A stretch of DNA of 64,000 bases from Octopus bimaculoides (Eukaryota): positions 94,045,992 to 94,109,991 of the forward strand of contig NC_068989.1 in NCBI RefSeq assembly GCF_001194135.2. The letters are read 5' to 3'. This document shows, piece after piece, positions 1-64,000 of the stretch. Position numbers and translations under genes: made by a program. Positions within the stretch are counted from its first letter, which is position 1. Each line of letters begins with the position of its first letter. Under the pieces are notes generated by a model that made no database searches, had not been told where the DNA came from, and was given only the letters and a program-made list of their open reading frames with translations.

Positions 1-53
1 GTAAGTTCTTATGCTATATTGGTAACGGTTGCTACATCCTCTGGGAAAAAAAT

Positions 54-91
<38 letters not shown>

Positions 92-130
92 GTGTGTGTG
101 TGTGTATGTGTGTCTGTCTGTCTGTCTGTC

Positions 131-225
131 TTTGCTGAAAAACAAGGTACACAGCCCGGTCCGGGATTCGAACTCACTACCTTATGATTTTGAGCCAGAC
201 GCTCTAACCACTGGGCAATGCACCT
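131..225 (-). mobile_element. tRNA-derived SINE 5' head
   Basis: Reverse complement reads GGTGCATTGCCCAGTGGTTAGAGCGTC (A box) ... GAGTTCGAATCCC (B box), followed by SINE body rather than a tRNA 3' arm. Confidence 0.8.
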
Positions 226-374
226 TTACTTATACATATGTAAGCGGAGGCGCATATATGTGTGTGTGTGTGTGNNNNNNNNNNNNNNNNNNNNNNNNNN
301 NNNNNNNNNNNNNNNNNNNNNNNNNNNNNNNNNNNNNNNNNNNNNNNNNNNNNNNNNNNNNNNNNNNNNNNNNN

Positions 375-635
375 ATGTATATTTTATATATATATTGTAT
401 ATATATTATATATATATATTTTATATATATATTGTATATATATTATATATATATTTTTTATATATATATTGTATATATATTATATATATATTTTATATAT
501 ATATTGTATATATATTATATATATATATTGTATATATATTATATATATATTTTATATATATATTGTATATATATTATATATATATTTTATATATATATTG
601 TATATATATTATATATATATATTATATATATATAT
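375..635. repeat. AT-rich compound minisatellite (about 35-37 bp unit)
   Basis: Repeated TATATTTTATATATATATTGTATATATATTATATA-like unit about 7 times, next to an N gap. Confidence 0.85.
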
Positions 636-959
636 CTTTTTTTTAAAGTTTCAGCTTAGAGCTGTGGCCATGCTGTTGCACCACCATGTAGCTACACTGT
701 TATTTCAGGGAGCCTCTTACAATATGTGGCATTTGGTGAAGAATGGAGTTTGATTTAGCAACCCTCATTTGCACCTCCTGCCGCGAGGTAGGTTCATCAG
801 GGACTCTATATATAACGAGAGTTAATGGTGTCAATACAACCCCAAATATCAGGTAATGCTGAGTAAGTGCTTTGGTAGACTATCGTTAAGCTCCGGGTTC
901 GGTGATTATGCGAATGAGGAGAACAACGTACGTCATGTATCAGCATGTATGTGTGTGTT

Positions 960-1005
<46 letters not shown>

Positions 1006-1014
1006 TGATGCTTT

Positions 1015-1062
1015 ATCATGGCTGCATTCAAATGACTGAAACAAGTAAAAGAATAAAAGAAT
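1015..1062 (+). mobile_element. OK-type SINE 3' tail fragment
   Basis: ATCATGGCTGCATTCAAATGACTGAAACAAGTAAAAGAATAAAAGAATA matches the 3' end of the full SINE at 34987-35381. Confidence 0.8.
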
Positions 1063-2819
1063 ATGATGGAATTGTTTCAGTTAGACATACACACATTTAT
1101 ATGTGTGTATGTATGTATATATATATATATATATATTTTGTTATACTTGAGCATGGTCATATTTAGCCATTTAAACACACGCACTATACATCTGGTTTTC
1201 ACGTCAGCTTTATTACTATTATTTTAGTTTCCAAGATATTTCGTTACACATGCTGTGTAACGCCTCACTATTCCACGTGTCACCTCTAGTTTTGCCTATT
1301 CCATTTTGTCTTTTTGCGGTATGTATCCCCATCTGCGCATGCGTGTACGTCTCTATCTGTGTCTATGCGTTTAGAATGTTTCTCGTGTGTGTACGCACAT
1401 GGTTCTGCTTACTATATCGTTTGTACCCATGTCTTTGTTGTTGAGATTTGTAGTAATGGTACACGTGACGAATGGAATAACCTAGTCACTGTCACTGTAA
1501 GTAAAGACAAGTAAGTGAAGTACTGGAGTACGTATTATGTGGTCAGAGGCAGTCGTGTCTTTACTGATTTTAGGAGGAAGTGTTATTATTCTATTCATGT
1601 TCTCTCTCGAGCTTTGATCAATTTTCTATTTCGTGTGTGACAACCGTAATCTGTCGTGTGAGTGTCGTGTCTGTTGTATGTGTCGATAATATCTTAACCT
1701 TTATATAATATATCTAGTCTACATGTTATAATTGAGCATGTTGGTAGAGAACTGACGAGCTTTTCTCCTGTTTGAATTTTCGACAGCGTTCGCTTTCCCC
1801 CTCAGCTATGCCACCTACTGTCTCCTCAATGTAAGACATTGTCCTATTTCTTACATCGTCCATTGGTACATATTATACTATAGACTACATTTTGCGGGAA
1901 TGTGACACCCAGTGTTGTTTTAGTGCTGTTAAAACCTATACCACGGTATTGAGAATCAAAATCATTATCTTTATACTTCAAGCATTCTGTAAAATCTCTA
2001 CAAAATATTTGAAATGAGAATTATGTGTGTAGTTATTTGTTAGTGTGCCTGTTATAGTACACACTTTTGCCGATGATTTTATTCCACTAGTTAATATTTT
2101 ATCTACTGAGTGCCAAGGCCAATTCGATGTTAAACGATAACATCTAAAGACAATTTGTATTATCTTGTTACTTTAGCAGTATGGCATTGCTAATACAAAA
2201 GGTTTTATAATATAAATATACACTATTGATAAATCTATTAACACTTTATAAATACATAAAACTGTATACTTCTAATGGATCACGTGATGAGAAATTAATT
2301 TATACAACTTCCTGTTTCTTGGGTTATGCTTTCCTCTCAGGCTTACAGTATAGTGTCAAATCCTGTAAGAATTATCTCTAAGAGTGAGTAAATACATTAC
2401 CCCACGGAAGACATTAACTTAATGATTTATGCATTAAGCATTCGTGTGTGGCAGAGATTTGACCCCTTTCTAGGGGCATGCGTTGGAAGACCCGACCTCA
2501 GAATAACGAACGTCCTTCAGTTTTGTGGTACCTCCTTACAATGATGTAATGTGTAATAGCTTCACGTTGCAACTGTTTGTAGCTTGGTCGTTTGGGTCGT
2601 TTGATTGTTGTAGTCTTTACTAAATGGCAGTATGTATAATTAGTGATAAAAGACAAATTGTCACTTTGTTGTAGACAGAACATGAAAATATGACTACTAG
2701 GTACTTCTATAGATTTATATTTTATTTCCGCTGTCATTATGAATCGATGTTTTCTAAATAAATAAACACAGCATAAGGATTAGTCAGAATGTACCCAACG
2801 ATACTTTGTCTACAAAAGC

Positions 2820-2960
2820 GACCATTTACGTTCTGAGTTCAAATCTCACCGAAGTCAACTTTATCTTTTACCTCTCCGTGGTTCATAAAATATAATTATA
2901 GTCAAGTGGTGATGTTGGTGGTATCAATAAACCCTTTCCCCAACTTTAAGGCGTTCTGCC
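2820..2960 (+). mobile_element. Degraded SINE fragment (same family as 4645-4858)
   Basis: TTACGTTCTGAGTTCAAATCTCACCGAAGTCAACTTT motif is shared with the other copies. Confidence 0.6.
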
Positions 2961-4249
2961 TATCTAAGAAACAATGTGTTATTGGGGGATAGCAGGATAA
3001 TTAACTTCTATTACATTCTCTCTCATAATAGAAGTGTTCAAATATTACAAAGATATTCTAGAAGAGTAAAGAATTTGCAGGACTTCTACCATTACACAAG
3101 TATATAGATACCTATCTCTTATATCTATAACTATTATAATTTCTTTATTTATTGTAATTTATGATATTTTATACTATTAGCAAAAACACAAATGGGCAAA
3201 TACCTTTCAGACAGATCACCGTTTTATATGAGTCATCCTGTATCCTCTGCAGTGCTTGGCAAAGATACCATATCGAAATAGATTTGGAACCTTACTTGAA
3301 CAAAGATTATATTTTGTATTGATATAAGCGATGAAAGCTCATATAGGATAATATATTTTGCGCGTTGTAATTAACATAACACTGTACGTAATAAAGACTA
3401 TAAATATAAGATCATCGTATTTTACTTCACACAACATTGGGACGAGAATATTTTGTACAAAATTGTATTTCATGAAATATTATGTCTTGTGATATCCTCC
3501 CTCCTTCCTCCCCCTCTCTCTCTCCCTCCCACTCATTCTTCTCCCCATCTTTCTGTATTTCTGTATTGGCTTGTGTGTGTTTAGATAACATGTTCCGTGA
3601 TATATTTTCGCTCTGAAATATATTTTGTTCTTGTGCTGAAACAGCGATACGTTAGCGTTAATATATTCTGAGAAACAGTTTTTCCTGATGAATTGATTGT
3701 TGTTTCTTATAGAAATTAACAACATAAATTAGATAAATATATCTATACGATTCTCGGAAATTTAGTGATTATCTCTGTTCTGCGGTATTAACTTGATGTG
3801 AGATAAACAATAACACTCCGGGGAGATAGTTTATCAAAGATATTCTTCCCAGAGCATTCGAGAAGTAATCCCCTCAACCTAGTGAACGGTAAAAGGTAAT
3901 ATGCAGTGTCCTTCACATATGCAGAACGAAGCATCTTTAGCAACTTGTTATAAGATCAACCGTTGAGCAGATTTGTGTTGCCGCCTTATCGCGTAATTAT
4001 AAATTCGATTAGATCTGATTACTGATACATATGATTATATACGCTTGTTTAATACAAAAGTAAGCAAATATCTCGTTGAATTTGTTATCATTTACATCAT
4101 TCTTGTCAATCTAAGCCTGCAACTGATACGTCTACGAAGCCACTGTGAATGCACATACGCGTTTGCAAACAACAACACTTCAAATAAGATTGGTATTTTC
4201 AATTTTAAGACATGCTGAAGACATCACGTGCACACATACACCTTACGCT

Positions 4250-4495
4250 CGATAATCTAATTTATTATGGCTGTTATAATTTCTATATTCGCCTTGATTG
4301 ATCGCTAGCCACTAAACCTGTTTTCTTTTTTACTCCCTCTGATTATATCTGTTTCCTTTCTGTCGAAGAGCGTAGGCTCGAAAGGTACAAGACTTTCTCA
4401 CTTCCCGACCGTTAAACTAATACATCTGTTTGTTGTCTACACACCCGGCTTCGTCTTTTGTTTTGTTGGTTCTTTTTTGTAAATTCCAACTATAA
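4250..4495 (+). mobile_element. Penelope-like (PLE) UTR-type fragment with degenerate minimal hammerhead
   Basis: CTGTCGA-A-GAGC(GTAG)GCTC-GAAA-GGTA at 4360-4387 has the architecture of minimal PLE hammerheads; family assignment is inferred. Confidence 0.5.
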
Positions 4496-4644
4496 TTTCT
4501 ATATCCCAAATTATTTACGGTTTTTATGCCAAACAATATTTTGTCAAACAATACTTTCCTGATAGACCATTGTTCAATGTTTACTATGATTAGATTCAGT
4601 CGATATCGAATCGACAATTCAACTTACTCTACGTAATATCCGGC

Positions 4645-4858
4645 GTGGAGAAGGCGGCGAGCTGGAAGAATCGGTCGAAACGCTTAGCAGTATTTCGATT
4701 GGCTTTTAGTTCTGAATTCAAATTTCACCGCGGTCCACTTTGCCTTTCATCCTTTCGAGGCCTATAAAATAAGTTCCCGTTGTGCACTTGGGTCGATGTA
4801 ATCGACTTAAACCATCTCCAGAAATTGTTGGCCTTGTGCCAAAATTTGAAACCAATAC
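4645..4858 (+). mobile_element. tRNA-derived SINE (OR-type), near full length
   Basis: GGCGGCGAGCTGG(A)AGAATCG head, GTTCTGAATTCAAAT B-box-like, conserved body, and TGGCCTTGTGCCAAAATTTGAAACCAATA tail shared with 18984, 23074 and 51584. Confidence 0.85.
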
Positions 4859-6039
4859 CACGCGTTTATAAAAGAGAATTAAAATGAATCCCTTTCTTTA
4901 CCCGGTTTCTAAACTTTGTGTATCTTTCCGAAATCAATATTAAACAAGACTGCAATAGCATATTGCTGAATCTTTAAAGTTTCCCGTTATACCTTCCTCA
5001 AAATAGCAGCAATCTCTTCCGCAGGTTCTTTTATTTAGACTGAGGTATTATCTGGAAATTTAATTTCCGTTTGGCATTGTATTTTCATAGGAAGTAAAAG
5101 TTTATTTTTCAAGAAGACATTACATGTAGCATTTTCTGTATTACGAGACCAAATAATAGCAATGTTGCATATAATGGATGTCTTACTGTATGTGCAACTT
5201 TGCTCTGAGAAATACGATATTCCTATGGCTTCGTAAGAAGCTAACATGCGTATGTTTACTCATAACTAATCGGGATTATCTCGACTTTTACACAGACATT
5301 AGGGACGCAAAGAAGAAAATGTAATACAAACATAATATTACGAAAACAATTTCTCCCTGTAATAAATGTAACACAGTCTCATTTCAAGCGACTGGTGTAT
5401 TAGAATGTTATAAAATGGCTGTCAAAAGTGTAAACCTATCAAGACAAGTAGATTTAGGCTCCCGTCAAAATATAATTTTCTTATTCTGGAACTCTGATAT
5501 TAGTCTAATTCAAACGGTGTGTCCTGTCTTAAAAGACAACCACCTTCGAATTCGTTGGTGAGTTCAATTCAGCTACATTTGATACAGCGAGGAACTTATT
5601 AAACATCATTAGCCATAGTGTCAGTCTTCTTTTCGTCCAGCCTTTATACACTTCTGCAATTTTCAAAAGAGGATATTATGAAGTATTTAATGAGAAAGCC
5701 AGTGATAAAAGAATCATCACTAAGATGTTAATTGAGAATTTGATAGCGCGGATGATTTCCCAAATATTGTCATTCAGCAATTAAGTACTATATGTTATTA
5801 GAAACCTAGCGATGAATGGCAGAAATAATGCTCTTGTGGTCAGTGGGCAATTTAATAAATTCAGAATCTTTGATATTCATCAGGTATTAAATCGTGTAGA
5901 ATTTAGAAATTTACAAGATAACACAAAATTGAATTTCTTGTTGGAAAATGTATTAATTACGTAAGAATAAGTATCAGACGTACACGGATAGCCATAGCTA
6001 TGTTCTAGTTTCCTTCGAATATAGTTTACAAATATAATC

Positions 6040-6195
6040 CTATATATGATGGAGCAAGATGTACTCAGACCAACTAAGGCGAATAACATTCTGGATCTCC
6101 CCTTCACGAACAATATGGACATCATTCATGATATGAAACTGACGCCGATATTAATCTCGGATCACAATATAATAGAGCTGTCTATGTTTGGGCTG
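6040..6195 (+). mobile_element. CR1/L2-type LINE APE endonuclease relic
   Basis: Translation EQDVLRPTKANNILDLPFTNNMDII...ISDHNII matches the PTR..NILDL.FTN...SDH motif of CR1-group endonucleases. Confidence 0.8.
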
Positions 6196-6599
6196 AAAGT
6201 AGCCAGAGACATACAGCCTAAAGGAAGCATCCGAAATCTCTCCAATCTGCAGACTGGAAATCGATCTAAAAAGAGATACTCAGGGAGGACTGGCCGAAAT
6301 GTCTCTCCAGACATTGACATGAAACTGTTGTGCAAGCCATATGCCAGAAATATGTCCCAGAGCACAAGGCCAAAGCAGATAGGAACAAGATATACACACA
6401 CATGTATATATAAATTGTTCTTATGTTCAGTTACGGTTACTCTATGCTTTTGTAGGCGACATATTGGTATAATGTTAAAAAGAGTGGGGCCAATTGAGCT
6501 GAAATAATTGTGCTGTATTGTTGTTATGAGATGCGAGTGTTATTTACGTTGTGTGGATAACAAGGAACCCAAGTTTTGGGTGTATCTTAAAGGAGATGC

Positions 6600-6900
6600 C
6601 AACATATTTCGGCAATGCTGATGGAATAGTTTCCACATCATGCCGATAATGTAGCACTCAAGATGACGTTGGAGAGAATAAAACTTGAGCTTCTCTTGTC
6701 GACCCCAATAGTCAAGGCCTACCATGCCAGCTGTCTTTTTATTAATTGACCTTTCATGTCACTTTGTTTCGTGTGAGTATACCACAGTAGACAACAGTAT
6801 TCAAGGTGGAGTCGGGAAAATGTGGAGAAAAGAAGGATAATGGTGTGGATGTCTCTCGACTGGAAAGTTCTGAGAATCCAGCAAAACATTCTACGGGCCA
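6600..6900 (-). mobile_element. CR1/L2-type LINE RT C-terminal relic (inverted)
   Basis: WILRTFQSR...LHLEYCCLLW and GLDYWGRQEKLKFYSLQRHLECYII match the LEYC..W.P and LSYWERL..L.LYSL.RRRERY motifs. Confidence 0.8.
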
Positions 6901-8775
6901 TGTGAACTTTGCTGTTTATATGAGCAGCCTAGCTCATTNNNNNNNNNNTCATTTTGCTGTCCACAATTACTTCCATGTATATATATATATATATGTATAT
7001 GTATGTGTGTGTGTGTATAAACCAAGAACTCTCCCGTCGTTAGACGACGTATCATGGTTCGGCTTCTTCTTCCCGAACAACCACATGTATACACATTTCA
7101 TTACTTCAACAATTATTTGCACTTTACAATGAATCTACAAATACTTCTGTAAGATTTCACATACATCACAAAAATTTATAATGAACATGCAAACAAAGAA
7201 TGCTTAACAACGAAAATAAATATTTCCTTAAGTTTCCTCCTCTGGATAACGTCCAAAATACAATCATATGTTATAAAGAATGCCAAATAATAGTTGTCAA
7301 AATATCTAGCTATATTTATGTTCACCTTATCGAGTATACATCTACAAAAATGAATATGATTTATTAAAAAATGCTATCATTTTCGTCTATTATATCTAAG
7401 CATGAGACTACAACTACAAATATGTGCAGTAGGTTAAAATTAATCAAAAAATACAATTACTGAAAAGAAAAGTAATATTTGAAAAGTGAAATAGTAATAA
7501 TATTTCTTTAAGAAATAATAGATGCTTGAAGCCAAAGTCATAAATTTCAAGTTTTACAATTATATAAAAAAAAAACTTCAAACAAAAATATATTCCATAT
7601 TGGTGAATTTATCCAAAGAAAATACAATGTACTAAATTATAGAACAAATACACAAAACACACGCGAAAAAATAACCATACATGACAAGACAATAGATCAG
7701 CTGGTATGATGCATCATTCATCTGAAGATCATTGTCATATGTTTCTCAACAACATCATTTATTTTTATGTTTATATTTTTACATTGAAACACATAGATAC
7801 ATGCCTATATAGTTAAAGATAAATCGATATTCTTACGCACATATCTGCACACATACATGTGTAACTAAAGAGACAGACATATATAGAATGGTTTACTTAG
7901 TTCCTTGCTTATACACACATACACACACACACACACATGTNNNNNNNNNNNNNNNNNNNNNNNNNNNNNNNNNNNNNNNNNNNNNNNNNNNNNNNNNNNN
8001 NNNNNNNNNNNNNNNNNNNNNNNNNNNNNNNNNNNNNNNNNNNNNNNNNNNNNNNNNNNNNNNNNNNNNNNNNNNNNNNNNNNNNNNNNNNNNNNNNNNN
8101 NNNNNNNNNNNNNNNNNNNNNNNNNNNNNNNNNNNNNNNNNNNNNNNNNNNNNNNNNNNNNNNNNNNNNNNNNNNNNNNNNNNNNNNNNNNNNNNNNNNN
8201 NNNNNNNNNNNNNNNNNNNNNNNNNNNNNNNNNNNNNNNNNNNNNNNNNNNNNNNNNNNNNNNNNNNNNNNNNNNNNNNNNNNNNNNNNNNNNNNNNNNN
8301 NNNNNNNNNNNNNNNNNNNNNNNNNNNNNNNNNNNNNNNNNNNNNNNNNNNNNNNNNNNNNNNNNNNNNNNNNNNNNNNNNNNNNNNNNNNNNNNNNNNN
8401 NNNNNNNNNNNNNNNNNNNNNNNNNNNNNNNNNNNNNNNNNNNNNNNNNNNNNNNNNNNNNNNNNNNNNNNNNNNNNNNNNNNNNNNNNNNNNNNNNNNN
8501 NNNNNNNNNNNNNNNNNNNNNNNNNNNNNNNNNNNNNNNNNNNNNNNNNNNNNNNNNNNNNNNNNNNNNNNNNNNNNNNNNNNNNNNNNNNNNNNNNNNN
8601 NNNNNNNNNNNNNNNNNNNNNNNNNNNNNNNNNNNNNNNNNNNNNNNNNNNNNNNNNNNNNNNNNNNNNNNNNNNNNNNNNNNNNNNNNNNNNNNNNNNN
8701 NNNNNNNNNNNNNNNNNNNNNNNNNNNNNNNNNNNNNNNNNNNNNNNNNNNNNNNNNNNNNNNNNNNNNNNNNNG

Positions 8776-8870
8776 GAAGTACGAGGGGGGAAAAGGAGAT
8801 ACGTAGTAGTAACAGAGGAAGAACGAGAGGGGTAAAGCGAGATACGTAGTAGTAAAGAGGAAGAACAATG
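8776..8870. repeat. About 42-bp purine-rich minisatellite abutting an 835-N gap
   Basis: GAGATACGTAGTAGTAA(C)AGAGGAAGAAC occurs twice, with a partial third unit at the gap edge. Confidence 0.7.
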
Positions 8871-9037
8871 ATAGAGGAAGAGAAAGAGATAGAGTAGCGT
8901 CGGAAAATATAAAGTTACGAAAACTACTTACAATTGGAGACGCTGCGTTAAGTCATGTAAAAACAAATAGTAAATGAGTATATGCATATATACGCACAGG
9001 TATGTGCATACCGACATCCATCTCTATGTATAGGTGC

Positions 9038-9067
<30 letters not shown>

Positions 9068-9071
<4 letters not shown>

Positions 9072-9310
9072 GACCGCAACTGTTCAGCACTCTACTAAAC
9101 AACCTCACAGGTTTGTGAGGTGTGGATGTGGACATCTTCAAAAAGCATTTGGACATATTTCTATCTGAAATCTCAGTTTAATCCTCGTCTCGAGAGAAGA
9201 CACAAAGAAGAGCGGCTGCAATCTACTGGCGTCTTCACCAAAAATTGTACAGAAACAGACCCAAATACACTGAATGTCGCTGCTCCAGCATTTGGCTGAA
9301 TCTAAACAAG
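9068..9310 (+). mobile_element. CR1/L2-type LINE 3' end
   Basis: Encodes degenerate PQLF..L...GL.G.DVDIFKKHLDIFLSEI, like the GPQLFN.LP...FK..LD..L...PDEP terminus. Confidence 0.7.
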
Positions 9311-9808
9311 TAGACAAAGAAAAACTTTATCACATCTTTAATCATCAGTTACAGTTGTTTCTATACTAACTCTACTTTCAACTCCAGTTCACACAAAATT
9401 TCACAATGAAAATCTACGTAATATTTGCGGTTTGTAATATTAAAATGACACGTCGTATGACATGCGATAGAGCTATGATCTTACATTGTGCGCACATTGT
9501 AAGAGCGCACCTTTGATTTATAAACTTTCATTTCTGATTTTTGTGTGACCGGGCGTTGAAAGGAGTGTTCGTACAGAAACAGCTGTAACTGAGCATTACA
9601 AATATGTTAAAGTCGGTCTTTATCCTCTTATTTGGATTATATTTTTTGTGTTCGCTAAATCCACACAATAATTTTACATTTGCGACACCTGTATTTTCTG
9701 CACCTGAAGAATTATTTCGATATTAATCCTTAATCTGGCAGATTAGATAACCTAAAACTTGGGTTATATGCTGCACTTGATATATCCTATCGTTACAATC
9801 CTTGCAGG

Positions 9809-9853
<45 letters not shown>

Positions 9854-10191
9854 NNNNNNNNNNGCATATATATTTATGTATGTAAGTATGTATGTATGTA
9901 TATATATATATATATGTATGTAAGTATGTATATATATATATATATACATATACACACGTTCATGTATTTGTTTTGCATTTGTATTCGTCAGTGCTCTACA
10001 AACATGTGCAATTAGAATATAGGGGCTCTGTTAATAACATATATGTAAAAATATTATTAATACATAGAACAGACATGAGACTTACAGTGATAACAGAGGC
10101 CACTCACACAGTAAGAGACAAACCGAGCCTCAACAGAAACCATGAAGGCTTATAATAACATTCAAGAAGCAAAAACACAGATACAAACGTA

Positions 10192-10477
10192 CGTTGTCTG
10201 AACAATAGATATCCGGACTGTTGCCATAGTAACGAAGCTAAAGCACGTAAAGTAAAGCCGCTTGTCACAGGTTGACCGTGAACTCTTTTGTGGATGTGCA
10301 CTTTTGTGGATGTGAAACTTCTAGCCCACCTTCAGTGTTCACAGCAGTGCTTAGAAAGGTGTGTTGTGTGTGATCATCGCATTGAACATGACAGAAAAAA
10401 TCGAGCAGAAAATCTGCATCAAATTTTCCAAAATCTTGTCAATACCTGCTCAGAGGCCTACGCAAAATTTTCAAAAC
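10192..10477 (+). mobile_element. Mariner transposon 5' end with truncated transposase start
   Basis: TA at 10190-10191, then a TIR-like start; ATG at 10388 gives MTEKIEQKICIKF and, after a frameshift, QNLVNTCSEAYAKF (mariner N-terminal EQR.CIKFC..LG...SE motif). Confidence 0.8.
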
Positions 10478-10601
10478 TTCCAGGAATGTTCTGATGTTTT
10501 TCTGTGAAGTTCCGAGGAGTGCCTGCAATGTTCCGTGGACTACCTTTCCAAAAAGTTCCGGGGATTGTCTGGAAAGTTCCGGGGGATTGCCTGGAAAATT
10601 C
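10476..10601. repeat. Left block of (TTC)CTGGAAAGTTCC repeat array (about 5 units of 21-26 bp)
   Basis: CTGGAAAGTTCCGGGGATTGT-like units, same as those at 11298-11370. Confidence 0.85.
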
Positions 10602-11297
10602 ATACATATATACATGCACGACTACACTATCAATATTGTCTAGATTCCAATGTGTTTTGTTTCAAGACAAGAAACCGGAACTCTTTACCTTGATGGGAAA
10701 TTCGAAAATTAAACCAATAACGAACCTACTAATTTGAATATTATACTAAAATCATTGAGACATATATATATATTTCATTAATACACTTTTATGTTTAATT
10801 AACAATCTGGAATAATCTTGAGTTTTCAGGTAAAAAGAGACTGACTTTAGTCTGCAAATTCTGTGAGCATAACAGTAAAAATATGCAATTTTTTTTTAAA
10901 ATTAAGTAAATCATTCTATCCCGATCTTTTCTGAAATTCAATGATGGGGTTTCGTGTCTTAGAAAACGAGTTATTTTTTTCTTCTTTTTCATGTGAGTTC
11001 AGAGTTAAAAGGCTAAAGAACGGCTCATTTACTTAGACACGGATATATGCTTCGTGTAGCAATACATAATATTTGCTTCATACATACTTTTCTACGATGC
11101 ATACACACACACACACACACACAAACATACATACACATTTATTTACATACATATCTACATACATACTTACATATCTAAATGCAAACATACATTGATACTT
11201 ATCTATATACATACATAGACACACATACATACATTTGGAAACCTACTATCACAATAGACACGTATCCTCCTTATCTCTTTCTACCTTACACACACAG

Positions 11298-12052
11298 TTC
11301 CGGGTATTGCCTGGAAAGATCCGGGGATTGTCTGGAAAGTTCAGCGGATTTCCTGGAAAGTTTCGAGGTTTTTCAGGAAATTTCTGAGGATGAGCTACTT
11401 CCTGGAATGTGACTTCCTGGAAAATTTCGAGGACTTTTCGGGAAAGTTGCGAGGATAAGCTACTTCCTGGAAAGTTCCTGGAATGTAATTCCCTGGAAAG
11501 TTCCGATGATTTCCTGGAGAGTTCTGGGGATGTGCCTTCCTGGAAATTTCCCCGACTTCCTGGAAAGTTCCTAGAGCCTCCTGGAAAGTTCCAATGATTT
11601 CCTGGAGAGTTTCAAAGTTGAACTAATGTTTGGAAATTTTCGATGGCACTTTCTAGAAAATTTCGAAGATGAGCTACTTCCTGGATTGTTTCGAAGAGGG
11701 GCGAATTACTTCATGGACAGGTCCGAGGAGAGGGATTACATCCTGCAGTGTTCCGAGGTGTGGTTGCGAATTAACATTCTGGAAAGTTCCGAAGAGGGGA
11801 AATAATTACTTCCTGGAAAGTTCCGAGGAGGGGAGAAATTACTTCCTGGAAAGTTCCAAAGATTTGGAGGAGGGAAGGAATTACTTCCTGTAAAGTTTCA
11901 AGCTAGGGAAGGAAGGGTGGAATTACTTCAAGAAAGTTCCAAGCAGGGTGAAGAAGGGGAGGAGTTATTTCCTGGAAAGTTCCAAGGAAGCGGAGGAATG
12001 GAAGGAATTACTTCCTGGAAAGTTCCGGAGGGGAGGAATTATTTCCTGAAAA
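11298..12052. repeat. Main (TTC)CTGGAAAGTTCC array, about 27 units with variable spacers; HSE/STAT-like motif cluster
   Basis: About 11 exact TTCCTGGAA palindromes by eye; perfect TTCnnGAAnnTTC at 11372-11384, 11777-11789 and 11927-11939. Confidence 0.9.
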
Positions 12053-12442
12053 GTCATGCTGCTGCGGAATTTGGATGCTCCAGTAATGTGTAAGGGCACG
12101 TGCATCATAAAATTTAGACTCCCGAGTTTTACAAGCAACCATCTTGAATGGACCGGCCGCTGGTCAAGATGTTCTTGTAACTCCAATGTCACTCCTCCCT
12201 CCCTCCGATACGATCTACAAGTTTAAGCGGCTTCAATTTCCTGTCAAACTCTCCTTTGCAATGACAATAAGTACGGCACAGGGTCAATCATTGCAAATGT
12301 TTGGTTTAAATCTCACAGAGCAAGTGTTCTCCCACGGTCAACATTACGTTGGATGCTCCCGTGTTGACAGGCCACAAGTCTATACATTTGTGCATCAGAA
12401 GGGAAAATGAGAAACGTTGCCTACAAAGAAGCGATCCACTGA
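12053..12442 (+). mobile_element. Helitron RepHel PIF1-helicase C-terminal relic (frameshifted)
   Basis: VMLLRNLDAP.MC.GT / VLQATILNGPAAGQDV / FKRLQFPVKLSFAMTISTAQGQSL...VFSHGQHYVGCSRV / GKMRNVAYKEA* are the characteristic Helitron helicase motifs. Confidence 0.92.
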
Positions 12443-12950
12443 ACAGACGGCATTTCTTCACATCTTCCAAATCACCCCAGTCATCTGCCGCCTCAAAAGC
12501 TTCGTGCTTGCCGTGCCAGCCAACGTAAGTCAATGACTCACAACTTCACTCATTCACTCTATCTCTCTTTATCACCCTATTTCTCTCTCACATAGGCACA
12601 CACGCATTCACGTCCATTTCATATATCTTTCAATTTCTGCTCTCTGCAAATAAAAGTTTTAGATACAACTGCTTACAAAACTTGGGATTAATGTATAATT
12701 TCTTTCTATGTTCATAATTAAATAAATGTTTCAATGATTATACAGACGTCCAATAGAATAGCTCTCAGAAACAGACTACGTACAAATTCTTTCTTCACAA
12801 CACCTGAATCCATGTTCTGACAGGAGGTTGATGAAATCTCCAAACAGCTAGAGGCTCCAATCAAAACAGGGGACCCGATATGACAAGGTTGAGAAAAACT
12901 GTTATAGATTATGTCTAACCGAAAACGATCACAGCCACATCATCCAAACA

Positions 12951-12979
12951 GGCCGGGTGAAACCGGGTTTAGCTGCTAG
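12951..12979 (+). mobile_element. Helitron 3' terminus (subterminal hairpin plus CTAG)
   Basis: GGCCGGGTGAAACCGGGT imperfect GC-rich hairpin, then about 8 nt, then CTAG at 12976-12979, followed by an AT microsatellite. Confidence 0.7.
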
Positions 12980-13001
12980 AATATATATATATATATATGT
13001 T

Positions 13002-13040
<39 letters not shown>

Positions 13041-16000
13041 TATTACACTCACACATCGTTTATATCTGCCAGTAAATAAAAATATGCCTCTCCCTCAGAA
13101 TTGCACCAAGTAACAATATGCTTGCATGACACGTACTAACACATAGTAACGCGCCGCTCACGCACACAGATACATACACATACAAACATACATATATACA
13201 CATATATATTGAAGTTTAAATACATATATATATATATTGAAGTTTAACATAATATGGACTTCTGCAGTGAGTAAAGAGATTACTCTCTAAGAACGATGGT
13301 TAAAATACTGGAATGTTGGTAATCTGCAAAGAATTATTAATTCTGTTCCTGCCAAAATTTCAGACCAGCTAATAAAATATTCGTTGATAATGCAAATTTA
13401 AATAATGGCGTTCAAAAATATTCTCGAGGGAATCTTCTGTACAAATAACTAATGCTGAATTGCAGGCAATTTTCCTAGATTGCTGAGCCGAAAATAATTT
13501 TTAATTAAGTGAAATTATACTCGTAACACGAATGACAAAAAATAATTAGCGTTATCCAAATTCCACTGAATTCTATGTGGAGATCTTTGCATTAGAGTAT
13601 CAGTCTCTTATTCGCAGCCCTTGTAATACATGTATTTCCGGACACTCCACCATTTTGATTCATTTCAAGCTTGACGTTGTTAAGCCAATGTCAGTGAAAA
13701 GTCATATAGCAACATAAAACGAACAGGACTGAATACACGGAGAATATTCAAAGATTGACCCAAAAAAGATTTCGAGAATTCCAAAACATTTTTTCCTGAA
13801 GAACACACCGATGAATACAAGGCAATTTAATGTTANNNNNNNNNNNNNNNNNNNNNNNTATATATATATAATCCAAATATTAAGCAGACAAAGAAATTAT
13901 TTAACACATCTTTAATGATTCGTTATAATCGTTTCTGAACCAACTCTGCTTGCAACGCCAGTTTACTCAAAACTTCGAAGTGAATATTTACGTAACGTTT
14001 CGATTTTGGTTATGAGAATGACACTTCAGAGGTGCATTATTTCATTGTGCGTCTTCCATAAACCAAAAGGAAAAAAAGATCAACGTCTGGTAAAGGCGCT
14101 ATGTAAAAGCGCAGAGTCAAGTCTGATAAAATGCCACTCTAAAGTCTAAAACCGCAAACATTGCGTAAATTTTTATCTCGAAGTTTTGCGTAAACTTGCA
14201 TTGTAAGCAGAGATGTAAAGAAACAATTGCATCGAATCATTAATGATATCTTAAATAATTTCATTCTCTGATTTTTGTGATCATAATTTTACACTTCGCC
14301 AAACCCACATAACGGTTTGACCGTCGTGTAACTAGGATTTTTTACTCTTGAAGAATTTCGGAGTTGCTCTGGTACCTGATAGTGATGATAAGCCCAGTAT
14401 TCGGGTGGAATGCTTCTCAAGAAATATCCTACCTTTATACTATACAAGTATCTCTGTCCGTCTGTCTGTCTATCGGTTTGTCTGTTTTTCTGTCTCACAC
14501 ACCCTATCGATCGATCTGTCTGTTTCTTTGACCGTCTGTCTATCTCTTTTTCTGCCTTTCTGCACTTTCGTTTGAAATCTTACCTACCGCTTCATTGTTT
14601 TTCAGCCTTTTGTGGTCATTAAAATTTACTACCCGTGCAGAATGGTTCAGAAGCTAAAAAGTGATATCACACGGTATTTGTTCCGGACAATTTCTTTGGT
14701 CTTTAACTCCAACTATCGTTCAATCCAACGATAGCACTTGCGTGGTTTGGCGAAGTTCCCATTGTTGGAAGATTTTTGGTCATTGCCGATATCTTCCTCC
14801 TCTTCTTCCTGAAGTCTCTGTGACCATCGATATATAAGGTGACGAACACTTTTCGCTGCCAAAGTTTACAAAATTGACGCATTTTACGAAAATCTCAGCA
14901 AATATTTTGATGTAAGGTGAGAAGGCTGTATTAATCCTGAAATCGTGTTTATGAGTTTTTAATCAAATGCTATATATATACTTTCTCTGAAACGACATAG
15001 AATATTACATTTTCTGCCTAGAATATTCTGATTATAAGGGGTAACATTTTGAAATGCCTTTCGAAGTCTAAGTTCGTAGTTATACACCTTCTTCACTTGA
15101 CTGCAGAACAATCCTTCATCATATTAATATAAACGTATACCGTTAGTTTTTGTCAATTCTCATCAGGCAATCAATGTTTAATTCGTTATCAATAAAATTA
15201 ATCTAATATTTATTGAAATATTTAAGATAGTTGGCGAATGAAGATCGGACACCAATGTTGTCCTTTTTTTATATACATATCCAAGAACCCCATCTTTTCC
15301 TTCGGATATAAATTATTATATTCGATTATTTGATTGCAAGAAAAGCTGTATGATATAAAACACTAAATCTTTATAAATTTAGTTTTAAAAGAAATGGTAC
15401 GAAATTATTCCTTTTCCTAAAATTAAGTATTTTTTAATGAATGAATAATTTTACATTGTATTTATTACTATTTACGTCCCTTTCAACGTATGTGCGTGCG
15501 TATATACGTAGTACCTACCTGCCTCCCGATATACAACTTTGGCATATAGGTATACATATATACAAATGTGTGTGTGAATGTATGTATGTATACACAGACA
15601 CACAAACACACACACACACATTATATATATATGTATATATATATATATATCATGTGTGTTCGAATAGATGTAGGATTGCAGCTGTTAAGTTTAGAGTTCT
15701 ACGCTAATGATCTTCATCTGTTCTGCTCCCACATCTGCACTTGGGACATCAATTGCAGATTTCCAAACATCTACGTAGCAATAAATGATAAAATCTTGTA
15801 TTTATCGTAATTTCTTATATACGTGTGTGTAGGGCGTGTACAACGCTTCGGCGAAATCGAGACTTTGCTCGATTTTTCGTCTTATTTCTGGAATGAAGGA
15901 TGTGATTTGGCAGACACTCAGTGGAAGGATCGAACCCAGAAATTACACGGTTACAACCACAAATAGTATTCATGGTGATTTAAATTTTTGGCAAATATAC

Positions 16001-16949
16001 GTGCCACTATAGCTTATATGTACAATATGTGATATAATAATGTTTATTCTCCGTAAACGCTTGTAAGCATTGGTATATTACGACACGGATATATGTATTC
16101 AAGTTGGCACCTATTGGTTTGGACAAAAAGAAATTTAACGTTATTCCCGTAAGAATATTTGAGTTTAATTTAATTGTAAGTACATGATATGTTAGTTTCT
16201 GAATGTCACTTTATCAAAACAGACATCAATTCTAGAAGTTTATATACAAAGAATCATCAATTTATGTCAATGCGAAAATACAACACCACTTCACTTCAAA
16301 GACTATTATTATACCTGATAAAGTGGCGGTATAATTGTTTTGGAATTAGGGAAATAAGCAAATGAATATATTCTAATATTTGCACAGATATTGTTATCAT
16401 GGTTCTATTGCTTGCAACAACAAATAGTAATAACAATTGATGTCATAAGTAGTTGTAGACTCACCACAAACTAATGCCTCATATATATGCGGATGTAAAA
16501 GTAATAAAGACGAGGAAATATGTTTACTAAGTTCCTTACCGTGTGTATATATATATATATATNNNNNNNNNNNNNNNNNNNNNNNNNNNNNNNNNNNNNN
16601 NNNNNNNNNNNNNNNNNNNNNNNNNNNNNNNNNNNNNNNNNNNNNNNNNNNNNNNNNNNNNNNNNNGATACAGCAATATATATATATGTGTGTGTGTGCG
16701 AGTGCATGTATGTATTTGTGTGTTCTTTTCTTCCCAACGGTTCCAAGAAGTATTTAAGGGTTATTTATGAGTATATTTCTCTTTTCGAAACAGGTAGTGG
16801 GTTGTTTCTACTAGACGCCCCGTACACAAGAAGAGAAACGTCTTTATTGCTATATATGAGGAACTAGCGTTTTAGACAAAGTTTGGATTAAATTGGAAGT
16901 CTCTGGCGGGAATATTTAACGGTATCAGGAAGAGAAAATAACGGTGTAT

Positions 16950-17840
16950 GTACACTATAACGACCCCGCAATCCATTCATCAGGTTCACAACATTATCGA
17001 TGATGGTCTCCGAAAGTCGGTGTGGACAATCAGAGAAGTAGTGCGCAGGGACATGCAATATAAGTCATATGTACTGAAGTGTGACCAAATTTGTCTACAA
17101 GGACACAACAAAACCATTTGAAGCATGCGAAGTTAATATTAGACAGATCAAAACATTGCGAGAGCATTACGTGCTTTGGTTATTCTCTGATGAGGTAAAC
17201 GTTAATCAAGACCAAACGTCTAACACGAGAAATGACATGTGTAGGTCTTCATGTGTCCCCAGAATAAATAAATGAATATACACGCGAGCGCAGTCCCCCT
17301 GCCATACAAAGCATGTACACATGAAAACAGACCTACGCATGATTCCATGCAAACTTAGGTTCCAGCAACTGCAATTGTTTCAGAAATGGTAACGACGGTC
17401 ATGTCACAGCATCTTACATCTTTCCACGGGGTCTTAGAGTTAATGTCACCGGATGTACTGATGTTCAGGAAACAATCGTTAAACTTTGGATGGGTGAAGT
17501 AAGCAGTGGAAGGCGATAAAGTATTTCAATAAGACGCACCAACTTCTCACAAAGGGCACATAATCCGAGATTGGATGTGAGACAATGTTTATGATTAAAC
17601 AATAGCAAAATTGCGGAACCCCAACTCGTCAGATGTACATAAAGCTCTTTGGATTTTACGTTTGGATCTTCGTTGAAAAAAGACTAATCAATCTCTACAC
17701 AATGCTATAATTACACAAAAGGCCGTCATTATCCATGTGACGTGTGAAATGAATAAGGAACATTTATTGCAGGCATGTCTATGATTGCAGTTCGTCATTA
17801 AAATTAGCATCGGATCTACAGGCGGATTCATTGAATATTC
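16950..17840 (+). mobile_element. Tc1/mariner maT-type (DD37D) transposase relic
   Basis: WLFSDEVNVNQDQ.SN.RND (D1), SYIFPRGLRVN, VFQ*DAPTSHK (D2), PNSSDV..LDFYVW (D3), ending TGGFIE; the 5' boundary is approximate. Confidence 0.85.
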
Positions 17841-18983
17841 TTAGAAGACACGGCTTGTGGAGATCATACTCAAACTTTTATTCAACTTCATCTGCTTTTT
17901 GCTGCATTTCAATTGTTCTCGTACACGGATATTTTCATACCTGCCTATGGTTAATTTTGCGTATGTCTATTTCCATATGTACGCCAAGGTGAGTGCGCTT
18001 GCGTGTATATGCATATCTAACTATATATTCATTTATCTTTATATCTGTCTAGCTATATGTTTATATGTTTGCTTCTATGTGTGTATGCGTGCGTTTATGT
18101 GTGGCTGTAAAGTAATGTGGTACATGTCTATGTTTTGTGTTTCTGTAAATACTTGCTTGTTTGTCTTTGCTTTGTGCAGTATTACTCAATTCTTGACTTA
18201 TGTGTCATATTAAACCAAGAGTGGTTTCCAGATGCTCACACATATGAAGCTTATACGTGATCAAAAGTTTCATAAACTGTTTCTGCAAATAAAAATGGTA
18301 CCCAGCCTATTGTTAAACATAAATCCAAATACTTGAAGTTACTTGAGACTTCAGGGCTGCAAGCAGGCTGAATGGTTGGCTTGTGGGGCAGAATGTGACA
18401 TATTTCCCAACATTTTTCGTTCTAAGTTCGAATAGTCTTCCTTCTAAAATTACTGGCTTTGTGCCTTAGGAATTTTTATATGTCATTACTCTAGAGAAGA
18501 TATGAATGGTTACATGAGGCAAAGATTAGAAATGATATTGAGAGAGAAAGAAAATAAAAGAGGTAAGACATGGTTGTAGTACGGATATTACTGATAATTT
18601 TTCGTACACTATGGCGACAGAGTAACGATTAGGGTAAGTGCATTTCATAAGGAACCAAATTACAGATTACACGAATAAAAACACCTAAGTATATCTATAA
18701 ATAAAGTTTTGTAAACTAGAGCGAACAAATGACTAAAATACTTTAGAACATTGTACAAGCTACATCATGCTATTTACTTGTGAATGTTTCCGCTGTACGT
18801 TCAAATCTCGCACAGGGCTACTTTGCTTTCACTCCTATTTTGCTAATAAAATATTACAAGTGTACCACATTAAAGTCACAGTCATAGGAGGTCATGTCGG
18901 TGCACTGTTTTTTTATGGAAAGAATAATGCTACATCATAGAGTATATTAGAATATTGAGATATTTAATATCTATACGTGCAGT

Positions 18984-19182
18984 AAGGTGACGGCTGGCAT
19001 AATCGTTAGCAAGCGGCATTTCGTTCGTTTTTACGTTCTGTGTTCAAATACTACCGAGATCGACTTTATATTTCATCCATTCGGGGTCGATAATATAAAT
19101 AGAAGTTGAGCACTGGGGTTGACATAAACCATTCAGTTGCTTTCCCGAAATCGCAGACCTTGTGCCAAAATCAGAAACCAAT
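18984..19182 (+). mobile_element. OR-type SINE
   Basis: AAGGTGACGGCTGGCATAATCGTTAGC head ... TTGTGCCAAAATCAGAAACCAAT tail. Confidence 0.8.
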
Positions 19183-20994
19183 GTTTATACATTCAGATTT
19201 TTCCAAAGATAGCAGACTGAGAAGTGGACTACTGGAGTTTCCACCTAGATTTTGCATTTTTGAATTGCATCTATCTCGGAGTGTTTCTTATTTAAAAAAA
19301 AAAGAGAAGCTTTTAATTCCATATAATGGAGTTTGGAACGTTGATATATTTTATAAATGCATCGCAGATATAAAGTAATTGAATTAGTTCANNNNNNNNN
19401 NNNNNNNNNNNNNNNNNNNNNNNNNNNNNNNNNNNNNNNNNNNNNNNNNNNNNNNNNNNNNNNNNNNNNNNNNNNNNNNNNNNNNNNNNNNNNNNNNNNN
19501 NNNNNNNNNNNNNNNNNNNNNNNNNNNNNNNNNNNNNNNNNNNNNNNNNNNNNNNNNNNNNNNNNNNNNNNNNNNNNNNNNNNNNNNNNNNNNNNNNNNN
19601 NNNNNNNNNNNNNNNNNNNNNNNNNNNNNNNNNNNNNNNNNNNNNNNNNNNNNNNNNNNNNNNNNNNNNNNNNNNNNNNNNNNNNNNNNNNNNNNNNNNN
19701 NNNNNNNNNNNNNNNNNNNNNNNNNNNNNNNNNNNNNNNNNTATATATATATATATATATGTGTATGTATGTATGTATGTATGTGTGTGTGTGTATGTAT
19801 TTATAGCTTTCTCTTGTATTTCTGTGTAATTGTTTACATGCTAGTAACATTCTGTGTACAAATATGATCTGGTACTGTACATTTGTATGTAATGTTTCTC
19901 TTTCATAATGCTCCAGAGAATTTATTTCTACCAGTTTTACCATAATTAGTTATAAAGAAATATAGGAGACATGTCTCTTGTGATTAAACACAAATTTACT
20001 TTTCCAATGATGGAAAGCAGTTGCTATAGTTATATATATTTTGCCAGTATTCAAATTTATTACCATCTAAAATATATTAGAATTTTTCGTGGTAACTTAA
20101 ATTGTAACAACGTTCACAATATACGAAAAAAATGGCCTTCGTTTTTCAATATCGACAAATATTGCACTTCAGTTGGGAAGGGTTCGGTATAATGTAATTT
20201 CATGACAATTTCGTGTTCTGTTTAGGAGAAAACGATATGACTTTTAGAATATAGTTTCAATTTACCATTTCCAGGGGAACAATTCAATGTACAATTTCAG
20301 TAATTTGCAAATGGAATTTAAAGAAAATAACTAAGGAGTGCTTAAACACGGAAAACAACTTCTATCGTTCCATTTAACATGGTAGCTTATGGGTAATTTA
20401 AAATGGTGTCCTATTGCTAACTGAAAGAGATGTTATTTAACCCTAGGCCAACCGTGAGTTAACAAAGTCCTGAACGGAGGTATTTCAACCACGAACAACT
20501 CGGGTATTTTAGGGTCACTTAAGAATAATTAGTGCATAATTACTTATTTAGACTTTAAGTGATTAATTAAGGGCGATTTATGTTATGTTTCTAACATGCT
20601 AACTGAAAATAAGAGTGATTCTGTTCCATAAAGTATTAACATTCTTTGTGTTTTAATTTTGCCTTCTTATTCCTGGGTAAAATTTCAAAATTCTGTTGAA
20701 TAAATTCATATGGCAGAATAATTAATTACTTTGGAACTCATGTTCTGGGGAAAAGATTAAGGCTCAATATGCAGTCAAAGAATATTCTCAGTCACACCAA
20801 ATAGTAATGCTGAAGAATGTTACGATAAAGAGTAGCAGGTTATGGAAGGCCAAACGAAGCAATCATTTGCAAGCAAACTCCAAGGTATGGTTACTCAGAA
20901 CGAAATTTTTGAAACATAATCGCATTATTTACTGCCTGATATACAATGTATATGCATCAAGCTACTAGTATACGTATATACAAACACACACACG

Positions 20995-21064
<70 letters not shown>

Positions 21065-21899
21065 AGTGTGCGTGTATATGTATGCTTTTAGAGTTATATA
21101 CGTGTGTATGTGTATATAATATTGAATTAGTATTTTGTAAGAATTGTTACATTCTGTTTTTGCATTTTAATATATCTTTATATTGCTATTCTTGTAGCTG
21201 CCATATTTCTGCAGTTTCAAAATTCTAATTGAATTTCTATACAAAAATGAAAATAAAAGAAGAGAGTAATTCTAGTAAGGATAACCTTTCAAATACCTTT
21301 TTTCTATTTTAGTGTGTATATGGAATGGGTAGCTGAAAATAAAATTAGTATAATAGTGCCTTAAATTTATTGTTTCATACCTGCTTTAGACATAACTGGT
21401 ACGAGTTAGAAAAGTGGCTTACTAAATAATATCTATATATGTTTAGACAGTTTACAAAATATGTTTCTGGAAAAAAAACACATTGCATGTTTTCCTAAAT
21501 GCAATCAAGCAAAATTATGTTTCTGCAGTATTCCCCATCTCAAATGTACTTTAAATTTTGTCGAGCAAACATTCCTTCTATGATAAGTAATTCAGCTTAT
21601 CTAAGATCTAAGAGAATATTGGGATAGAAACAATGTTAATAAGCATTCTTTCACTCTACAAAAATTGTTATTATCTACCATTGTATTGTCAAAAGTTTAC
21701 TAAATTCTATATAAATATATATATATATATGATAGACACACCACTGCTCTACTCACTTATATTTCTTAATTGCACGCGGCACATATATTTTAATGAGAAT
21801 CTGATTTTAATGCATAGAATTAAATATTCGATTTACAACTAGATGGTTACAAAAGAACTATAACACACAATTTAATGCTCTGATATCATAGCATATGTT

Positions 21900-21937
<38 letters not shown>

Positions 21938-22010
21938 ANNNNNNNNNNNNNNNNNNNNNNNNNNNNNNNNNNNNNNNNNNNNNNNNNNNNNNNNNNNNNN
22001 NNNNNNNNNN

Positions 22011-22041
<31 letters not shown>

Positions 22042-22048
<7 letters not shown>

Positions 22049-22239
22049 AAGGGCAAAAGAAAAAAAGATTTTTATGCCAATATGCAGAGAATAGACTTTA
22101 TATCGTCAATCACCACATTACATTCTACATTCACTATGAAAACATAGAGAATGTATATTGTAATATGGTGACTGACGATTTAAAGTCTATTCTCAGCATA
22201 TTGGCATAGAAATCTTTTTTTCTTTTGCCCTTGTTTATA
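22042..22239. mobile_element. About 195-bp foldback MITE (near-perfect palindrome)
   Basis: TATAAACAAGGGCAAAAGAAAAAAAGATTT...CATTC arm is the reverse complement of GAATG...CTTTTGCCCTTGTTTATA; inner CTATG-AAAA-CATAG; a half copy lies at 29968. Confidence 0.85.
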
Positions 22240-22559
22240 ATTCTTTATAATTTTCACCTTTAAAGGTTTTTTTAATATGCTGGCCAATTTGATGGAATTA
22301 TTTTGAAAGAATTTTATCCAATATTTGAAGTATACATTCACACACACATATATATATATATATATATACGTATATATATATATATATATATACACGCATA
22401 TATGTATATATACACACATATATATGCATATACACATATATATATATATACACACATATATATGCATATACACATATATATATATATATATATATGCACA
22501 TACATATATATGCATATACACATATATATATATATATGCACATACATATATACACACAT

Positions 22560-22602
<43 letters not shown>

Positions 22603-22658
22603 TACATATATACACACATNNNNNNNNNNATATATATATATATATACATATATATACA

Positions 22659-22694
<36 letters not shown>

Positions 22695-23073
22695 CATATA
22701 TATATATTATTCGCTACGTTTACATCAGAGACATTGAGCGTATGAAAATTATTAGGCAAAGGAACCGTGTTGGTTGAGGTGTTTGCTGCACAAATTTTAT
22801 CAATTTTCCCATCAAAATATCACAAAGAAATGTGAAAAATGCTATTTACAAAATGTAGGTGTCTGTTCTTTGGCTTCATTCTTATCTGTATTCGCGCTGA
22901 TATTTTTATTTACGCATGTGTGCGCACGTGTGTGTGTCTGATGCTGAATTTTATGTAAGTGCATATAAATATATAAACTATAATAAATTGCAATATCTAA
23001 TACTGAATAAATGATATCTAGATATAAAAATCAAAAATTTTTAAATTCCGAACACATATTTAAATTTATTTAA

Positions 23074-23260
23074 TACTAGTTTCAAATTTTGGTACAAGGC
23101 CATCAATTTCCGGGGTAAGGTAAGTCGTTTGCATCGACTCCAGTGTTTAACTGGTACGTACTTTTTCAATGGCGGAGATTGAACTCAGAACGAAAAGATG
23201 GACGAAATACCATAAAGAATGTTGCCCGGCGTGCTAGCGATTTTACCAGTTCACCGCCTT
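23074..23260 (-). mobile_element. OR-type SINE
   Basis: Reverse complement of the 4645 family; ends CCAGTTCACCGCCTT. Confidence 0.8.
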
Positions 23261-23732
23261 AAATTTATCTAATATTGAAAAATAATAAAATATTATAAAG
23301 CATTAAGGTATGAAAAGAAATAATAACTATAGCTCAGATGAATTTTCATAACTATGGAACATTGTACTCTACAAGTTGTCTTGAAATGTGCATCTGTTGA
23401 AGTCATTACTTTTGATTATTCAAAACCGTGTTCACGCTACAACACTACAATTGACATCATTTTAAAAAATTACTTTTATTCAATTTCCACTCCGGTTTTG
23501 GTTTTGGTAGATTCTTTTAATATCGTTTTATTCATTTGCGTTTCTTGCGATTTGAATTCATCTGGTGTCCCAGACAAGAATTACTCTAAGAGATATTTCT
23601 TCGATACATGCACATCAAGACCCTGAACGTATCTAAGTAACCTGATCGAGGTGTTCAAAAGTCATGGGAGCGTAAACACTACGTTATTAAAGTTGTGGCT
23701 CCAGAGACATTTTGGGCCTTTGTACTGTGCAG

Positions 23733-23802
23733 GAACATCCAATTCTGGGCTTCGTATTGCTTTCTGTCACACAGTTAGTCGCTATGACCTTCAAGTTCTT
23801 CC
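23733..23802 (+). CDS. Candidate 70-nt coding exon (EHPILGFVLLSVTQLVAMTFKFF; possible 7TM TM2)
   Basis: ctttgtactgtgcag acceptor and CC/gtatgt donor; phase-compatible with 30167-30240. Confidence 0.28.
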
Positions 23803-24665
23803 GTATGTATATGTATCCATATGTGTGCTTCTACATGCGGACGACTGTGTGTGTTCGCACGCATCTATGGTTTGTCAATATATATAGATTCAGCTTTCTG
23901 TAACTATATTGAGGTTTTAAACTACCATGGTTCATTCTGAGGATTAGTCTTCAAACTACAATAAATTAGTATACATATACGTATGTATTTATTTATATAC
24001 GTTTGTAGACGCATATTTTATTTTTATGTTAAGTTTGATGTAATATCTAATATATAACCAAGATTACGAAACAGCTGTAAACGAATGGAATAAGTATCAA
24101 CTCACTCACCTTAATCTTACTTCAACTATCTATTCTATACATGCGTGTGTGTGTGTGTGTGTGTGTGTGTGCGTACTTGCGCGTATGTATGTGTGTGTGT
24201 GTGTGTATGTGTGCGTACTCGCGCGTGTGTATGCATGTGTATATCAGTATTAACTTACCGTTATCACAGAGAGAGAGAGAGACACATGTACATGCGCAGA
24301 CAAACGAGAGGACAGCTCACAGTAAAGAGATTTAATGGGTGTTTAACCTCTACGAACTAAAAAATACTGCTATAAATAATGCTTTAACTATTTTATTTTC
24401 AATATAAAATACATTAAATAAAAATAAACAAACTAATTGAAATAAACAAAAATAACAGCAAATTCAATGTAAATGAGTTTAGTTAGGATGTGTTAGTGCA
24501 CAATCAACTTTATATATGTGTATGTGTGTATGTGTGTGCAAGTATATGTGTGTGAGCGCGTAGATTTATAACATACGCACATATATCAATTTAAGGTGTG
24601 TGCCTCAGAACGAGTTAATATTTACTTCAGCTAAATAAATTTTCTCTATCTTTCTCTTTATAGTT

Positions 24666-24702
<37 letters not shown>

Positions 24703-24716
24703 AATACAATACATAC

Positions 24717-24751
<35 letters not shown>

Positions 24752-25863
24752 ATATATGCTATATACATATGTATATATATATACACTCATCTATGCATGA
24801 TATGTATACCTGTATGTGTTGTGTGTGTGTGTGAGTGTGCATGCGTACGTATAGCGTTGTGTATGGGTTTTTATGTAAGTATGCGTCACTGAGGAGAGTA
24901 TACGTTTATTCACGAACGAGGGAAGTTTTAAAAAAATATGAACCGAAAAGAAAAAAGTAAATATTAAAGTTTTTTTAAAAAAAACAAACAGAGAATATTT
25001 TAAATATTTCAGTACATAATCGAGATGTTTTCGATCATAAGCCAACATTAATTTTCTTTCTGTCTTTACATACTTTTTTGTTATTCTCTCCTACTCTTTC
25101 TATCTCTTTCTAGCTACACACACACAGTCGCATAAATGTGTTTGTGTGAGTGCCTTTACATACACACACACACACATGTATGTGTATAAAGGTTCGTAAA
25201 TATATGCATATATGTGTGTGAGTGAGTGTGTATTGTGCATATTTATATGAGCTGTGTGTGTGTGTGTGTATTTAAAATCTATACAAGTGTACTGCAGCTT
25301 ATTAGCAAGGAAAGCGAACGGAAAAACTGAAACCTGAAAAATTTTAAACTTCAGCTATACTTTCATATAAATTAATACTAAACTTGTACATTAGCGAAAA
25401 TAGTTAATCGTTTAAGCTAATACATGGAAGCGTTTCTTTGTTTTATGCGTTTTTTTTGGGTTTTTTTTTTTTCTCGTTCCTGATGTTTCCTAGCATTAAT
25501 ATCATAGAATTTAATGTTCATTAAAAAATTCGTCTCCGCGATAATAGAAACATATTCCCTTTCCGAATTTTCTAAACTGTTTATATTTGTTTATAAAGAT
25601 AAGTGAGATAAAACATTGTTCGTACCTGACGACGTCACTGGAGTTGTTTTACTTTATTTTCTTTTTACAATGTCAGCTTCTTGTTTTGCTAAATATTTGT
25701 GCAACTTCAAAGAGGTAAAGTTAGATTATAAAGTAATAATTTTACTTTTCGCAGAGAAACGTGTTAATTAAATTCTGACAAAACAGACTAAAAATGCTAA
25801 TATAAGGCAATGCACTTTTCTGTAGTTAACCTGATGTGGTGGACTTCGAGTACATCTTAGGAT

Positions 25864-26158
25864 CGTTTTTCGTTTGCTTGATTCAGTCACTAGACTAAGG
25901 CCATGTTGGGGAATCACCTTGAAGAATTTTTAGTCGAAAGATCGATCTCAGGACTTATATTTTGGTTAAACCTGGTTCTTATTTTATCAGCACTTTCATT
26001 AAAATCGCTAAGTCACTGGAAAACCGACTGTCAAGCGGTGGTGGGAACAAACACAGATGAAAAGATACACGCACACTCACACACATAAATACGATGGGCT
26101 TCTTTCAGTTTCTGTCTACCAAATTCACTGACAAGGCTTTGGTCAGCCCGAGACTTAT
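25864..26158 (-). mobile_element. OK-type SINE (5'-truncated or interrupted)
   Basis: Reverse complement of the body and tail of 34987-35381 (GATGGGCTTCTTTCAGTTTCTGTCTACCAAAT; GATTCAGTCAC...GGCCATG). Confidence 0.8.
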
Positions 26159-26540
26159 TCCCATCAAAACATCTGTCAACTGTAAGCATAACAGGCCGGA
26201 TATTGTTGTGTGGGACATAGGGGCAAACATGTACCATCACAGTGGTTAGCTACCTTGCAGATATTCGTATCACTTTGAAAAAACAACAATAACAAAAAAA
26301 TGAGGATATATATGGAGAACTGCTTCGAAATCTCCAGCTTCTATATCCAGACTATGAATTCATATTCAAATCAATAATAATTGGATCGCTAGGCTTTGTT
26401 AGTAAATGCTTAAAAGATAATCTGGATAAACTGGTATTTTCAGAAAGAGAAATTGACTGGCTGATTCGTCCATTAGAAGTGCAATCTGTGAGTGGAACAG
26501 TTAAAATATGCAAGGCTTTTCTCAAGTTCCAAATATGAAT
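26159..26540 (+). mobile_element. REL-endonuclease non-LTR retrotransposon 3' end (R4/Dong/R2-like)
   Basis: KHNRPDIVVWD...EDIYGELLRNLQLLYPDYEF....IIIGSLG...QSVSGTVKICKAFLKF; the RPD motif marks a restriction-like endonuclease. Confidence 0.8.
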
Positions 26541-27085
26541 ATGTATTAACTACATCCCAAAGATGGAGCCTTGTATCTTTGATGGAAACTTCCTCCCACC
26601 TCAGTGGAAAATTTATAATATTTAAAAAACAGAAGAGACATACATACGCACGTATCAACATACAAACATAAATTTGTTAGTCGTGTATCCAAGAACTACA
26701 AAGCTTGTTGCATCTGAAATAACATTACGAGAATATGTAATTTGCGTAGATACTGATTTTCTTAGTTTAGAAAATATTAAAATTTTGCTGTGTTTTGAAC
26801 ATGAATCTAAATGAATTAGCAATTCGTTAGATATATTCCTTAAAGCATGATTGACGACACTCTAAATTGAAATTGCTGTACTTAAAATGTATGTAAACAC
26901 ATAATTAATGAGTAATCATTAATATGCTGAACATAGACAATACATTATCAGAGTAGTTGTGTTTTTTTCAAAATAAAAGAAACGATGAGAAAAATACTGA
27001 TGCAATAGAGAAACGAAAGTGATACGGTAAACTTCATATGAAATGAGAATGTAAGTGTTGACTGCAAGAATTATGATCTGTAATA

Positions 27086-27384
27086 TATTGGTTATAAATT
27101 TTCGTACAAGGCCAGCATTTTCCGGGGATAAAGGTGAAACGATATTGAACACAGCTAGAGTTCATCAGCGGGCCTTAACATAAATCGCACAAAACTATAG
27201 CACAAGAGAGAATAATAGTAGTAAGAGATGAAATATGTGAGGGAAACTGGTACGGCTTCTTGGGATAGACCTCAGATACTTATTTATTCGATCCCGAAAT
27301 AATGAAAGCAGTATTGACATGGACGGAATTTGAATGACGCTAAGCATTGTCTGCGGTGTGCTAACCGTTCTACCAGATTGTCGC
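27086..27384 (-). mobile_element. OR-type SINE, diverged, with internal insertion
   Basis: TTTTCGTACAAGGCCAGCA tail and CTAACCGTTCTACCAG head reverse complements, separated by extra sequence. Confidence 0.6.
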
Positions 27385-29967
27385 ATTAAGATATGCAAAT
27401 TATCGGAAGCTAAGTTCATTCAGACTTGAAATGAAATGAAGTTTCAGTGAGTGAATGAAAGGGGTTACTGCTATGAGTAAAATATAACTATAATTATTAA
27501 ATATAGGAAAAGAAATAGATATGAAAATTATAATAAACTTAAATCGTTCTAAGCAAAAATATTACAGCATTTAATGCTGAATTTTGAACATCTGAAAGTT
27601 ATTTTCAGGTTGTCAATGAATATTATTGTATTACAACATGCTTTAAAATTTTATCGTCGTTTAGTTTAATTGGTATAATATTTGGGAATTTAACCTACTG
27701 TGACTATCAGTAGACATGTTAAATTAACCGTGCAAGTCTTGATTTTCTGTGCAAAAAACTTTATCACATATTAACGCACGGACGTAGTGGGGAGCCTACA
27801 AGAATTTCTAAGATTACTACTAATTACGAGAGCTTTCTCTACTACATTTGGCAGTTAAAATTCAGACAGTCCTGACTACTACGATTTGCCACTGGACATT
27901 TTCCCTCAAATGTGACGGCTTTAACTAACGAAGCCCAAAATATTGTCACATGACATTAAAGAACGGACGTAGCGGGCAACTTACAAAAGTTTCTATAACC
28001 TAATCACGTGATCATCCTCGATCAATCAAAACGCATCTAATTTGAGCCATCTTCTCTCTATAAATCCAAGACAATATGTGAATTTCGGCCAGAAGAAAGG
28101 CAGTGTAAACAAAGGAAAAAAACCTGCTGGTTAAAAACGAACTCATGAACAAAATATTTGTATCTTTATTTATATTTTTCATTTTCATTGTAAAATTCGA
28201 TTTTATTCCTGTTATCATGACTTTAAACGCAGCCCCGTGTAAGACTGTTCTGCCCTTTATAGGCAATAACGAAATACAGAAGCAAGGCAGTTGTTGCAGA
28301 GTTCCACGTGTTTCTCTCTCAACTTTTAAAAATCACAGAAATCCGTGAAACCGGTTAAAAATTTAAAAATAAAGAAATTCTAAACGAATTTCAGTGCAAT
28401 TCCAACTTCTTTTTTCTACCTGAGTAAAACAAAAGTAGCTCTCTCTTACATATGTATGTGTGTGGGTGGATGTGTGTGGGGGTATTTATACAATGTCAAT
28501 GGAAATTGAATTTTACAGATTAATTAGCATCAAGTTAATATTGGGATTATTGAAAATATGATTATTCTTTCCTGCCACGTAATTTGATACTTGGAGATAG
28601 ATGCGCGAAAGTATAAATAAAATTGCCTAAGAGTGAGATACCAAGTCATTTCTTATATTGCGATAATTAAATTATATAATCTCTGGAGTGTTGTTTATTT
28701 AATTTTACTTGCACGTTAATTACGACTTTCGACCTTCCCTAATAATATATTCCAAGTTTTGATTGATACAACTACATAAATCTATGACATTCACACTGTG
28801 CCAGACATTTGTATGTTGTGAGTTACACACATGCAGCGAGGTATATACTTATATGTACATGGGAATATGTTTACTGCATTAATTTTTATTCACTTTCAAT
28901 TTCTAATAGAAAATTAAGATTTTATTTTAAAATTCAATTAATATTCAATTAACTCACTAATAAAAATTATTCCTCTCAAGAAATAAACTTAATTTGCATT
29001 CACCATTAGATCAATAATACTTGTTGTACACACTTTGACGTCCAGATATTGGTCACGAAGGCACCGTTTAACAAACGTTTCTACCATTCTGAATTACAAG
29101 TCACATGTGATAATATTTTAATCATTGACTTCTGCTCGGTGTTGCTCCATTTATGTGTTATGAAGCATATTTCATTGTATCCGTTCTTCAATTTTCCCTA
29201 AAATCTTTCTAAACTTGATTTTTAATTTAAGCTTCGACAATGTTTTGCTTGTATAACTGAAAGAAAACAGGCAATTGTCTTTTACAATAAAAAGCCTGGT
29301 ACCGTCCAATAACTTGTGAGTGAAATTTGTAGACGGAAACTGTGTGGAAGCCCATAATATATACATATAAATTAAGGTTATAATCATTACAATGATTATA
29401 TCAGTGGCTAGTATATATAGTGATCGTATCGGTAAAATTAATTCTTTTAAGTATATAATTATAGTTATTAATAAGGAATCTAGAATTGCGTCGCCTATAT
29501 GCTAGGAAATAGAAGACAAACAACTCTAAAAGCAGTTCTCCATTTATAACGACAAGCCGGATGCGAGGTAATGGGCCAGAAAATTTTAAAATGGAGAACT
29601 ATTTTTGGAGTGGTTTGTAGATATTTTACTTCTTTTTTTTTTTTTAGCGTATAGGCGATGGAATTCCAGAGACCTTATTTATAATTATATTTTATAATCG
29701 TATACTGAAACACACACACGTGTGTGTGTGTGTGCGTGCGTGCGTGCGTGTGTGCGCGCGCGCATACATAACAGTAGACAACCACTATATGTATATATAT
29801 CTCAAAATAAGCCACAGGATATCAAGAGGTGATGCAGGGCGGCGTTTCGAGCGGCTCCATTTTATTCAGCTTACTTTGCGTTGTACGGATAATATTGTAC
29901 TGACTTTGTACTTCAACTTAAGTACCTAATTCAACTAAATCTCAATTATTTCATTATATATATGCAC

Positions 29968-30070
29968 AATTATAAACAAGGGAAAAAGAAAAAAAGATTT
30001 CTATGCTAATATGCTGAGAATACACTTTAAATTGTCAATCACCACATACAATATACATTCATTATGAATA
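29968..30070. mobile_element. Half copy (one arm) of the 22042 foldback MITE
   Basis: AATTATAAACAAGGGAAAAAGAAAAAAAGATTTCTATGCTAATATGCTGAGAATACACTTTAAATTGTCAATCACC is about 90% identical by eye to an arm of 22042-22239. Confidence 0.85.
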
Positions 30071-30166
30071 TATGCCATGTTGAAGTCGGGACTGGTAACT
30101 ACTCAAAGTTGTGGTTCGTGACCGGTCACCTTTGTGCTGGAGCTTGCTAAAGGATTTTACATTTAG

Positions 30167-30240
30167 ATATAACTGGGGTACTTATTGGGATACTTATGTG
30201 TACACATTACTCTTGCTTATGCTTTTTTCTATGGATACTT
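30167..30240 (+). CDS. Candidate 74-nt coding exon (ITGVLIGILMCTHYSCLCFFLWIL; adhesion/secretin-GPCR TM3-like)
   Basis: ttttacatttag acceptor and CTT/gtaagt donor; contains HYxxLxxFxW. An alternative open frame (YNWGTYWDTYVY...) also exists. Confidence 0.33.
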
Positions 30241-31669
30241 GTAAGTATTCCATTTATTTCTTATCGTATTCTCTACTGAAGAGGAAAAAATCCGTGGGAT
30301 TAATCCCGAAATTCATTCAATGTAGAGATAATGAATTAAAAAAAAAAAAATTCTGTTAGCTTGCCTTCCTCGATTTCAACACTGCGTGTATTCATGGTNN
30401 NNNNNNNNNNNNNNNNNNNNNNNNNNNNNNNNNNNNNNNNNNNNNNNNNNNNNNNNNNNNNNNNNNNNNNNNNNNNNNNNNNNNNNNNNNNNNNNNNNNN
30501 NNNNNNNNNNNNNNNNNNNNNNNNNNNNNNNNNNNNNNNNNNNNNNNNNNNNNNNNNNNNNNNNNNNNNNNNNNNNNNNNNNNNNNNNNNNNNNNNNNNN
30601 NNNNNNNNNNNNNNNNNNNNNNNNNNNNNNNNNNNNNNNNNNNNNNNNNNNNNNNNNNNNNNNNNNNNNNNNNNNNNNNNNNNNNNNNNNNNNNNNNNNN
30701 NNNNNNNNNNNNNNNNNNNNNNNNNNNNNNNNNNNNNNNNNNNNNNNNNNNNNNNNNNNNNNNNNNNNNNNNNNNNNNNNNNNNNNNNNNNNNNNNNNNN
30801 NNNNNNNNNNNNNNNNNNNNNNNNNNNNNNNNNNNNNNNNNNNNNNNNNNNNNNNNNNNNNNNNNNNNNNNNNNNNNNNNNNNNNNNNNNNNNNNNNNNN
30901 NNNNNNNNNNNNNNNNNNNNNNNNNNNNNNNNNNNNNNNNNNNNNNNNNNNNNNNNNNNNNNNNNNNNNNNNNNNNNNNNNNNNNNNNNNNNNNNNNNNN
31001 NNNNNNNNNNNNNNNNNNNNNNNNNNNNNNNNNNNNNNNNNNNNNNNNNNNNNNNNNNTATCTTTATCTTTTTCTTCCTTCTCTCGCTCTTAGTCTTCAG
31101 GTTGCGTGATGCGGAGCAATGGAGGGATGCTATCCATTCATATTTCCTGTTAAGTTTCGGTCTCTTTATTACTGTGTGCGTATCCATATTTGCGCGTGTG
31201 TATGTGCCTGTATCTCTATATGTATGTTTTTATGTATGCGTGTCTCTACTACACAGAGACATGTGAACACACACACACGCGCAGATAAGGGTACACACTA
31301 CAGAAATACAAAACGGAACAGGAAGAGGCACGTGGGACGGGGAAATGTTGAAGAGGTCACAGGATGTGTGGCAAAAGATTTCAGACGAAGGATACTGAAA
31401 TAAGAATAATAATAAAACTTTAGGGAAGGACAAGTGTATAGCGTGTGTTGTTAATTGGCAAAAAGAATATGACCATCGCTCAATACAAAAGTGAAAATCA
31501 GTCTTGTGGTCTATGTGTTCAACCAAAACACTTTAAGGCTCTGCCTCAGCAGGGCTACACTCCCGTGGCTGAGAACAGTAAAAGATAAAAGGGCATATAT
31601 TGATTTAATATAGAACAAGGCAACACCAACGTCCTCCCAACTATTGCCCGGAGATGAGTTTTAAAATGA

Positions 31670-31942
31670 GAATATCTAAAATAAACTCGACTGCTTTCAC
31701 AAACGAGAATGCCCAAAAATGAACCCGAGCACTCTCAAAAATTAAGTAAAGAAACCGGGAAAATAGTCCAGAAACTTTGTCCGGTACAGGATCGATCCCG
31801 AAATCTAAGCGTTACGTGCTAGTTACGAGGCCAAACATCCCTGAAAGTTTCATCCGAATCCATCCAGCAGTTCTTGAGATATCTTGTCCACGGACAAACA
31901 AACAAACACGGCTGAAAACAATACCGGTAAGGCGGAGGTAAT
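31670..31942 (+). mobile_element. Non-autonomous Helentron/DINE-like element (HINE-type)
   Basis: AAAGTTTCATCCGAATCCATCCAGC...ACGGAC(AAAC)3 microsatellite, then a remnant 3' stem-loop TACC...GGCGGAGGTA followed by AAT. Confidence 0.55.
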
Positions 31943-33239
31943 AATAGAATATAATCCATTCAGGAGACAGGAACGATGATTTGTACCTAGCACCATATTC
32001 ATTATATAGGTTTAACCTTTACTGAAATGAATAAATAGAAAGAAAATGGCATACTAGGAAGCACACATACATTAAAGTGGGAGGCTTATAAGAATAGAAG
32101 GGAAGTGCCATTACAAATGATAGAATTGCAACAAAAGCCGTTTGTTGAACTAAGCTATATGTAAACAAACTTTTATGGACGAAATTAATGGATGGTTTAT
32201 CTGAAATACTAAAGTTTACCTTTGAAATATATTGAGTTGAAGCAATTATTTAATTATGAAAGAAAGTTTCTAATTAAGTGTAGGAACTGTCATATTTTAC
32301 TATATTTTAATGTTAGCTTTTCTCCGAAAATAAAGGAGAGGAATATGAAAACAAGTATTGTGTAAAAATTTTTAAAAAAACAGAATGTAACATGAAATAT
32401 GCTTGTAAAGCAGAATTATATGTTGTAAAACTGTTTGTTTAATATTGTCAAATATGTTAATCCAATATTGTGAAATTGAGGCTATTTGCGATTATATGCA
32501 GAAGAAAAAAATTTAATTTGATTATAGAAGATTTCTATATAATATACAAAGCTTATAGAAATAAAATTTAAAATAAAGATGTTGAATTAATGTGAAGCGA
32601 TATATAGATGTAAATTTATTGATAAAATGATACATAAAGAACACAAGTAACAAAAATGAATTTATCTTAGAACGGTGTGATGTTTAGTAGGAAACACCAC
32701 ATGTGAGAAATTGTATTAATTAGGGTAATGTAATTCAGCTAATCTATTCAAACTCAAAACTAAAGTATAGTTGTAAGGAAACTATACGCTAACATAGAGA
32801 TCAATGCATGGAATACAAAATAAGGGAACGAAATTATTAAAGGTAAGTAATATTCATAACTAGATTTATAAATAAATAATGCATCGGAATGTGATCATAG
32901 AACCGGAAAGTTAGAGGGAAGTATTATAGTGAGAAGTGAAATAGGATGAAGCAAAGGGAAGGAGAAAATATCAGAAATATGTGAATATAAGGCCCTGCAT
33001 AAATACACACAGGCACAATAACAAAGTAATGTTATATATGAATGAATGTAGTACTTAATCAGCTATATATCCTGTACAATGGATATGGCATACAGTAAAT
33101 ATAATGTATACTTATAGAATACTCAATAAATATTGATGCAATATAGAGAGTATATCCACACATATTTATGTATAAAATACGTAAATAAATAAATACATAT
33201 TGCAAGCTAAAAACACCTTATTATACTTCTCTGATATTT

Positions 33240-33410
33240 CAGGACGTCAAATGTCCAAATGCTGTCCTAAAGAACTCAGAAATATACAAAGCACCTCTAC
33301 TGAAACACCAAAAAGACATTCGATAAACTGATAACAACCAGACCAGCTAATAATTCGAGGTTACACTCAAGGAAGATCAGCTGCTACAAACACATTCATA
33401 ATCCAATTTT
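33240..33410 (+). mobile_element. CR1/L2-type LINE 3' relic
   Basis: Degenerate PKELRNI...ET.K...DKL....PDQ..IRGYT, like LP..LRN....FK..LD..L...PDQP...GY. Confidence 0.55.
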
Positions 33411-33519
33411 GTGTCGTAAAGAGACAACAAACCTGATAGAAAATATATGAAAGGGGTGCTCCAGCATGGCCAAATTCTACTAAAGGAATAAAATAATTAC
33501 GAATGTATATACATATATA

Positions 33520-34086
33520 CGAGAGTGAGTCAAAAAGTAATGCCATTTTGTTTAGGACAGGTATAATTACCAACACAGGAACATGTATCATACATCAAAA
33601 GGAAGCTGGTCCTCTGTGGATCACATCCCTACTTCTCAACATAGTCACCGTTTCTCTCAATAGCAATGTTCCACCTTCGAATGAGAGCATGTATCCCTGC
33701 CCAATAAAATTCTGTTGACAGTTCTTTGAGCTACCTCTTCACTACATTTTCACTTTTTCGTCACTGGAATAATTTAGCACCTTCAAACTTTTATCTGATC
33801 GGCCCCATGAAAGAGGGTTTGAGAAGCAAACATTATTCCAGTGACGAGGAAGTGAAAACTGTAGTGAAGAAGTGGCTCAAAGAACAGTCAACATAATTTT
33901 ACGGGGCAGGGATTCATGCTCTCATTCGAAGGTGGAACATTGCTATTGAGAGAAACGGTGACTATGTTGAGAAGTAGGGATGTGATCCACAGAGGACCGG
34001 CTTCATTTTGATGTATGATACATGTTCCTGTGTTGGTAATTATACCTGTCCTAAACAAAATCGCAATATTTTTTGACTCACCCTCG
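33520..34086. mobile_element. Mariner-derived foldback element with about 254-bp inverted arms and TA TSD
   Basis: TA|CGAGAGTGAGTCAAAAAG...TTTTTGACTCACCCTCG|TA; arms 33520-33773 and 33832-34086; the right part encodes LAPSNFYLIGPMKEGLRSKHYSSDEEVK...RRWNIAIERNGDYVEK*. Confidence 0.92.
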
Positions 34087-34986
34087 TACATTATATATAT
34101 ATATATATATAATAAAGTTGTAAGGTACCGCACGAGTGGAAATATATATGAAAGAAGGTTTGAAAATGCAACTTTAAAGATGTTGCTTATCCACTTGACC
34201 GGTTTCACTTATTTTAGGAAAAGATTGTCAAACTTGAAATGTAAAGCTTTGTATGAGCTTTGTTGTGTTAAGTACTGGTTATCACAAAAGTATTAAAATA
34301 CATACATACATTATTTGATGATAATAAGGAAATGTTAAAAACAGTTTACAAAAAAGTATTTAATTTTGTTCTTAAATGGAAATTTAGTAAAACACAATAA
34401 AAATATTAAATCCTTAGATAATCTCTGAAGGAAATGAATTCAGAACGTATTGAATCGTAAATAATATCACGCCACATTTTGTTTGAGATTTTAATGAATC
34501 TGCCAATCTACCTCCGCAATATTATTGAATGTGAATGTATTATTTCTATTAGAGATCCCCCCCCCCAACACACAGAAACACATACATACACACACACATT
34601 CATACACATAACGCGCGCGCGCACACACACACACCTTGAACTGAAAATAGCATATAATGATTTGTAATGAGTCGCGTGTAACTTGACTGATTCTAAGATG
34701 GTGTCCAATATCTCTCACACGTAAAAGGCGATTAAAATTTCGAACCAGCAGAGAACTTATATTTCAAAACTTTTTTTGATCGGTTTATATCAAAATCAGT
34801 CCAAAATTACAATATAATGATCTGAGATGATTGGCTATTAAGAGTATCTTTTTAGAAGACAGATATAATTTGTTTGTAACAAGACATGGTAACAATATAT
34901 ATTTTGTTTAATAATCAAATAAAGATCCTTCATCTTTTGTTGATCCACTAACGTTTCATCATATGGTATGCATAAATTATCATCTC

Positions 34987-35381
34987 AGGAGTGGATGTGT
35001 GGTAAGTAGCTTGCTTACCAACCACATGGTTCCGGGTTCATTCCTACTGCGTGGCACCTTGGGCAAGTTTCATCTACTATAGTCTCGGGCCGACCAAAGC
35101 CTTGTGAGTGGATTTGGTAGTCGGAAACTGAAAGAAGCCCGTCAAATATACGCATATATATATATATATATATGCGTATATGTCTGTCCCCCCAGCATCG
35201 CTTGACAGCCGATAGTGGTGTGTTTACGTCCCCGTAACGCAGCGGTTCGGCAAAAAAGACCGATAGAATAAGTACTACGCTTCCAAAGAATAAGTCCCGG
35301 GGTCGATTTGCTCGACTAAAAGGCGGTGCTCCACCATGGCCGCAGTCAAATGACTGAAACAAGTAAAAGAATAAAAGAGTA
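34987..35381 (+). mobile_element. Full-length OK-type tRNA-derived SINE
   Basis: A box (GTGTGGTAAGTAGCTTG), B box (GGTTCATTCC), internal (AT)n, central domain and CAAATGACTGAAACAAGTAAAAGAATAAAAGAG tail. Confidence 0.9.
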
Positions 35382-36496
35382 TTAACCAAACAGGTTAAAA
35401 TTCATTGATTCAGAAAACTTCAAACTAGAGAATAAGAGTCGTTGTATTTAGTAAGTTTAGGTGTCGTTAAATCGAAACTGATTAAATCATAACTGAACCT
35501 CATATTTTCTTCACCACCGAATATTAGAAGTAACGAATTGACATTGATGCAGTCGCTGCAGATTCTTCTCCTTAAAAAGCGATCAGCAGCCTTGAAATAT
35601 AACATCAGTATTTACAAACGATATATTGGAGCTTCTGTCAACATTTATATTTGTTTTTGCATCTTCACAATAACGAAAGAATTTTAACAAAATTTATGTG
35701 ACAACCTCTTTAGAAAAGATTTTATTCAATGTAGGTGGTATTGGCGGCGGCGACAGCGAATGAATTATTTTCCTGTTATTTTTGTCCCGACAAGTAAATT
35801 GTGAAATGCTTCTGCATTTACGTTGTATTCTTCTTGACATCGCTGATAATGTCATTTCAATTAGATTTGTCATTCCTTGCAGCAAAATTCCTTAAAACTA
35901 GTCACTCTGTTGTAATTTCCCTGTCAGTTATCTTCAACGATTTTACCAGTTACGAACGTTCGTTTACATCACCTGCCAGGCAAAACGGTAAACTCCGATA
36001 TGCTCACAAAGGAAAATGAAACTGAAAATCGAATACTTTTAGAAATAGGGAAATGAATCACAGGACATAAAACACAAAATAATGAATTATAAATGATATA
36101 TACGTTATTTGTTTATTTCATTTTCGGTTTCTTGTAAGCAAGCAAATATTCGTCGATAGACTGAACGAATGAATATGAAATGTGGTAGGATAAACCTAAG
36201 AAGCTGTAATGATTAAAATCTGGTGGTTGCAATGTATTAATAAATCAGTTTCACTATTTTTTAAACTTCCTCGTTCGGATTTTCCAGATATTGTTAATTT
36301 GTGAATATGAAGGAAGTTGCAAATCTTTCTTATCTACTTTAAGGTCACATACCCACCATATATTCTATTAATTGTCATTTAATTACTTTGGTTAGAAAAA
36401 CACTTTCTTCTCAGTTGCAGTAGTTGTTATTCTAATTAACAATGATAATGATAAAAAAAATTATAGTAGCAATTGTAATAATTAACAATAATGGAA

Positions 36497-36705
36497 CAAA
36501 TTTCGGAACAAGGACAGCAATTTTGGAGAGGGAGTTGGTTGATTATATCTACTCCCGTACCTGAGTGCTACTTTATTTATGGATCACGAAAAGATTACTC
36601 TCTGAGTTTTAAACTTATCAATTTGAGTTTAAGTTTAGAGAGCCAAAAGAAAAGTCGCTAAACATTTCATCCGATACGCAATGACAGTTCAATATCGCCG
36701 CGTTT
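36497..36705 (-). mobile_element. OR-type SINE, diverged
   Basis: AAATTTCGGAACAAGGACAGCAATTTT tail reverse complement ... ATATCGCCGC head reverse complement. Confidence 0.6.
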
Positions 36706-37037
36706 AGTAATCCTTCTGACGAACGAAGCCTTGCTCAGAGGTATTTTCAAAGTTTATTTTAATTACATACATTGCAATGCCTTAGACAAATAATATCAAT
36801 GTTTCCTGAATTTCTGGATTTTGTATAAAAGCGACTGTTTGTGTAGAGTAAATTCAGTAACTCTTGTCTACTCCAAAAATCTACATAGGACTTAGTGCAG
36901 TACTGCGTTAAACAACGCATTCAATGCCCGGGAATCATAAAATGGGTCAAACTTATAACCAGATATAATAATACACATGTTAAAATAGATTTGTTGGAGT
37001 ACATGTTACAATATTTATAATGTAATATTATATGTAT

Positions 37038-37070
<33 letters not shown>

Positions 37071-37232
37071 CACGATGGGCTCCTTTCTGTTTCTGTCTAC
37101 CAAATCCACTCACATGACATTGATCGGCCCGAGTATATAGAAGACATTTGCCCATGATGTCACACAGTTGGACTGAACCCGGTACCTTGTGGTTGGGAAG
37201 CAAGCGTCTTACCATACAGCCACGCCTGCGCT
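37071..37232 (-). mobile_element. OK-type SINE 5' half
   Basis: Reverse complement begins GCGCAGGCGTGGCTGTATGGTAAGACGCTTGC; B box GGTTCAGTCC. Confidence 0.85.
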
Positions 37233-37274
37233 TATACATGCATATATATGTGTGTGTATGTGTGTGTGTGTGTG

Positions 37275-37475
37275 CATGAAGGCGCTTGGTCAAGCGATGA
37301 GACTACTACAATCGCTAGATTGTGTGTTCGATTCATAGGACGGGCAGTGCGTTGTGTTCATGAGCCAAACACTTCATTTCACATTGTCCCAGTCCGCCTT
37401 TCATTTAGAAGAAATTTTGGCCTGCTCGCCTAGCCAGTGAGGTGGCGTCATCCGAAGGCTAAAACGATGCAAAGC
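37275..37475 (+). mobile_element. tRNA-derived SINE (family of 131-225), diverged
   Basis: GAAGGCGCTTGG...GTTCGATTCATAGGACGGGC..GTTGTGTTC.TGAGC.AAACAC. Confidence 0.65.
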
Positions 37476-37490
37476 TCATTTTGACTAGCA

Positions 37491-37524
<34 letters not shown>

Positions 37525-37853
37525 TGTGGACCCTAATACAGTAAATAATTACAAATCCATCTTTGCAGGGAGAGTAGGAGTTTACGTACGAACAGCTATT
37601 TGTATAGTGATTCAGTGAAGAATAACTAACAATGCATCGTACAACCCACAAACACACATACATACATACACACATATATATGTATACATTTGTGTATGTG
37701 ATACCGAGAGAGAGGAGAGAGAGATAGAGAGCAATATATGCTTCTGTCTCTCTGTAGGTACATGTCTATCCATCTATCTATGTATACATATATAATATGT
37801 GTGTGTGTGTGTGTAATAAATAAATATATATATATGTATGTATGTATGCATGC

Positions 37854-37888
<35 letters not shown>

Positions 37889-37897
37889 CATGAATGC

Positions 37898-37931
<34 letters not shown>

Positions 37932-38113
37932 GTATGCNNNNNNNNNNNNNNNNNNNNNNNNNNNNNNNNNNNNNNNNNNNNNNNNNNNNNNNNNNNNNNN
38001 NNNNNNNNNNNNNNNNNNNNNNNNNNNNNNNNNNNNNNNNNNNNNNNNNNNNNNNNNNNNNNNNNNNNNNNNNNNNNNNNNNNNNNNNNNNNNNNNNNNN
38101 NNNNNNNNNNNTA

Positions 38114-38147
<34 letters not shown>

Positions 38148-38195
38148 CATGAATGAATGCATATATATATATATGTATGCATGCATGTATATATG

Positions 38196-38239
<44 letters not shown>

Positions 38240-40709
38240 CCCTTATATGCGTGTATGTATGTATGTACGAGTGTGTTCGTTTACCTAGCATTAGCTTATC
38301 CCCTGTTAACGACGTATTCAGCTTCCTTTTCAATGAGCTTGAGGATAAACATTCCAATTTGTAAATTATATATTAGATCGGCACCAGTTTCCTGATTTAT
38401 CCTGGCAGCTCCTTAAACAACAACCGTATTATTTACATCATACATCCGCTAATATTGCATTCCTCAGTTTCGTCAATAACATTCTACTTAGAATAATTCA
38501 ATAATTCGATGGAACCCTTTTAAGTTAATGAGGTAAGTTTAATTTTTCTGACACTTAACTCCGCCTAAAGTGCTTCGTTATTGGGTAAACGTGAAAGGAA
38601 TAAATAATATTATGTATCAGTGTTTCTGTTGTTATTTACATTGTAATTACTGTTATTGGTTTTAATTTTTTTACTTTTTGTGAAGTGACTTTTACGTTCC
38701 TAACTACGTTGTTGCTTTCCAGGCAATTCTCTGTAGAGAAATTGTTGTTAATGCGATCGCTCTAATCACTGATACATGGAGTGTCAACTCTGTTTGGTGT
38801 ATTTGCAGCCGTTATCACAAACATACTGTTAGTGTTTCTCCTTTGTTGATAGAGCTATTAGGTTGAAGCTTACACATTAAATGACAAATTACTGTCAAAC
38901 AAAAACTAAATGGCTGTAAGCCTTATCGATTATTTATTTACTAGTCAAGAGAAGTTGAAATTGCATATGATCGAGTGACAAATAAAATATAAGCAATAGA
39001 AAACTAAATGAAGAGAGAACAACTACAAACGAGACACCGTGTTTTATTGCTAGTTGAGTTAGGTCACACAGCATTTGGAATGCTTCGATATCTACAATCA
39101 ATATAGAAATAACATACACAAACAGACACACACACACTCTCATACACGTAGGCAAAGGCAAGCAGGTGCATACACACGCAGATTGTGTCTACGTTAGTAT
39201 TCGTTTTGCCTTATAGCACAGTTAAGCGAACATGCACGGAAGATAGCAAGTTTATATAATGACAACGTTGGCTTCTTATATTTGCGTTTATCTATTCATA
39301 AATAAAAGCTCATGTTCATGCGAACATTTTGTAGCGTGTGTTCTTCTTAATGCTGTTGTTGTTGCTGCTAATGCCGATGTTGTTTATTGCAATGCTATTC
39401 CTTTTCAAGAAAACTGATGATCAAAGACGTCAAGCCGTAGGCACCACCGTTCAAACCACAAAACTTATATTTCTTGCTTCATGCTCTATCAACTATTATA
39501 TTTGTATGATGCCTTGCTTATATATATATAGTTAGATAGGAGAGGTGGTAAATATCTTTGGATTGTAAGTGCATATGTATGAGAATGTTTAGTTGTTTGT
39601 ATTTTTCCTTGTTTTTGAAGGATTGTTTATCTAAAATGTATATTTGCAGACCTAGAAAATGCAATGACTTCGTGTACACCATTAAGATGATGAGAGCAAT
39701 TACGTGTGAGCGAATTATTAAATACTCGTTTGATTATATACACCGACACTGACATTTACAGGAAGTGTGTATATTTACACATATGCAGTAATAGGAGTAA
39801 TAAACTAAAGGAATGTTTAATTACGTGAATGTATTATAGACAATCGTTGGAAGACAAGGCCGATTATTACATGAAGTTTCTTCAGTGCATGTAATAAAAT
39901 TTAGAAAGGTTCATGTCGTTTCTGAGACAAATTACTTGACTATAAAATTCAAAACAAGTGTTCGCCCGAAGACGATACAAATTTTGTTCTGGGTACCTAG
40001 ACACTAGTGAAAGTAAACGAGAGCTTTCTGTGTTCTTCACAAGAGGAATTAACATTCAGGGATAGAAAGGAAATAACCCACCTGCGAAACTTCCAGACAA
40101 TGAATCTTGCAAAAGAATTCTGCACAGGAGGCATGCTTCGCTTTACGAGATTAAATTCGGGAAGAGGTGGACTATAAGTTGCGAAATTAATTCGCAATTA
40201 ATCAATTAATCAATGCCTGCATATTTATGTGGCAAGTAATGTGATATGTTGAATCAAAGCAGATGTCTTGCAATGCAAACATAATCTGCCTGATACGGGG
40301 AAGTTGTAACATATTTTCAATTTTGCTCATTATGTCATCAAGATTTAGTCTTAGCCCTCTAAGCTGCTATCATTAATTAAATATTTAGAAGTACAAACCA
40401 TAGAACAACGAATAAATGCGTCAACCAAATGCAAGGATACAAAAGTAGTGCATAATGAATTGTACGTCGAAAAAACGAGGCAAAGGAAAGGATTAGACTG
40501 GCAATTTTGGGCCAGCCTTTCATGAAGATAAAATTACAGAGAAATAATACTAATGATATAAAACAGAGGCAAGAAAAACAACGATATCTGTGTAACTTAC
40601 AACTACAAACTTACAACTACAAACTGCAGAATGGATATATGAGTGTATTTGTGTGTGTCTGCATCTATACATACACGCACGCACGCACGCACACGCACAC
40701 ACACACACG

Positions 40710-40745
<36 letters not shown>

Positions 40746-41664
40746 NNNNNNNNNNNNNNNNNNNNNNNNNNNNNNNNNNNNNNNNNNNNNNNNNNNNNNN
40801 NNNNNNNNNNNNNNNNNNNNNNNNNNNNNTATATATAAAAGAATGAATATTTCTAGGCCATTTTTATTTATGGCCTATGTAAACAACATAATCCACAACC
40901 TGAAAATTATTAGAGAAATATTATGTATGTAGATGACACATCGTTTAATACATCGCCCAGAATACTACGCTCATAAAATTTAAAAAGTAACTCGAGTTTC
41001 GCACCTCTCAAAACCTGTTACATGCTCTTTCGTCATTCTCATAAATGTATTTCTCTCATCGTTCACTCGTCGCTCGAATATGACAGTATTTGTATTGTAT
41101 ATGTGAATAATTTAACATTTCTGCGAAACACCGTTAAAACTTAAATGGAGACCGAATATTTATCTCATCTTCAGTGAAATACACTAAGTTATTGATATCC
41201 TCTCTCAATTGAAAACATAACACACACCAGTCTTGAGACAAGTTTTAAATAGGCGATATACCTCTGGCCGTAATAACTGTTGCAATTCCTGAGTGTGAAA
41301 GTATAAGCTTTCAAACTATTGATTAACACTTTCGCACACCTAATTTTGTAATAAGTTTCATCTCGGTGTGTTGGCTCCTAGGTTAATGCAAACGACGTTA
41401 AAAAATGATGAACACTCAAAGTATTTCTAAAGATGTTTACTAATAAATTCGTTTTAAATAGTCATCCTTAAATATTTATTAAAATAGTAAATTAACTATA
41501 TCGACATGGCACATAAAACCCAGTAACTTTGTAAAAAAAAAAATGAAAATCGTTGCTCTTTCATTAAATTATGTAATTTTTGGAAATTATTCAAATCCTA
41601 ATCTTCTTGAGTCTTTAATCCGTGTTTCCGGCCAAGGGGAACCGAAACAAAATATTCTGAACAA

Positions 41665-41897
41665 ACACTTATTACATTAGACGGATATTTGTCCTCATTT
41701 TGTTTGTTGTTACCACAACGTTTTGGCTGATTTACACTCCAGCCTTCATCAGGTGTCTTGGGGAAATTTTGAACCTGGGTTCTCCTTCCTAAGGTATTTT
41801 TGAATGTTATTATTATTATTATTCAGGTCATTGCCTGGAATCCAACTCGGAATCTTGGGGTTAGTAGCCTACGCTCTTAACCACTACGGCATATGCA
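41665..41897 (-). mobile_element. tRNA-headed SINE with hammerhead-like tail (left copy)
   Basis: Reverse complement: GTAGTGGTTAAGAGCG A box, GAGTTGGATTCC B box, (TAA)n, then GACAC-CTGATGA-A-GGCTG...CAGCC-AAAA-CGTT-GTG. Confidence 0.85.
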
Positions 41898-41951
41898 ATT
41901 CACTGCACCGTGAACGCCTTCTGATTTCCATCTTTGCCATTGAACTATCTA

Positions 41952-42135
41952 AAGGATAGTGGTTAAGAGCGCGGGCGACTAATCCCAAGATTCCGAGTTT
42001 GATTCTAGGCAGTGACCTGAATGATAATAATAATAAACTTCGAAAAATACCTTAGGAATGAGAACCCAGGTTTGATATTTCCCCAAGACACCTGATGAAG
42101 GCTGCAGGGTATATCAGCCGAAAGGTTGTGTTAAC
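41952..42135 (+). mobile_element. tRNA-headed SINE with hammerhead-like tail (right copy, inverted relative to left)
   Basis: GGATAGTGGTTAAGAGCG A box, GAGTTTGATTCT B box, (TAA)n, hammerhead motif at 42086-42132. Confidence 0.85.
42086..42132 (+). ncRNA. Minimal type I hammerhead-like motif (degenerate)
   Basis: Stem I GACAC/GTGTT, core CTGATGA, stem II GGCTG/CAGCC, GAAA, then GGTT (the other copy has the palindromic CGTT). Confidence 0.55.
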
Positions 42136-45100
42136 CCCCCCCTCCCCCGCACCCAGTCGCAGGGGCCCCACTACTGATATTGAGGGTTGCGTTCTATGCC
42201 TTGACCGGAGCATAGAACGGGGTTCGCCGCTTTGAGGGTACCCCCTCCTAAAAAAATGGGGAATAGTCCTGAGTATATGAAAGACTGTATTTATTTGCAC
42301 AGTCAGAACGTTTCTCGCCTTAGGCCATACACGGTGCTGAGAATAACCAGAAAGGAAGAACTGCATTCACCGATTACGCTAGAGGGAACTTTGAAATTAC
42401 TCGCTGATTCTAAATACTTCTTAAGCTCATATGAAGAACTGCTGCCATCATCTGCAACGCTATCTATATATATGCAGATAATCCTTATCATTCTACACTA
42501 TATTTTCGCTCCAAACATTAATCTATCAAAAATCTGTACATCTTCCGTCAAATTGTCATTTACCCATCAATTGAAATTTCGTGAAACATCACATAATGAT
42601 GCTGTCTCCTTGACCAGTAGATTAACATTATCACAAAATATGTCACCAAAACATATTTTCTAAACTAAGAGCCCAACACTGGAACACAGATTATTACAAA
42701 CGCTAGATTTCATCATCACTGGGTATCCCTACTAACGAATAAATATCCTCAGTTTATAAAATGCTGCCTCACAAAATTCAACCTTTCTGTTTATGGTTGG
42801 AAAATACCTTACCCTACAAATATTGATCATCTACATAATATCATTTACTACACCCAGATATGAACTATCAAATCTCGAATGGCGCTGTTGCATTTACATG
42901 CACAAACATCATAGACTGTATCCAAAACAAGCAACTCAACGAATAGGCATAGCATCGCTCACACTTTTATTTGTGGATTAAAGCTGTGTTTATTTCAAAT
43001 AAACTTTTATCCCGTTGGTTGTTTTGAAAGGTACTTACGATCGAGATTTGATTTATCGTTACGTAAAAAAAGTGTAGGCTCAACAATAAGGCTTTATAGT
43101 ATCGCTTTTCAATTTAAGGGAAAATTAGTTGATTACATAATTTATTCATGCGTGTCTTGTTTATTGAAGCAGAGGACTGCCTTAGNNNNNNNNNNGCATG
43201 AAGACAGCAGTAACTTTGCATCACATGGAAGATACTCTTGTGCTACTTCAAACGCTTACTTCCCACCATCTTGTATAAGCGTCATCACATTTCATTCCTA
43301 ACATACAAAAATTCGTAATTTGAAAATTTATGACTTTTATCCACAATTTTGATTTAAACAAAAAACTAAAAAAAAACCCCATTATTTTTCGAAGAATCTT
43401 TGTATTTTGTAATATCAAAACTATTTCTATTTGTGGTTACTGTCTGAAATATAAATTAATAAGATCATAAATGATTAAACGGTCAAATAAAGTGTGCATT
43501 TAAAAAAAATAAACTGTAGTTTTACTTATTAACTAGTAAATATTTTAGTAGAATAGTAGCATCAACCATGCGGTAATTGCTCATTACACACTGCGTTTGC
43601 TTCCTCTGAGACCAATTTTGTATTCCATTATTTGGAAGTCGATCAAATTAAAGACCCATTTCAATACTGATCCTCATTTGGAAAGCTTTAGTTCCTCCAA
43701 AATTATTTGACTTTTCGCCATTATTAGAATTTTTATTTAGATTAATTCCGCAAGCGCAACACAGAAAAACGATAGCTTGTTATAACTAATAATATAGCTT
43801 GTTATAACTAATAATAATTAATTCTAATTAAAAATATTGCTTTGAAGTTCTATTTCAAAACGGCTGTATCAATTTTATACTCCATTTTGTTTACTAAATA
43901 ATCATAGGAAGAACGTCAGTAAAGATAACCACTTACACAGTTAATTATTCACTGACGTTCTTAGTTTGATATATAACAAATTGGTCGATGGTGATAGAGA
44001 ACCAAATTTTATCATTTGCACTAATACCAGGTCGGTAATATACCACCCTTGCTATACTAAAATTATTATCAACACCATAGTTAATAGAGTGGCAGTAACG
44101 AAAGCTACCCTGAAAATATTTACCTACTACATATATGGAAATTTACACAGTAAATTCTCAATATTAGATGTTAATGTAATAATCGATTAAAGTTCGTGTG
44201 TTGCAGTCGATTTAGAATTCGTTGAAGCTTAGGAGCAATATTTTGATTATTTTTTAAAAAATCGAAGCTTTTATGTTCAACATTATTCTTCGAACGATTT
44301 TATGTTATTTTAATTTCGGCTGATTTCTTTTTTTTTTTTATGTAGCAAGCATACATTTTTGACTATTTCCTTTTAGAAATTAATTGATAAACCTAAGATA
44401 AATACATGATACATGTAGTTGTAATGGTAAGCAATAAGAATCCCCTGTGTTACTGCTAGAGAGTAAGTTCCATACTTGGCGGACTTTAGAGGAAGCTACT
44501 AACAGGCGATTTTCGGGATGTGACTGTTCAATGATGCATTGTAGCAAAACACTTTTCCCGTGAAATGTCAGAGTGTGTCATGTCAATAGTTTTATGACAT
44601 TTGTTGATGAAAACACACAAATATTCAAGTACACCCATGCATACAAAGAGTCATAAAGAGGCACATGCACAATGTAGAATTGCGAAAGAATCACTAAAAT
44701 AAATTTTGTTCAAAAGATAATATGAAACGTAAAAGTTGAAAATAAATTGCCACACAGCATCAATTCTACTGCATGGTTAACAAAAATGAAACGCTACTGT
44801 AGCGTTATTTAGTTGTTCTTTTGTAATAAAGGCTTTAATTCTGTCTTTGAAATTTGCTTTGATGACAATAGGCGTCGTGAAATGTCATTGCAGATGAGTG
44901 AAAGACGCGTAATTGAACAAGTGTGAAATAATGCCAATAAATAAATAGATAATAGTAATACGAATACTAATATCAGTAGTTAACTGTTTAAGCTTTCACG
45001 TGAGCATAAACTACGGTTTTAGCAGATGTCCAGAATTGTATTTTAACATAGTTGTTATTGTACTAAATAGAATACAAAAGGGAAATCAATAGCGTTTGAA

Positions 45101-45496
45101 GAACAGTCTATGAACTGACATGATTTCATGAAATAACATAAAACTTCAGAAAATGTACGTAAAGATAACTTGACGGAAGAGATATGCATTACGTAAATTG
45201 TAGGATGGAAAAAGAACAAACGCAATTCGTGTTTTTAATATAATTTGCACGCAATCAAGGCAGTAAATTGTAATATGCTTCCCGAATCTGTCAGAAGACA
45301 ATCATGTAATAAAATAATTGTTTGAAAAAAAATTATGGTAATTGAATTGGAGAAGAATGCTAGAAATATATAAAATTAGACAAATTGTCAATGTTGCATT
45401 GTATTAGGTATACGGTTTTGCATTTAAGAAAAGATTCAGAAATGGGAGGAGTTGAGCTGAGAATATTTAGAGGAAAATGTATCACGCTCTCTGGTA

Positions 45497-45550
<54 letters not shown>
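45497..45550. repeat. (TAA)n microsatellite
   Basis: About 17 TAA units. Confidence 0.95.
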
Positions 45551-45551
<1 letters not shown>

Positions 45552-45659
45552 GTAACAACCATAGTAATAATGAAGATGATGATAATCATGATCATGATGA
45601 TACTCGACAAGAAATGAAAAGAAAATTAAAAGAAGAAAATATCATCATAATCATGATGC

Positions 45660-46910
45660 ACACGATGAGAAAGACTTGGGTTCTCTGATTCCCATAGTAA
45701 GGTTGTTCAGCAAGGATATTGAAATATCGCTTGGGGTAAATAAGTGCACATTGCGAACTAGGAAATGAGACCGGATAAACTCTGATGGCATAAAATTACG
45801 GAGATTCTCACATCACCGAGGAATATAAAGCGATGCAAATACTTAGGGGTGATGCAAGCCGAAAAGATTAGGGGAAGGATAAATGAGAGAGAGACATCTC
45901 AAAAGAATACGAAAGGAGAATAGTGAAGATGCTCAGAACAAAATTGAAACATATCATTAAAACATATCACATATTTAGATACACAACTCCCTTTCTGAAA
46001 TAGACAAAGGTCGAGCTACAGAACTTGTGCAGAACTATAAAGCTTCTCACAATGCACAACCTATGCTACCCTAAAACTAATACCGACAGATTCTATTTGC
46101 CAAGAAATAAAGGAGGCTGAAGATTATTAAACGGAAGAGACCCCATTGATATTGCGGTTAAAAAATTATGTTGTGCGGAGTGAAGACAGAATTGAATTGA
46201 GAATTAGAGATGCCAAAAATGTTATTGAAAGAATAGGGGAATTCCAGAACAGAAAGAACATAGCAAGTAGATGGACAGACATTGAATTACATGGCTAACT
46301 GATGCAACAATGCAAGGATTCTGGAAGTAAAGAACGTTGGTTGTGGCTAACAGACAGAAACCTGAAACGAGAGAGGCAAGCGCTAATTACAACCGCTCGG
46401 AAACAACCAATCATGATGAATGTGTAAAAAACACAAAGACTGACAAAACTTATTCAGACAGCAAATGTAGAATGTGCAAGAATGGTGACGAAAGTATGAA
46501 TCGTCTTTTACGTAAGTACAGTAAGAATACACATAAAGAGTATAAGCGTGAGCAAAATTGTGTAGGTATAACAATGTGTGTGGCTTGGAAATGAAGCAAA
46601 ATTTGTAATAGGAAATGAGAAGTATAAGATCTTACGTGACTTACCCATAAAGACTGGGCATACTATTAAACCCAGAAAACCAGATATGATCATAGAGGAA
46701 AAAATATACAAACGGTGTGAGATCATAGACTTTGCAATTCCCAAACAATCTGAAAAACCTGAGAAACATAAAGTCTAGCCAGGGAAGCGAAGAAACTGTG
46801 AAAGACAAATATAATTACTCCTGTGGTAACTGGTGCACTTCGCATAGCACCCAATATACAATCTAAAAAACTGAAAGAGACTGGGTTTGAGACTCGTTCT
46901 CAAACTACCG
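45660..46910 (+). mobile_element. R4/Dong-type non-LTR retrotransposon relic (RT thumb, CCHC, REL endonuclease)
   Basis: EKDLGSLI..VRLFSKDI, KYLGVMQAEKI, LTMHNLCYPK..TDRFYLPRNKGG, SKCRMCK, NEKYKIL.D.PIKT.HTIK.RKPDMII...C.IIDFAIP. Confidence 0.88.
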
Positions 46911-47249
46911 AAACAGCATTTTCGTTATATAAATTTCGATGTAACTCAGAACAAGTAAGGAAAAGTACTACAAGGTACATATTTTGACACCATATCGATG
47001 GTGAACACTATAAAAGTTTTTTCTTAAAGTTGTTTATTTTTTAGCTGAAAGTGTAGGACATGTGGACATTTTTAAAGTCTCTTACTCTTATGGTACAAAG
47101 CTTGGAAATTATGAGAACAGAGACGTTGGCTAAATAATTGTAACTGTGGTAAATATTTATAATTAATATTTAGCGAAAATCATCAAAACTTGAAGGACTG
47201 GAGATCAATTCGACACATGAATTTGAAATATTGATATACATACACACAA

Positions 47250-47284
<35 letters not shown>

Positions 47285-48392
47285 TNNNNNNNNNNNNNNN
47301 NNNNNNNNNNNNNNNNNNNNNNNNNNNNNNNNNNNNNNNNNNNNNNNNNNNNNNNNNNNNNNNNNNNNNNNNNNNNNNNNNNNNNATATATATTTATATG
47401 TATGTATATATGTATATAGCTTTCAGAAATGAATGACACATTCCAAAGAAACGTAAATATTTTCAAACAAACAACATTCTTTTGGATAGTTAAACAATAG
47501 AACTATAGAAGTAGGTAGTAATTCGAGAGGAAGTACAATGATTTCAGAGAAAAAAATATTTGAAGGAGAAAACACTCATGGAACAAATCCAATAAATCAG
47601 AGAACAAAATCTAAACCTATTTATGTTATGACAATTGATAAGTACCACAGAAGAAAATATGATATAAGCCACCTCGTGAGAAAACGGCAACTGTAAGCTT
47701 CAGCAAAATCGAAAATGTCTGGATAAATCATCGACATATTTTACATACAAATGCGAGCAATTTTTTTCGATTAAGATACTATATATAAAACATAATGTTG
47801 TAAGATATACACAAATATGTTAGGAAAAGTAAAGATAGATTATAACAGCAGCGAAGAAAATAAATAGGCATATACCTAAGTAGAAAATGGTTAAAGACAT
47901 ACTCTAGATAAAATCATGTACACTTGGTATATAGAGGGACAGTCATAGTCTTATAACTAAGAAGTTTACTTCTCATTTAGACGATTTCATAGTTAGACAG
48001 CAATTTGCTGCAACTATGAATAAATGTCTGCTAGTTTAAATCTTGGCTTGACAGAAAGTCATGGAGCGGAGTTTTGTAGACGTAATTGTTAAGTAACATC
48101 TTGCGATACTGTCTATTTCCACCAGGAACATACTTTATCTATCGTCAATTTAACAACACCAATCGTCTCTTGGGAGATTTTAGCCGGATCTAATTAATGG
48201 CAGATATTTGGTTTACATCAGCGATCTAAAAATAACAGACTCCGTTCTAACAATTATGGGATCATAGCAAAAGACAAAGAACTCACGTTTCTTCCCCGAC
48301 TGACGCATTAAGATTGGTCAGAAGAAATTAGTGTAGAGAATGGTCAATGGACTGAAATAATAACTTGGACATTGCTTTTTGTATCAGCAGCT

Positions 48393-48448
48393 GAATGATG
48401 ACCTGGGGTGGGGAATATTCGAATGATGACCGGGGGTGGGGGAGATTC
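48393..48448. repeat. 28-bp tandem duplication with four G-runs
   Basis: GAATGATGACCTGGGGTGGGGAATATTC / GAATGATGACCGGGGGTGGGGGAGATTC. Confidence 0.9.
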
Positions 48449-48634
48449 GAAAGAAGAAAGTAAAGTGGAGTAATACATATTGTATTTTACTTCGTTCAAC
48501 ACTGTATTAATTGTGATAGCAATCAGACTCACCTGCGTCAATATAGTAATAAATTTCATAAATTTCCATATCTTATGTTAGGTCCTCCTAAATAAATCTA
48601 GAGTTCTATACATAAATTCGCCCCTACGTTAGGA

Positions 48635-49258
48635 TTTTGGCGAGCATACTTGCCTCCTTCCTCTTCGTCCCCCTTTCCCTCACTTTCTCTCTCTCTCCCT
48701 CCTCTTCGAGTGGGTCCTCAGTGGTGCTGAAATCATTCACATGATAACATGTTCATGTAACAGCTCCCTGCAAAAAAAATTTGCAAGCCTTTTCTAGTAC
48801 TAAGTACAATATGATATGCCATAGATAAATTCCTTCATCGTAAATACGACTGGGTGTTTATAGATAGAAAACTATAGTTTCTTAAAACTGTGAAATGCTG
48901 TTTATAAACTTCGATATCCCAACATATCCCTCGGCATAAATTTTGGCGGGCTTACCTGGTTCCTTCCTCTTCGTCTCCCTTCTCTCTCTCTGTCTCACAC
49001 TCTCCTTCCAGTGGGTCCTCAGTGCTGCTGAAGACATTCACACGTTGACATGTTTATTTAACAGCTCCCCGCAAAAACGTACTTTCTAGTACCTTCTATG
49101 TTTGTTCAAACTTTGAGATGTTCATAGACTTTTATATTTTAAGTACGGTATGATATACCATAGATAAATTCCTTCATCGTAAATACGATGGAACGTTTAT
49201 AGGTAGAATACGATAGCTTCATAAAACTGAGATGCAGTTTATAAACATCGATATCTTA
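48635..49258. repeat. Old tandem duplication of an about 285-320-bp unit
   Basis: Both copies carry CCTTCCTCTTCGTC, AGTGGGTCCTCAGTG.TGCTGAA and CCATAGATAAATTCCTTCATCGTAAATACGA; copy 2 has an extra about 50-bp segment. Confidence 0.85.
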
Positions 49259-49599
49259 GTTATGGTAATCCCAACTTGACGACGCTACTCTTAAAAATCA
49301 CCTACCCCTCACCCTTAATCGACTGCCAGCCATATCAACTAGAAGTTCAATCAAACAGTCTTCCCCTCAATTTAACGCCGCATCAGCAGCAGCAGCTAAA
49401 ACATCAGTCATAAATATGCCTTCATTTGTTGGCTAAAGAAATCAGGGAAGCCAATATTAGGACTCTCGGCCTCATAATAATATAATTATAGCAATAATTG
49501 CGAAACTATAGTAGTGAACTAGGAAACAAAATAGGGATTATAATAATACGAGTGAAATGGTAATAGTGAACAAGAATTACACAAAATGATTAACAATTG

Positions 49600-50200
49600 G
49601 ATACGTGAAACCATCGAGGTCATCAGCGACTAAACTGGCAACACTACTAAGCTTACTTGGTGAGGAGGGCGGATTTTCCACACCCTGCGGGATTAAAAAC
49701 GAAACCCGGCAAAGGGTAGAGGAACTCAGAAGAGTTAATGGTCATTCCGAAAAAGCAGTACAGAGAACTCGTGAGCCTTGTTTGGCAGTCTGTCTAGGAG
49801 AAGGAACATTGATTTAAAAACTGGAGTAGTAGGACTCCTTAGTCACAGTGGGACAACTGTCAGTGTACAATGATACCATGCTTGGGATGAAGGCGAATGA
49901 ACCACGAAACGCGACTTAACTCCGGGACATTATTTGGATGAAGATACGGAACCAACAGACGCACATATATCTCCTAGTGTTAATCAGGATCATGGCCCCC
50001 AACACACAGAAATGCGAAGGGAACAGATCCAATTTATGGAAAGTAAAATCTCTGCAGTCTTGGTTGACTCCTTCACCGAACCAACAGAAGAAGTGTGATA
50101 AAAGGCGAGTATCTGGTGCCTTCAAATAACAGTACTCCGGGTAGGCTGTACTCGTTAGCCTTGGGTGGCAAGCAGCCTAAAAGAAGGATATGCCTGTTCA
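49600..50200 (+). mobile_element. LINE 5'-UTR-like region
   Basis: GCTT.CTTGGTGAGGAGG..ACACCCTGCGGG..AAGGGT.GAGGAAC (also at 52505) and two GGCA..CTGTCTAGGAGAAGG-like motifs recalled from RTE/R4 5' regions. Confidence 0.5.
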
Positions 50201-50215
50201 AATTTACAAAAAGAA

Positions 50216-50872
50216 ATCAAAGCTAATCAACCAGGCATAATAACCAAGAGTGGTAAGAAACACCTGCTTGCTGGTAGACATCGCAGTCAATTCTGATCAA
50301 AACAATTCCCTAAGCACAGAGATCTCGAAACTGAAGTATTCAAGATGTGGGGCATGGAGGTGACAAAAATACCAGTAATAACTTGAGAACTGGGCATGAT
50401 GAAAAACGTGTGAATAAATATATAGAGGCTATACCTGGACCCTCAAATCTACACATTATCCAAAACGTAGATCTACTTGGACCACCTCACATCCTTCACA
50501 AGGCACTATCAATTCAATAGTACAACTCAAGTAAAACAATCCACAAACGCAAGACACGCTATCCAGTAAATATCCAATGAAATAAACAACCCCACAACAT
50601 GTACTCTACAGGTGGGATACCCAACAGAACACAACTTGCATTACAGACGCAGGACACACAATACTAGTACTAATACAACAACAGGCTGCAGCCAAACTCC
50701 ATGACAAAACAAACGAATGCAATATCAGGAAATATTGAGACTTCAACAACAAATAAAAACCAGAACACAGAAGGTTGCTCAAACTCAGCAATACGGAGGT
50801 GTAGCAGAAGACGCAGCACAAATTTGCATGAAATTATCAAATGTCAAATAATAAAAATGATGATAATAATAG
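50216..50872 (+). mobile_element. R4/Dong-type REL endonuclease 3' end plus 3' UTR ending in TAA-like repeats
   Basis: IKANQP.I...CLLVDIAV.SD.N...RDLETEV.KMWG..V..IPVI...LG....EAIPG......LL...HIL.KALSIQ*. Confidence 0.8.
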
Positions 50873-51583
50873 CTAAAAAGGAAAAGAAAATTGCGATCTC
50901 TTATCCGAAATGTTATTTGTAAATAAAATACTCACACCTGTCATATTTAAAACAAGATCTTGGAAACAATATAAATTGACGCAAGTCCTAACGGTCAAAC
51001 GTGATATTAGGCATGCCACACTGAACATTCTATTTATATGTTCTAATCATTGATATTATAAGAACAATGCGCAGAGAATACAGAAGCTAGGAATGTGGAA
51101 AGGAGATAATAAAGAAACAAATTCTGAAATGCAGAATTGAACAAATTAGCGCGAGTGAAACGGTGTCAATTTACTACTGCAACTGTCAAACAAAGTTCCA
51201 TTAATTTAGAATAGTGCCCAAAATAGAATGACTGCGAGAAGAAGAAACTCTACAAATATCATTCACTTCAAAAGTTATGATAAATATCGGTCTTGAAAAC
51301 GGTGCAAGTGAAAGCATCACGTACTTGGTAAACTGAGTGAAGAAGCACCGTATAGTAAATATTGTAATAACACACAGTACAACACTCCCAGCAAATAGAA
51401 TAGAAATGTGTGAAACAGAACGTAGAGGTGGGCGGATGTTTTTATCTGAAGAATTGGGTCGATTTAAAGAAATGAAAAGCGACAGAGGATATTTAGTTTA
51501 AGATACAAAAGTGTAAAAATACTATAAATGAATATCCAGCCGCTAAGTTATAGAAATAGTTATTATACACGTTATATAAGATT

Positions 51584-51797
51584 GCAAGCTGGCAGAATCG
51601 TTAGCACACCGGACAAACATTTTGGCGGCATTTCGTCCGTCTTTATGTTCTCTATTCTCAAATTCCACCGAGGTTGACTTTGCCTTTCATCCTTTCACGA
51701 TCGTTAAATTAAGTTCCAGTTGTGCACTGGGGTCCTTATAATCGACTTGCTCCATCCACCTCTTCTTGCTGACATTGTGCCAACATTTGAATTCAAT
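51584..51797 (+). mobile_element. OR-type SINE
   Basis: GCAAGCTGGCAGAATCGTTAGCACACCGGAC head; GACTTTGCCTTTCATCCTTTC core; TGTGCCAACATTTGAA tail. Confidence 0.85.
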
Positions 51798-51999
51798 ATA
51801 CAACTTATATACTCAGTAATGTTTATGAAGGATTTCTATTGCAATTGACTACGTCTACAAACAATTTCAGTGGAACTGTTTACAGAGTCGTAAATGGTAG
51901 ATGAGAGTTTTAATGCTTGCATGAAGTTGGTCTCGATGTTGAAGTCGACTTTGCTCAAATATTTGAACTGAGAAGAAGCAGGACTGGCTCCAGGTCCTG

Positions 52000-52340
52000 C
52001 GTTCTGAGGCCTTCTTTTACCAAGAAGAAAAAAAGGGTATGTTGCATTGCTTCAGATTGTCTTTTAATTTGTCTCTGAAGCGCAAGAGTGGCTTTCCAAT
52101 TGTATCTACATGATGGGAATTGGCTAAGTTGCCTCGAAATTCTGATATCACTCATACGTAAGAGATATCTAAGCTGTATGTTGAGATGTTGCATTTTGTT
52201 AGCACCTCCCTATTAGGAATATGGTCACTTGGTTTTATGTTGGAGATAATACGTAAGTATCGCATATGAAAAGAGTCAAGCTGGTTAATGTGCTTTCGAA
52301 ACAGAGTCCAAGATTCAGCACCATAAAGCAATGTTGTCAA
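52000..52340 (-). mobile_element. RTE-clade LINE RT C-terminal relic
   Basis: TTLLYGAESWTLFRKHINQLDSFHMRYLR...EVLTKCNI, QLRY, GKPLLRFRDKLKDNLKQCNI. Confidence 0.88.
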
Positions 52341-52699
52341 GACTGCCGACTTATATACACCGACTTTGATCTTGAACGATACGTCATGGTTATTCCAAAG
52401 CCTGTGATAAAGATTACCGAAAGCGAAGTTAACCGTCCCGATATGTCAGGTTGCTCTCCAGCGCTACTGATAACATGTAACCCAATACAATCTTTTACAT
52501 TTTCGGATCGACCGCGACTAATTTGGTAATCCCGTCGAGCTTGCTTGGTGAGGAGGTTGTTTGTTTGACACCCTGCGGGCAAAAATAAAACAACAAAATC
52601 CATCGAAGGGTGGAGGAACTTATGTGTAGCCAAAAGTCATCATAACTACACGTATATGGTACCATATATCACACACTTATTAGTGAGTCACACTAAGGT

Positions 52700-53630
52700 G
52701 ACATATACAGAAATCACATGACAAAACAGGTAGAGCACTCTTCAAGAAAACAGGTAGAGCAATCTTCAAGAAAACAGGTAGAGCAATCTTCAGCAGTTTT
52801 CTCAAGCAGTTCATGTGGAAGCAGTTAATCATTTTTGGCGTGGAGTTCATAAACAATCCATATCGAGTAGGCAATACATTCTCTTGGTAAACCTGCAGTA
52901 TGGTGGCGATTCTAATACCTCTCTTCTCCCTCTCTGGTTCATGTAGACGCCTAAATTCTGAGCTACCCTTGAACATGCGCGTGCCGACCTCATAGCTAAC
53001 GTTTTCAGATCTGCAAAATATGCTGGCAATCAATGTACCAGAACTTATCAGGTCTTCATGGTTTCCCCTTCGAGAGTAAAGGATGGTTCCACATGCGTCT
53101 TCTGCAGGGTAGGTTGGTATAATATCTCTGTCTACTGTTTGTAAGGCCGAGATTGCTGCAGGCAATGGAAACGTTCATGCTTTGTTACATATGGGCCTCT
53201 GTAATGGCGTTGAGTGTGCAGGCATCTGCGAACAGTAAGTCGCGAACAGTAAGTCGCGCACAGAGTCCTCTTCGCACTTTGGCTTTTAGCTTTCAGAGGT
53301 TGAAGAGTTTGCGATCAGTCCTATATTGATTTTGATATTCGTTCCATTTTCTTGGAACATTGTGCTAAACGGCGTACGTGCAAGTTCTTAGCCTTGCTTG
53401 ACTTCGTGAGTGACCGAGAATGCGTCGGAAGAATATTGTTCAGTAAATTGAGTGAAAGATGCTGTCGTGGAGTTGCTGAAGAATTTGTTCAGGCTGCCAA
53501 ACTTCCAAAGCCGCTCTAGATTAACGGTGCCAAATGCTTTGGTTAGGTCTACAAACGTCGTATACCGGTCTCTGTTCTGTTCTTCGCACTTGTCCTGAAG
53601 TTGTCGGGCAGTAAAATCGTTCAACTGTCC
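52700..53630 (-). mobile_element. RTE-clade (BovB/Expander-like) LINE RT relic
   Basis: FTARQLQDKCEEQN...FVDLTKAF, VKQG, YRTDRKLFNL, LLFADAC.LNA, GTL....EV..R..K.SS.F.RL, FHMNCLRKLLKI. Confidence 0.9.
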
Positions 53631-56600
53631 TACGGCCTTGTCTCAAACCACACTATCTTTTCTGTGCTATGTGACGCGGTTAAGGAGGACTCTTGCGAGT
53701 CTCTTACCAGTGATGACAAGGCGAAAAATTCCTCCGTGGATGTCACATTTGGAGCCTCTGCAAGAGAAGTGTTGATGTCAACCTGGAGCAAGCGAGCGAT
53801 TATCTTGCTTTAGATATAAAGGACAGTCCTTTTTGCACAAAAAGCCAATATGAGAATTTCTCCCATGGTGTATACTGCAGTAGAGTTTGTTCTAACAGAA
53901 CATCCAGGTTTAAGTGGAGATAAATATTACCTCTCTTTATTAACACTGCCTCTGTCGCTAATATATATATTTCACTCACCATGTACTATGAATATGATAT
54001 ACGATAACATAAAAAGCATTAAAAGAAGCAAAAAAAAAACAATCATGTGTTTCGGCTAATATACATTATTTGACTTATAAAAAATACATCTATACTCATA
54101 TAAGTTTCATCAGAGCTTTGGATTATAGACAGACGAAACTCCGCGTGAAAGGACAGCTTGATTGTAAAAAATTAATTAAAATGTCTATGTATTATGAGCG
54201 TTAACCTTTCAGCTACATTACAATTAAAAGATAACAAAATTATAACGGACAAAATAATTAATTAAATAGAATCTACAACTATCGTAATATATTTCTATAT
54301 ATCGCAAATGTTAAAAACGACATATTCAGAACAATCTCTACCCATGAATTTATTATGAACAATTCTCATCACTACTATTACAACCACAAACGTGACTTTT
54401 ACGTCACTTGACCATTTAAGAGGTTTCCACCAACATCTTACTAGTGTTATGCCACTCCTGTATTTTTCTTATTCTTTCTCTTCTCTTTCTACTTCTCCAC
54501 CTCCTTCTTCGGTTACTGCTTAAACAATCAAAACCAAGAACTCATATCAAATATTCTTTTAGGAGTGCTACTACCAACTACTAAGCCTTCACCAGTGTAA
54601 AAAAAGAGAGACAGACAGACAGACTGAAAAAAGGAAAATGTCCCTTGCGTTTGAAAACTATTGAAATATGTTTTTAAAATGTTTTATGTAATTCTTCAAC
54701 AATTTAATTGCTTTTCATGTTTAACTTAAGTTGAAAAAGTCGCAAAGACTGAAACCGGTACTAAAATGTTCTTCATGATAAGACTATTTTAGCATTTTCT
54801 ACCTCGTCTTATTTTATATATATATATATATATATATACACAAATCACCATATTTTTGCCATCAGAAAGTGGTTTAAGGAGTAAAAATATATATGAATCA
54901 TATTTTTTTTAGTGACTTTCATATCCCAAACATAGGATTACGAACTAATATACAGTGATGAAAAACAACAAACAGCTACACTAAATTATTTTCTTAACAA
55001 GGTAATAGCATATAAATTACGTAGAAATCTCGTTTTTCTTGATTTATCTAATTTCTGTAAAAAAATAATCATTGAAACGTGTCAAGAATTTACTAAATAA
55101 TTGAGTAAAGCTTCAGAAATTTTTAGCGATTATGGGTGGTACGTGTGCTGTAGGGAAGCTAATTAACTTTGATCGGCCTAATAACAATGTCGTTGTTTCC
55201 TTCGTTTTATTCACAGCAGAATGTAGTCAGATCAATGGGAAAATTGAGGAAAATTCATTTCGCTTACATTACCGAATCTTGATTCTCCCAGGAAAACTAA
55301 AGTTTATTTTTGAAAAAAGTGAATTGGAAGTTGCAGTTTTAATTCAATTTAATACATGAATATTGGAGATACCCGCATGAAAGTCATGAAAGAAAATTAA
55401 GATACGAACTATTTGGAACTTTCACTTACTATCACCAGCACCATCAAATTTCTTCCTAGTCTTAGGTTTTACAGCAAGAGCTTAAGTTTGTCAATTCCTT
55501 TCAGTTCTTAGTTGTTGAGCAATGGTAGGATATGTCAGATGATTAACTTTTTCTGTCAGTGTTATAGAATATAGAGGAGTCGCAGCTATTTAGCAATGGC
55601 CAGATTAAAGATCCTCAACCGTTTAATATAATCTAATAGATATGAAGAATATTGAATTTTCATCTATGATAAAAAAATAAACAAAAATCAATGGAAAATA
55701 GTTTATTGTAGATAAGTTAGATAAGTAAATCTGATACGAAAATTATGATATTTCAGATATTCAGAGAGAGAAATACTTGTTTACGAGCCTTTTTTTATAT
55801 TTTTGTCGTTAATGGATAGTTAGAAATCATTCAACTATAAATCTGAGCCGGAATCAGATTGACCCCACATCAAGGTGAATCATCTCAATGATATTTGCGC
55901 TTGATAATGCAAATTAAATGTGAAAAACATATAAAAGTACCACTTTTTGCTAAATATAAATATTGCTGCATATATTCAATAAGTCACAAAAGTTCATTCA
56001 CATATTTCCCTGTAAACCAAATGATTTCAGCCATCAACTTAGAAAGAGAAGCTCTTATTAAAAGCCTTCAAATATTGAATTATCCATGAATAAACAATTT
56101 ATGTAACTCTGTTATCGGGATGTTGAATCAGAGAAACCATGGCACTGTTGTAGGAAAAACAGGCGATTTTGTTTTTAAATGTTATCCATTTAATACAGTT
56201 CTGTTTGGAGTAAGCCAACATTCTCGAAGCCATACACATATACAGAGTCGTATTTAGCCTTGCAAGAACATTCAACCATTTATTTTTGTTATTTCCATGT
56301 CATTCGTAATGAAGCAAAACTATTGTCAGAACAAACGTTCCAATAAGCATTGATACCCATCTTATCTTTTCAAAATTCGTGAACATATAATTCGATGTGT
56401 TTTTTTTATATTTGTAAAGCGGTATGGTATGGTTTAAGATATAATTCTTCAGATCAGCTAATCTTATAAAGACTCTTTCTTCTTGCCACTGTATTTTACC
56501 GCATTTATTCCCTAGATTTACTTTGCTAATATGCAGCTGAGCTTACAAATTAGCATCTTGAATAATTTTAATGTTGTGTAGGTTATGAAAGCAACGGAGC

Positions 56601-58239
56601 ACTAACAACAAAAGTTCCACTGTTGATCTGTCAGATCTTTCCTTGTGTCGTATCTCCAGTCACAACCTAATTTGGCAGACCCATAGAACAGAGGTTGTCG
56701 GTCCAAAATTTAACTTCTCTCCACAGAAACAAGTTCTTCATTTGCATGCTCCCACTTGGACTAAAACAAACATTCTCGGAACCTTTATCCAATATGAGTG
56801 TGTTGGTATTGTCTCTATTCTGCATGTCTTCTTGTTTTGGCGAAGATGGAAAAAGGTGACTCGGACAATGGGTGACAACTGCCGTTCTAACTTGTCCTGT
56901 ACCTTACAGATTCGATTGTACGTGGTCACACTGTTGAGATAGTGATATTAAAATATTTATATGAAACGTAAATATCATTCACTTAATATCCCTTTAGTCT
57001 ATGAAACGAGTCGCTGTAAGCAGTGCAAACTTCGCACAGCTCGTCAATTTCTAGTATATTAAGCACATCAGGAAAGTGTTATCACTTTTTTCCTATCTTC
57101 TTTATTGACGGGTAATTAGAATGGAAGACTTCGGTGATTTTGTGTTAGGATATGGTGCAATACATGTTGGTGGATAAGAACCGTACACTTATTCGCTAAG
57201 ACGCTCGCACTTTATCATGTTAGCTACTTCTATTCTTCCTCTCCAAATATGTTTTTAATATTAATGCAGAAGCACGTAATAACGGCTCTTGTTTAAAATA
57301 GAGTAGATCTACTCTGTGTAATCTCGATTTTATCAATAAAATCAAACTTTTGACAACTTTCTACGGAATTTAATGCTTATCATATGTATTTCTGTTGGTG
57401 ACTTTATAGAATTTGAGAAAATACTACTTTCGTTTCTCTTGATTTCTAAACGTCAGACACGAATAAAACATAAGTATATGAAAATAAATTGCATATCACA
57501 TGTCTATGCGTGTGAGTTATATAAAAGTCTATGGAAAAGTGAGCGTCCATATGATTATTCAATAGACGAATTGATTGCTTTGGAAAACACACGGTATTTA
57601 TATTTTCATACTAAAATGTTATTTTGAGAAGTCCTCTCTTGGTAACAATTAATGCTAATGCAGAATAAGAATGTTAGTTTGTAAACACAGTCAACGATGA
57701 AATATTATATCCATGTTTATATATTAGTATGTATTATATGTTTAAATTTTATTCTGTTGTTGCTCTTCTTGTTTAGCAAAAGGTCAGCATGGATTGCGCA
57801 GATCAACGATCGAAAAGCATTCCACAAGGAGAATCTATTCGATATTTCTGGCGGATCGAACCACAGAAATGAAGCTGTCTTTTGTATATGGAGCAACGTG
57901 CGTCATGTTATTGGTGATATAACTTGTTTATGGAATTCATTTGGTTCCGTTTAGGTTGCTCTTCGCAGATCTGAGGACTTGGTCATATTAATTATTCAAA
58001 AACAAATAAGTAGTGTGCACTCGATCGCTATGTCATGAGTTTGCTACACTGAATTCAGATACAAATGAGTGAATACATTACATACGATAAACTTAAACCA
58101 CGTTGATCGCCTTTATCCTCTAAGAAACACTAATTATTGAGTGTTTAATGACCAATCTAAAGAGTGAACAGTGTTTGTGGCCTTTGTAAGGTCTGATAGG
58201 CGGAGCTACTGTTGCGATTGAATATTCCAGTGGGCTATT

Positions 58240-58480
58240 GTTCTGTTAAGTGAGGGTGGTGTTTCAGGCAAAGGTAGTCTGGGGTGTTAAACACAAGAAG
58301 TTTTATGAAGAGAGATGAGTGCTTCGGGAAGTCCTTAGTGGAACTGCAAAAAAAAGGCAGCCAGCATTGTAGATGTAAAATGGCACAAAGAGAGTTTATT
58401 GCGTGCCAGTAGACTAGAGACTGGATCACGTCTTTGAGTAAATACAGGAATGCTGCAATCAGATGTATCGCTTAATTTCA
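58240..58480 (-). mobile_element. Possible old LINE APE-endonuclease N-terminal relic
   Basis: LLVFNTPDYLCL resembles the LL....PD.LCL.ET motif; adjacent CT-rich tract at 58490-58830; very degraded. Confidence 0.3.
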
Positions 58481-59239
58481 TTTGTGAAATGAATAGGGAT
58501 GAGAAAGGAGTGTTAGTCGGTGGTGAAGATGTGATGGGAGGCAGAGAAAGGTGTGGGGGAGAGATAGGGGAGATGAGAAAGTAAGGAGTAAAAGAATGTG
58601 AGATATGTGAGTAGGGGTGATACGACAGAGTTGTCTTAAGGGATGGGTAAAGAAAAGGTAGTGAAAAGGTAGGGGTGGGGAGATACCGACGTGAGTAGTA
58701 GTTTTCGTATTAAATGTTGAAGTGGATGGAAGGATAAAATGATTGTCAAATTACTATAAATAGACGTATGTGATAGTGGTAGGTAGGAATCAGAGAGGAG
58801 GGAGGGAGAAGGTGAAGTTATAAAACCGTTCCATCTCTTAAACAACAAAAACTCTTATTCTTTCCTACAATTTGATATAAATAATTATTATTCTTCAATT
58901 TCTCCCAAAACTCTTAATCAAAATTCTGTAACGTGTTGAGGACAATGCATTAGATCTTCTATAATGGGTTTGTAGAGGGCAGATGGACCCAGGACTGCAG
59001 TTACAAGTGGGCGTATTTTGGGGAATATTTTCAGGAATGGAGGCGAGGATACTCCTTTTCTCACTACTTTCACCCTTTCTTCACTTTTTCTGTCTGTCTT
59101 CCTCTCATTTTACCTTCCTGTTTTTATTTTGACCTAATTCCTCCTCATTCTAAACATACACAGCTGCCTCCCCACCTACTAACCACAAATACTACCAATA
59201 GATTCTCAAATGTTCATTCACACCACAAGACACTTTCGA

Positions 59240-59700
59240 ATGAGCTACACAGAATCCACGGCTCCATAATTTGAAATGGTTAAACATGAACTACTTTTGG
59301 AATTTACATACCATGTACAGGAAACTTTTTAACCACTTCTGTACACGACTTTCCTCGAATAATGGAACTGCAACTACAGTATCTTTATATATTTTATATT
59401 TTTATTTCTACTTTCATTCTCTTATTTCCCTCTATATTCCCTTACTCCTTTTCCATTATAATTTCTTATTTCGAACACAAATATTTACTTGTATTTAACC
59501 ATCTAACATCGTCTCTGTTGAAGGGATATCCATAATATCCGAGAAATAGCTGTAAGACTATATCTATAACTCCTTCTTTATAAATGTCCTCAAAACTCCT
59601 CGCAGTCTTGGCTTTGTTATCTCATTATGTCTAATCTTTATATGCATGCTAATACAAGAGCCACATTAGACTCCTCACTCGTATCATTATCGAACCATAG
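59240..59700 (+). mobile_element. Penelope-like fragment with minimal hammerhead at 59511-59558
   Basis: GTCT-CTGTTGA-AG-GGATAT(CCATA)ATATCC-GA-GAAA-TAGCTG-TA-AGAC; outer boundaries are approximate. Confidence 0.5.
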
Positions 59701-59915
59701 CACTTACTTAGCGTTACCTGCCACTCTTTGGGTCTTCTAGATAACAATACCTCTCATGTATATATACATACATACATACATATACATATACATATATATA
59801 TATATATATATATTAAATACTACATACGTTAACAAAATTTAATTAAACACATTAAAATNNNNNNNNNNNNNNNNNNNNNNNNNNNNNNNNNNNNNNNNNN
59901 NNNNNNNNNNNNNNN

Positions 59916-59982
<67 letters not shown>

Positions 59983-59992
59983 TTGTATGCAT

Positions 59993-60152
59993 ACAACGCG
60001 TTTCCTTCTGTTTCCGTCTACCAAATCCGTTCAGAAGGCTTTGGTCGGCCAAGACTATAATAGAAGAAACTTGCCTAAGGTGTCAATGAATGGGAGCTGA
60101 ACCCGCAACAGTGTGGTTGGGAAGCAAACTTCTTACCACACAGCAACGCTTG
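59993..60152 (-). mobile_element. OK-type SINE 5' half
   Basis: Reverse complement of the 34987 head (CTTACCACACAGC; GTTTCCGTCTACCAAATCC). Confidence 0.85.
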
Positions 60153-60874
60153 TCTGAAATCTTTAGAAACACATTCTGCTTTCTTTCTAGAATTCTCCTC
60201 AGTATTATGAACGCGAGGCTTATGCAATCGTAGACACCTAGAACAATAATGCATTATGTGATTTAGCTTATTTCGTCTTTATTCTATAATTTCGCTAAAG
60301 AAGATTTCAACTTTAGCTCCTCTTCCGTCGGTAAAGAACGTATGAATAATATATCAAAGCCATTTGAGCGGATTTTACAATTTCTGTAGCAATTGAATTT
60401 AACCTCAAAAGAAATCGATATAAGCTATCGGGATAAAAAGGATCCCTCAATTTATTTTATCATCGTTTACACATGGTTCCACTTCGAATAAGTTTAGTTG
60501 CATAATTTCAAACAAATATTGATTAGTAAATCAATATTACTATTCATATTAGGAGAGATAAATGCCCTCATCTCGTTTAAACTTTCAAATTTCGGAATTT
60601 TTAAGAATATTTATGAATTTTCAAACTATCATATCTTTGAATATTTAGTCAGAACACAGGCATTATTTTCAGGAGAAAATTATGAAATAAAGTGCCATAA
60701 AGTCAGTAACCGACGATGTGTGTTCATCAATTTCATTGGTTACTTTTAGAGACGGTCTGAGTTTTAATTTACATAGATAACCAAGAAGGTTTTCAAATCA
60801 CATACGTACACAGAAACAATTTAACATGATTACTGTTAGGATTTCACTTATCTTTTGAATGATAATCCACCACA

Positions 60875-60921
<47 letters not shown>

Positions 60922-61258
60922 GCATTAACTATAGCTTCAGAAAAAACTCATGTGACCCGTTTCATAGACGAAGGATTTGTAATAGTCATCGCTGAATTAT
61001 AGCACACACATACATATATATGGGTGCATACATGTATGTGACCTAATAAACACTAACACACACATTTTATGCACGCATGTGTGTGTTTGTGTGTGTGTTT
61101 GTGTGTGTGTGTGTGTATGGGGAAGGAGAGTATATGCATATATCTATATATGTAAGCACGCTGACATTAATAAGCAATTTTCCTCAGTGTAGAAGACGAA
61201 AAAGGAATGGTGGATATCAAAATTAAAGTATCACTATATCATGTATATATGAAGTAAA

Positions 61259-61553
61259 ATACTGGTTTCAAATTTTAGCACAATGCCAGCAATCTTTAGG
61301 GAGGTTTTGAGGCGATTATATCTCCAAATCCTATTTACTTAATGTGTCTTAACCCATTCTCCAATGGTTTAAACTTTTCGCACAAGATCAGCAATTTTGA
61401 GGGAGGCGGTAAGTCATTTCCATCGACCACCAGTGCATATCTGGTAGTTATTTTAGATGAAACGATGAAAAGCAGAGTCAACAACCCAGAACGTAAAGAT
61501 GTATGAAATGTATTTTGCCCGGCCTGCTAACGATTTTGCCAGCTCATCACCTT
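61259..61553 (-). mobile_element. OR-type SINE plus an extra tail fragment
   Basis: Two tail copies (GGTTTCAAATTTTAGCACAA at 61262 and GGTTTTAAACTTTTCGCACAA at 61365); head reverse complement TGCCAGCTCATCACCTT. Confidence 0.75.
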
Positions 61554-63469
61554 ACGTATGAACGTTATAATGCATTTTTGAATTTATACAGGGTATGTTT
61601 GTGTGGAGGAGGTAGACACTGTGGTTACCACCGCTGAAAGAAATGGGTAATACGCCTGGGTATATAAAAACAAATGTTTGTGTGGATGTAAAATTTTAAG
61701 GAAAAATTAATGGATCACACGCACACCGCCAAATAAATTCTCAGGTCGAACCATCGGGACAAAGATGGAGCTACGAATAGCTAAATAACAAGGCATGTAT
61801 TCAATTTCCACCTAATCTCTTTCACTCGCAAGGTTTGGGACGACTCGTGATTACAGGAAATGAAACTTATCCAAGATACCATTCTTTGGAGCCGAAACCA
61901 GGATTTCACGATTGTCTTCTGAAGCTCTTGTCAATGATACTAATGAAATCCTGCATAAGTTCATATGTAAAACCATATTTGAAATATTACAAGCGACAGA
62001 TTACCATTCTGATACCTCTCACATATCACCACCACACTTCTTTATATAGAATATCTTTTGTCTCAGAAAAATCTTGGTTAAAATTAATAACTATATTCGC
62101 TTACAGTTAGGCTTTCATTCGTTTGTTAAAACAATATAAATTTTTTGCCACGCAATCTAAGACACCGACAAGCTTGGATACTTGAACAATTCTGACAGGC
62201 TTGATCTTACTGTAATTGTTTCACCCACCTCTTCATAGAAACAGCGAATATATATGAAATGCGCGGAGAAATATTCTAGTGAAATAGCACTTTTATTTGC
62301 ATTCGATATTTCTGAGCACAAATTGCATGATTTATGTCATTTGCTTCATTAGTTATGGGCTGATGGAATAACAAGCAATGAAGAAATTTGATTAGATTAA
62401 TAAAAATAGACGAAGATCCGCTAATAGAAAATAAACATTACATTGCATCAATTGTCTGCCTATCTAAACAGAAGGCATATTGAATTCATGTCTAGCAATT
62501 ACATGCTGCATGTTTCAGTTATATTTATCAAGAAATTTAAGTAGTCGTCCAAAATGAGGATATAAACCAGAAACATATTTCTTTTCACTTTCTTTGAATT
62601 TATATGACTTATTTTCAAATTTTCTAATGAAAATCTGAAAATTATTGGAAAATAACTTTGCTTCCAGGCCTGTTTAAATGTTGTATCTGGTTTTCTGTGC
62701 TTGTGGCTATTCCCATCAAACAAAGCCCTCAGATTTGAGAAGATTAAAATTAAAATAAAATCACCAATATTAATAATTAGCGAGTATCTTGATAGTTTTA
62801 GAGAAAGAAAATAAGAGTTATATGTTGTTTTTTGGCGTCATTTTAAATATGGATAGGAAATATTCCTTCATTTTGCATCTAGTTAATTATATGCATGTTT
62901 TCAGCTCCACTGGTTGGTGGTGCTATCCAAGAAGTTATAGATGTTAGCTTAAATGCGAAATCATTTACATAACTTGCAATTAATTAGTTCACATTGTGTG
63001 TTCCATCTTCCGGCACTGCACGGGTGGTGAACACCATGTGTAAATATTGGATGCTTGCTTTTACTTTAAGCCGCTCATCAGTTTACGGAAATGGCTTGCC
63101 CTTGGTGAAAAATAGAAAATAAATGCGCGTTCGATTTCCGTAACTTAAAATTAAGTTTGGATGCATTGCCGTATTGAATATTTCTAACAAATAGGCATAT
63201 ATGAAGATAGGTATCACAGTTATAAACACTATGGCAATTTAAATGAATAAAATAGTGTGTATTTGTTAATTCTAGAGATGAAGTTTCAAAAATGACTTTC
63301 AAATACTCTAAATATAGAGGGGAGTAGATGTCTGGCTATTCAAGATTTTCTAGGTATATATACGGCTTAATATTATCTACTTCCCTATAAATAGGCTATA
63401 AGGAAAGGTACAATAATTGAAAAGGAAGTTCTGTGTTCTAGGGGTTGGGTTCCTGTTGAGCTAGGTTTC

Positions 63470-64000
63470 TCAAGCGTTATAACACGCTTTCGTCTCCTGG
63501 ATCGAATATAGCGCATGCATTCTTCACTTTGTCCCTGGGAGGATCTTCGAACACCTCCTCGGTCGTGTCCCCGAACTTGGCTTTGGTGTTTCAGGTAAAG
63601 CGGTTCGTGTCTTTCTCAACCGCATCTCAAAAACATAGTAGCCCATGGGATTGCAATCAAGGGAAGTAGTAGACCTAAAATTGTGGCTGGGGAAGTCGTA
63701 GAAATGTTTCGAAGCTTCTTTTGACTCTTTCAGGAGGTACGGCAACGGGCGAAATCTTGCTGCCACACATATGGTCATTCATCAGCAACATTCTCCAGCC
63801 ACTGTTTGATCACAATCTCCATCTGCTACACATAGCCATCTGAATTGAGAGCAAAGCCCTGTTCAGAAATGCAAATATAAATTCCTTCGTGTAGATGTTG
63901 TCAAAATGCCTACAGTGCCCCTACTTGCTGACCCCGGCTTTGTAGTGTCTGATGCAGTTGTCCATGTCACGTCTTACAACCTCTTTAAAGTGTTCTCAGA
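63470..64000 (-). mobile_element. Tc1/mariner maT-type (DD37D) transposase relic, continues past the window edge
   Basis: ALNSDGYV...VIKQWLENVA..PYVWQQD ... HFYDF..HNF....SLDCNPMGYYV; 37 residues between D2 and the (mutated) D3 position after frame correction. Confidence 0.88.

Follow-up and report, generated by a model that had tools for sequence, protein, structure and literature searches.

A palindromic GGAA/TTCC minisatellite beside a Helitron 3' remnant in Octopus bimaculoides

In the window, i.e., the whole 64,000-nt stretch of Octopus bimaculoides DNA analysed, a dense array of short TTCC/GGAA repeats lies directly against a Helitron-like sequence. The locus raises the question of whether a Helitron carries the array and whether the array could act as a mobile stress-response module, as was proposed by the sequence-only reading. 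The nematode precedent cited for this proposal is real. Tandem heat-shock elements (HSEs) bound by HSF-1 were described in the Caenorhabditis Helitrons, i.e., Helitron1_CE, HelitronY1/Y1A/Y4_CE, Helitron2_CE, and Helitron7_CB, and the HSE arrays lie upstream of the RepHel gene, the C. elegans element having 14 HSEs and that of C. briggsae 85 (Garrigues et al. 2019, PMC6927752). On the best reading, two kinds of junk DNA are combined at the octopus locus, in a repeat-rich region in which no genes were recognized. The features of the locus were assigned as follows, in window coordinates; L003 is a Helitron locus of Octopus sinensis (20.6 kb).

10478..10601, + strand: array block A, six degenerate units, each 21-25 nt long and differing from the core at 2-4 positions
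10602..11293, no strand: interruption between the blocks, ~690 bp, AT-rich and unique in the window
11294..12053, + strand: array block B, ~27 units, each composed of the 15-nt core TTCCTGGAAAGTTCC and a variable spacer
12054..12442, + strand: PIF1-like helicase C-terminal pseudogene, ~129 aa from MLLRNLD to a natural stop, with two frameshifts
12443..12979, + strand: Helitron 3' non-coding tail, ~540 bp, 83% identical to L003 10965-11538
12981..13037, no strand: (TA)n microsatellite flanking the 3' terminus

The stretch 12054-12979 (~925 bp) is a genuine Helitron 3' remnant, which is 5'-truncated and carries two frameshifts. The PIF1 C-terminal fragment, placed by the sequence-only reading at 12053-12442, was borne out in protein searching (E = 8e-29), and the Pfam domain PF21530 (Pif1 2B domain) was found in the matches. 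The nearest named proteins came from Octopus bimaculoides and O. sinensis. Same-family proteins were P0112, with 79% identity, and P0005, the closest O. bimaculoides protein, with 68-75%, and the fragment belongs with the RepHel/PIF1-like helicases. Its reading frame runs in frame 2 (12056-12110), frame 3 (12111-12385), and again frame 2 (12368-12442) up to the natural stop. At the DNA level, the pseudogene is 84-89% identical to L003 10413-10962. The Helitron part is long dead, being frameshifted and ~16% diverged from this relative.

The homology with the O. sinensis copy stops at CTAG in the window (12979) and at CTAA in L003, which agrees with the CTRR rule. Of the hairpin and CTAG terminus claimed earlier, the CTAG stood. 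Canonical Helitrons have a short GC-rich hairpin ~10-12 nt ahead of the CTRR end. The hairpin at 12953-12966, followed by 11-13 nt and then CTAG, is a weak 4-bp stem (CCGG/CCGG) of -4.3 kcal/mol, no better than shuffles (z = -0.15), and it is mismatched in L003. The base following CTAG is A, not T, in the window, and T in L003. Helitron targets are usually AT-rich. Tracts of (TA)n are very frequent all through the window. At the other end, no 5' TC between A and T was found, the homology halting at 12054 within the helicase ORF, and the array left edge (~10476) shows no A|TC boundary. The copy is probably 5'-truncated, or its 5' end went unrecognized. Only the 3' end with its CTRR is kept, as in other 5'-truncated Helitron remnants.

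L003 aligns at 83-89% from the array/helicase junction at 12054 to the CTAG terminus at 12979. At the junction position, it continues upstream as helicase coding sequence (...LHLKVVAPIMLLRNLD), not as array. Helitron Rep-domain motifs (EWQKRGL.HAHIL in translation) and an upstream PF05970 (PIF1) gene were found in this locus, and the matches to its Rep segment include proteins with PF14214 (Helitron_like_N). Neither a GGAAnnTTCC site nor a perfect HSE nor a minisatellite occurs in the 20.6 kb of L003; L003 is possibly 5'-truncated at ~7010, and the comparison thus covers as much of the family as this copy retains.

Further octopus Helitron loci were retrieved via their proteins, as L003 had been (L001, L002, L006, and L007), and L008, which is intact and encodes a RepHel protein of 1469 aa, was taken from an ENA assembly. 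Among the six loci, L003 alone shares its DNA family with the window Helitron. In the other five, the MLLRNLD codons are preceded by helicase coding sequence and no such array is present, and no HSE cluster was detected in any of the six. Longer members of the P0100 cluster (UniRef-only) also run into helicase sequence, not array. Searching for an intact family member with the L003 Rep domain gave one same-family match, with 71% identity, on a 1.4-kb contig. The array thus lies outside the L003-homologous stretch, and HSEs inside Helitron sequence did not recur across family copies. The statement that a Helitron carries the array was not upheld, because the homology begins at 12054, L003 has helicase coding sequence there, six loci are arrayless, and no 5' end was found.

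The array itself consists of ~30 degenerate copies of the 15-nt core TTCCTGGAAAGTTCC in two blocks. Six copies are exact, and 10, 17, and 26 copies were counted with up to one, two, and three mismatches, all within 10478-12056. The rest of the 64 kb gave two three-mismatch matches versus ~1.5 by chance. When up to four mismatches are allowed, ~32-34 units can be placed. The earlier figure of about 30 copies is fair for degenerate copies only.

The two blocks are separated by ~690 bp of AT-rich DNA, related neither to the array nor to the Helitron, with a microsatellite of (CA)n/(CATA)n type at 11079-11234. Blocks A and B were aligned on the assumption that an insertion had divided a single array and duplicated a 5-nt target, and the alignments fit several registers. 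Insertion and duplication may both be considered as the origin of the interruption. The units of block B measure 21, 28, 33/34, and 42/43 nt, and some spacers read GGAATGGAAGGAATTAC. Tandem Repeats Finder (TRF) reported periods of 21/22 at the 5' side and of 33/34 and 42/43 beside the helicase, and between them a higher-order unit of 65 nt. Block A is the most decayed edge. The outer left edge fades gradually with 3-4 mismatches per core, the best-preserved units of block B adjoin the Helitron, where the array is near-perfect, and the final unit ends after 12-13 nt of core. The decayed outer edge together with the near-perfect junction side and the truncated final unit is the pattern of a breakpoint-cut array.

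Block B is non-coding, with stops in every frame and a longest ORF of 95 aa, for which no homologues were detected. A protein search with the array translated in six frames gave 1644 word-sharing candidates and 0 matches at E <= 10. A coding repeat was considered for the periods 21, 33, and 42, i.e., multiples of 3, and rejected on the stops in all frames, unit lengths of 20-43 nt that break the frame, and the lack of a Pfam or protein homologue.

At the junction, the sequence reads ...TTTCCTGAAAAGTC|ATGCTGCTGCGG..., with a 2-nt microhomology (TC) at the point where a repeat unit breaks off mid-way and the helicase reading frame is interrupted. The array adjoins the remnant without a spacer and in the Helitron sense orientation. 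Upstream of the array, no Helitron 5' end and no sequence shared with L003 were identified, and no second copy of the array or its flanks was found in the window or in ~100 kb of other octopus/Helitron loci. Metagenomes scanned for pairs of cores with a spacing of 5-30 nt yielded two contigs, L004 and L005, with 11-nt (GTTCCTGGAAA)n repeats. They were rejected as relatives of the array, being unrelated small viral- or phage-like sequences, and no cephalopod DNA was among the matches.

In the left flank (10268-10480), CAGGTTGACCGTGAACTC resembles a TIR, CTTTTGTGGATGTG is duplicated, and an ORF begins with MTEKIEQKICIKF. The flank is at most a tentative candidate for the 5' end of a mariner-like transposon, since Pfam gave nothing at E <= 10 and no inverted partner lies in the window. 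The 10 largest non-microsatellite ORFs of the window showed no Pfam domains, an Rfam scan of the window gave no match, and no gene near the array that it could regulate was recognized in the 64 kb.

With its double palindrome, TTCC-T-GGAA-AG-TTCC, the core is unusually structured and coincides with several transcription-factor consensuses. Written as TCCtgGAAagTTC, it is an 8-of-9 three-pentamer HSE containing a perfect GGAAnnTTCC dyad, which agrees with the one-mismatch HSE described earlier. Perfect three-pentamer HSEs, TTCnnGAAnnTTC, occur at 11372, 11777, and 11927, exactly as claimed, all in block B and with no others of that form in the window. HSE sites scoring at least 8/9 number 23 in the 1.58-kb array region versus 30 in the other 62.4 kb, i.e., they are ~30-fold denser. 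Palindromic TTCN3GAA sites are also present, 13 in the array region versus 36 in the whole window; about 11 had been given before. GGAAA[G/T]TTCC sites number 11 in the array, and the resemblance to the Rel consensus is likewise retained. The array matches the STAT (GAS) / Rel consensus (TTCN3GAA or a GGRRNNYYCC decamer) as a consensus only, and matches to STAT, Rel, or HSE patterns were not taken as evidence of binding.

Two further parts of the proposal were not supported. Hits of the canonical HSE regex NGAANNTTCNNGAAN or its complement reach at most 3 per kb in the array versus more than 10 per 1-kb bin in the Caenorhabditis criterion. The assignment to HSF/STAT is also unsupported, because the core fits the HSF, STAT, and Rel consensuses equally well and no factor can be assigned from the sequence. 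None of 200,000 random 21-mers matched the STAT, Rel, and 8/9-HSE patterns together, and the core is therefore a structured palindrome, not an arbitrary sequence. All of these resemblances stem from one palindromic core copied ~30 times and make one observation, not 30. Because the sites descend from one amplified unit, enrichment over shuffles is uninformative on selection. Conservation of core versus spacer was rejected as a sign of selection; it is circular, as the units had been defined by core matching.

It is somewhat probable, at slightly better than even chances, that a non-coding minisatellite was joined by illegitimate recombination to a dead 5'-truncated Helitron tail, with no function indicated. 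One part is an autonomous-type Helitron reduced to a dead 925-bp 3' remnant, i.e., ~129 codons, the 540-bp tail, and CTAG. The other would be a minisatellite with a 15-nt core of alternating TTCC/GGAA blocks, which probably grew via replication slippage or unequal exchange, because its unit sizes vary (21, 28, 33, 42 nt), it has a 65-nt higher-order unit, and its outer edge decays. A single illegitimate-recombination or deletion event may then have fused the array and the tail. Variable unit length, higher-order periodicity, a degenerate edge, and non-coding sequence are shared with ordinary minisatellites, although the double palindrome of the core is unusual among them. As counterpoints, an element that carries its array near the promoter, like Helitron1_CE of C. 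elegans, could give rise by deletion to a similar picture, non-autonomous Helitron-type elements with internal tandem arrays are well documented in molluscs (PMC7492417), the relative L003 is possibly 5'-truncated, and the core is no arbitrary sequence.

A less probable but still tenable reading is a non-autonomous Helitron with tandem-repeat cargo, i.e., a 5' end, the array, and the last 925 bp of a parent, mobilized in trans and spreading the array, for which a regulatory role is unneeded. It is consistent with the total of ~2.5-3 kb, a typical size, and with an array that is directly fused to, and oriented like, a true Helitron 3' end. The family is also multi-copy, with related C-terminal fragments annotated many times in O. 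bimaculoides, and recently active Helitron families are known in octopus genomes (PMC13282606). Bivalve non-autonomous Helentrons propagate central satellite-like arrays (PMC7492417; PMC8268682). However, the missing 5' terminus with no A|TC at ~10476, the upstream sequence that shares nothing with L003, the lack of a second copy of the array or flanks in the window and in ~100 kb of other loci, and the gradual fading of the left edge in place of a sharp end tell against such an element. In a collection of 5.8 billion proteins including O. bimaculoides and O. sinensis, there were no near-identical (>80%) helicase-fragment proteins, which argues against a young, high-copy family.

The closest likeness for such an element is Cg_HINE, i.e., non-autonomous Helentrons that carry satellite-like repeats in their central part in Crassostrea gigas (Vojvoda Zeljko et al. 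2020, PMC7492417). As in Cg_HINE and the tandem-repeat elements of other bivalves, the octopus locus places a rolling-circle-transposon end beside a short dispersed-type tandem array in a mollusc genome. If the composite is mobile, the Cg_HINE type would be its natural class by analogy. However, Cg_HINE elements occur in many copies at documented insertion sites, with a defined flanking module on the left and on the right; they belong to the Helentrons and not to the canonical Helitrons, and their monomers are longer and satellite-type. In the octopus locus, a Helitron nature is demonstrable for the right (3') module only, i.e., a coding piece and the tail of an autonomous element.

It is quite unlikely that the locus is a Helitron-borne platform for HSF (and/or STAT, Rel) making nearby genes stress-inducible, convergent with Caenorhabditis, with binding predicted from its motifs. 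The 8/9 HSE with its perfect dyad, the density of such sites together with the three perfect ones, the 13 TTCN3GAA sites, and the HSF-1 binding at the tandem HSEs of Helitrons from C. elegans and C. briggsae (PMC6927752) speak for it. As in those Helitrons, a dense HSE-like tandem array lies 5' of RepHel-derived sequence in the same orientation. In contrast to them, the octopus consensus is 8/9 with only three perfect units, the sites are putative, the array adjoins a truncated helicase C-terminus, and the fuller relative L003 has no array. The low density of perfect HSEs against the precedent, the arbitrary choice among HSF, STAT, Rel, and other GGAA-binding factors, the origin of the sites from one amplified unit, and the window without a recognized gene weigh against the platform, as do the unsupported membership of the array in the Helitron, the long-dead state of that Helitron, and the absence of HSE clusters from related octopus loci.

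It is very unlikely, and a shade more so, that an octopus non-autonomous Helitron family was founded when a deletion brought an array near the promoter up to the helicase C-terminus, and that this family spreads imperfect HSE/GAS-like sites bound by HSF1 or STAT as an independent cephalopod parallel to the Caenorhabditis heat-shock rewiring. The least probable reading is an assembly chimera, i.e., an array-bearing contig end mis-joined to a Helitron copy with collapsed repeats, since, although both partners are repeats in a gapped draft with N runs at 6939, 7941-8774, 9854, 13836, 16563, and 19392, there is no N run in 9864-13835 and the junction lies in continuous sequence with the 2-nt microhomology.

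Human satellite III, i.e., (GGAAT)n repeats, recruits HSF1 in heat shock and is its target in nuclear stress bodies. The octopus array is likewise a GGAA-rich tandem repeat, and the GGAATGGAAGGAATTAC spacers add to this likeness. However, satellite III is a megabase-scale pericentromeric vertebrate satellite, with no sequence homology or transposon link to the octopus array.

On present evidence, the locus exemplifies two known things in ordinary form, a decayed 5'-truncated Helitron and a minisatellite beside a rolling-circle element, an association already described from bivalves. It is a cautionary case, in which an amplified single GGAA/TTCC palindrome mimics the site arrays of three transcription factors. 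If the array were mobile Helitron cargo binding HSF/STAT, it would be a second independent stress-enhancer spread by rolling-circle transposons. It would also be the first lophotrochozoan case, from genomes in which expanding transposons are suspected of driving novelty in regulation.

The region 10476-12979 was read directly and scanned for repeats and motifs. A tandem array with a 15-nt core, TTCCTGGAAAGTTCC, was found on the plus strand, each unit joining the core to a spacer whose length varies. It occupies two blocks and ends at a helicase fragment.

Array and adjoining helicase fragment
10478-10601, plus strand: array block A, degenerate core units
Between the blocks, about 690 bp: unrelated AT-rich DNA including a (CA)n/(CATA)n microsatellite
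11294-12053, plus strand: array block B, core units up to the helicase junction
12056-12442: translates as the C-terminus of a PIF1-like helicase (~129 residues, from MLLRNLD as far as the natural stop)

Exact core copies numbered six, rising to 10, 17 and 26 at up to one, two and three mismatches and to approximately 32-34 units at four, in line with the roughly 30 copies of the sequence-only reading. Elsewhere in the 64 kb only two core matches were found, both with three mismatches, i.e., about the chance expectation. Units are 21-22 nt long on the 5' side and 33/34 and 42/43 nt beside the helicase fragment, with a 65-nt higher-order unit in mid-array. Decay is greatest at the outer left edge, and the units nearest the junction are best kept. 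The array is non-coding: stop codons interrupt all six frames, the units vary in length without keeping frame, and no Pfam family matches the longest ORF (95 aa). No homologues were found for the concatenated open-frame translation (315 aa, including most of that ORF).

The core is a structured double palindrome (TTCC-T-GGAA-AG-TTCC) and not an arbitrary sequence, since among 200,000 random 21-nt units of the window's base composition none held all three motif types, i.e., TTCN3GAA (0.7% of units), GGRRNNYYCC (0.1%) and a heat-shock element (HSE) at 8/9 or better (0.7%). The array region holds 13 TTCN3GAA sites (about 11 had been claimed) and 11 GGAAA[G/T]TTCC sites. Perfect TTCnnGAAnnTTC occurs at the three reported positions (11372, 11777 and 11927) and nowhere else in the window, and the core does read as a three-pentamer HSE with one mismatch (TCC-tg-GAA-ag-TTC). 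HSE sites at 8/9 or better numbered 23 within 1.58 kb, compared with 30 across the other 62.4 kb. The array's ~30 sites all derive from a single unit, and enrichment over shuffled sequence gauges amplification, not selection. Per-position core conservation was rejected as a sign of selection, being circular: the units had been defined by core match. No single factor can be assigned, because the HSF, STAT and Rel consensuses are all GGAA/TTCC-based and all fit.

The helicase fragment runs in frame 2, frame 3 from ~12111 and frame 2 again from ~12368, i.e., with two frameshifts. Searched against 5.8 billion proteins, it gave E = 8e-29 to matches bearing the Pif1 2B domain, which confirms its earlier identification as a PIF1 C-terminus. 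The nearest named proteins come from Octopus bimaculoides and O. sinensis, which marks the window as octopus DNA; both P0005 (O. bimaculoides) and P0112 (O. sinensis) belong to the same family. The contig encoding P0112 (VCDQ01012807.1, here L003) matches window 12054-12979 at 83-89% DNA identity. At the right end of this homology the window has CTAG and L003 has CTAA, both fitting the Helitron CTRR rule, and unrelated TA-rich DNA follows in both. The proposed hairpin is weak, a 4-bp CCGG/CCGG stem whose stability does not exceed that of shuffled sequences and which is mismatched in L003, so the 3' terminus rests on the homology end and CTRR. Upstream of the common part, L003 carries degraded Rep and helicase frames, with an EWQKRGL.HAHIL Rep motif and a called PF05970 gene, which indicates that the family is a canonical RepHel Helitron. 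Inside its helicase C-terminus, L003 10622-10794 is an inverted duplicate (79%) of 150 nt from its own 3' tail, corresponding to window 12544-12694; this copy is thus rearranged too.

Whether the array belongs to the Helitron was judged at the junction. Homology starts exactly at 12054, where L003 continues leftward as helicase coding sequence (HELHLKVVAPI before MLLRNLD) and the window has a truncated last repeat unit (GGAATTATTTCCTGAAAAGTC before the breakpoint, ATGCTGCTG after it); TC alone is common to both sides. The junction thus interrupts a repeat unit as well as the reading frame of the helicase, the signature of illegitimate recombination or deletion. No GGAAnnTTCC, perfect HSE or minisatellite was found in 20.6 kb of L003, including 10 kb upstream, and no similar array in four other octopus Helitron loci (L001, L002, L006, L007) or in L008, an intact element with a 1469-aa RepHel. 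Ordinary helicase codons immediately precede MLLRNLD in L006-L008. Upstream of the array the window shares nothing with L003, neither the left flank nor the 690-bp interruption recurs within the window, and the left edge of the array shows no A/TC Helitron 5' boundary. This evidence argues, not decisively, against the array being part of the Helitron, as the sequence-only reading had it.

The draft sequence of the window contains gaps, and (TA)n and (CA)n microsatellites and SINE-like repeats are extremely abundant in it.

Other features of the window
7941-8774, 16563-16666, 19392-19741 and several 10-N runs: assembly gaps
4686-4856, 19012-19182, 51658-51756: dispersed short-repeat family 1
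26067-26152, 37048-37133, 59969-60054 (also L003 ~15275-15650): dispersed short-repeat family 2

Both repeat families (66-81% identity) are probably SINE-like. Most long six-frame ORFs (e.g., 7888-8868, 22180-22777, 37626-38364) coincide with N runs or microsatellites and do not represent genes. The ten largest ORFs outside microsatellites all lack Pfam domains, an Rfam scan of the window gave no match, and no candidate target gene for the array was recognized in the 64 kb. The left flank, 10268-10480, looks like a possible Tc1/mariner-type 5' end: CAGGTTGACCGTGAACTC is TIR-like, CTTTTGTGGATGTG is directly duplicated at 10284-10315, and an ATG at 10388 opens MTEKIEQKICIKF, with NTCSEAYAKF following beyond a frameshift. 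It had no Pfam match at E <= 10 and no inverted partner within the window. An inverted repeat, 33515-33750/33856-34091 (236-nt arms, 94% complementary, 105 nt between), is a foldback or MITE-like structure.

A metagenome scan for the core returned only two contigs, both unrelated, with 11-12-nt tandem repeats (GTTCCTGGAAA)n. These are intergenic in L004 (Ga0206126_10066496; 340-375, 1050-1100, 1730-1795) and in L005 (Ga0256406_1015395; 4282-4400), which looks like a small phage genome. L004 has three ~650-nt cassettes, each of short tandem repeats, (GTTCCTGGAAA)n and a small ORF. The repeats are possibly iteron-like protein-binding sites, and their likeness to the octopus core appears coincidental. 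O. bimaculoides also has at least 18 gene models of 74-111 aa, nearly identical to one another (P0100, P0121-P0134), that represent the C-terminus of a different Helitron helicase subfamily, some with an internal deletion between MCN and ILITPMSL; this indicates a multi-copy family of short helicase-tail remnants. At 503-1174 and 1619-2057, L008 carries 113/269-nt tandem repeats upstream of its ORF and a 69-nt in-frame coding repeat at the N-terminus with a weak STPR Pfam match. Tandem repeats thus do occur in Helitron 5' regions; those of L008 are unrelated to HSEs.

The best reading, at slightly better than even confidence, is that a non-coding minisatellite would have grown via slippage or unequal exchange and a single breakpoint would have joined it to a dead Helitron's last 925 bp at the 3' end. 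Its likeness to transcription-factor sites would be a by-product of the amplified palindromic core. Outer-edge decay with well-kept junction units is expected if the junction event cut a longer array. The main rival, possible and rather doubtful, is a non-autonomous Helitron with tandem-repeat cargo. Such Helentrons are documented in oysters (PMC7492417, PMC8268682), and octopus Helitrons were recently active (PMC13282606). Array and remnant adjoin in the same orientation with no spacer. L003 may itself be 5'-truncated near 7010 and so need not show the family's original 5' region; a search with its Rep domain returned a sole same-family protein, on a 1.4-kb contig.

The putative HSF/STAT functional platform is improbable, as it needs both cargo mobility and factor binding. 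Its precedent is genuine: in Caenorhabditis, HSF-1 binds tandem canonical HSEs within several Helitron families, arrayed upstream of the RepHel gene (14 in the element of C. elegans, 85 in that of C. briggsae), and bins exceeding 10 HSEs per kb are confined to those Helitrons (PMC6927752). By the cross-species regular expression of that study, the octopus array has only 3 HSEs and so falls outside its definition, whereas Caenorhabditis Helitron bins exceed 10 per kb; the proposed convergent mobile stress-response module gained no support from these analyses and fails on the density of its own precedent. It is very improbable that an octopus non-autonomous Helitron family would be spreading HSE/GAS-like arrays putatively bound by HSF1/STAT. 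An assembly chimera is most unlikely, as no gap lies across 9864-13835. The anatomy is real and within known kinds, i.e., a 5'-truncated Helitron remnant and a minisatellite beside a mollusc rolling-circle element.
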